From Promethearchaeota archaeon (GTDB taxonomy: Archaea > Asgardarchaeota > Lokiarchaeia > Sigyniarchaeales > SOKP01): 32,000 nucleotides of DNA. How positions within the stretch are numbered: position 1 is the stretch's first letter; each line of letters opens with the position of its first letter. This document shows, piece after piece, positions 1 to 32,000 of the stretch. The stretch lies in contig JAUWGH010000013.1 of the NCBI GenBank assembly GCA_030606485.1, forward strand, positions 1-32,000. Direction: 5' to 3'. Under the pieces are notes generated by a model. The model searched no databases and had not been told where the DNA came from. It worked only from the letters and a program-made list of their open reading frames with translations. A program made the position numbers and the translations under genes.

Positions 1-1
1 G

Positions 2-1375
2 AAAATTCTAGGTTATTCTAACGATGATATGTTGGGAAAAACCCGATTAGATTTAATACATCCAGATGATATTAAACAAGGCATGAAAGCTTTAAGAAAT
101 GGCTTTAAGTATGGAGAAGGAATAGCAGAATTACGACTTAAGCATAAGGATGGGCACTATATATGGATTGAAACTAAAGGAAAAACTTTTATCGATTATA
201 ACAGAGAAGTTAAAGCATTAACAATCTCAAGAGATATTACAGAGCGTAAGAAGGCGGAGCAGAAAATAAAAGAATCAGAAGTAAAATATCGGGAATTGGT
301 TGAATTATTACCAGATGGTATTTCTGAGATCGATACTAAATTTAATATAACATATGCCAATTCAAAAGCTTTTGAGTTATTTGGATATTCTCAGGAAGAT
401 TTTGATAAAGGTTTAAAAGTTATTCAAATGATTGCTCCTGAGGATTTAGAAAAAGCAATTAAAGGTATAAAAAGACTTTTTAATGGAGAAATTATTGAAC
501 CTCAAGATTATCTATTATTAAAAAAGGATGGAACTAAGTTTTATGGTAGAATAAACTATCGTACGATTTATGAAGAAGGAAGAATTGTGGGATATCGATG
601 TGTGATTAGTGATATAACAAGGCGTAAGAAGGCAGAAGAAAAAATAAAAGAATCTGAGGCAAAATATCGAGATGCCTATAACCTTATTAGTTTTTATAAA
701 GACGTATTTACTCATGATATGAATAATATCCTTCAAAATATCTTAACATCTGTGGAATTGTTGTCCTTATTCATGGACAATCCTGAAAAATCAGAAGAAA
801 ATAAAGAAATATTGCAAATTTTAAAAAGCCAAGTAAAAAGAAGTGCAAATTTAATCTCAAATGTACGAAAATTAACAAAATTGGAAGAAGCTCAGATTGG
901 TACCCAATCAACTGAAGCAATTAGTGTTTTAACGAAAACAATAGAATTTATTAAAAAAAGTGTCCAAGAAAGAGATATACTAATTGAGGTTGAAAAAAGT
1001 TTTAAAAAGGTCTTTGTCCAAGCAAATGAACTCTTGGTCGATATTTTTGAAAATATTTTATTAAATGCAGTGAAATATAATGATAATCCAAGAGTAGAAA
1101 TCCTCGTTATTATTTCAAAAATGCAAAAAAAAGGTATTAAATATTTGAAAATTGAGTTTAAAGATAATGGAATAGGGATAACGGATCCTGCAAAAGAGAT
1201 AATTTTTAAAGGAGGATATAAAAGAGATAAAAAATTGAAAGGTATGGGTTTAGGATTATCACTTGTTAAAAAAATATTAGCAAGATATAATGGAGAAATT
1301 TGGGTTGAAGACAGAGTTCCAGGAGATTACTCAAAAGGAAGTAATTTTGTGGTTATTATTCCTGAAACTGTTTAA
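2..1375 (+). CDS. PAS/PAC-domain sensor histidine kinase (5'-truncated by window edge)
   Basis: Frame is open from base 2 (KILGYSNDDMLGK, a PAS motif). Two PAC ends (SRDITERKKAEQKI, SDITRRKKAEEKI), H-box THDMNNILQ, N-box ENILLNAVKYN, G1 DNGIGI, G2 GMGLGL. No receiver domain. Confidence 0.95.
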   Translation, partial: KILGYSNDDMLGKTRLDLIHPDDIKQGMKALRNGFKYGEGIAELRLKHKDGHYIWIETKGKTFIDYNREVKALTISRDITERKKAEQKIKESEVKYRELVELLPDGISEIDTKFNITYANSKAFELFGYSQEDFDKGLKVIQMIAPEDLEKAIKGIKRLFNGEIIEPQDYLLLKKDGTKFYGRINYRTIYEEGRIVGYRCVISDITRRKKAEEKIKESEAKYRDAYNLISFYKDVFTHDMNNILQNILTSVELLSLFMDNPEKSEENKEILQILKSQVKRSANLISNVRKLTKLEEAQIGTQSTEAISVLTKTIEFIKKSVQERDILIEVEKSFKKVFVQANELLVDIFENILLNAVKYNDNPRVEILVIISKMQKKGIKYLKIEFKDNGIGITDPAKEIIFKGGYKRDKKLKGMGLGLSLVKKILARYNGEIWVEDRVPGDYSKGSNFVVIIPETV

Positions 1376-1499
1376 TTGAACTTATTTCCTTTTAATCACG
1401 CCTTTAATTCTTCCAGTGATGCTATCATTCCCCAAATTTTATCTTTATTTTTGAAAATTATTAATTATAAATAAAATTGACAACTTAAATTATTGATTA

Positions 1500-1964
1500 T
1501 TGTTGTTAGATAAAGATAAATTAAGAAATGTTGTTGGTTGGAAAAATGCTCCTGTCCCAATTTGTATGGGAGGAGATTATAGATCTTTAACATTCTGTTG
1601 TAAGCCAGGATATTCACTTACTTTTGGATTTAAGTGTTTGAGAGAGCATACATTAAAAGAAGTAGGACTAACTCCTGAAGAATTTATGAAAATTAAAAAA
1701 CAATTTTCTAAAGATAATAACTGGGATTCGGATATTGTTTGTTTTGGATCGATTAGTTATTGTTGCATGCGAGCAGGTGGATGTGAACGTAGGGATCTTG
1801 CGCTTTCCTTAAAGTATCCTAATATGGATTGGAATAAAGTAATGGAAACTTATTTTAAAAAGAAAAAAGAACTTGCAGAAATTATATTAAAACATATTAC
1901 TAATCCTACTGCCCGAAGAAGAATAAATAAAATAATGGAAGAATATCAAATTATTGAACTATGA
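1500..1964 (+). CDS. Methanogenesis marker domain 9 (COG4008/TIGR03277-like) Cys-rich protein
   Basis: GWKNAPVPICMGGDYRSLTFCCKP...C and CFGSISYCC...C give 8 Cys (C22, 33, 34, 46, 81, 88, 89, 95) in two [FY]CC repeats, matching the family pattern GW..AP..IC.GGD.R.L.FCC / CFGS..[WY]CC. TTG start. Confidence 0.85.
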   Translation: MLLDKDKLRNVVGWKNAPVPICMGGDYRSLTFCCKPGYSLTFGFKCLREHTLKEVGLTPEEFMKIKKQFSKDNNWDSDIVCFGSISYCCMRAGGCERRDLALSLKYPNMDWNKVMETYFKKKKELAEIILKHITNPTARRRINKIMEEYQIIEL

Positions 1965-2902
1965 TTGTTTTAATAAATCATGCACTTGACCTAGATGGAT
2001 TAGGAAGTCAAGCAATTTTAAAAAAATATTTTGAAGGACTAAGAGAAGAATTAAAATTATTTTATGCAATCTATCCCAATTTTATTGAAATAATACGCCA
2101 AGCCATAAATCTAAAGCCGAAGAAAATTATTATCGCAGATATTGGATTTAATGAGTCATTTAAGGAAATCTTCTCGATTTTTAAAAAGGCAGTTAACAAA
2201 GGTATTCAAATTTCTTGGTTTGACCATCATCTTGTAGATTCTCAGATACAAGAACAACTAAAAAAGATTTTATTCATTTATCTAAATGATCCAAAACGAT
2301 GTGCTTCTCAAATTGTATTCGATTATTTTATACCAAATGATCCAATTGCAAAAGAAATCGCTGAATATGCATATGATGCTGATTTTAATGAGAAAAAGTT
2401 TCCAATTTCTCAAAATTTACAGATGATTATTGCACATAATAGAGAAAACAGTAAAATTTTAGAAAAAATTGTTGACTTACTTTCAAAGGGAAAATTCAAT
2501 AATAATTTTATCAAGAATGAAATAAAAAAGGCTCAAAAATGGAAAGATGAGCAAATTATTAAGATTGAGGAAAATTATAAAACATATTCTATAGAAAATG
2601 GCAAAAATTTAGCAATTTCATTCGCGAAATTTAGTGCAAGCAGAATTAGTAGAACACTTGAGGCGAAATATCCTAATAATTATCTTTTTATAGGGTTTGA
2701 TAAACGTACAAACGAAGTAGTAATTAGGAGCAAACATTATAATTGCCGAGATATAGCCATCAGCTATGGAGGTGGAGGTCATATCGGGCGAGCAGGATTT
2801 TCCTCAAATATAATACTAATTAAAAATGAAGAAACAAACAAGGATCAATTAACAATAAATGAGGAATTCATTAGAGATTTTATTCAAAAATTAAGGTTTT
2901 AA
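1961..2902 (+). CDS. DHH/DHHA1 family phosphoesterase (NrnA-like nanoRNase / pAp phosphatase)
   Basis: HALDLDG, IADIG, WFDHH and C-terminal GGGGHIGRAG motifs. ATGA overlap with the upstream stop codon. Confidence 0.9.
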   Translation: MIVLINHALDLDGLGSQAILKKYFEGLREELKLFYAIYPNFIEIIRQAINLKPKKIIIADIGFNESFKEIFSIFKKAVNKGIQISWFDHHLVDSQIQEQLKKILFIYLNDPKRCASQIVFDYFIPNDPIAKEIAEYAYDADFNEKKFPISQNLQMIIAHNRENSKILEKIVDLLSKGKFNNNFIKNEIKKAQKWKDEQIIKIEENYKTYSIENGKNLAISFAKFSASRISRTLEAKYPNNYLFIGFDKRTNEVVIRSKHYNCRDIAISYGGGGHIGRAGFSSNIILIKNEETNKDQLTINEEFIRDFIQKLRF

Positions 2903-2912
2903 TTCAGTCTGA

Positions 2913-3539
2913 CTAATCAATACTAATATTTTTAGTTTTTCCCGTAATTTTATTAAGCTTAATTTCTAAAATACCGTTTTGATATCGAGCACGTGCGTGA
3001 TCAGGATCAATAGCATTGGGTAAATTAATATTTTTTTTATATCTTCGTTTATTAATATCCGATTCTGCACTTATTGTTAAGGAATATTCAGTTGCTTTTA
3101 ATTCAATATCGGTTTTCTGAATGCCTGGCATTTCTGCTACAATTATAATATGATCTTCCTCTTCCATAACCTCGGTGAGAGGTTCACGAAAGTTTTTTAC
3201 TATTTCTCTCTTTCCCATTTTTGGTTGAATATTGCCAAATTTTGAAATTTTTGGCTTCCCATCAGGTCCAACAGATAAATTAATGCCATATACAAAAGGA
3301 CCTTGTAAATTAAATTTATCACGATATTTACCGAAGTTCTTCATTAATTCTTCAGGTGTAAATTTACTGAGATTAGAGAAGCCTTTCGTTTGTCTCAAAA
3401 AATCCTTCATAATTTTATTGATAATGTTCTTAAAAAAATTTGAATCACCTAGAGATTTAAAATCGCCCCAGAAATCGCCCCATTCATCACTTTGGTCAAA
3501 ATTCTCGTCATCTTCTTCATCATTATTTTTCTTACTCAT
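2913..3539 (-). CDS. hsp20: Archaeal small heat shock protein Hsp20
   Basis: GPFVYGINLSVGPDGKPKISKFGN...REPLTEV...IVAEMPGI...A.YQNGILEI alpha-crystallin domain. AGGTGG Shine-Dalgarno upstream. Confidence 0.95.
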   Translation of the reverse strand: MSKKNNDEEDDENFDQSDEWGDFWGDFKSLGDSNFFKNIINKIMKDFLRQTKGFSNLSKFTPEELMKNFGKYRDKFNLQGPFVYGINLSVGPDGKPKISKFGNIQPKMGKREIVKNFREPLTEVMEEEDHIIIVAEMPGIQKTDIELKATEYSLTISAESDINKRRYKKNINLPNAIDPDHARARYQNGILEIKLNKITGKTKNISID

Positions 3540-3607
3540 AACATTTCCACCTTTTTTATCCGAATTCTATTAACATAAATTTAATAACGATTATTTAAAT
3601 TAAACAA

Positions 3608-3646
3608 TTATATATAAGAAAGGAATGGCTAATAAATATATATTTA
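3608..3646. promoter_or_regulatory. Two palindromic TATA-like elements in the divergent hsp20/ATPase promoter
   Basis: TTATATATAA (3608-3617) and TAAATATATATTTA (3633-3646) are both self-complementary, so readable on either strand. The AT-rich background weakens the call. Confidence 0.45.
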
Positions 3647-3702
3647 ATCAATTATATCTTTTAAGTTAAAATTTTTAATTAAAAAATAAAAGCGAAATTA
3701 CC

Positions 3703-5649
3703 ATGCTTAAAGATATTAGCGAAGATGAAAAGGAATTATATTTAGATGTCTTAAGAGAAGGAACTTTTACTCCTTTTGATAAATTTGTATCTCGCGGAGA
3801 TTTACCTGATGTAATTGATATTGCAAATCCAAGAAAAGAGATTGACAAAAATATTTTCCGAGCAATAAAACAAACAAATAGAGATAAATCAACTAGACTA
3901 ATCCCGATTTTAGGTAGCGCCGGAAGTGGAAAAACTCACGCATTTTGGGCTTATAAAGATAAAATTGGGCAAGTGGAAGAATTTGAAGTAGAAGGCTTAG
4001 AACCTATAAATTGGACAATTGTATACGTTCCCTCGCCTCCAGCAAGCGTTAGAGTATTATTTCATATTTATACATGTATTATAGAAGAATTAGGAGCAGA
4101 AGTTATAAAAACTGTTTCAGAAAAATTAGTAACCAAGTGGGGTGGAAAGAAAAGAGGATTTTTCAGTAGACCTAAAGCTGATGATGTTATTTCGCGTGGA
4201 ATAAGAGAATTTCCGGGTGTTGGTGCTGATATTGTCAAAGCATTAGTCTATTTTCGTTTAGAAAAAGATAAAAGAGCGTTTGCTGAACGCTGGTTACTTG
4301 GGGAAGATCTTGAAGATGATGAATTAGATGATTTAGGAATAAATAGTGTAATCGAGGATGATGACACTTGTTTGGCAATGATAAAAATAATTACAGAAAA
4401 TTTGGGAAAAGTAATTGTATTGTATTTTGATGAGATCGAATCTCCTTATAGGATGCATGGAGAGCTTGCTGAAAGGAAATTCTTAGAAGTATTAAAAAAG
4501 CAATATAATGAAGTTCAAAAATTAGTTATAGTGATTGCAGTTCTGAAAGAAATATGGCCACGTATATTGGAGATTGCCGACCAACCATTACGTTCTCGAA
4601 TGGAACCCGAACAAGAACTCAAACCATTTAGTTTAAATGATTTAAAACTTTTCTTTGCAAATACTATGGAGCATTATTGGGACCAGAATAATTTAAATCC
4701 ACCCCTATATCCGCTTTTTCCATTAAATGAGGAAGTAATAAATGTAATTTATGAAAAATCAGGGGGAAATCCAAGGGATGCAATTAAATTGTGCAATAGA
4801 TTTATTAATAAAATGATTAATAGGGAGATGTCTCTTGAAGAATTATCTTCACTGGAGGTAGATATTGTGGCTACAGCTCAACCTCCTTCAATCTCTGCAG
4901 ATACAGCAATAATTTCATCTAAAGTATCAGCAGCTCGTAAAAAAATTGAAGAAATATTTGACACCGAATATCTCATTAAAGTTAATCCAGCCTCAATAGC
5001 AGGAGCTGCGTTAAAAAGTATTATTGACTTAGGAGAAGTGAATAAAAAGGATTTTAATTATGAAATGGAATATAAATTTAAAATCGAGAAACGAGAATAC
5101 ACTATTGCTGCAATGATTGAATTCGGTATGAAAAAGTGGGGTTTGGAAATTCCATCTATAAAAACATTTGATCGAAGTGGAGGAGTGGCAGCATATTATG
5201 CTGCAAAAAGATTAAATGATGCTATTATTAATGGAGCAATAACGAATGGAATTTTAATTGTCCCTAGGGGAACAGCAGGGAAGAAATTTTCTTTAATTCT
5301 TGAAAGGGCACATGAAATTGTTAAGTTTGAGATAAATGATGAAGAAGGGGAGGAATTAATTCGTTCTGCTATGCGATATCCATCAAGGATTGGTTGGGAA
5401 ATGGCAAAAACAACATTCGAGCAAATTGAAGATTATTCTCCTCCAGAAGAGGAGAGTCTAACCGATACAATGGAGGAAAGATCTAAAATTGAAGAAGATT
5501 TCATCGAAATTAAGGATACTCCAACCGAAATCAAGGAGGATATGGTTAAAGAAACTCAAGAAGATAGTCTTGAAGAAGAAATAGAAGAAGAAAGTGGAGA
5601 ATCTATAGAAAACATTGAAGATAATAAAGATTTAGATGAACTTTTTTAG
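3703..5649 (+). CDS. AAA+ P-loop ATPase (BREX BrxC/BrxD/DUF2791-like) with C-terminal restriction-endonuclease-like domain and acidic tail
   Basis: Walker A GSAGSGKT, Walker B VLYFDEIE, R-finger PLRSRM, sensor-2 GGNPR, helical insert AERWLLGEDL. The last ~73 aa are very rich in Glu/Asp. Confidence 0.75.
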   Translation: MLKDISEDEKELYLDVLREGTFTPFDKFVSRGDLPDVIDIANPRKEIDKNIFRAIKQTNRDKSTRLIPILGSAGSGKTHAFWAYKDKIGQVEEFEVEGLEPINWTIVYVPSPPASVRVLFHIYTCIIEELGAEVIKTVSEKLVTKWGGKKRGFFSRPKADDVISRGIREFPGVGADIVKALVYFRLEKDKRAFAERWLLGEDLEDDELDDLGINSVIEDDDTCLAMIKIITENLGKVIVLYFDEIESPYRMHGELAERKFLEVLKKQYNEVQKLVIVIAVLKEIWPRILEIADQPLRSRMEPEQELKPFSLNDLKLFFANTMEHYWDQNNLNPPLYPLFPLNEEVINVIYEKSGGNPRDAIKLCNRFINKMINREMSLEELSSLEVDIVATAQPPSISADTAIISSKVSAARKKIEEIFDTEYLIKVNPASIAGAALKSIIDLGEVNKKDFNYEMEYKFKIEKREYTIAAMIEFGMKKWGLEIPSIKTFDRSGGVAAYYAAKRLNDAIINGAITNGILIVPRGTAGKKFSLILERAHEIVKFEINDEEGEELIRSAMRYPSRIGWEMAKTTFEQIEDYSPPEEESLTDTMEERSKIEEDFIEIKDTPTEIKEDMVKETQEDSLEEEIEEESGESIENIEDNKDLDELF

Positions 5650-6552
5650 CAAATTTTTAATTATCTCATCATTTTGTCTTATATTTTCAGAAAGGTTAGA
5701 GCATTTTTTACACAAATTAATTAATTCATTTAAATCTGTAATAATTAAATCATCATCGAGTTTTTCAGAGAGTTCTACAGCCTTATTGATGTGTTCTATC
5801 GCTTGTAAATAATATCCATCCTTTTTAAAATCAATTTCACTTAAGATATATTTTAAATTCTTATAAGCTTCATCTCGTTCCCTTAAATAAGTTGGATAAT
5901 TTTCAGCAGTTTTTGCCTTTTCCTCTAATACTTTATGAATTTCAAGTTCTTCTATTTTTTTTGCCAGTTCTGCTGCTTTTACATAATGTTTTTTAGCATT
6001 TTTATAATCCTGAGATTTAAATAATTCTTCCGCAATTTTAACTGATTGAGCAATCTCATCAGGAATGATCTCACCCAAATCAATTAAATTTCTTGCTTCT
6101 TGGATCCTTTCCTCATCCAGAAGATCCTTTATTCGTTCGTTAAGTTTTTCTCTAATTAATTTCGGTTCTTTTAATTTCTCATTTAATTCTATTCTTGAAT
6201 GGATAATCTCTTTTAAAAGGGATTTTAATTTTTCTTTATCTTTTGAAAAATTTTCCACGATTTTTACTTCAATTTCATCAAAAACTGCTATAAAAGAGTC
6301 AATAAATTCCCCGGATTTTGTAATTAAACCTAAATACAATGATAATTTTTCATCTAATTTAATTTCTTTTGAATAATATTTCAAATCATCCTGTGTATAA
6401 GTGACATAGTTCAAATCTGATTTTTTTAAATGATTATCGCCTAAGTTTTTTAAGATCTCTTTAGTTATTCCTATCTCCTTAATATAATATTCTGCCAAAA
6501 GATTAGGACCAAATGATTCGTCTATTTCATATAAAAAAATTCCAAGGGGCAT
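5632..6552 (-). CDS. Longin/uDENN-like N-terminal domain plus TPR-like helical region
   Basis: N-terminus GIFLYEIDESFGPNLLAEY (beta-beta-GP pattern of longin-like/uDENN domains), then helical repeats such as AEELFKSQDYKNAKKHYVKAAELA. Its 3' end overlaps the ATPase by 18 bp. Confidence 0.6.
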   Translation of the reverse strand: MPLGIFLYEIDESFGPNLLAEYYIKEIGITKEILKNLGDNHLKKSDLNYVTYTQDDLKYYSKEIKLDEKLSLYLGLITKSGEFIDSFIAVFDEIEVKIVENFSKDKEKLKSLLKEIIHSRIELNEKLKEPKLIREKLNERIKDLLDEERIQEARNLIDLGEIIPDEIAQSVKIAEELFKSQDYKNAKKHYVKAAELAKKIEELEIHKVLEEKAKTAENYPTYLRERDEAYKNLKYILSEIDFKKDGYYLQAIEHINKAVELSEKLDDDLIITDLNELINLCKKCSNLSENIRQNDEIIKNLLKKFI

Positions 6553-6568
6553 TTTTAAAAATTCACAT

Positions 6569-6595
6569 CTATTCTTTCTTGTTATCTTTTTTCAT
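6569..6595 (-). pseudogene. Possible 8-codon remnant of a HEPN (DUF86/HepT) toxin gene
   Basis: An ATG overlaps the MNT stop (ATGA) and reads MKKDNKKE*. This position and an MKKD start are typical of DUF86 partners, but the match is very short. Confidence 0.35.
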
Positions 6596-6897
6596 AAAAT
6601 AATCATTTGCTCTTTTAAAATACTTTCTTTAAGAGAAGGGTGTATAGATTTATATGTAAGAACATCTACTTTACACTTTAATAGTTCCTGAAGTTCTAAT
6701 TTTAAAGCAGCAAGATCTAATAAGCTCTTTCTTCCCTCAAATTCAATTAATAAATCTATGTCGCTTTTATCTGAAGCTTCTCCTCTCACAATTGACCCAA
6801 ATAAAGACGCTTTTTTGACATTGTATTGTTTAAGGACATTCAAGATTTTCCCTTTAATATTTTCGATTTTATGAGACAATTTTTTAATCTCACTCAT
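6592..6897 (-). CDS. mntA: Minimal nucleotidyltransferase (MNT) antitoxin
   Basis: LFGSIVRGEASDKSDIDLLIEF (GS...DxD) and KVDVLT motifs, 101 aa. Confidence 0.92.
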   Translation of the reverse strand: MSEIKKLSHKIENIKGKILNVLKQYNVKKASLFGSIVRGEASDKSDIDLLIEFEGRKSLLDLAALKLELQELLKCKVDVLTYKSIHPSLKESILKEQMIIL

Positions 6898-7170
6898 TTA
6901 ATTTTAGTGAATAAATAAAAGTGTAAATCAAATTTAAAATATTAGTAAAATCAAGATTATTAAGTGTTTTCAATAAAAATTAAGAATTAAAATTTTTAAA
7001 GATGTTTTTTCTATCCCAATAGAAACTCTTAAAAATGCCGTTTCACATATTTTAGATTTTTGACACCCTTGTTAAAATCTAACGTCAAACTTGTAAGAAA
7101 TCTTATATTGTTATCAGTTTAATATTTATTTTATTAGCCTTAAAAAATAAATCAATAATAGTGAATAAAA

Positions 7171-7956
7171 GTGGAATTATTAGAAAAATTAAATGAGAAG
7201 TTAGATATTTTATTAGCTTGGATAAAAACCCAATATGATAAGGCAGAAGATTTTCTCACGGATCACCGGAATGTGAAAATATCAATGATTATCACAGTAA
7301 TTGGTTATCATGCTTTATTAATTTTAGGTGTAATTATTGCCCAGTTTAATTCTAATTTTACAGCAATTGATGGATATAATATATGGGATAATTGGATAAG
7401 TGACCTTGGTGGGAGCACTTTTACTCCTATGCCTATTTTCTATGATTTAGCTGCTTGTTTAGCTGGAATATTAACAATACCTTTAACTTTTTTTATAGAA
7501 AAAAGTGTAGCGTCGGTTCCTTCTAAACTAGAAGAACTCCATCAATATTCTCGATGGAGATTTAGGTTTGCTAGTTATGGTTTCTTATTTGGACTTATTG
7601 GAAATGTTGGATATATATTTGTTGGGTTGTTTTCAGCAGACAGAAATTATTGGGGGCTCCATGGGATTGCAAGTATTTTATCTTTTGGAGGTTTTGTATT
7701 CGCTGGATTTTTCTTCGGTTTATGTATTGTATTTTATAAAACGAGCATTCCCAGAGAGTTTGGTATTTATATGATTATTGTACCCCCTTTAACGATGATA
7801 TTGTATCAGATATTGCCAGCATATACACCCATATCGGATCCATTTATGGAATGGATGTTGCTTTTTTCTATTCTTGCATGGGTAGATCCACTCTGTATAT
7901 ACACTATTAGACAGTTTAAAAAAGAGAAAATGCTTCAAAAAAAGTTAATTAAATAA
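7171..7956 (+). CDS. DUF998-family (Frag1/DRAM-like clan) multi-pass membrane protein
   Basis: GYNIWDNWISDLG signature, about 6 hydrophobic helices, conserved LH and EW. GTG start. Confidence 0.8.
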   Translation: MELLEKLNEKLDILLAWIKTQYDKAEDFLTDHRNVKISMIITVIGYHALLILGVIIAQFNSNFTAIDGYNIWDNWISDLGGSTFTPMPIFYDLAACLAGILTIPLTFFIEKSVASVPSKLEELHQYSRWRFRFASYGFLFGLIGNVGYIFVGLFSADRNYWGLHGIASILSFGGFVFAGFFFGLCIVFYKTSIPREFGIYMIIVPPLTMILYQILPAYTPISDPFMEWMLLFSILAWVDPLCIYTIRQFKKEKMLQKKLIK

Positions 7957-7990
7957 AAATAAAAGTTAAAATGTTCGAGATGTGAAATAA

Positions 7991-8740
7991 TTGAGTAAAA
8001 ATGACAAGTTTAAAATGAAAATTAATAATTTTTTCGATTGGTTGCAAAAAAAAGAAGAAAAAATTGAAGTTTCTTTAACGATTCCTAAAATTGTAAGGAT
8101 TTCGACAATTGGAGTAATAGTAATTTTTATTTCTGCATTAATTATAGGCGTGATTGTTGCTCAATTGGACCCTGATGGCTATAATATTATTGATAATTAT
8201 ATAAGTGATCTTGGATCATTTAATCACACTCCTATACCTTATTTTTTGGACTATGGAGCGATGATTTCAGCTTTTTTATTAATCCCCATTATATTTTATA
8301 TGGAAAAACAATTTGCGCCACTCCCAAAGGATGCAAAAGATTTACAAAATTATTCTCGAATGAGATTTCGATTAAGTAGTCTCGGTTTTCTATCTATGCT
8401 TATTGGAGTAGTGGGATTTTTTGGGATTGGATTATTTTCCGAAGATCGTACAACACCATTGGGTTTACATATGATATTTTCGATTATTGTATTTAGTGGG
8501 TTTGTAATTGCCGGAATTTTTTTTGGATTATTAATCACATTTTATCCTACAAGGATTCCAAGACCAATTGGGATATTTATGATTTTTGGACCCCCCATTG
8601 TAGCAATAATATTTTTATTAAATTTTCCCCCATCAAAACCATTTTGGGAGTGGATGATTATGTTTTCGATATTTATTTGGATAATTCCAGTTGGAATAAT
8701 ATTAATTAAAAAAATAAGTAAAGAATTGGCTTTAAAATAA
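7991..8740 (+). CDS. DUF998-family membrane protein, tandem paralog
   Basis: GYNIIDNYISDLG signature and colinear similarity to the upstream gene. Start is TTG 7991 or a slightly downstream ATG. Confidence 0.8.
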   Translation: MSKNDKFKMKINNFFDWLQKKEEKIEVSLTIPKIVRISTIGVIVIFISALIIGVIVAQLDPDGYNIIDNYISDLGSFNHTPIPYFLDYGAMISAFLLIPIIFYMEKQFAPLPKDAKDLQNYSRMRFRLSSLGFLSMLIGVVGFFGIGLFSEDRTTPLGLHMIFSIIVFSGFVIAGIFFGLLITFYPTRIPRPIGIFMIFGPPIVAIIFLLNFPPSKPFWEWMIMFSIFIWIIPVGIILIKKISKELALK

Positions 8741-8769
8741 TTAAAATTAGCCATTTATGTTTTAAATTG

Positions 8770-9450
8770 TTAAGTTGATTCAGGTGTGCCTTTCTTAAAG
8801 GGTTTTAAGCGGGGAAATCCTTTTTCAATCATATTGATAATGTTGCCGTAATTTCTATTAAATTCGATTTCAATTTCATCATAAGGAAAATCAATATATA
8901 CGCCCCTATCTCCGACATATTCTACGAAAATATTTCCATTAACATCATAAGGAGCCAAAAGTCCGTCATTTTCACCATCAAATTCAACCATTGGTAAAAA
9001 TCCAGCTTTAAGGGCAGTATTTTTATCAAAAACGGGAGTAGCCTTAACCCATTTACCATTAAGATAGAGTTCAGAATATCCATGAAAATAAAATACATTT
9101 GTCCCCATTAATTCCACAATTCTTTTAGGAACTAGATGATTTATGATGTCCACTATATGAAGTTTAGCTGGTATCCCGACAGCTCTCGCTAATGTAGATA
9201 ATAAAATCGCCTTAGACACACAAAATCCGTTCATTCGGCGAATAGTTATACTTGCCTTGAAATTATTTTTACGCATGTAAAATGCCATCATGTTATATTT
9301 TATTTTATCTCTAACCCAATAAAAAAGAGCAATCGCTTTCTCTTTATCAGTTTTTAAACCTTTTGTGATTTCAAGGGCTTTCTCTCTAACATTGCGCTTA
9401 TTAAAATTGAAAAATTCAGTTGGTTGTAAATATTGTTCTAATTTATTCAT
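8770..9450 (-). CDS. Transglutaminase-like superfamily protein
   Basis: GFCVSKAILLSTLARAVGIPA (Cys), FHGYSELYLNGKWVKATP (His). Confidence 0.9.
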   Translation of the reverse strand: MNKLEQYLQPTEFFNFNKRNVREKALEITKGLKTDKEKAIALFYWVRDKIKYNMMAFYMRKNNFKASITIRRMNGFCVSKAILLSTLARAVGIPAKLHIVDIINHLVPKRIVELMGTNVFYFHGYSELYLNGKWVKATPVFDKNTALKAGFLPMVEFDGENDGLLAPYDVNGNIFVEYVGDRGVYIDFPYDEIEIEFNRNYGNIINMIEKGFPRLKPFKKGTPEST

Positions 9451-9533
9451 AACCTGATTTATTATATTGTGAATAAAAAATAAATATTATTAATATTTTT
9501 AGTAATTGCTTAGTTAAGCAAAATTAAATAATT

Positions 9534-11390
9534 TTAATGATCCTGCAATAAATGTTGAAGATATCGTTGAGCAATCAGGTCTGAACTAACTTTACCTAAA
9601 ACCTTTCCTTCTTTAACAACTGGTATAGCTGAAATTTGATATTGTTCAAACTCTCGTACAATATCTAGAATAGTAAAATCTGGAGAGGCTGTAATAACAT
9701 CCTTTGTCATTATTTTATCAAGATTAACATCACCAACTTCATCAGCATTAGATTTAGTAATATCCCATACAGTTACCACTCCTACAAGCTTATCTTCAGA
9801 AAGTACAGCAATAATACTGCTATTTTTTTCAATGATCAATGTAGAAGCCTCTTGTATATTGCTATTAACATCAATGGTTGGTATTGGAATCATGATATCT
9901 TTCGCTGTGCGCTCACTTTCTTTTGCGGTGAGACGTTGAAGGCTGATACGCTCAGCGGCTACACAAGGGAGCATATCTGGGTGTGATACTAATAAATCAA
10001 CCAATTCTATCATGTTATTATGAATAACATTTTCTCTATATTCCTCTCCTGCTTTCAAACGTTGTTTTGAAAGTTCAACAAATTCTTTAGTGTGATCTGT
10101 TAGCCATTTTTCCACTGCTTCACGATCACCTAACATTTCCTCGGGAACTTGTAAATAGTCTGGTGTCTTTACAATATGTTCTTGCGCAGCAAAAATTACA
10201 CCACCTGAATTTACCAAATAATCATTTGCTATCATTACTCCCTTTTCACGATACACAATTTGTTCCATGCGGGTCCGAGCAGCTTTTCTATTTGGATCTG
10301 GGGAGTAAGTATTTGCGCCTTCAATAATTACTGTCCAGTTTCCCACATGATCAACTGTTGTTGATGCATTTTCAGATGGATGAACACCCAGATAATTAAA
10401 TATAGGAGCGGCAGGCACTAAACAAAAAGCATTTTCAAGAAGTAAATTATTTGAATTTGTAGAAAATTTAGTAGGATGCTTATATCCCTCCAATATTATA
10501 TTTTCTTTAAAATAAGCATTAGTAACTAACCTCTGTTCTCTCCATAATTTGAAAAGGTCCTCAATTGGAAGGCCAGATTTATTATATAAATAACCCTCCA
10601 AATCACTTATACCTATTATTTTGGCTTCAGGAATCCGCTCTTTCAAAATACGTGCTGCATGTGCGCCAACAGCACCAAAACCTTGTATTAATATTTCAAG
10701 ATCTTTAGATTCTGGAATTTCTAAATTTACAAATTGTGGAAGCACTCTCAACCTGGGCATTATTTCCAGTAATGTCTGCAGAGCAATTATTACACCCCCA
10801 GCAGCAGCTCCAAGTTCATCAATTCTGTTGCCACCCATATCAGCAGGTTTAGATACAGCAAAATCCAATCCATTTTCTATAGCAATAGTCTTCATATCAG
10901 CATCATTAGTACCAACATCAGGTCCCGGCACATAAACATCTCGATAACGGCGAATTAAGCGAGCAATGCCTCGTACCACTTCAACATGTTCCTCAGGTGA
11001 GAGATTGCTTTCAGCTACAATCCCTAATTTTCCACCGCCATAGGGAAGATTAGCAGCTCCATTTTTTAAAGTCATACCTCGCGCTAAATTATAAATATCA
11101 GAGGGACTAACATCCGGCAACATTCTAATACCACCCATTGACGGGCGCCCCATTGAAAGGTTATCAACTACTAAATACCCACCAATTTCTAATTCTGATC
11201 TCTCATCCCATATACATGCAACAAGATCCGGACCAATTTTATCGCAAACAATTCCTATGCTGGATAAAAGATGTTCATCTGTATGACTAAATTCCAAATA
11301 ACATTTCCCATCCTCTTTTTTAAGCCGATTCATAATAGCTGCCTTCGGAAGATGAGAACGAAGATAAGCGTCCATTTTTTTTGGAATCAT
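9534..11390 (-). CDS. Glu/Leu/Phe/Val amino-acid dehydrogenase fused to a C-terminal CBS pair
   Basis: GGIRM, MTLKN, GGGK, GPDVGT, GFGAVG, EGAN and NSGGV motifs. C-terminal AKDIMIP...LVGVVTVWDI and KIMTKDVIT...VLGKVSSDLI are CBS repeats. Confidence 0.9.
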   Translation of the reverse strand: MIPKKMDAYLRSHLPKAAIMNRLKKEDGKCYLEFSHTDEHLLSSIGIVCDKIGPDLVACIWDERSELEIGGYLVVDNLSMGRPSMGGIRMLPDVSPSDIYNLARGMTLKNGAANLPYGGGKLGIVAESNLSPEEHVEVVRGIARLIRRYRDVYVPGPDVGTNDADMKTIAIENGLDFAVSKPADMGGNRIDELGAAAGGVIIALQTLLEIMPRLRVLPQFVNLEIPESKDLEILIQGFGAVGAHAARILKERIPEAKIIGISDLEGYLYNKSGLPIEDLFKLWREQRLVTNAYFKENIILEGYKHPTKFSTNSNNLLLENAFCLVPAAPIFNYLGVHPSENASTTVDHVGNWTVIIEGANTYSPDPNRKAARTRMEQIVYREKGVMIANDYLVNSGGVIFAAQEHIVKTPDYLQVPEEMLGDREAVEKWLTDHTKEFVELSKQRLKAGEEYRENVIHNNMIELVDLLVSHPDMLPCVAAERISLQRLTAKESERTAKDIMIPIPTIDVNSNIQEASTLIIEKNSSIIAVLSEDKLVGVVTVWDITKSNADEVGDVNLDKIMTKDVITASPDFTILDIVREFEQYQISAIPVVKEGKVLGKVSSDLIAQRYLQHLLQDH

Positions 11391-11413
11391 GATTTGTTTC
11401 CCTCTATGATAAT

Positions 11414-11467
11414 TTATTTGTCAAATAAGATATGATGAATGATCTATGCAACTTCTTTATAGATCAT
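11414..11467. promoter_or_regulatory. Two adjacent inverted repeats upstream of the dehydrogenase
   Basis: TTATTTG-T-CAAATAA (11414-11428) and ATGATCTAT-N11-ATAGATCAT (11439-11467). Minus-strand TAAATATAAA TATA-like box at 11491-11500. Confidence 0.45.
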
Positions 11468-11554
11468 AATATTTGAATATAATTACTTTTTTTATATTTA
11501 CTGATATGGATTATAATAATTTTAAAATTTTTCTTTAAAAAAAAATTAAAATAG

Positions 11555-11680
11555 TTAATTCCCCCAAACTCCTTGTAGAACAGAATCGACATTACGACTG
11601 TAAGCATGTCGCATATAAATATCAGCAGAGATAAATCTTTCTGAAACGATTTTTTTTAATTTTTGATATACTTCAGACAT
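11555..11680 (-). pseudogene. Truncated N-terminus (41 aa) of a FAD-binding oxidoreductase paralog
   Basis: Translates MSEVYQKLKKIVSERFISADIYMRHAYSRNVDSVLQGVWGN*, which aligns to the N-terminus of 12967-14481 (MTLIQKLQNIVSQKFASDDIYVRHAYSRNVHPDLQGVPEY). The two share the 20-mer ACATTACGACTGTAAGCATG. Confidence 0.85.
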
Positions 11681-11739
11681 ATTTCATTCCTTAGAAAAAT
11701 CTTAAAAAATTTTAAAAAATAAAATTTGATTTAAATATT

Positions 11740-12966
11740 TTATATTTTTGTAGCAATGTAATCAATGATATCTAATACTTTCATATTTGTTTTTTCTTTT
11801 TTTACACTATCTGCTAAATTTCCAACGCAAAATGGACATTCTGTAAGCAATATATCTATACCAGACTCAACTGCCTCATCAATCCTATCTTTTGCAATAT
11901 CCAAAGCTAATTCAGGAAATTGACTTTTTACTCCACCTCCAGCGCCGCAACACCAGGCATTATTTCTATTTCGCCTTAATTCAATCATTTCTGTATTTGG
12001 TATTTTCACAATAACTTCTCGAGGTGGCTCGTAAAAATCCATATGCCGACCTAAATGACAAGGGTCATGATAGGCAACTTTTATTGCTTCTATATCCTTT
12101 TCAGGAATTTTTAAACTTCCATCGTTGATTAGATCTAAGAGAACTTCTGTAACATTAACAACTTCAAAAGGCAAATCTTGACCGAATATTTCAGGCCAGT
12201 CCTTTTTTAAAGTCCTATAACATCCTGCACATGCTACAAATACCTTTTTTGCACCAGTTTTTTTAATTTGCTCAAGATTGTGCTCAATATTCGGCTTTAC
12301 AGATTCAATATCACCAATACGTATTGCAATAGAACCACAACACCATTCATCTTCTATAACAGCAAATTCTTTTCCTGCCGAATTAAAAATTTTGGCTAGA
12401 TTTAATAAGGTTTCCTTTTGTCTTAGAGGTTCAGTACAGCCAGCATAAAAAGTGATATCCCCCATTTTAGAAACACCTTTAACATCATTGAGCCACTCAA
12501 ACTTTTTCGCTTTAGGTTCACCATAAGGATTTCGCATATCCGGATTATTCATATATTCAATTAATTTGGCATGTCGATCCAATGGTGCAAAACCTGCTTT
12601 AATTAAATCTTGCCTTAAAGCATGCCATACCTCTACATGATCAATCCATTTTGAAGTATTTAGAACAATATATGGATTATGCGTTTCATGACACGTGTCT
12701 GTACATGAACCGCATTCAGAACATTGATAAGCAAATTCTGCCAGCTCCTTACTCAAATCGAGGTTTCCTTCTAAAATACTTTTAAGAACATTCATTCTAC
12801 CTCGGGCAAACCAAATTTCAAAACCTTCTTCTCCTTTTGCTTCTTTTACAGGACAAACTAAATATCTCCCCACCGCTGGTCTTACGGCAAAACCACAATC
12901 ACCACACCCCATGCAGGACATTATGGCTTCCCATTGTTTTTTTAAATTTTCTATTTTGCTCATCAT
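11740..12966 (-). CDS. HdrD/GlpC-like Fe-S oxidoreductase (4Fe-4S dicluster plus 2 CCG domains)
   Basis: CMGCGDC...CP, CSECGSCTDTC, AGC...WCCGS...CAGC and HDPCH...WCCGAGGG...ECPFC motifs. Confidence 0.92.
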   Translation of the reverse strand: MMSKIENLKKQWEAIMSCMGCGDCGFAVRPAVGRYLVCPVKEAKGEEGFEIWFARGRMNVLKSILEGNLDLSKELAEFAYQCSECGSCTDTCHETHNPYIVLNTSKWIDHVEVWHALRQDLIKAGFAPLDRHAKLIEYMNNPDMRNPYGEPKAKKFEWLNDVKGVSKMGDITFYAGCTEPLRQKETLLNLAKIFNSAGKEFAVIEDEWCCGSIAIRIGDIESVKPNIEHNLEQIKKTGAKKVFVACAGCYRTLKKDWPEIFGQDLPFEVVNVTEVLLDLINDGSLKIPEKDIEAIKVAYHDPCHLGRHMDFYEPPREVIVKIPNTEMIELRRNRNNAWCCGAGGGVKSQFPELALDIAKDRIDEAVESGIDILLTECPFCVGNLADSVKKEKTNMKVLDIIDYIATKI

Positions 12967-14481
12967 TTAATCATCCTCCCAAAAATTAAATTTCCCACGA
13001 CTTAAAATCATGTGTGGATCGAGGGTTTTTTTAATAGATTTCATAAGGTTATAATATTCAGAAGTATAGGCGCCAATTTCAACCATAAGACGAGAGGGAA
13101 TGCTACCCATCATATAAAATTGGACTCCATGTTTTAAAACCAAGGTTAAAAATGATTTCCATAATTTAAGATTGATATCTTTGATAATTTCATGGTATTC
13201 TCCATCATGATAACAACCAAAAGTGGTAAATCCGCAAGTTAATTCTACATTATTACCATCAACCAATGGAACAACTCCAGTTCCACTAATTGGACGAAAT
13301 CCCGCTATTTTCTCGATTTTTTTCATGTTTTCTTCATTTTCCATATCCCATACTTCGATATCTTTGAGAATTTTAGGAAAAGAATTTATTGGTGTAAAGC
13401 ATTCCGTGGTAATATTTTCAAAAGCAGGTATAATCCCCCAGCAATTATGATATGTCTGCCATTGTCCTTCGGTATAGTGCCATTTGGCAAAATTCCCATT
13501 AGACATTTCTGGACCTAAATCTTCACACTTTTTATTCAAAAAAATTTTATCTAGTTGTTTTACTTTTTCTTCTAATTCTTGTTCAGAATTTGCTTCTACG
13601 ACATAAAAGACTATACCCCTTTTTCTTTTTAGATGCTCAAACATTGGATACATTCCGAATGTATTAGTGCCAAGTTTTATGAGGATTTCATCAATATACA
13701 TGGCGTCATAAACATCTATTCCTTTTTGTCTTATTTCAGTATAAATTTGAGCAACAACGTCAGCTGAATTCCGCGGACACAAGAATGTTTTATAATTCGC
13801 AAAGGGAGGTTTTGGAAATACTTGTAAGGAAACCTTAGTTTTAACACCATAAATTCCGTTATCTCCACAAAATAGTCCTGCCAGATCAGGCCCGTTGCCA
13901 AATCTGTTGAAGGGAAACTTTGAAAATTTATTTGCTTGAGATCCTGTCTCAATTATTTCACCTGTGGGAAGGACTACTTCCAAAGAGACGAGTTGGTTTG
14001 TGCAAGCTCCATATTTAGCGCACCCACCAGCACCCACAGAGTGATGAGAGATTCCACCACCAATTGAAGCAGTTAAACCACTTCCTGGACCCATACAACC
14101 AGTATAAAGTCCAAACCGAGATAAATATTCATTTAATTTTCCCCATGAAATTCCAGCCTCTACCGTGCAAATAAGATTCTCTTCATCGAGATTCACGACA
14201 TTATCCATTCTTTTCATATCTAAGATAATTCCAACATCTCCAGTTGCTATACTTCCTCCCCATTCACAATCTCCACCACCACGTGGTATAACGGGAATAT
14301 TTTCTTCATTGGCCACTTTTAGGATTTCTGATATTTCCTTAGCATCTTTTGGTCTAACTACATATTCTGGAACGCCTTGTAAATCCGGATGTACATTACG
14401 ACTGTAAGCATGGCGCACGTAAATATCATCGGAAGCAAATTTTTGAGAAACAATATTTTGTAATTTTTGTATTAAAGTCAT
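12967..14481 (-). CDS. FAD-binding oxidoreductase, VAO/PCMH superfamily (GlcD/D-lactate dehydrogenase-like)
   Basis: VVRP...IPVIPRGGG, ILDMKRM, VEAG, LEVVLPTGEII, GPDL.GLF and terminal KKTLDPHMILSRGK motifs. Abuts the Fe-S gene. Confidence 0.92.
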   Translation of the reverse strand: MTLIQKLQNIVSQKFASDDIYVRHAYSRNVHPDLQGVPEYVVRPKDAKEISEILKVANEENIPVIPRGGGDCEWGGSIATGDVGIILDMKRMDNVVNLDEENLICTVEAGISWGKLNEYLSRFGLYTGCMGPGSGLTASIGGGISHHSVGAGGCAKYGACTNQLVSLEVVLPTGEIIETGSQANKFSKFPFNRFGNGPDLAGLFCGDNGIYGVKTKVSLQVFPKPPFANYKTFLCPRNSADVVAQIYTEIRQKGIDVYDAMYIDEILIKLGTNTFGMYPMFEHLKRKRGIVFYVVEANSEQELEEKVKQLDKIFLNKKCEDLGPEMSNGNFAKWHYTEGQWQTYHNCWGIIPAFENITTECFTPINSFPKILKDIEVWDMENEENMKKIEKIAGFRPISGTGVVPLVDGNNVELTCGFTTFGCYHDGEYHEIIKDINLKLWKSFLTLVLKHGVQFYMMGSIPSRLMVEIGAYTSEYYNLMKSIKKTLDPHMILSRGKFNFWEDD

Positions 14482-14835
14482 AATTATAAGATTAGATAAA
14501 AAGAAATAAAAGGTTTAATTTTTTAAAAAATATTTTTCAATTTATTCAGGATGGTTTGTATCTATGCAGAAAAAGAAAGTTGTTTTTTTTTGTATAAACA
14601 GAGAAGCCAATTATCATTATATGTTGTTTGAATTATTGTTTCTATGAAAGAAAAGATTCTTATAATTTTGGATAAGGGGATCTAAATATATGGTAGTTAA
14701 GGAAATGATCGTATGATGAATCTTCTTTTTATTAGATTTGTAGGAAAAATTTATATTTTTATATAATGTGCCATCAATGTATTCTTTATTCGAAAAGATC
14801 TAATATTAATTTTTAAATAAAAATTGCTGATATAA

Positions 14836-15975
14836 ATGACAATTGAGAATTTGGAAAGTAACGAATCTGAATTAGGTGTATATAGGCAGTTACAGCAAAC
14901 CCTTGATGAGATGCCTAAAGGATTCCCTTCAACAAAATCGGGTGTAGAAATACGTTTATTAAAAAGGCTTTTTACTCCTGAAGAGGCGAAAATCGCTTCA
15001 AAATTAAAATTTCACTGGAAAGATTGGGAATCGTTAGAGAATATTTACAAGAGGTTGAAACCGTTAGGGTATTCGAAAGAAGAACTAGAAAACCATTTAG
15101 ATAGTATGATTAATAAAGGAGCTATATGGGGTAGGAAAGAAGGTGATAAAAAATTATACAGTCTTGCATTGCTAATTATAGGAATATACGAATTTCAAGT
15201 AAATAAATTAACAAAAGAATTTCTTGAAGATTTCAATCAATATATGCAAGAAGCTTGGGGGGAAAATGCACAAAAAATAGCTATTCCTCAAATGCGAACA
15301 ATACCAATTGGATTAAATCTTGAACACGATATTGGAATTGCTAATTATAATGACATAAAACAGCTTTTTGAAAATGTTGAGGGGCCATTTTCAATAATTA
15401 ATTGTATTTGCCGTCAAGAAATGGATCTCTTAGGTGACCCATGCCAAATTACTTCACGAAGAGAAGTGTGTATGGCATTTGGTTCTATGGCTAAATCATA
15501 TAACGATGCAGGTTGGGGGCGTGAAATCACTAAGGAAGAAGCTCTTGAAATTTTAAAGAAAAATGAAGAAGAAGGGTTAATTTTTCGACCGGGGAATTCA
15601 CAGAAAATTGATTTTCTATGCTCATGTTGTACCTGTTGTTGTGGTGGAATAAAAGGTTTAAAACAGCTACCGAATCCAGCAGATTTTGTAACATCAGATT
15701 ATTATGCTGAGGTTGATCCTGATTTATGTACTGGATGTGGAACTTGTATTGATCGTTGTCAAATGGATGCAATTTCACTAGTAGAAGATATTTCTATAGT
15801 AAATCGAAAACGCTGTATTGGTTGTGGAAATTGTGTGTTTGTTTGCAACGATGATGCCGTCCAGCTCAAAAAAAAAGATAGACAACATGTACCACCAATG
15901 ACAGGAACGGACTTATATGATGAGATTACTAAGGTAGAGTCTAAATTAAAAGCGAGAGAATTATTAAAGAAATAA
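14836..15975 (+). CDS. 4Fe-4S dicluster protein with N-terminal winged-helix-like domain and Cys-rich middle domain
   Basis: CTGCGTCIDRC and CIGCGNCVFVC ferredoxin motifs, CICRQ and CSCCTCCCG. N-terminal LFTPEEAKIA...LENHLDSMINKGAI helix-turn-helix-like pattern. Confidence 0.85.
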   Translation: MTIENLESNESELGVYRQLQQTLDEMPKGFPSTKSGVEIRLLKRLFTPEEAKIASKLKFHWKDWESLENIYKRLKPLGYSKEELENHLDSMINKGAIWGRKEGDKKLYSLALLIIGIYEFQVNKLTKEFLEDFNQYMQEAWGENAQKIAIPQMRTIPIGLNLEHDIGIANYNDIKQLFENVEGPFSIINCICRQEMDLLGDPCQITSRREVCMAFGSMAKSYNDAGWGREITKEEALEILKKNEEEGLIFRPGNSQKIDFLCSCCTCCCGGIKGLKQLPNPADFVTSDYYAEVDPDLCTGCGTCIDRCQMDAISLVEDISIVNRKRCIGCGNCVFVCNDDAVQLKKKDRQHVPPMTGTDLYDEITKVESKLKARELLKK

Positions 15976-16144
15976 AGACGAGAAAAAAGAGCTGTAAGAT
16001 AATAGCTAATATTCCTATTGAACGATCAATTTTTTTTAAAGAAAGTTAAATTCTTTAACTGGTAATCTTAAAGATAATGGATAAATATAATATCTTTAAT
16101 TTTTCCTATATAAACAAAAATAATAAATTTTAGAAGGTTAAGTA

Positions 16145-17365
16145 ATGAACGTTTTAGCATTAGGTGGATGTGGGGATATGGGGAGAATGGTAGTTGCTAT
16201 TCTTCTTGAATCCCCCAAAATTTCATTAATAACTATAGCTGATAAAAATTATGAGCTTGCGAAAACAATTGTTGAGATGATCGGTTCAGATAAATTATCT
16301 GCATTTGAAATTGATGTAAATGACAGTGAAAAACTATTTAATTTGATAGCGTCGCATGATATTGTGATGAATACTGTAGGTCCTTTTTATAAATTTGCGA
16401 AAATGATTTTAGAAGCTTGTATAAAAGCTAAAAAGCCATATATAGATATTTGTGATGATTGGAAACCGACTTTAGATTTACTGGATATGGATGAAAAAGC
16501 AAAGACTGCTGGAATCTCCGCTATTATCGGGATAGGTGCAAGTCCAGGTATTACTAATCTCTTAGCTGTTCTTGCTTGCTCTAAGCTTGATGAAGTAGAC
16601 GAGTTAATAACTGCATGGGGTTTTAGTGAAGGAAAAGAAGGAAAAAGACCTCGGTATTATGTTACAGGAAAAATGCTAAAGAAAAAATTAGGTCCTCCTC
16701 CTGAAAGAGCCAATGCCGCCGTAGAGCATCTTCTTTTCGAGACTCTTGAAAAAATTCCAACTTTTAAAAATGGAAAAATCATCGAAATTGACGCACTTAC
16801 CGAAGCTGAACCGCTTCAATTTCCTGGTTTTAAAGATACTTATGTATGTCACATTGGGCACCCAGAAACAGTCACGCTACCAAGAATAATTAAAGCTAAA
16901 ACAATATCACTGGTGATGTTTTTGGGAGAAACAGCCACTGATCTTACCCGTGAATACCGCCAGAAAATATTGGAAAAAAAACTAACTATAACCGAAGCCG
17001 CAATTGTGTTAGATAGAGAATTTAAAAATTTAATAAAGCGTGCTAGAATGGGACGAGCCCCAATAAAAGAATACATTGGAATGCCTCCAAGTTTATGTGT
17101 CATTGCCACTGGTACGAAAGATGGAAAAAGAAAAAAAGTTGCAATCGCACTTGGTCGCAATCCTTACGATGAGATGGCAGGTTTAACAGGTGTTCCATTA
17201 GCAATCGCAACAATCATGATGATTGAAGGCAAAATTAAAGGAAAAGGGGTTCTTACACCCGAAGAATCAATTGATCCTGATGAATTTTTCGATAAACTTG
17301 CTCCTTATTGTGGAAAAAATCTTATGGGAAAAGATATTTTACTTAAAAGGGAAGTTGAACTTTAA
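16145..17365 (+). CDS. Saccharopine dehydrogenase-like NAD(P)-dependent oxidoreductase
   Basis: N-terminal LGGCGDMG Rossmann motif, NTVGPF, YIDICDD, GIGASPGITN, HPET and GVLTPE. Confidence 0.88.
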   Translation: MNVLALGGCGDMGRMVVAILLESPKISLITIADKNYELAKTIVEMIGSDKLSAFEIDVNDSEKLFNLIASHDIVMNTVGPFYKFAKMILEACIKAKKPYIDICDDWKPTLDLLDMDEKAKTAGISAIIGIGASPGITNLLAVLACSKLDEVDELITAWGFSEGKEGKRPRYYVTGKMLKKKLGPPPERANAAVEHLLFETLEKIPTFKNGKIIEIDALTEAEPLQFPGFKDTYVCHIGHPETVTLPRIIKAKTISLVMFLGETATDLTREYRQKILEKKLTITEAAIVLDREFKNLIKRARMGRAPIKEYIGMPPSLCVIATGTKDGKRKKVAIALGRNPYDEMAGLTGVPLAIATIMMIEGKIKGKGVLTPEESIDPDEFFDKLAPYCGKNLMGKDILLKREVEL

Positions 17366-17466
17366 TTTTTAATTTTTTAAAAATTCTTGATATTGAAAAA
17401 ACGTTAATTAAATTAATATTATTACAATTAGAGAAAATAATTTAATGAAAATGTTGGATAATTAAT

Positions 17467-18333
17467 ATGAAAGGAAAATCAATTATTGAAGTTCTATTAG
17501 TTTATATTTGCATTTCTTTGATTTCTTGGGTTCTACGTGCATTATTAGCCGATTTATTTATTTTAGAAATTGAAATTTTAGGCTGGAGTTATATTGGAGG
17601 TACCATTCAAATTTTGATTACATTATTTATTCTACTAATAATAAAAGGAGATTTTAAATCGTATGGAATCACAAAAATGGGCTGGAAATTTAGCCTTGAT
17701 ATTGGTTTAACAAGTTGGTTAGTCATATTAATTCCAATTGGAGTTCTTATGGTATTCCAATTAAATTATATGGGGTTTTTAGATGCAATAATTTTAGCTG
17801 GATGTGAAGCTATTGCTATAGTGTTGATTCTTTTGATCATTAGAGGGCGTAATATAGAAGATTATGAAATAGACTCATCAAAATCCCGAATAAACGTTAT
17901 ATTTATTGTTTTTTTATTATTATTTCCTATTTTTTTAGGTCTTTTCTTCAATAAATCTCCAAATATAATGCTAAAAATTATTTCAACAGTAATTTGGCAA
18001 TTTATTTTTTCTGGATTCGGTGAGGAACTTCGTTATAGAGGATATTATCTATCAAGAATAAATGAAGAGTTTGGAAGACCTTACGAATTACTTGGTGTAA
18101 AATTTGGTCTTGGGCTAATTTTATCTTCTCTTTTATTCGGACTCAGCCATGTCTTAAATCCATTTAGTCCTTTTGAAGGAAAATTTGAATTTGCATGGTG
18201 GTGGGGTTTGTGGACATTTTTTGCAGGGTTATTCTTTGGATTTTTAAAAGAAAAGACAAATAATATAATAGCACCAGGTATAGCTCATGGTTCTGATGCT
18301 ATAGGAGAAGCGCTAAATTTAATTTTTTCTTAA
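17467..18333 (+). CDS. CPBP (CAAX protease/Abi, Rce1-like) intramembrane metalloprotease
   Basis: GEELRYRGY, FGLSH and IAHG motifs in a multi-TM protein. Confidence 0.92.
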   Translation: MKGKSIIEVLLVYICISLISWVLRALLADLFILEIEILGWSYIGGTIQILITLFILLIIKGDFKSYGITKMGWKFSLDIGLTSWLVILIPIGVLMVFQLNYMGFLDAIILAGCEAIAIVLILLIIRGRNIEDYEIDSSKSRINVIFIVFLLLFPIFLGLFFNKSPNIMLKIISTVIWQFIFSGFGEELRYRGYYLSRINEEFGRPYELLGVKFGLGLILSSLLFGLSHVLNPFSPFEGKFEFAWWWGLWTFFAGLFFGFLKEKTNNIIAPGIAHGSDAIGEALNLIFS

Positions 18334-18497
18334 TTTTTTCTATTTTCAAGTTATTAAAATTTAAAAACCCATTAGAAATTTATGTAATCGCTTACCTAAA
18401 GTATATAAGATTAGATAATGAGAAATAAAAGATTTTATTTAATGAATAAAAAGAAAAAATCAAAAAAAAAGATTTAAAATTTTTAATAGATTTTTTT

Positions 18498-19904
18498 TTA
18501 ACTCTTTAATTGTAACTCTTTTAATTTTAACTCTTTTTCAGCGTGTATATCCAAGATTTTCTGTTTAACTTCTTTCAGATAATCTCCTTTAAGAGGATAC
18601 AATATAAGAATTATTGCACCAATTAATACCAATATACCAGGAATTAAACCAATCAGTGCTTTTATTACCAATAATGCAGATGTGGGTTGAGGTAAAATGA
18701 TTTCACCTGTTGCAGAGGTTAAAAAACCCGCAATTGTTAATAACGATGGACCTATTATTAAAGAGAGAGATTGAGCAGGTTTTGTTATCAATGCATTTAC
18801 TCCGAAGAAAGCGGCTTCTCTTCTAACGCCTGTCCTTATTTCATCTTCATCACAAACTTGTGCAAAGAGAACATTTGTCAAAACTAATGGTCCGGATAAT
18901 CCGAAGCCAGCTACGAGTAGAAAGAGATATATAATAACCCCATCAACGAAAAAGATTAACATTAAAGGAATAGAACCGATAACCAAAAGCAGTTGATTAG
19001 CCTTAACTACACCAAGTTTACCTGCAAGAATATTGGCAACAAATGTCCCAACTATAAGTCCGATGATAACGCATAAATATAAGAATATCGAACTAACTTG
19101 CATAACATAATCAGCTAAATAAAAAATGTGGCTAAGTAATAGTTGTTGCATAAAAATAGACATAAAATTCGCACTTACTAATATTATAAATGATTTACTC
19201 TTAAAGGTATATTTCAATGAATCTTTTAAACCAAGAGGGATATCTACTTGCGTGAACTCTGGACGTTCTTTGAACTTATAAGTCGTAATTAGAATAAGTA
19301 TCGCACCAACAATTCCTATTATCATCATTCCTATGTAGAAAGGGAATAGATCTGTTTGACCTACATGAGGTCGTAATATCTCTGGTAAGACAAATCCTAA
19401 AATCATTCCCACTAAAGATAATAAAGAAGCATACGTTTGAAGTGACCCTCTTTCCTTCTCATCCTCTGTGATTTCTGGTAATAGTGCTGAATAGACTAAA
19501 AAGATAATCGTGTAGAATGTATCATAAAGTGCCATGGTCACCAACATCCAAATGAATATCCCAATTTGATCCAAACCTATTGGAACTAACCAGACTAAAA
19601 TGAAAGTTAATCCCAAAAATGGTGCTGAATATCTCATGAAAGGGATACGCCGACCCTTTTTACTGCGACTTCTATCTGACCAAAATCCGAATAATGGATC
19701 ATTTACGGCATTCCATACAGCATACATTATAGCAGATAGTGCAATCCAGGAAGCACCTAAGTTCATATAAACATGATAAAAGTACTGCAATGTAGCACCA
19801 TAAATATTAGAAATGATAGCGCCACCGAAAGAAGCACTAGCCCAAAATATTTTTTCTTTTCTTGAAAATTTTCGCATTATTTTACTTCCAGCCATATATT
19901 TCAC
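18498..19904 (-). CDS. MFS transporter, glycoside-pentoside-hexuronide (MelB-like) family
   Basis: WNAVNDPLFGFWSDRSRSKKGRRIP, SALLPEIT...ER and VCDEDEIRTGVRREAAFFG motifs; about 12 TM segments. Confidence 0.92.
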   Translation of the reverse strand: MKYMAGSKIMRKFSRKEKIFWASASFGGAIISNIYGATLQYFYHVYMNLGASWIALSAIMYAVWNAVNDPLFGFWSDRSRSKKGRRIPFMRYSAPFLGLTFILVWLVPIGLDQIGIFIWMLVTMALYDTFYTIIFLVYSALLPEITEDEKERGSLQTYASLLSLVGMILGFVLPEILRPHVGQTDLFPFYIGMMIIGIVGAILILITTYKFKERPEFTQVDIPLGLKDSLKYTFKSKSFIILVSANFMSIFMQQLLLSHIFYLADYVMQVSSIFLYLCVIIGLIVGTFVANILAGKLGVVKANQLLLVIGSIPLMLIFFVDGVIIYLFLLVAGFGLSGPLVLTNVLFAQVCDEDEIRTGVRREAAFFGVNALITKPAQSLSLIIGPSLLTIAGFLTSATGEIILPQPTSALLVIKALIGLIPGILVLIGAIILILYPLKGDYLKEVKQKILDIHAEKELKLKELQLKS

Positions 19905-20201
19905 TTTTTTTTTATTTGTATCTTTTAAAATCGAATTTAACTAATTTTTTATTAAATTTTCTTGAATTTTATTAGAATATTTTTTGTTTAAGTATTATTT
20001 AATGTTATCTAATGTTTTATATTGTAAAATTATAAATTGATTTAACTTTTCTCCATAAAATAATATTAATGATATTTAAGTTGTAATGAATTTTCTGATA
20101 AAAAAAAGATTTTAAAAAAAAGGTTTACAATTTGGTTATATAATATGTATCTCAGATTTTATGGCTGAAAAATATATTAAATCTGACCTTAATTATTTGT
20201 T

Positions 20202-21044
20202 TTAGCTGATTTTGGGTGGTACGGGAGGATTTCCCAGCATTTCCCTCATCTGCTCTTGAAAGTTATCGAAGTGTCCGGGTAAAATTTTTTGAACATAGAA
20301 TGCTTCGGCTGCTTTAAGTTTAACCTTCTGTCCAATGCCAGCAGCCATGGAACGAAATAATTTATTTGCATATTTAGATAGTTTTTTCAGATCCTCTGGA
20401 CTAACATTGGCAGGGTCAATATTTGGTGCAAATAATTGAGCTATGAGTGTTAGTGAGACTTCGAACTTTAGGATAGCATTAATTTTCTTTTCGAGGGTTG
20501 AAGAGATGTCTACAAAGTAATTAGGCAAGTGGCCTAGCAAACCCATATACCATACTTCAGAGCATGCATAAGGCTCGATACCCTCTTTAATTTGTTCAGG
20601 ATATAGCAATGGGAAGACTGCGAAAGCTCCTGCCTCTGATGCCATTCGTCCCACAATTAAGTGGTCGGGATGCACTTCATAAGTTGCCCAAGGATCTAAA
20701 GTTACTATTCGGTCTGCTTTTAATTTCCTAACATAATATACAAGCTTTTTTCGTAGCTCTGGTCCTGGTATAAATCCACCATCTGGATACTCTAACATTA
20801 GACTTTCTTTCACTCCAAGTATTTTATTAGCAACTCTGAGTTCTTTTTCTCGCATATCAGCTACCTGTTCCCTTGTTAAATCAGTTCTTACTGTTCCTAT
20901 ATTTCCGCTTGTGCAACATACCACATAAATGTTATGCCCTTCTTCTGCCCACTTAGCTATTGTTCCCGCACAGAAGAATGTTAGGTCGTCGGGATGAGCA
21001 ATAATCGCGACAATATTTAAAGATTTGGATTTCAACATAATCAC
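20202..21044 (-). CDS. PIG-L/LmbE family N-acetyl deacetylase
   Basis: AHPDD, TSGNIG, REKELR, YPDG, HPDH and AEAF motifs. Confidence 0.92.
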   Translation of the reverse strand: MIMLKSKSLNIVAIIAHPDDLTFFCAGTIAKWAEEGHNIYVVCCTSGNIGTVRTDLTREQVADMREKELRVANKILGVKESLMLEYPDGGFIPGPELRKKLVYYVRKLKADRIVTLDPWATYEVHPDHLIVGRMASEAGAFAVFPLLYPEQIKEGIEPYACSEVWYMGLLGHLPNYFVDISSTLEKKINAILKFEVSLTLIAQLFAPNIDPANVSPEDLKKLSKYANKLFRSMAAGIGQKVKLKAAEAFYVQKILPGHFDNFQEQMREMLGNPPVPPKIS

Positions 21045-21341
21045 CTAGAGATCTCTCTCATTTTTATTATATACATGTTGTCCACTTTTTAGAAAGATAA
21101 TTTATATTAATTAAATTTTGATCTTATTAGAAAACTTTTTGTATTAGAAATATTTAATGATTTTCATTATTATAATTATAATAACCCTAATGGGTTTTTA
21201 GCCATAAATTTTATTTAAATGTTCAAACTATGTTAAAATTATTGTAAAAAAAAAAACATTATTAAAAACTAAAAGATTGTAATTAGATTATATAATTATT
21301 ATTTAATATTTTAAGAAATCCCAATCAACGGCAGATTTTTT

Positions 21342-22022
21342 ATGGTAAGAATTGAAGAGGATGGCCGAATACACATAAAAGTTTTATACTGGGGAATGGC
21401 TGGTTCTGGTAAAACTACTATTGTAGATACTTTACATCGTCTTACAAAAGAACAAAAATTAGATATGACACCCAAGGGAGAATTAAAAAAAATAGATATG
21501 GCAAATGGTTCTACTTTATACTTTGATAGAGGGATTTTTCAATCCACAAAAACCCCTAAGATTTTTTACCATATTTATACAGTTGCAGGTCAAACTCAAT
21601 TCTCTCCGTTAAGAAAGACGGTATTCGAAGGAACAGATGGAGTACTTTTCGTTGTGGATTCTCAAACTTTTCTTTTTGAAGATAATATTGAATCATTAAA
21701 AGAATTAAAAAAAGTAGCTCAAGGAGATTTAATAAAAGAAATTCCCATGGTTGTAATGCTTAATAAGAAGGACTTAGATGAAACAATTGGTGCCAGTGAA
21801 TTTGAGCATATTTTAAAAGAAGAAGGATTATGGTATTCTCCCCCTAATAAATTATCTCTATGGAATCCTATTATTTTTGAGACTTGTGCATTATATGATT
21901 TAAAAAGGGATATATATCGGAGTTTTTATGAATGTGCTAGAAGAACAGCACTATATCACATATATGGAAATGGAACCGCACCTATTGATGATGAATTTTT
22001 AAAAAAGTATGATAAAAAATAA
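21342..22022 (+). CDS. MglA-like (Arf/Sar-related) small GTPase
   Basis: G1 GMAGSGKTT, G2 STLYFD, MglA-type G3 YTVAGQ, DGVLFVVDSQ, G4 NKKD, G5 TCA. Confidence 0.88.
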   Translation: MVRIEEDGRIHIKVLYWGMAGSGKTTIVDTLHRLTKEQKLDMTPKGELKKIDMANGSTLYFDRGIFQSTKTPKIFYHIYTVAGQTQFSPLRKTVFEGTDGVLFVVDSQTFLFEDNIESLKELKKVAQGDLIKEIPMVVMLNKKDLDETIGASEFEHILKEEGLWYSPPNKLSLWNPIIFETCALYDLKRDIYRSFYECARRTALYHIYGNGTAPIDDEFLKKYDKK

Positions 22023-22219
22023 ATGAGTAATTAATATCCTTGTTATGATCTTCTTTTTTACCTTTTCATTGAGTTTTAGAACTTCTTTTCTTATTTCTAG
22101 ATCTTAATTTTTATTAATCTCTAGTAAGACTTTTGTTATTTTGAAAACCAATAAAAGTATATGCCCTATGAAAAATAGAAAATAAATTTTTATTTCCGGA
22201 ATTGATTTAAAAAATATAT

Positions 22220-22720
22220 ATGAACTTCCAGGAATTACTTGAGCAAATGCCTGATATTTTTGAAAAGGTTAAAGATGATGTTCGAAGAGTGGTAGGACAT
22301 CATAGGGCAGGTTTAAGTTTGGGATTGGTAGATATGGGTATGTTCAAAGGAAATTTTATCGGTGGAATGTTTTTTCCTGGTGGGACAATGATTCTAATGA
22401 ATAGAACCCCTTTAAAAATAATAATTACAGAACAACCAAATAATATCGTGTGGGCATATACTTATCATATCCTATTGCACGAATATATTCATTCGTTAGG
22501 TGTTTTTGATGAACACGCCTGTCGAACAATTACCCGTGAGATTACTGAAAAAACTTTTAGTAATCTTTCACATCCAGCGGTTGTTTTAGCAAGACGTGGG
22601 TTAGGGACCTATTTTCCTAATTTACATTTAATATATGCACCCTCTGATATAGACACGAGTGAGATGGAGATTGAATACGTAAAGGGTTTTGATAGAGAAA
22701 GTCAAACTTATTTTGCTTAA
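22220..22720 (+). CDS. Small zincin-like HExxH metalloprotein
   Basis: HILLHEYIHSLGVFDE: HExxH followed by a downstream Glu. 166 aa. Confidence 0.7.
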   Translation: MNFQELLEQMPDIFEKVKDDVRRVVGHHRAGLSLGLVDMGMFKGNFIGGMFFPGGTMILMNRTPLKIIITEQPNNIVWAYTYHILLHEYIHSLGVFDEHACRTITREITEKTFSNLSHPAVVLARRGLGTYFPNLHLIYAPSDIDTSEMEIEYVKGFDRESQTYFA

Positions 22721-23151
22721 TAATTGGACAATGTTTTAAATATGAATTTATTCATAGATTTTCCATCTAAATTGAAAATTCATAAAAAAAATTGATTTAT
22801 TTATTGAAATAATGAAAATCCTTGAAAGTACCAGAAGAATAGATTGAGTTATTTAAAATAAAAAGGTAGCCCAATTTTGAGATATTATGTTTTTTTTAGA
22901 AAATATTCTTTATTTCTCTTATAACCATCAATATTTTATTTCATTAAAGAATCTCTATCTCGATATTTAACTTTGATAATTAGAGTTAATCATTTTCTCT
23001 AAAAATTTGTTGAGAAATAACATTGATGGTTTGAATTTTAAAAAAGTTAATTTAAAATTTGGTAAATAATTTCTCTAAATGTTATTTTCAATTTATTTAA
23101 CTATGAAAAGGAATCATAAAAAATAAAAAATATAATTTCGAGGAAAAAACT

Positions 23152-24642
23152 ATGAGTTACAAAAAACCTGATAATAAAGATTTGGAGGCTATGATTGGGA
23201 TTGTAGGTAAAAATTACGCAACCGCAAACGATGCAATCTGTGCGTCCTATCTTAGTAAAAGCGTTATGGGACTCGAGGCTCAAATCCCTGACATCGTTAT
23301 TCGTCCAAAATACCCTGAAGAAATTAGAAAAATTCTTGTCTATTGTTCTCAAGAGAAGATTCCAGTGTCGCCCATATCTGGAGGATTATCTGGAGGGTTC
23401 GCATGCCCATTAATAAGACCCGGAGGCGTTGTATTAGATTTAAGTAGAATGGATCGTATAATAGAAATTGATACCGAAAATAGAATTGCAATAATTGAAC
23501 CCGGAGTAACACTCGGTCAATTATGGGCATATATGCATAAGCACACCCCAGAATATTGCCCTCCCATTCCCGATGGAGCTCCTCCTTCATCAACCGTTAT
23601 GGGAGATGCAATTGATAGAGGGTTCTCTTTAGTCACCTCATCCATGGGGCCTCAAGGAGATATATTCATGTGCGCAGAAGTAGTCATTCCAAGAGGTGAT
23701 ATACTCTATACAGGTTCGTGGGCTCTCCCTACAGCAAAACCATTTTATAAATATGGTATAGGACCAGATCTGTGGTCTACCTTAATGGGCTCACAAGGAA
23801 CTATGGGGGTCATCACAAAAGTAGCAATTAAAATCTTTCCCCATCCAGAACATAAGACTGTTGTGGTTTGGGGCATGAGTAACCCACAGGATATGCAAAA
23901 TTTAACATGGCAAATTGGAAATCAAGAATTTGGAATTGCACATCACTGTGTTATGGTTCAAGGTGGAAATTATCCACTTGTAATGACGCGCTGGCCTAAA
24001 GAGAAAGTTCCTCATGATTACGAATTTTACAAAGAAATTGGATTTTCTAAGTGGTGGATGAATTTTGAAGTCTGGGCACAAACTCAAGAAGAATTAGAAT
24101 ATACTGAAAAAAGAATCGATGAATTTGCTAAAAAATTTATGGAATCTAAAGAATGCAAAGATCCGAAATCTATAAAAAAACAAGAATTACATCCAAAACA
24201 AATTGCCAGTAGATTAAAGAAACCTAACAAAATTGCAATTCCATATGGCTACTGGGAAGCTGGATTTCTCTTCATAACCTGGTATACGCCATGGAAAGAT
24301 TGTGCGGAATTTGCTGAAATGTACACTAAGGTCCTTGAAGATCATGGTATTGCACCGGTAATGTGGATTGCAAGCGTTGAAAGATGTAGACAAGCTATTT
24401 GTATGCCAATAATTTGCTTTGACTCAACGAAACAAGAAGATTTTGAAAAAGTACAAGAAATTAATCGTATCACCACTGAATATTCCATTAAAAGAGGTTG
24501 GTTAAATTATCGACCGGATCCTTACATCCATGCACCAATGATGTATTCTCAAGCAGGTACATATTTGAAATATTTAAGAGAGGTTAAGAAAATGTTTGAT
24601 CCTAATTTTATAATGCATCCAGGGAGGTTAATGCTTCCATAA
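23152..24642 (+). CDS. FAD-binding oxidoreductase, VAO/PCMH superfamily (PchF-like features)
   Basis: VVLDLSRMDRIIEID, IEPGVTLGQL, GDAIDRG, YKYGIGPD, GWLNYR and KMFDPNFIMHPGR motifs. Confidence 0.9.
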   Translation: MSYKKPDNKDLEAMIGIVGKNYATANDAICASYLSKSVMGLEAQIPDIVIRPKYPEEIRKILVYCSQEKIPVSPISGGLSGGFACPLIRPGGVVLDLSRMDRIIEIDTENRIAIIEPGVTLGQLWAYMHKHTPEYCPPIPDGAPPSSTVMGDAIDRGFSLVTSSMGPQGDIFMCAEVVIPRGDILYTGSWALPTAKPFYKYGIGPDLWSTLMGSQGTMGVITKVAIKIFPHPEHKTVVVWGMSNPQDMQNLTWQIGNQEFGIAHHCVMVQGGNYPLVMTRWPKEKVPHDYEFYKEIGFSKWWMNFEVWAQTQEELEYTEKRIDEFAKKFMESKECKDPKSIKKQELHPKQIASRLKKPNKIAIPYGYWEAGFLFITWYTPWKDCAEFAEMYTKVLEDHGIAPVMWIASVERCRQAICMPIICFDSTKQEDFEKVQEINRITTEYSIKRGWLNYRPDPYIHAPMMYSQAGTYLKYLREVKKMFDPNFIMHPGRLMLP

Positions 24643-24668
24643 ATGGAAGGAAAAGGAGGTTAATAGAT

Positions 24669-25976
24669 ATGGAAAGATTAGAAGTAATGAAAAAAGAACT
24701 TTATCGTTGTATTCATTGCAAGGCGTGTAAATTTACATATAGTGGAGATCCAAGCAGAGATGGAGTAGGAGAACATAAAGGAGTCCTATATGAAGGCATG
24801 GTTCCGAGCTGTCCAAGTGGTTTAGAATATGGCTGGGAGAGTTTTTGGAATGCCGGAAGAATGTGGATTGCTCGTTGTATTTTGGAAGGAGATTTAGAGT
24901 TTTCGGAAAATGTCCGTGATACGATAATGCAATGCATAACTTGTGGGATGTGTGAAGTCCAGTGTGAAAATAAGGTTCCATGCGTTGATATTATTGAATC
25001 ATTACGGGCAGCTTGTTATTTTTCTGGAGTGCCTCTTATCGAGAAACACGAATTAGTCTCAAAATTCGTAGTAGAAAGAAATAATCCTTATGGTGGAGAT
25101 AAAGACAAAAGATTTGAATGGGTAAAAGAAAATGGGCTTGAAGAATACTTAGACAAAAAAGGTGCCAAAATTGCTTATTATGTAGGTTGCACTGCAAGTT
25201 ATAGGCAAATAAATATTGCGGTCGCTACTTGTAAAATTTTTAAAAGATTAGGTATTGATTTTGCGTTGGTCACAAAAGAAGTTTGCTGCGGTAGCCCATT
25301 CTTTAGGATTGGAAGAACCGATATTTCGCAAGATTTAATGAATACAAACCTTGAACTTTTTAAAAAATATGAAATGGTTTTATTTTCTTGCGCTGGCTGC
25401 TATCGAACCTTTACAGTGGACTATCCGAAATGGATTAAAAAAGAATTACCCTTTAAAACAAATCATGCTTTTGAGTTAATTTCAGATATGGTGAAAGATG
25501 GAAAAATTAAATTTAAAGAAAATCCAGAATTAAGAGGAAAAGTAGTCACATATCACGATCCTTGCCATACTGGTCGTCATTTTTTCATTGATGCTCAGAG
25601 AAAAATTATTGATGAGTCTAAGAATTTAATATTTGACTTAAGAAAGATTAATAAATGGAAAGAGGAATGGTTTGAGAAGCCTAGAATCATAATTCGTGCA
25701 TTACCCGGTGTTAAATTTAAGGAGATGTACAGAATTCATGAGAATTCGTTCTGTTGTGGAGCAGGTGGTGGAGTTAGAGCGGGATATCCTGATTTCAGTT
25801 TAAAAACAGCAAGTTTAAGGCTTGATGAAGCTGAAGCCGTTGGTGCTGATATTATGTTAACGGAGTGTCCATTCTGTTGGAGGAATCTAGATGATGCAAA
25901 CACAATGTTCAATCACGGCATACCAGTTTATGGCATTTTAGAATTAATTGACAAATATGATTTAATTGCAGATTAA
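24669..25976 (+). CDS. HdrD/GlpC-like Fe-S oxidoreductase (4Fe-4S dicluster plus 2 CCG domains)
   Basis: CIHCKAC...CP, CITCGMCEVQC, VGC...CCGSP...CAGC and HDPCH...CCGAGGG...ECPFC motifs. GGAGG SD upstream. Confidence 0.92.
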   Translation: MERLEVMKKELYRCIHCKACKFTYSGDPSRDGVGEHKGVLYEGMVPSCPSGLEYGWESFWNAGRMWIARCILEGDLEFSENVRDTIMQCITCGMCEVQCENKVPCVDIIESLRAACYFSGVPLIEKHELVSKFVVERNNPYGGDKDKRFEWVKENGLEEYLDKKGAKIAYYVGCTASYRQINIAVATCKIFKRLGIDFALVTKEVCCGSPFFRIGRTDISQDLMNTNLELFKKYEMVLFSCAGCYRTFTVDYPKWIKKELPFKTNHAFELISDMVKDGKIKFKENPELRGKVVTYHDPCHTGRHFFIDAQRKIIDESKNLIFDLRKINKWKEEWFEKPRIIIRALPGVKFKEMYRIHENSFCCGAGGGVRAGYPDFSLKTASLRLDEAEAVGADIMLTECPFCWRNLDDANTMFNHGIPVYGILELIDKYDLIAD

Positions 25977-26200
25977 AAAAATTAATTTTTAATCTTTTTT
26001 TTCTTAATTATACTAAATACTAAAAGATTTAGTCGAAGTCTTTATTATTCTAATTAATTTACTTAAAGGAATTTAGTTATTACTTTGTTTTTTGATAGAT
26101 TTTAGCTGATTGGGAGGTTATTTTATTTTTATTTTTTTTAACCATAATTATTTATTTTTAATTTATTATATCTAATTTAGAATTTACAACAAACAATTAT

Positions 26201-29200
26201 TTGGTTGAGCACAAAAACATGGCAGAGGTAAAAGATAATTCAGCATATCCGTATGTATCGGTATTCAAAAAGAAACCTTTTAGGTCATTTACTTTTGCCA
26301 TAGAGGAAGATATAGGGAATTTTTTTATACCAGATTATAATAAGATCGTAGAATTTTACAGATATTTTGAAAAAAATTTATTAAATTTTAAAAATCTGAA
26401 TTTAGAGAATATATATTGGTTTCTTTTATTGGGGAAATATTTGAGGGAAGATATATCCATAAATCTCAAAAAGATCATTAATTTCATAACAGGATGTGAA
26501 ATTTTTGAAGAAAATTCCCTAGGATTTAAGTTCTCTCCTGAATCTAAACAGAGAAAACCCGATAATTGGTCAACCTTTTTTGCTTTAGCCAGTTTAAATT
26601 TATTAGGACAATTAGATGCTTATTTGTCTACACATCCAAGAGAAAATATAAAAGAAAAGATTATTAATTTTATTTTTAAGACCAGAGATAAAGGGCGTTT
26701 TGTTCATTGTTTAAACAAAAATTGTACAATTTGCCAAAAAACAACGCCTATTAGAACAAGTTTTTTCGTAATAGAAGCATTAATTCTTCTAGATTTTGAT
26801 ATCAAATTACAACAAAATGTGTTTTTAAAATATTTTAATGATTTAAAAAAGAAATATTCTATAATATTTCAATTACTGAGTCTTAAATATTTTGATTTAA
26901 TTTCTGATATCGAGACTAAACACTTAAAATATTTACACCAATTTCAACAAAATGATGGTGGTTTTAGTTTTAAGGAAAATATTGGAAAAATTAATGAAAC
27001 ATTTTGGATTATTTATGTTTTGGAAAACTATTCCTGGTTGCTTGATTACAATCGTGGAAGGATTTATTCTTTTCTCTCAACGAAAATCAAAGGCTTAAAT
27101 CATGATTATAATTCATTTAATACCTTGAAATTGATGGATATTTCGAAAATTATTTTAATGTGCTCATTTATTTGGTCTAAATTTATTGAAGAAGTTGAGA
27201 GAACCGCTTTTAGACATTTGGATATAAATACTTCTTTAGACTTAAATATTTTGAAAAAAGAGTTAGGAATAAATGAGGGAATACCAGAAATTCTTAGATA
27301 TATTAATCAGAAATATAACTTTAATTTAGAGATTTTAGATAATGAAATTGAATTTAATAATTATTTAAGAAATTTAACTCGAGAAAATGCATATTTAGCT
27401 AAATCAGTATATGCGTCGATAAAAAATAATAGCGTCATCTATTTAAATAAACTTCTGAATGACTATAAATACAATTACCCAAATAAGTCAAAAAAAATTA
27501 GGGATTTGATCCTTCTAATAGAAGATTTAATTTCGCACAACTTTTTCCAAGGTCGAATTCTTCGGAAAAACATGATTTTTTTTAGTAAATATTATTTATA
27601 TAAAGACAAATTTATTTATGAAGTAATTAGAATTGATTCTGATATAAATAGCGAAGAAATAATTAATGAAAAATTTAAATTGGAGGAAATCAAAACAGAT
27701 ATTTATAATATTATAATTAAATTAAAAGATACGCCAAAAAAGATTAAAGAAGAGATTAAAAGCCTAATACTTGTAAATGAATTCGACTTAGCAAAAGAAA
27801 GGTTAAAATATAATGTTAAAAATGCTTTAATGGAAGCCGATTTTTTAAATGAAAATATTGAAAATTCCTTTTCTACAGATTTTAAATACATAAATCCAAA
27901 TTATCAGTTATCTAATGAGATAGTAGAATGGAACAAGAATTATTCGGAAATTCGAGGCAAGTATTTTAATTTACAAAATTATTTTAATGAAATTTTCAAG
28001 GAAAAAGAAAATTTAAAAAATTTCAAATTAATTTTGAATAAATTGGAAGACATAATTGACAAAAATGAACAAAAGATCTATTCTTTAATTGATCACTTTA
28101 AAAACTTATTTAGAGAATCCCTAGAGAAATCATATTCCAATGAAATTGTCCAACAATTATTAAAAGTATGCGAACATCTTAATTCAGAAATTATGAAATT
28201 AGATACGCAAATCTATGAAATATCACATAAAATTACTTCTAAAGAAAAATCCATTCAAAAAGTGCAAAAGAAGGTCATCTCAAAATGGATATCAATTAAA
28301 GAAGATGCAGATACGTTTATTGATTATTTCCTAGAAGGATTTAAGATTTATGAAAATGATAAAAATGAAATGAATGAAATAGAACAAAGTACTTCTATGA
28401 TGATTAATGAACTCAAAAACACAGTTGATTTAATTTTAAAAGAAAAGAAATATCAACTGGCACTGGAAATTATTGAAGAGAAAACTGAGAAGCATTTAAA
28501 TGAAAAATTAGAATTAGTTAAAAATTCTCAATCGAAGTTAAAGGAAAATATGAAGAGTAAGAGAAAACTTTTTCTACTTCTAAAAAAAATTCAAGAGGAT
28601 TGGAATAATTTAGAGCAAAAAATAATTGCGAAAATTGATAATTATCGAAATTCTATTGAAGAGAAAGTTATTCAAGAACGCGAACTTGAGAAATTAAAAG
28701 AATTTGACTATTTTATAAAAAGCAATATTTCTATTTTAAAAGAACAAATAAGAAAGAAAGAAAATGAATGTGAGAAAGATTTAAATTATCAAAAACTTAA
28801 AATCAACAATTTAAAATCTCGAATTGATAAACTTTCTAAAGAGTATTCAGATCTCAACGAAAAAGTTAAAAATAAAGTAAAACAACTTACTAAAATTGTA
28901 GTGGATTTTCAAGAGAAATCAAAGTTATGTATGTTATCATGGAATAAATTCCTAGATCTATTTAAAAATAATTTGAATGATTTAAAAAATAAATATACAA
29001 ACGAAATTATTAAACAAGAGATTCTGTCAACTAGCTCACAATCAAAAACAAATCTCATAAAACTAGATGATTTAAAGAAAAAATTGAATCTTAAATGTAA
29101 TGTTTTAATAGAAAGAATTAATGAAATGATAGAAATTACAAAATTAGACGGAGAATTGGATGAAAATGACAAAGAACTTCTTGTTCACACTGATGATTAT

Positions 29201-30631
29201 TATAAGAATAAACAATTGCGAAATTTTATTGAAAAACAAATAGAGAAATTAGGAAATGATTTCGGAAAATTAGTATCTCTATATGAATCTGCAATAAAAA
29301 ATAAATCTCTTAAAGTTAATATTTTAGAAATTCAAAATAGAATAGAAGATTTTAATACACGGCAATTAAATTTAGAAAGAAGTTACCAAAATGAAATTTT
29401 AAAAATTGGTATAAATATAAATAGAGATGATTTCTTAGCGAATAGAAATTTTTTCAATACTGAACTTAATAGATATAGAGATATTATTGATGAAATTAAC
29501 AAAAATACAATACTTTTTAATCAACTTATTAATTTCATCGGTGGAGTATTCAACTCTCTAAGAATCCAATTACGGGAATTAAATAAATCCTTTCAAGATG
29601 AAGCTGAAAAAATAAATGATTATGAGAAACTTTTAAATAATTTTAGCGGAAAAATCTTGAAATTATCTGAAACTATGAGAGTTTCTTTCAATAAAAATGA
29701 GCAAGAAATTAGCACCACGATGATCCAGAATGAAAGTTTAAAAATATTAAATTCTGAAATTCGAGAAGAGCTCGTTTTTAATAAAAATTTATTTAATAAA
29801 GAATTTGAAGAATTTAAGGAAAATGTATCAAAAAAATTAAACTTGATTAAAAATGACGCTTTAAAAGAGAATTTAATGCATTTTATAAATAGAAACCAGG
29901 TTCTACTTAATCAAATGCTAGGATCCTTAGAACGAAAAGTTGAAGATAAATTAGAAATTAAAGATTTTAAATCTACAAGTATTATGGTTCAAAGAAGGGT
30001 TAAGAAAATACGTGAAAAATTAAAATATATTGAAAATGAAACATCTAAACTTAAAAAAGAATTCAAAAAAGCATCTCCTACATTCAATACAAAAAATAAA
30101 TTTCTTTTTGATGATTTCAAACATTTTCTGCATGAGTATGATGAGATAATTAATGAGAAAATTAAAAAATTAGAGCAATTAATTCTAAAAAGCTATGTTG
30201 AAATTGTTATTAAAGCGGTAAAAGACGAATATATAACAATATCTTTTTTGGCGCACGAACTAAAAAATAAAAAAGATAAGATTCAAACATATATTATAAA
30301 TATGATTGGTGCTAATGAATTACCTGGAAAATATGACCCTGAACTTCAGATTTATTTTGAAAATCTTGAGATTATTGATAATCTAAACCCGGCTCAGCTA
30401 AAAGTAATTAAAACTACTAATTTTAAACTCTATGAATTTCTTAACCGGTTACGTTTTTTTACCAGTCAATATAGTTCCATACTTACTTTTATTGCCGCAA
30501 TTTTCACAATAACATTATCCCTTTATAATTTATCTGGGGGAAATCCATTAACAGTAATAATTCCTCTCTCTATTGCGATATTAATTACCTTATATCTTTT
30601 ATTAAGAAAGCAAAAAGAAGAGAAAATATGA
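26201..30631 (+). CDS. Giant protein: prenyltransferase-beta/squalene-cyclase-like repeats, PCI-like winged helices, coiled coils and C-terminal 2-TM anchor
   Basis: Repeats IINFITGC...GFKFSP...STFFALASLNLLG and LHQFQQNDGGF...ETFWIIYVL; wHTH-like LIEDLISHNFFQGRI, INEMIEITKLDGELD and IINMIGANELPGKYD; long K/E/N/L-rich helical stretches; hydrophobic hairpin at aa ~1427-1467. Likely start is ATG 26219. Confidence 0.7.
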   Translation: MVEHKNMAEVKDNSAYPYVSVFKKKPFRSFTFAIEEDIGNFFIPDYNKIVEFYRYFEKNLLNFKNLNLENIYWFLLLGKYLREDISINLKKIINFITGCEIFEENSLGFKFSPESKQRKPDNWSTFFALASLNLLGQLDAYLSTHPRENIKEKIINFIFKTRDKGRFVHCLNKNCTICQKTTPIRTSFFVIEALILLDFDIKLQQNVFLKYFNDLKKKYSIIFQLLSLKYFDLISDIETKHLKYLHQFQQNDGGFSFKENIGKINETFWIIYVLENYSWLLDYNRGRIYSFLSTKIKGLNHDYNSFNTLKLMDISKIILMCSFIWSKFIEEVERTAFRHLDINTSLDLNILKKELGINEGIPEILRYINQKYNFNLEILDNEIEFNNYLRNLTRENAYLAKSVYASIKNNSVIYLNKLLNDYKYNYPNKSKKIRDLILLIEDLISHNFFQGRILRKNMIFFSKYYLYKDKFIYEVIRIDSDINSEEIINEKFKLEEIKTDIYNIIIKLKDTPKKIKEEIKSLILVNEFDLAKERLKYNVKNALMEADFLNENIENSFSTDFKYINPNYQLSNEIVEWNKNYSEIRGKYFNLQNYFNEIFKEKENLKNFKLILNKLEDIIDKNEQKIYSLIDHFKNLFRESLEKSYSNEIVQQLLKVCEHLNSEIMKLDTQIYEISHKITSKEKSIQKVQKKVISKWISIKEDADTFIDYFLEGFKIYENDKNEMNEIEQSTSMMINELKNTVDLILKEKKYQLALEIIEEKTEKHLNEKLELVKNSQSKLKENMKSKRKLFLLLKKIQEDWNNLEQKIIAKIDNYRNSIEEKVIQERELEKLKEFDYFIKSNISILKEQIRKKENECEKDLNYQKLKINNLKSRIDKLSKEYSDLNEKVKNKVKQLTKIVVDFQEKSKLCMLSWNKFLDLFKNNLNDLKNKYTNEIIKQEILSTSSQSKTNLIKLDDLKKKLNLKCNVLIERINEMIEITKLDGELDENDKELLVHTDDYYKNKQLRNFIEKQIEKLGNDFGKLVSLYESAIKNKSLKVNILEIQNRIEDFNTRQLNLERSYQNEILKIGININRDDFLANRNFFNTELNRYRDIIDEINKNTILFNQLINFIGGVFNSLRIQLRELNKSFQDEAEKINDYEKLLNNFSGKILKLSETMRVSFNKNEQEISTTMIQNESLKILNSEIREELVFNKNLFNKEFEEFKENVSKKLNLIKNDALKENLMHFINRNQVLLNQMLGSLERKVEDKLEIKDFKSTSIMVQRRVKKIREKLKYIENETSKLKKEFKKASPTFNTKNKFLFDDFKHFLHEYDEIINEKIKKLEQLILKSYVEIVIKAVKDEYITISFLAHELKNKKDKIQTYIINMIGANELPGKYDPELQIYFENLEIIDNLNPAQLKVIKTTNFKLYEFLNRLRFFTSQYSSILTFIAAIFTITLSLYNLSGGNPLTVIIPLSIAILITLYLLLRKQKEEKI

Positions 30632-30652
30632 ATTAAAATTACATAAAATTTT

Positions 30653-31999
30653 TTATACGTTTACTTTTCTTGCTTGCTCAATCACTTTCATTGGTGATTG
30701 TTGTACCGTTAAATCTTCATACATATTGTTTTCTTTTAATTGAGAGCTAATTACATCTCCAGAAACTCCCATAGTACGAAGCATTTGGTAACCATTTCTT
30801 ATTACTGCTTTAATGAATCTAGGGACTTGGGGAAGCATCCAATTGAATTTGGAAAATGGATTAATATAACGTTTTGCTATCATTTTGAGCCAATCTCTGC
30901 CCATATAATAATCAGCATAAGCTTCTGCCACTAACCCATACATCTCTTGATTGCTTAATTGTTCTGTTCTCATCATAGCATGGAAGAGATCGTAGTACTT
31001 ATAGTTGTTGGTTGTAATCATATTTTTACTCTTCATCTCGTCGTAAAAGGGAGTGCCAGGAAAGGCGGTAATTGGTGTAAATTGTACAAAAGTCAAATTA
31101 AGCGATTTTGTGAATGAAATATTTTGACGGACCATTTCTTTGGTTTCACCAGGATAGCCAATTATTACACCTCCAAAAATAGAAATACCATGATCTTGCA
31201 GCATTTTAACAACTTTTATTATTTTAGCAGGTGTAGTATTTATTTTACCCATAGCATCAAGGCTTTGTTGATGAACAGATTCAATGCCAAGAAATACTTG
31301 TCTCATACCTGCTTTTTGCATAAGATCAACTAACCATGGATTTTGGTAAAGTGTATCGACTCTTGATTGGCAGCTAAAATAAAATTTATTTGGAAACCCC
31401 GTCTGGATAATAGTATCTAAAATTTTTTTGGTACGTTTAGCTTTAATAGTAAAATTATCTTCACAGAAAAAAATAAAATTATGACCCAAATTCACATCAT
31501 ATATTTCTTGCATGATTCTTTTTACGCTTTTAGTTCGATATGAGATATGGTGGATGGGATCTTTCCACATTTTAATGATACAACAAAATTTACACGAGTG
31601 GGGGCATCCTCTTGATGTTTCAAGTTGAGCCACTCTTGTACCTAAATAAATATACTTTTTCCATTTTAATAAATCTCTTCTAGGCATAGGAAAATTATCT
31701 AAGTTCGTTTCTAATCTGCGATCCTTATTATGAATAACTTTCCCATTATTATTTTTATAGGAAACACCATCTATTTCTTTTAATGCTACTTGATTTAGAT
31801 TTCCATCAATATAATCAATTATTTCTTTAAAAGTATGCTCACCTTCACCCCGAATTGCATAGTCAACGGATTGATGTTTAGCTACATAATCCGGATCGAG
31901 TGTTGGATGATATCCGCCAATAATTGTTGTACAACCCTGTTCTTTGGCCATTTGTGCAACTTCAAACGCGTGATCTATTTGGGGTGTCATACTTGTAAT
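30653..31999 (-). CDS. Cobalamin-dependent radical SAM protein (5'-truncated by window edge)
   Basis: CPHSCKFC (CxxxCxxC) after TSRG; IIGGYHPT and RGEGE of the B12-binding domain; GIES and IIGYPGET. Frame stays open to the edge (ITSMTPQ). Confidence 0.92.
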   Translation of the reverse strand: MTSMTPQIDHAFEVAQMAKEQGCTTIIGGYHPTLDPDYVAKHQSVDYAIRGEGEHTFKEIIDYIDGNLNQVALKEIDGVSYKNNNGKVIHNKDRRLETNLDNFPMPRRDLLKWKKYIYLGTRVAQLETSRGCPHSCKFCCIIKMWKDPIHHISYRTKSVKRIMQEIYDVNLGHNFIFFCEDNFTIKAKRTKKILDTIIQTGFPNKFYFSCQSRVDTLYQNPWLVDLMQKAGMRQVFLGIESVHQQSLDAMGKINTTPAKIIKVVKMLQDHGISIFGGVIIGYPGETKEMVRQNISFTKSLNLTFVQFTPITAFPGTPFYDEMKSKNMITTNNYKYYDLFHAMMRTEQLSNQEMYGLVAEAYADYYMGRDWLKMIAKRYINPFSKFNWMLPQVPRFIKAVIRNGYQMLRTMGVSGDVISSQLKENNMYEDLTVQQSPMKVIEQARKVNV

Positions 32000-32000
32000 C

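Follow-up and report, generated by a model that had tools for sequence, protein, structure and literature searches.

A small protein with eight cysteines, encoded near the start of the 32,000-nucleotide stretch of archaeal DNA analyzed here (the window), appears to belong to a subfamily related to, but separate from, methanogenesis marker 9, and it is kept in a family of Lokiarchaeia in which no McrA-like gene is found. Methane metabolism, or the loss of it, is read from genomes with the help of “methanogenesis markers”, of which marker 9 is one. The presence of a marker-9-like protein in Lokiarchaeia is already recorded in public annotation, and the sighting itself is not new. What is added here is a quantified absence of Mcr in the host’s family, an apparent split into subfamilies marked by two insertions, a facultative operon with a DHH phosphoesterase gene, single-module relatives in other Asgard classes, and a confident fold model without a solved counterpart.

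The gene and its eight-cysteine protein

The gene, the parts of its product, and its downstream neighbor are located in the window as follows.

1500–1964, + strand: marker-9-like gene of the Lokiarchaeia type, 154 aa, TTG start and TGA stop (open reading frame list and translation)
1536–1895, + strand: match to the TIGR03277 profile, residues 13–132 aligned to profile positions 1–109 of 109 (NCBIfam hmmscan)
1563–1637, + strand: module 1 cysteine cluster, C22-x10-C33C34-x11-C46 (alignments, repeat test)
1740–1784, + strand: module 2 cysteine cluster, C81-x6-C88C89-x5-C95 (alignments, repeat test)
1961–2902, + strand: DHH/DHHA1 phosphoesterase gene, 313 aa (Pfam DHH, E 9e-10), whose start overlaps the marker-9-like stop by 4 nt

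The marker-9-like gene is present as a single copy in the host genome, where a genome-wide profile search recovers it at the same place. No ATG lies upstream of the conserved N-terminus, and homologues are 148–158 aa long, from which we infer that the TTG start is a reasonable call. Homologues of the window protein number 492; the best 120 of the 492 are 148–180 aa long and 58–99% identical to it.

The protein contains exactly eight cysteines (C22, C33, C34, C46, C81, C88, C89, and C95). A preliminary description, made from the DNA letters, had read them as a two-fold internal repeat, and this holds: when profiles of residues 19–74 and 78–133 are compared with hhalign, the two modules are homologous with a probability of 98.5% (E 1.6e-15), and the motifs C...FCC...C and C...YCC...C stand as they were first given. 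In each module, the Cys4 unit, C...[FY]CC...C, leads into R-[DE] and a short helix; a conserved Gly then precedes another helix, which bears E-E-[FY]-x2-[IL]-K. The hairpin that ends each module follows the pattern L-x3-G-[LIM]-[ST]-x-E-E-[FY]-x2-[IL]-K. All eight cysteines are invariant in an alignment of 20 Lokiarchaeial homologues, and across 49 diverse family members six are invariant and the other two are kept in at least 90%; K66 and R98 are also invariant in this 49-sequence alignment. A proline usually stands directly after the last cysteine of a module in alignments that include canonical sequences. Median identity across Lokiarchaeia is 60.5% for the marker-9-like protein, compared to 42.7% for the DHH protein and 38.9% for orf306, which suggests that the marker-9-like protein is under strong constraint.

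The same description held that both K-P-C tails of the family are remodelled in this protein. Both do differ from the canonical form, but that form is not CCxxKPC as had been stated: the canonical sequences retrieved carry aromatic-CC-x3-K-P-C twice, with five residues between CC and C. In module 1 of the window protein, K-P is kept straight after CC and a six-residue insertion precedes the last cysteine (11 residues instead of 5). In module 2, the CC-x5-C spacing is kept and G-G replaces K-P. A second six-residue insertion, relative to the methanogen proteins, lies in the module 2 hairpin.

Relationship to methanogenesis marker 9

The window protein matches the NCBIfam profile TIGR03277 (methan_mark_9) from end to end (profile 1–109 of 109) with an E value of 5e-23 and 81.4 bits. 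The curated cut-off of this profile, which represents a hypothetical equivalog domain, is 96.2 bits, and the window protein does not reach it. Nor does any of the 301 genomes of the phylum contain a protein above the cut-off, which M. jannaschii and M. acetivorans exceed. All eight cysteines align with the cysteines of the family in its two-repeat arrangement. Of the two aromatic-CC...K-P-C motifs that characterize the family, the aromatic-CC part is kept twice and the K-P-C tails are altered. The family is further defined as found only in methanogens, which does not hold for a protein from a member of the Lokiarchaeia without McrA, McrB, or component A2. No Pfam family matches the window protein at E values up to 10.

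An unrooted IQ-TREE phylogeny of 49 domains (134 columns) sets the Lokiarchaeia type apart from the methanogen type, as a branch with support of 100/96 and a length of 1.12 splits a Lokiarchaeia-type clade from the methanogen-type and “RHH-type” sequences. The window protein is not placed inside the methanogen clade. The Lokiarchaeia-type clade contains Lokiarchaeial and a few metagenomic sequences, an Aenigmarchaeota protein, and three giant ORFs; the eleven Lokiarchaeial sequences are monophyletic (97/94). A recent transfer from methanogens is unsupported, the Lokiarchaeial clade not being nested in a methanogen lineage in this unrooted tree. Because the score lies below the cut-off, the tails are altered and the loops extended by insertions, and the separating branch is long and well supported, the window protein is best regarded as a member of a homologous yet distinct subfamily rather than as a TIGR03277 equivalog. 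The homology to marker 9 that had been proposed from the letters is thus borne out over the whole profile. The term “intact marker 9 domain” is overstated for a protein that falls below the cut-off and in a separate clade.

Methanogen-type marker 9 (TIGR03277/COG4008) stands alone in Methanobacteriales or is fused behind a Dus-like TIM barrel of the MJ0144 family. The window protein is like it in being homologous over 109 positions, in having the same eight cysteines and two-module build, and in its predicted fold (TM 0.61–0.66). It is unlike it in its lower score (81.4 versus 96.2 bits) and its separate clade on a long branch, and the Lokiarchaeial type has lost the K-P-C tails and gained six residues at each of two places, between CC and the last cysteine of module 1 and within the module 2 hairpin. 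The Lokiarchaeial type is also never fused to a Dus-like barrel, its host is no methanogen, and its neighbors are PhnN, DHH, and Hsp20 genes, compared to component A2, Dus-like, and tetrapyrrole genes in methanogens.

Another domain with some likeness is the HdrB-type CCG domain (PF02754), which binds a non-cubane [4Fe-4S] cluster and is likewise a duplicated, cysteine-rich module with tandem CC from anaerobes. The spacing in the window protein differs, and it has no G after CC and no C-x2-C. Kinship to the CCG domain was rejected, the Pfam scan being empty at E values up to 10. Two proteins with a CCG domain (PF02754) lie in the same window.

Many homologues in Promethearchaeota MAGs are named “methanogenesis marker 9 domain-containing protein” by the NCBI pipeline, and JGI names homologues [quoted passage not shown]. 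No function is given for COG4008 or TIGR03277 in the literature found to mention either identifier. Among the markers of Adam et al. 2022 (PMC9635834) is m25, “related to dihydrouridine synthase”, which they list for Lokiarchaeia as a possible remnant; repurposed functions, they state, could not be inferred. Their m25 is probably this marker, though it may instead be the Dus part.

The host and the absence of Mcr

The host genome comprises 3.75 Mb in 13 contigs, with 100% completeness and 4.65% contamination, and the window covers the first 32 kb of its contig 9. The closest loci are 84–90% identical and come from Promethearchaeota/Promethearchaeia MAGs, and the 78 related loci come nearly all from Promethearchaeota/Lokiarchaeia MAGs. 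In addition, the window encodes an Arf/Ras-family small GTPase (21342–22022, +), a eukaryote-signature protein typical of Asgard archaea. The Asgard context suspected at the outset is confirmed by these loci and this GTPase; the contig comes from Lokiarchaeia and not from a canonical methanogen, and the TIGR03277 match is significant. DNA of the host recurs in cold-seep, marine-sediment, and subsurface metagenomes, and no RNA run is listed among the public runs that carry it.

Profile searches of the 100%-complete host genome find neither McrA (TIGR03256) nor McrB (PF02241). The genome likewise has no component A2 over the cut-off and no Dus-like protein of the MJ0144 type; it has an ordinary Dus, and it keeps the H4MPT-pathway enzymes Ftr (178 bits) and Mch (367 bits). 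In the host’s family, a McrA-like gene is found in 0 of 102 genomes and a full-length marker-9 homologue in 62 of 68, so that the protein is near-universal there. A neighboring family has a McrA-like gene in 0 of 10 genomes and a full-length marker-9 homologue in 5 of 7. Three other families of the class, presumably Helarchaeales-like, have McrA-like genes in 7 of 7 genomes sampled (270–560 bits) and a more diverged marker-9 copy in both genomes sampled for it. Within Lokiarchaeia, therefore, the presence of a marker-9-like protein does not track Mcr/Acr.

Two explanations had been offered for a marker-9 domain in such a context. The first, that the host is an Mcr/Acr-bearing, Helarchaeales-like Asgard archaeon, fails because there is no McrA or McrB in the complete genome and no McrA-like gene among the 102 genomes of the family. 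The second, that the domain has a function independent of methanogenesis, is favored because both the host and its family are Mcr-less.

One closed, single-contig genome of 4.4 Mb from the host’s order (G210) has no marker-9 match, and two of the three genomes of its genus do match. Since this genome is closed, the marker-9-like protein is dispensable in at least one lineage.

Distribution and relatives elsewhere

A HMMER search of 1.84 billion cluster representatives with the window protein as query returns only 67 matches. Among these are methanogen proteins in which marker 9 is fused behind the MJ0144-family Dus-like TIM barrel, an Aenigmarchaeota protein of the same subfamily as the Lokiarchaeial ones, and forms with a C-terminal ribbon-helix-helix-like extension, one cluster of which includes a protein from a Thermoprotei MAG. 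The ribbon-helix-helix-like extensions (NikA-like, E 0.0013; RHH_1, E 0.036) and the UBA-like extensions of relatives are sub-threshold matches and are treated only as weak hints. The 1.3-Mb Aenigmarchaeota genome that carries the Lokiarchaeia-type subfamily contains no McrA, and it is among the cases of two DPANN-like contigs on which the marker-9 gene adjoins the genes for ribosomal protein L29 and SUI1. In the genomes and named records covered here, members of the family are found in anaerobe-type lineages only (methanogens, Lokiarchaeia, and sediment MAGs). Some close homologues carry NCBI labels (Thor-, Hod-, Hermod-, and Odinarchaeota) that clash with the GTDB-based sampling; loose labelling is suspected, because the loci so labelled show the Lokiarchaeial gene order.

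A 1.3-Mb MAG labelled Hadesarchaea (G307, locus L085) encodes a marker-9 protein of the Lokiarchaeia type (57% identity) and also has divergent McrA fragments, which score 115–222 bits; this MAG may be a mis-binned or Helarchaeales-like genome. Two metagenome contigs are filled from end to end by giant ORFs of 1650 and 1749 aa (L120:2–4951 and L121:82–5328), which have no in-frame stop compared to 24–170 stops in the other frames. In these ORFs, a Lokiarchaeia-type marker-9 domain lies among ARMT1-like, peptidase M54, GlnD-UTase, and Methyltransf_28 domains.

In other Asgard families, only the second half of the TIGR03277 profile is matched, by ORFs of 200–370 aa that constitute a different family. 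These proteins match profile positions ~61–107 at E values of 1e-12 to 1e-5, have a module of the kind seen in the window protein, C-[YFH]-G-S-L-[AS]-[FY]-C-C-x5-C-x2-R-D and the hairpin, and are 42% identical to module 2 of the window protein over 55 residues. They differ from it in having only one Cys4 module, canonically spaced and with its hairpin, an N-terminal domain of their own, a disordered linker, and a C-terminal zinc ribbon, and the host genome has no orthologue of them. The single-module protein is found in most of the other Asgard families sampled (L122–L141; e.g., L122:5860–6657, +). In 14–16 of 20 loci, its gene is convergent to those of a 339-aa protein and of a 1238-aa family-B DNA polymerase that contains a LAGLIDADG insert, and in some loci genes for a small GTPase and for ESCRT-I-like Vps23/UEV and Vps28 lie alongside.

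Gene neighborhood and the DHH gene

The marker-9-like stop and the DHH start, TGA and ATG, share the four letters ATGA, and the two genes probably form a two-gene operon. A DHH gene lies on the same strand at −4 to 67 nt downstream in 37 of the 78 loci (37–38 in the gene-order listing). The catalytic motifs of the phosphoesterase are invariant in 30 orthologues (D10/D12, D60, D88-H89-H90, D141, and G271-G273-H274, corresponding to DxD, D, DHH, D, and GGGH), and its only solved relative is 6mtz, a weak match (E 2.5e-9). Four of five Lokiarchaeial genomes without this adjacency have no DHH orthologue at all and keep the marker-9-like protein. Because of these genomes, and because the DHH protein is far less conserved, the pairing is real but facultative. 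Prediction of a complex between the DHH and cysteine proteins, with an alignment for each, gave no answer (score 0.00) and counts neither way on whether they bind.

In the usual order of the 78 loci, the marker-9-like gene (+) is preceded by an unknown 252-aa gene (−), a DtxR/IdeR-type regulator (−), and a PhnN-type ribose-1,5-bisphosphokinase (+), and is followed by DHH/DHHA1 (+), PAP2 (−), Hsp20 (−), a 648-aa P-loop NTPase (+), and orf306 (−). The kinase gene mostly lies 107–360 nt upstream, and the regulator stands two genes upstream in 57 of the 78 loci. In the host’s genus, a PAS histidine kinase replaces the upstream part, and the PhnN-type kinase and the regulator are found elsewhere, on contig 8. 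Positions 2913–6552 of the window contain the genes for Hsp20 (2913–3539, −), the P-loop NTPase (3703–5649, +), and orf306 (5632–6552, −), a block that is kept beside the marker-9-like gene in 37–55 of the 78 Lokiarchaeial loci. Apart from a weak match to nSTAND5, no family is recognized in the 648-aa NTPase, which shows ~60% identity throughout the class; orf306 matches no family at all.

In methanogens, three loci place marker 9 in other company. In Methanobacterium (L104:3492–8417), the order is a MJ0144-family Dus-like gene, component A2 (896 bits), marker 9, a siroheme-synthase-like gene, and HemA (glutamyl-tRNA reductase), with marker 9 beginning 2 nt after the A2 stop, so that marker 9 appears tightly linked to MCR activation and tetrapyrrole genes. 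One fused methanogen form adjoins a cluster with CfbE-, CbiX-, CbiA-, and nitrogenase-like (Oxidored_nitro) Pfam matches, which looks like F430 biosynthesis genes, and another lies 1.8 kb from mcrDCGA. No literature on the linkage of marker 9, A2, and tetrapyrrole genes in Methanobacterium was found, and nothing useful on MJ0144.

Predicted structure

An AlphaFold2 model built from a diverse 49-sequence alignment has a pLDDT of 93.4 and a pTM of 0.88. It features an N-terminal β-hairpin, short helices that bear the CC pairs, and four longer helices. An earlier model, built from a shallow alignment of 20 near-identical sequences, had a pLDDT of 60 with the cysteine region unmodelled, and is superseded by this one. 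Compared to four ESM Atlas clusters of methanogen marker 9, the model gives TM scores of 0.61–0.66 and rmsd values of 2.7–3.1, both sides being predictions, and the Lokiarchaeial and methanogen members are thus predicted to have the same fold.

No significant solved counterpart is found by Foldseek against the PDB (best E 1.1), by VIA-align against 48,161 chains (best Z 3.5), or by a PDB sequence-profile search at E values up to 10. The top structural rows (MntR/DtxR, CnrX, Spy, and TetR) were dismissed as generic helical matches rather than kin, and the best score of an ESM Atlas feature search, 0.76, is to a viral cluster and carries no information on kinship. The fold is therefore predicted with confidence and has no solved counterpart in these searches.

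Possible functions of the protein

On balance, we lean toward reading the protein as a two-centre Cys4 metalloprotein that would have a redox or adaptor role and, in this host, no tie to methanogenesis. It is a small soluble protein of two homologous modules, each with a Cys4 site and a hairpin, helix-turn-helix-like, in which R-D, G, and K are conserved, and each module would bind one metal centre. To its partners, the protein would be an adaptor or sensor module, either redox-active or dependent on metal, and its work in the Mcr-less host would be independent of methane or alkane metabolism. It would be co-transcribed with the NrnA-like DHH/DHHA1 phosphoesterase gene here and in about half of Lokiarchaeia. 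Metal binding, the type of metal, the partner, and the cellular role are all points that we infer from sequence.

The cysteines are read as metal ligands because all eight are conserved across deeply diverged cytoplasmic proteins of anaerobes. The centre would probably, with modest confidence, be an Fe-S cluster, while a structural Zn is plausible but less probable. An Fe-S cluster is favored because of the tandem CC, the Cys-Pro with which modules frequently end, the flavin-type TIM barrel of the fused forms, and the anaerobe-type lineages. Tandem cysteines ligate a [4Fe-4S] cluster in assimilatory APS reductase. None of the four arguments is decisive, and sequence cannot separate Zn from Fe-S. 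In methanogens, the Dus-like TIM barrel to which marker 9 is fused is of the FMN type, as would suit an accessory domain for electron transfer or substrate binding, and the hairpins, with their invariant Lys and Arg, would be compatible with binding of nucleic acids or of a partner. The conserved gene order within a single class may reflect inheritance rather than function.

A broader version, which we consider rather doubtful, is that the Cys4-plus-hairpin unit is an ancient, general archaeal metallo-module with an as yet unsolved fold and no device of methanogenesis, which would be doubled in methanogens, Lokiarchaeia, and some DPANN archaea. Most other Asgard classes would have it once, joined to a zinc ribbon and encoded near PolB and ESCRT genes. 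Among Asgard archaea it would then act on nucleotide, RNA, or DNA transactions as an Fe-S switch that responds to oxygen or redox state.

It is unlikely, in our estimate, that the protein is a remnant of ancestral methanogenesis with its biochemical task unchanged, whether on a tetrapyrrole, on an F430-like cofactor, or in a C1/H4MPT step, kept together with the archaeal Wood-Ljungdahl pathway. A remnant would agree with the listing of m25 as perhaps such in Lokiarchaeia by Adam et al. 2022 (PMC9635834), if m25 is not the Dus part, with the three methanogen loci that place marker 9 beside MCR or tetrapyrrole genes, and with the Ftr (178 bits) and Mch (367 bits) of the host, which would be compatible with a C1 or cofactor role passed down by a methanogenic ancestor. 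However, the methanogen neighbors A2, MJ0144-type Dus-like protein, and Mcr are all absent from the host genome; the genes at the Lokiarchaeial locus (PhnN-type kinase, DHH, PAP2, and Hsp20) are unrelated to them; and the same subfamily occurs beside L29 and SUI1 in the 1.3-Mb Aenigmarchaeota genome.

Similarly improbable is a Zn-stabilized nucleic-acid binder, in which the hairpins after the cysteine sites would bind DNA or RNA and the Cys4 sites would be merely structural. The COG4008 label, “predicted metal-binding transcription factor”, is of this kind, and each module has a conserved hairpin, with invariant K66 and R98. Bacterial Dus enzymes have a tRNA-binding helical domain at the place where the methanogen fusion, behind its RNA-modification-type TIM barrel, has marker 9. 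The DtxR/IdeR-type regulator two genes upstream in most loci (57 of 78) and the sub-threshold ribbon-helix-helix matches in the C-terminal extension of some relatives (NikA-like, E 0.0013; RHH_1, E 0.036) point the same way. Yet no DNA- or RNA-binding domain gives a significant fold match (Foldseek E 1.1, VIA Z 3.5), a marker-9 part that is fused to a DNA-binding domain of its own kind would more readily be the sensor than the binder, and mononuclear Zn sites do not usually have a tandem CC pair.

Very unlikely is a two-gene system in which the protein would exist for the adjacent DHH/DHHA1 protein alone, as its regulatory or redox subunit, gating the hydrolysis of nanoRNA, pAp, or cyclic dinucleotides, as would fit the 4-nt overlap, the close same-strand spacing in 37 of 78 loci, the invariant DHH motifs, and the nucleotide-metabolism neighborhood provided by the PhnN-type kinase upstream in most loci, since four of the five non-adjacent genomes keep the cysteine protein with no DHH orthologue, the cysteine protein is far more conserved (60.5% versus 42.7%), and the DPANN and methanogen relatives have no DHH neighbor. 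The two-centre metalloprotein is the reading that we prefer.

Other features of the window

Two pairs of genes for an FAD-linked oxidase and an HdrD-like protein (Fer4_8 and two CCG domains) lie at 11740–14481 (−) and 23152–25976 (+), and resemble a dehydrogenase module of the lactate or glycolate type that has been duplicated. The gene at 9534–11390 (−) encodes a Glu/Leu/Phe/Val dehydrogenase with two CBS domains fused to it, and an MntA-like nucleotidyltransferase antitoxin at 6592–6897 (−) scores 55 bits, just under the cut-off of 60. A 1476-aa ORF (26201–30631, +) occupies the lowest-GC part of the window (23% compared to ~30%) and has only weak matches to a prenyltransferase toroid and a PCI domain. 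Scans of the window for tRNAs and Rfam families are empty.

Implications for the marker and its family

Because the two-module homologue is near-universal in an Mcr-free family and the single-module relative is widespread in Asgard archaea, marker 9 should not be taken as evidence of methanogenesis. Should the Cys4-plus-hairpin unit be an ancient archaeal module, its status as a “marker” would be an artefact of the way genomes were first sampled. Being short, soluble, and extremely conserved, the protein would make a cheap target for the study of the whole family, methanogens included.

Follow-up and report, generated by a model that had tools for sequence, protein, structure and literature searches.

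Examination of positions 26201-30631 of the window, the whole 32,000-nucleotide stretch of lokiarchaeal DNA that was analysed, revealed one real gene on the forward strand, as judged from its open reading frame and from the alignment of homologs. The mechanical reading frame runs from a TTG at 26201 to a stop codon ending at 30631 and encodes 1,476 amino acids (aa). Homologs begin aligning at residue 7, the ATG at 26219, where a genome search also places the start of the match, and initiation at this codon gives 1,470 aa, a length like that of the nearest relatives. On account of these homolog N-termini and lengths, the ATG at 26219 is more likely to be the true start than the TTG, which gives a coding sequence of 26219..30631; residue numbers are counted here from the TTG and all features lie on the forward strand. 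One copy of the gene is present in its own genome. Comparison of neighbourhoods yielded no operon partner and showed that the neighbouring genes vary from family to family, so that the encoded protein, referred to below as the rod protein, looks self-contained.

About 99 homologs of 1,460-1,504 aa were collected, which share 37-40% identity from end to end and are nearly indel-free; the family is single-copy per genome and almost fixed in length. It is present in 65 of the 68 genomes of the GTDB family to which the window belongs, in five of seven genomes of a sister family and in the one genome of a third family of the class. A search across Asgard genomes gave no credible match in about 220 genomes outside Lokiarchaeia, and an exhaustive search of 1.84 billion proteins with HMMER returned, apart from family members and fragments, just a few weak matches, most of them unchecked. 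The rod protein is specific to Lokiarchaeia and occurs once per genome in almost all of them.

AlphaFold2 was run on two overlapping pieces, aa 7-640 (model A; pLDDT 87.9, pTM 0.81) and aa 560-1476 (model B; pLDDT 82, pTM 0.38), and the extended geometry of the rods is assumed, given the two separate models and a pTM of just 0.38 for the second. The modelled order of domains is an N-terminal peptide, an alpha/alpha toroid, two winged helices, four helical repeats, a further winged helix (WH2), three repeats, a last winged helix (WH3) and a membrane hairpin. The prediction is of a long rod in the cytoplasm, one end of which is fixed in the membrane while the other bears a prenyltransferase-like ring that is apparently non-catalytic. 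The anatomy proposed in a preliminary description, made from the sequence alone, stands up to these tools in most respects, and its statement that the architecture is undescribed holds, as far as the literature could be searched.

The N-terminal peptide (aa 7-36; 26219..26308) consists of near-invariant columns with the core motif AYPY-[IV]-[ST]-x-FKK-x-PF and is disordered in the model, with pLDDT below 50 for model residues 1-17. The strict motif is unique in the genome, and a loose form gave three short matches in unrelated frames; the peptide is a candidate docking motif. It is followed by the toroid head (aa 42-327; 26324..27181), which the preliminary description had likened to geranylgeranyltransferase beta and which the model fits well to RabGGTase beta 1dce_B (VIA Z 22.0, rmsd 2.7 Å, 257 of about 285 residues, 15% identity). 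Z values are 20-21.7 against GGTase-I and FTase beta and about 15 against terpene cyclases, the Foldseek probability is 1.0, and the best PDB sequence-profile match is again RabGGT beta (E 2e-4). Pfam Prenyltrans (PF00432) matches with E 6e-6 and 26.3 bits, for a cut-off of 26.5. Because bacterial prenyltransferase-repeat proteins are equally close (TM 0.70-0.71, against 0.66 for eukaryotic GGTase-II beta), the modelled toroid is not a specifically eukaryote-like feature.

With the beta subunits of prenyltransferases (RabGGTase/GGTase-II, GGTase-III, GGTase-I and FTase) the head shares a toroid of GGF-type hairpin repeats, but it lacks their Asp/Cys/His triad, carries an extra His-Cys3 motif in another repeat, has no alpha subunit that could be found and is fused to about 1,150 more residues and a membrane anchor. 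As had been suspected from the sequence, no Cys or His is conserved in aa 181-335 among 82 sequences, and the columns that map to the Asp and Cys ligands of prenyltransferases (aa 263 and 265) are variable; judging from this alignment, the canonical zinc site is lost. The inserted HCx4Cx2C motif, also noticed earlier, proved to be a conserved, family-specific putative metal site, F-x-H-C-x4-C-x2-C (aa 167-180; 26699..26740). H169, C170 and C175 are kept in 82/82 sequences, and at position 178 C stands in 65 sequences, D in 10 and H in 5, so that 80/82 have one of these three. The motif sits in the loop after the second GGF-type turn, where the model has a beta-hairpin and then the start of a helix, and is most simply explained as a structural zinc site.

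The same residues could belong to a membrane-tethered enzyme, in which the relocated His-Cys3 metal would activate a thiol or bind diphosphate for isoprenoid transfer or cyclisation on a protein (prenylation) or an archaeal lipid precursor, the rods serving to position or regulate it. The nearest folds are all isoprenoid enzymes, GGPP is made in bulk by archaea, and 15 of the 17 exceptions at C178 are other metal ligands. Going by repeat register and by a spacing motif that we take to be that of prenyltransferases, C178 presumably stands as far behind its GGF-type turn as their catalytic Cys, although in a different repeat. This reading is nevertheless doubtful. In addition to the loss of the triad and a Prenyltrans score at threshold, the genome holds no PPTA alpha subunit above cut-off, the weak matches recurring in control genomes, and some 1,100 residues of conserved rod would be hard to account for. 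Archaeal Rab-like GTPases, moreover, are without C-terminal cysteines (PMC4915359).

Winged helices had been placed near aa 330-450, 935-1000 and 1330-1390, and the models put them close by, at aa 345-380, 381-478, 952-995 and 1344-1386; slightly wider domain limits are used below. Two tandem winged-helix-like units, WH1a (aa 343-382) and WH1b (aa 383-480), occupy 27227..27640 (model A, pLDDT 87-95); WH1b has a long beta wing. WH2 (aa 949-997; 29045..29191) falls within a Pfam PCI match at aa 923-993, and its region resembles the proteasome-lid chain 8usc_Y (Z 9.4 over model residues 289-439) and DDRGK1 8c0d_E (Z 9.3, rmsd 1.5 Å, 60 residues, with 60-62 residues across the winged-helix-only matches). 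WH3 (aa 1341-1390; 30221..30370), which lies within one of the best-conserved stretches of the protein, is matched by Pfam PCI in 20/38 members (best E 9.4e-5) and by CSN2 9efq_B (Z 9.9, rmsd 4.7 Å, 122 residues). Comparison by hhalign gave 82% probability for WH2 with WH3 (E 1e-5) and just 55% for WH2 with WH1b. The proposal that these units are PCI-like thus stands in part: for WH2 and WH3 it is weakly supported by near-threshold Pfam scores and Z values of 9-10, whereas the first pair had zero Pfam PCI matches in 38 members.

If the likeness were functional, WH2 and WH3, perhaps with the first pair, might form an assembly platform that docks winged-helix or MPN proteins and nucleates a multi-subunit membrane complex, a role that PCI subunits have in the proteasome lid, CSN and eIF3 and that DDRGK1 has for UFL1 at the ER. 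The top 20 Foldseek matches for aa 560-1476 are almost all PCI subunits (E 0.006-0.03), the surroundings of WH3 are also among the best-conserved parts, and three related loci have Prok-JAB and proteasome genes 7-9 kb downstream. These genes, however, are not adjacent, being separated by opposite-strand genes, and the synteny is confined to one family. The two PCI scores per protein, 22.1 and 21.0 bits, straddle the threshold of 22, and the same Pfam model matches in 4/14 control genomes without PCI complexes. True PCI proteins (Rpn3/5/6/7/9/12, CSN1-4/7/8, eIF3a/c/e/k/l/m), like DDRGK1, share a winged helix after packed helices, but in the rod protein spectrin-like bundles precede it instead of a TPR-like solenoid, neither an MPN partner nor a PCI horseshoe is known, and a single membrane protein contains the domain twice. 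A platform of this type seems unlikely.

Between the winged helices, the preliminary description had seen long coiled-coil spacers. The helices are indeed long, with a proline-free stretch from aa 566 to 1293, but the models fold them into antiparallel three-helix bundles in tandem and not into extended two-stranded coils. Rod 1 (aa 484-948; 27650..29044) comprises four spectrin-like repeats, identified by helix pattern and VIA, each with a long, short, long pattern of helix lengths; the first, modelled jointly with the head, holds the part in which the protein is most conserved (aa 481-570). Rod 2 (aa 998-1340; 29192..30220) comprises three, identified by VIA and hhalign. Helix lengths alternate between about 62-78 and 29-36 residues, and model B has confident helix breaks at conserved positions, its helices folding back into bundles (pLDDT 75-93). 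VIA matched rod 1 to plectin SR7-8 (Z 13.4, 215 residues) and to four repeats of desmoplakin (Z 12.8), and rod 2 to alpha-spectrin R15-17 (Z 12.1, rmsd 5.8 Å, 305 residues), Z values of 12-13 being within reach of generic helical bundles. These fits take in two or three spectrin or plakin repeats in a row. Pfam Spectrin gave zero matches on the rods. Alignment of aa 640-1000 with aa 1030-1392 by hhalign (probability 95.9%, E 5.4e-9, 286 columns) points to an internal tandem duplication of a module of three repeats plus winged helix, rod 2 duplicating the last three repeats of rod 1.

An analogy to golgins had also been drawn; on such a reading, a parallel homodimeric coiled coil would project the head far from the membrane and capture vesicles or another membrane. 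A long helical cytoplasmic body with very long proline-free regions, a tail-anchor-like C-terminus and a distal binding end are shared with such tethers, and the head could bind isoprenoid lipid, a constituent of archaeal membranes. The analogy is not borne out by the predicted folded-back 4 + 3 triple-helix repeats, which align to multi-repeat spectrin fragments, nor by the hairpin anchor or by a sequence and length much more conserved than is typical of coiled-coil tethers. Monomeric spectrin-like bundles are a better reading of the helical regions than dimers of the golgin type, in models in which AlphaFold folds a single chain upon itself and intermolecular coiled coils could escape; a golgin-like tether is in our opinion improbable. 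Still less credible is a tether of the nucleoid or other nucleic acid to the membrane by the four winged helices, a fold that commonly binds DNA or RNA, for although WH1b (mean net charge +8) and the membrane-proximal repeat SR7 (+6.7) are basic, WH1a is acidic, WH2 (+1.2) and WH3 (-0.7) are near neutral and the nearest structural matches are protein-protein PCI-type winged helices.

Following WH3, short juxtamembrane helices (aa 1391-1423; 30371..30469; model B helices 831-864) are predicted with low confidence (pLDDT 45-57). The membrane hairpin, its tail and the stop codon occupy 30470..30631; two hydrophobic helices (aa 1424-1444 and 1449-1470; H866-885 and H890-911 in model B), with hydropathies of 1.8 and 2.6 over 19 residues, have an SGGNP turn between them and a basic six-residue tail after the second. 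This hairpin, recognised in the preliminary description, is kept in 81/82 full-length relatives, nine of which have a single merged hydrophobic window, and the sole exception is a truncated sequence. The N-terminus has no hydrophobic segment or signal peptide, as previously stated, and this together with the basic flanks of the hairpin supports the cytoplasmic orientation that had been proposed.

Our preferred reading, which we hold tentatively and at somewhat short of an even chance, is that the rod protein is a non-enzymatic linker between membrane and partner, i.e. a tail-anchored cytoplasmic rod with a binding head. The C-terminal hairpin would hold it in the membrane with both ends cytoplasmic, and the two rods, of three and four triple-helix repeats and each capped by a PCI-like winged helix, would extend from there. 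At the far end would lie a compact head made of the toroid, two winged helices and the first repeat, preceded by the flexible, conserved N-terminal peptide. Because the catalytic Asp/Cys/His zinc site is lost, the toroid most probably serves for binding and is not a prenyltransferase; the isoprenoid or prenyl groups suggested in the preliminary description would be hypothetical ligands of the head. The strictly conserved His-Cys3 motif at a GGF-type loop of the toroid and the even conservation over 1,470 aa would be just as compatible with an enzyme or with a machine that has several partners.

The closest functional analogy is with nesprins (KASH) and with EzrA of Firmicutes (PMC4243239), which share a rod of three-helix bundles with continuous linking helices and likewise carry a transmembrane anchor and a binding module at opposite ends. 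The rod protein has no sequence relationship with spectrin-repeat proteins. It also differs from nesprins, which have a single transmembrane segment, a luminal KASH peptide and a CH-domain head, and from EzrA, which has an N-terminal anchor and forms an arch, by its two-helix hairpin, the winged helices between its rods and its toroid head. As a spacer or linker, the rod protein would bind a partner, possibly a protein or a ligand that bears an isoprenoid, by its head or peptide and keep it at a fixed distance from the membrane; the rods would cover tens of nanometres if fully extended. Alternatively, it may be a component of a membrane-associated skeleton; in either role it would in principle be comparable to nesprin, spectrin and bacterial EzrA.

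The lokiarchaeal rod protein (P0001) is encoded by a single unbroken open reading frame on the plus strand of the window, running from a TTG at 26201 to 30631 (1,476 codons; residues are numbered here from this TTG). All close homologs, the nearest of which are 1,470 aa long, begin their alignment at the residue encoded by an ATG at 26219, which is preceded by a 240-bp AT-rich spacer. The starts and lengths of these homologs point to a product of 1,470 aa as the most likely one. The G+C content of the frame is 23% against 30-34% in its surroundings, consistent with a composition rich in Lys, Asn, Ile, Leu and Glu.

A word-indexed search retrieved ~99 clusters of homologs, every named one of which is an Asgard metagenome-assembled genome labelled Loki-, Promethearchaeota or similar. 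Full-length homologs are nearly all 1,460-1,504 aa long and, across 98-100% of the query's length, are 37-40% identical to it. Indels are almost absent from their alignment and conservation is even from end to end, with peaks at aa 481-570, 1021-1050 and 1321-1410. The gene is single-copy in its own 3.75-Mb genome, where a full-length HMM search of all ORFs of at least 150 aa recovered no paralog. The first 635 residues, searched as a profile in 301 Asgard genomes, matched 65 of the 68 genomes of the window's GTDB family, five of the seven of the sister family within the order and the single genome representing a third family of the class; the ~220 genomes of other Asgard classes gave three partial matches only (E ~1e-6). 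An ortholog is also present at C1:2787677 of G210, a closed genome of 4.4 Mb. Second, shorter frames of ~1,240-1,250 aa also match this profile in some genomes of the same family (G144:C2:170254-171732, G258:C1:43140-44654 and G270:C161:21963-22886).

An exhaustive HMMER search with the C-terminal 915 positions, covering the rod, winged-helix and transmembrane part, against 1.84 billion representatives yielded 106 matches at E <= 0.001, most of them full-length members or fragments as judged by length and alignment range. A few are proteins of ~1,230-1,355 aa that also carry a Prenyltrans head; the three for which a source is named carry the label Helarchaeota, and P0187 and P0190 are among these matches. 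No named eukaryotic or bacterial relative was present among the approximately ten matches checked one by one. A weak match of 964 aa (E 2.6e-5) was rejected as a family member, being a VWA-domain protein, and an SMC/Rad50-like identity was likewise rejected (NCBIfam SMC, 13 bits, cut-off 567). When aa 1-480 served to look for stand-alone heads among shorter proteins, only two fragments ending at contig edges came up, and a feature search of the ESM Atlas returned the protein's own cluster alone (192 members). Among public sequencing runs, the DNA is present in cold-seep and marine-sediment metagenomes, and no RNA dataset was listed.

Modelling of aa 7-640 with AlphaFold2 on an 80-sequence alignment (pLDDT 87.9, pTM 0.81) revealed that aa 42-327 form an alpha/alpha toroid of GGF-type helical hairpin repeats. 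The closest structure is the beta subunit of rat RabGGTase (1dce_B; Z 22.0, rmsd 2.7 Å over 257 residues), with model residues 36-320 matching chain residues 16-303 nearly 1:1. GGTase-I and FTase beta subunits follow at Z 20-21.8, terpene cyclases at about Z 15 and other toroids below Z 14. The best 21 Foldseek matches of the head model are all prenyltransferase beta chains (E from 1.9e-4; probability 1.00 for those listed), and RabGGT beta is also the best match in a profile search of the PDB (E 2e-4). Pfam Prenyltrans (PF00432) scores 26.3 bits on P0001, just below the cut-off of 26.5, and is precomputed on most homologs. In a shape search of the ESM Atlas, bacterial prenyltransferase-repeat proteins reached TM 0.70-0.71 against 0.66 for eukaryotic GGTase-II beta; since the bacterial proteins fit as well as the eukaryotic ones, the head is not specifically eukaryote-like.

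In protein prenyltransferases, three residues ligate the zinc: an Asp and a Cys that directly follow the fifth GGF turn, and a His of the last repeat. Positions 263 and 265, which we take to be equivalent to the Asp and Cys from the FW motif and the 1:1 structural range, lie four and six residues ahead of the invariant F268-W269 and are variable in the family; the family alignment is without a conserved Cys or His column in aa 181-335. The head shares the toroid fold of the enzymes but not their catalytic zinc site. A different site is conserved in the loop following the second GGF-type turn, where the motif F-x-H-C-x4-C-x2-C occurs: H169, C170 and C175 are found in 82/82 sequences, of which 65 have Cys at position 178, 10 have Asp and 5 have His. 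Exchange among Cys, Asp and His is the pattern of a metal ligand, and H169, C170, C175 and C178 thus likely form a putative zinc site, either structural or catalytic. The preliminary description, drawn from the sequence alone, was right on all three points here: the prenyltransferase-like toroid, the absence of a DxC...H zinc triad and a real, retained HCxxxxCxxC insert.

These observations bear on whether the protein could be a tethered isoprenoid enzyme working through the relocated metal site. The conservation of that site and the closeness of the fold would suit such an enzyme. Prenyltransferase beta subunits transfer FPP or GGPP to a protein cysteine as obligate heterodimers with a PPTA-repeat alpha subunit; for the latter, the protein's own genome holds sub-threshold matches only (23 bits against 29.5), of a kind also seen in 4/14 control genomes. 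With the canonical ligands missing as well, we consider an enzymatic role unlikely.

The toroid is flanked on both sides by further parts of the head. The first 30 residues, modelled as disordered, carry the near-invariant motif AYPY-[IV]-[ST]-x-FKK-x-PF. No strict AYPY motif was found elsewhere in the genome, where three short loose matches fall in unrelated frames. Disorder together with uniqueness in the genome marks the motif as a candidate docking peptide. After the toroid come two winged-helix-like units (WH1; aa 345-380 and 381-478), the second of them basic. The three-helix repeat that follows holds the best conserved stretch of the protein and lies in the same chain as the head in the high-pTM model, an indication that this repeat is part of the head unit.

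A second AlphaFold2 model covers aa 560-1476 (pLDDT 82.4; pTM 0.38, as expected of an elongated multi-domain chain). Together with the head model, it places four three-helix repeats at aa 484-948, a winged helix at aa 949-997 (WH2), three more repeats at aa 998-1340 and another winged helix at aa 1341-1390 (WH3). Foldseek searches with the C-terminal half are topped almost entirely by PCI subunits such as CSN2, proteasome-lid subunits and eIF3 (E 0.006-0.1). In VIA searches, the last helices together with WH3 match CSN2 (Z 9.9, rmsd 4.7 Å, 122 residues) and WH2 matches a proteasome-lid subunit (Z 9.4, 106 residues). DDRGK1 reaches Z 9.3 with an rmsd of 1.5 Å over 60 residues, and the winged helix alone superposes at 1.5 Å over 60-62 residues. 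The PCI-type layout, a helical bundle followed by a winged helix, is present in the model and superposable on PCI subunits.

Pfam PCI (PF01399) scores 23.7 bits on the whole protein against a cut-off of 22, and 22.1 and 21.0 bits on two separate stretches in the genome scan. At E < 0.01 it matches WH3 in 20/38 members, WH2 in 3/38 and WH1 in 0/38, and it also finds matches in 4/14 control genomes. Weighing these borderline and structural matches against the controls, "PCI-like winged helix" appears a fair term for WH2 and WH3, family membership being left aside; the PCI likeness proposed in the preliminary description is weakly supported for these two, and the first pair gives no PCI signal. 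A PCI-type assembly platform would account for the bundle-plus-winged-helix layout and the resemblance to CSN2 and lid subunits. With Pfam scores so close to the cut-off and PCI matches in control genomes too, this reading is unlikely. Two other ORFs of the same genome score better for PCI than the rod protein, one of 795 aa (G000:C1:448993-449844, minus strand; 41.6 bits plus a second stretch) and one of 986 aa (G000:C10:343644-343775, plus strand; 26.4 bits); by the C-terminal profile, neither is a relative of the rod protein.

Helices of the rods alternate between ~62-78 and 29-36 residues, the spectrin-type pattern. In spectrin-type repeats, the final helix of each bundle continues as the opening helix of its neighbour. 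Structural searches other than Foldseek, VIA included, rank tandem spectrin and plakin repeats at the top: plectin SR7-8 at Z 13.4 over 215 residues, alpha-spectrin R15-17 at Z 12.1 (305 residues aligned, rmsd 5.8 Å) and beta-spectrin R14-16 with 307-309 residues aligned. The query in each case was a predicted model, and Z values up to ~13 are common among helical bundles. Pfam Spectrin (PF00435) has no match in the genome at E <= 0.01 and is absent from Pfam scans of the protein and its members. For these reasons we call the rods spectrin-like in architecture, not members of the spectrin family. Alignment of aa 640-1000 with aa 1030-1392 by hhalign spans 286 columns (probability 95.9%, E 5.4e-9), whereas single repeats align weakly (<=34%). 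The duplication is thus visible at the module level only, and the two modules of three repeats plus a winged helix derive from an old tandem duplication. At ~5 nm per spectrin repeat, seven repeats would span ~35 nm if fully extended, the inter-domain geometry not being fixed by the models.

Long helical regions separated by winged helices had been predicted as coiled coil; the separation stands, but the model, made for a single chain, folds the helices into three-helix bundles. A dimeric coiled-coil tether, as first proposed, would share the long helices and the C-terminal anchor with the model, and its rods would not be expected to fold back into bundles; we find it quite improbable. That the protein tethers nucleic acid, as the basic second unit of WH1 might hint in a chain whose later winged helices resemble those of PCI subunits, seems most improbable of all.

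At the C-terminus, a conserved GGNP turn links two hydrophobic helices (aa 1424-1444 and 1449-1470). Basic residues stand ahead of the first helix and a short basic tail after the second, the protein ending six residues past the latter. The two helices are its sole consistent hydrophobic segments apart from the buried last helix of the toroid. The hairpin occurs in 81/82 full-length relatives, in nine of them as one merged window, and the rod protein has no signal peptide, in line with the two-helix anchor anticipated in the preliminary description. The missing signal peptide, the Cys-rich site of the head and the basic flanks place the 1,420-residue N-terminal part in the cytoplasm; with so short an end after the second membrane helix, the C-terminus returns to the cytoplasmic side. 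Golgins have in common with the rod protein a C-terminal anchor and a cytoplasmic bulk, but its anchor is a hairpin instead of a single tail anchor. Nesprins carry a KASH peptide beyond a single transmembrane helix, whereas the rod protein has two membrane helices and no such peptide.

Upstream of the gene lie a FAD_binding_4 (GlcD-like) gene and a gene of the CCG/Fer4 type, and a B12-radical-SAM gene follows downstream on the opposite strand. Related genomes retain the FAD/CCG pair, most of them with a DEAD helicase downstream, and a distant Helarchaeota locus has no neighbours in common. The upstream FAD_binding_4/CCG genes and the downstream helicase recur within the family only. We treat this neighbourhood as synteny by descent, and an operon-based functional call was rejected. 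The window contains two such FAD_binding_4 (GlcD-like) plus CCG/Fer4 (GlcF-like) pairs, at 11740-14481 (minus strand) and 23152-25976 (plus strand); the latter lies directly upstream of the rod-protein gene and is syntenic in related genomes (L008 and L009). In four related loci, an ORF of 185-236 aa without Pfam match precedes the gene by ~200 bp on the same strand (L009:7160-7801, L001:9146-9799, L008:7183-7740 and L011:7133-7843); one query did not find it in the window's genome.

Several other genes were noted. Window:21342-22022 (plus strand), ~4 kb upstream, encodes an Arf-family small GTPase of 226 aa (Pfam Arf, E 1e-15) and is followed by a 166-aa ORF without Pfam match (22220-22720). 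Window:17467-18333 (plus strand) encodes an Rce1-like membrane protein of the CPBP/CAAX-protease family (E 2.5e-15), and a second member lies ~10 kb from the ortholog in L001. This family is widespread in prokaryotes, so we claim no link to the prenyltransferase-like head. ORFs of 648, 306 and 261 aa at window:3703-5649 (plus), 5632-6552 (minus) and 7171-7956 (plus) have no Pfam match at E <= 1e-5. Elsewhere in the genome, the product of the ORF at L003:1-2367 (G000:C10:616475-618841) joins an actin C-terminal region to double zinc ribbons, and the gene immediately downstream encodes a stand-alone Prenyltrans toroid protein of 388 aa (Pfam E 3e-30).

The tools predict or show how the protein is built, that its modules were duplicated, that the canonical zinc triad has been lost and an alternative site conserved, how the chain sits in the membrane and which taxa have it; its function we infer. 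Our tentative preference, held at a little short of probable, is a linker or spacer without enzymatic activity, similar in principle to nesprin, spectrin or EzrA, the last a comparison system for a membrane-anchored rod (PMC4243239). Each fold is known; their combination was not, nor that a single Asgard class carries it almost universally and in single copy. Lokiarchaeum was stated to be without prenyltransferases and CAAX targets (PMC4917890), and for archaea only generic GGTase-beta-like folds were noted (PMC4915359). The literature searched on Asgard prenyltransferases, PCI, spectrin, prenylation, cell biology and structural proteomes does not describe the rod protein, and two recent structure-based Asgard surveys mention neither its architecture nor spectrin, PCI or toroid proteins; within these sources the architecture is undescribed, as the preliminary description had it.

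Eukaryotes use spectrin-type repeats in membrane skeletons, PCI winged helices in complex assembly and the prenyltransferase toroid in lipid anchoring. Lokiarchaeia include the best-studied cultured cells among Asgard archaea, which possess actin filaments and long membrane protrusions; to our knowledge, almost nothing is known of how their membrane is linked to internal structures. On a bolder and unlikely extension of the linker reading, the rod protein would be a core subunit of a Lokiarchaeia-specific membrane skeleton or membrane-cytoskeleton linker, a hairpin-anchored rod in the manner of spectrin or nesprin that close archaeal relatives of eukaryotes either invented or inherited. Through its degenerate prenyltransferase ring and N-terminal docking peptide, it would keep a partner, cytoskeletal or membrane, at a set distance and so help to shape the cell body and long protrusions. 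Whatever the partner, the protein presents a prenyltransferase-type toroid taken into an apparently non-catalytic role; should it prove to be an enzyme, it would touch on the question whether protein lipidation of any kind is older than eukaryotes. Being single-copy and near-universal in its class, 1,470 residues long with a length kept to within a few residues, predicted to form an anchored rod with a specialised head and built from folds that eukaryotes use, it is therefore a concrete candidate, open to testing, for a structural part of lokiarchaeal cells.
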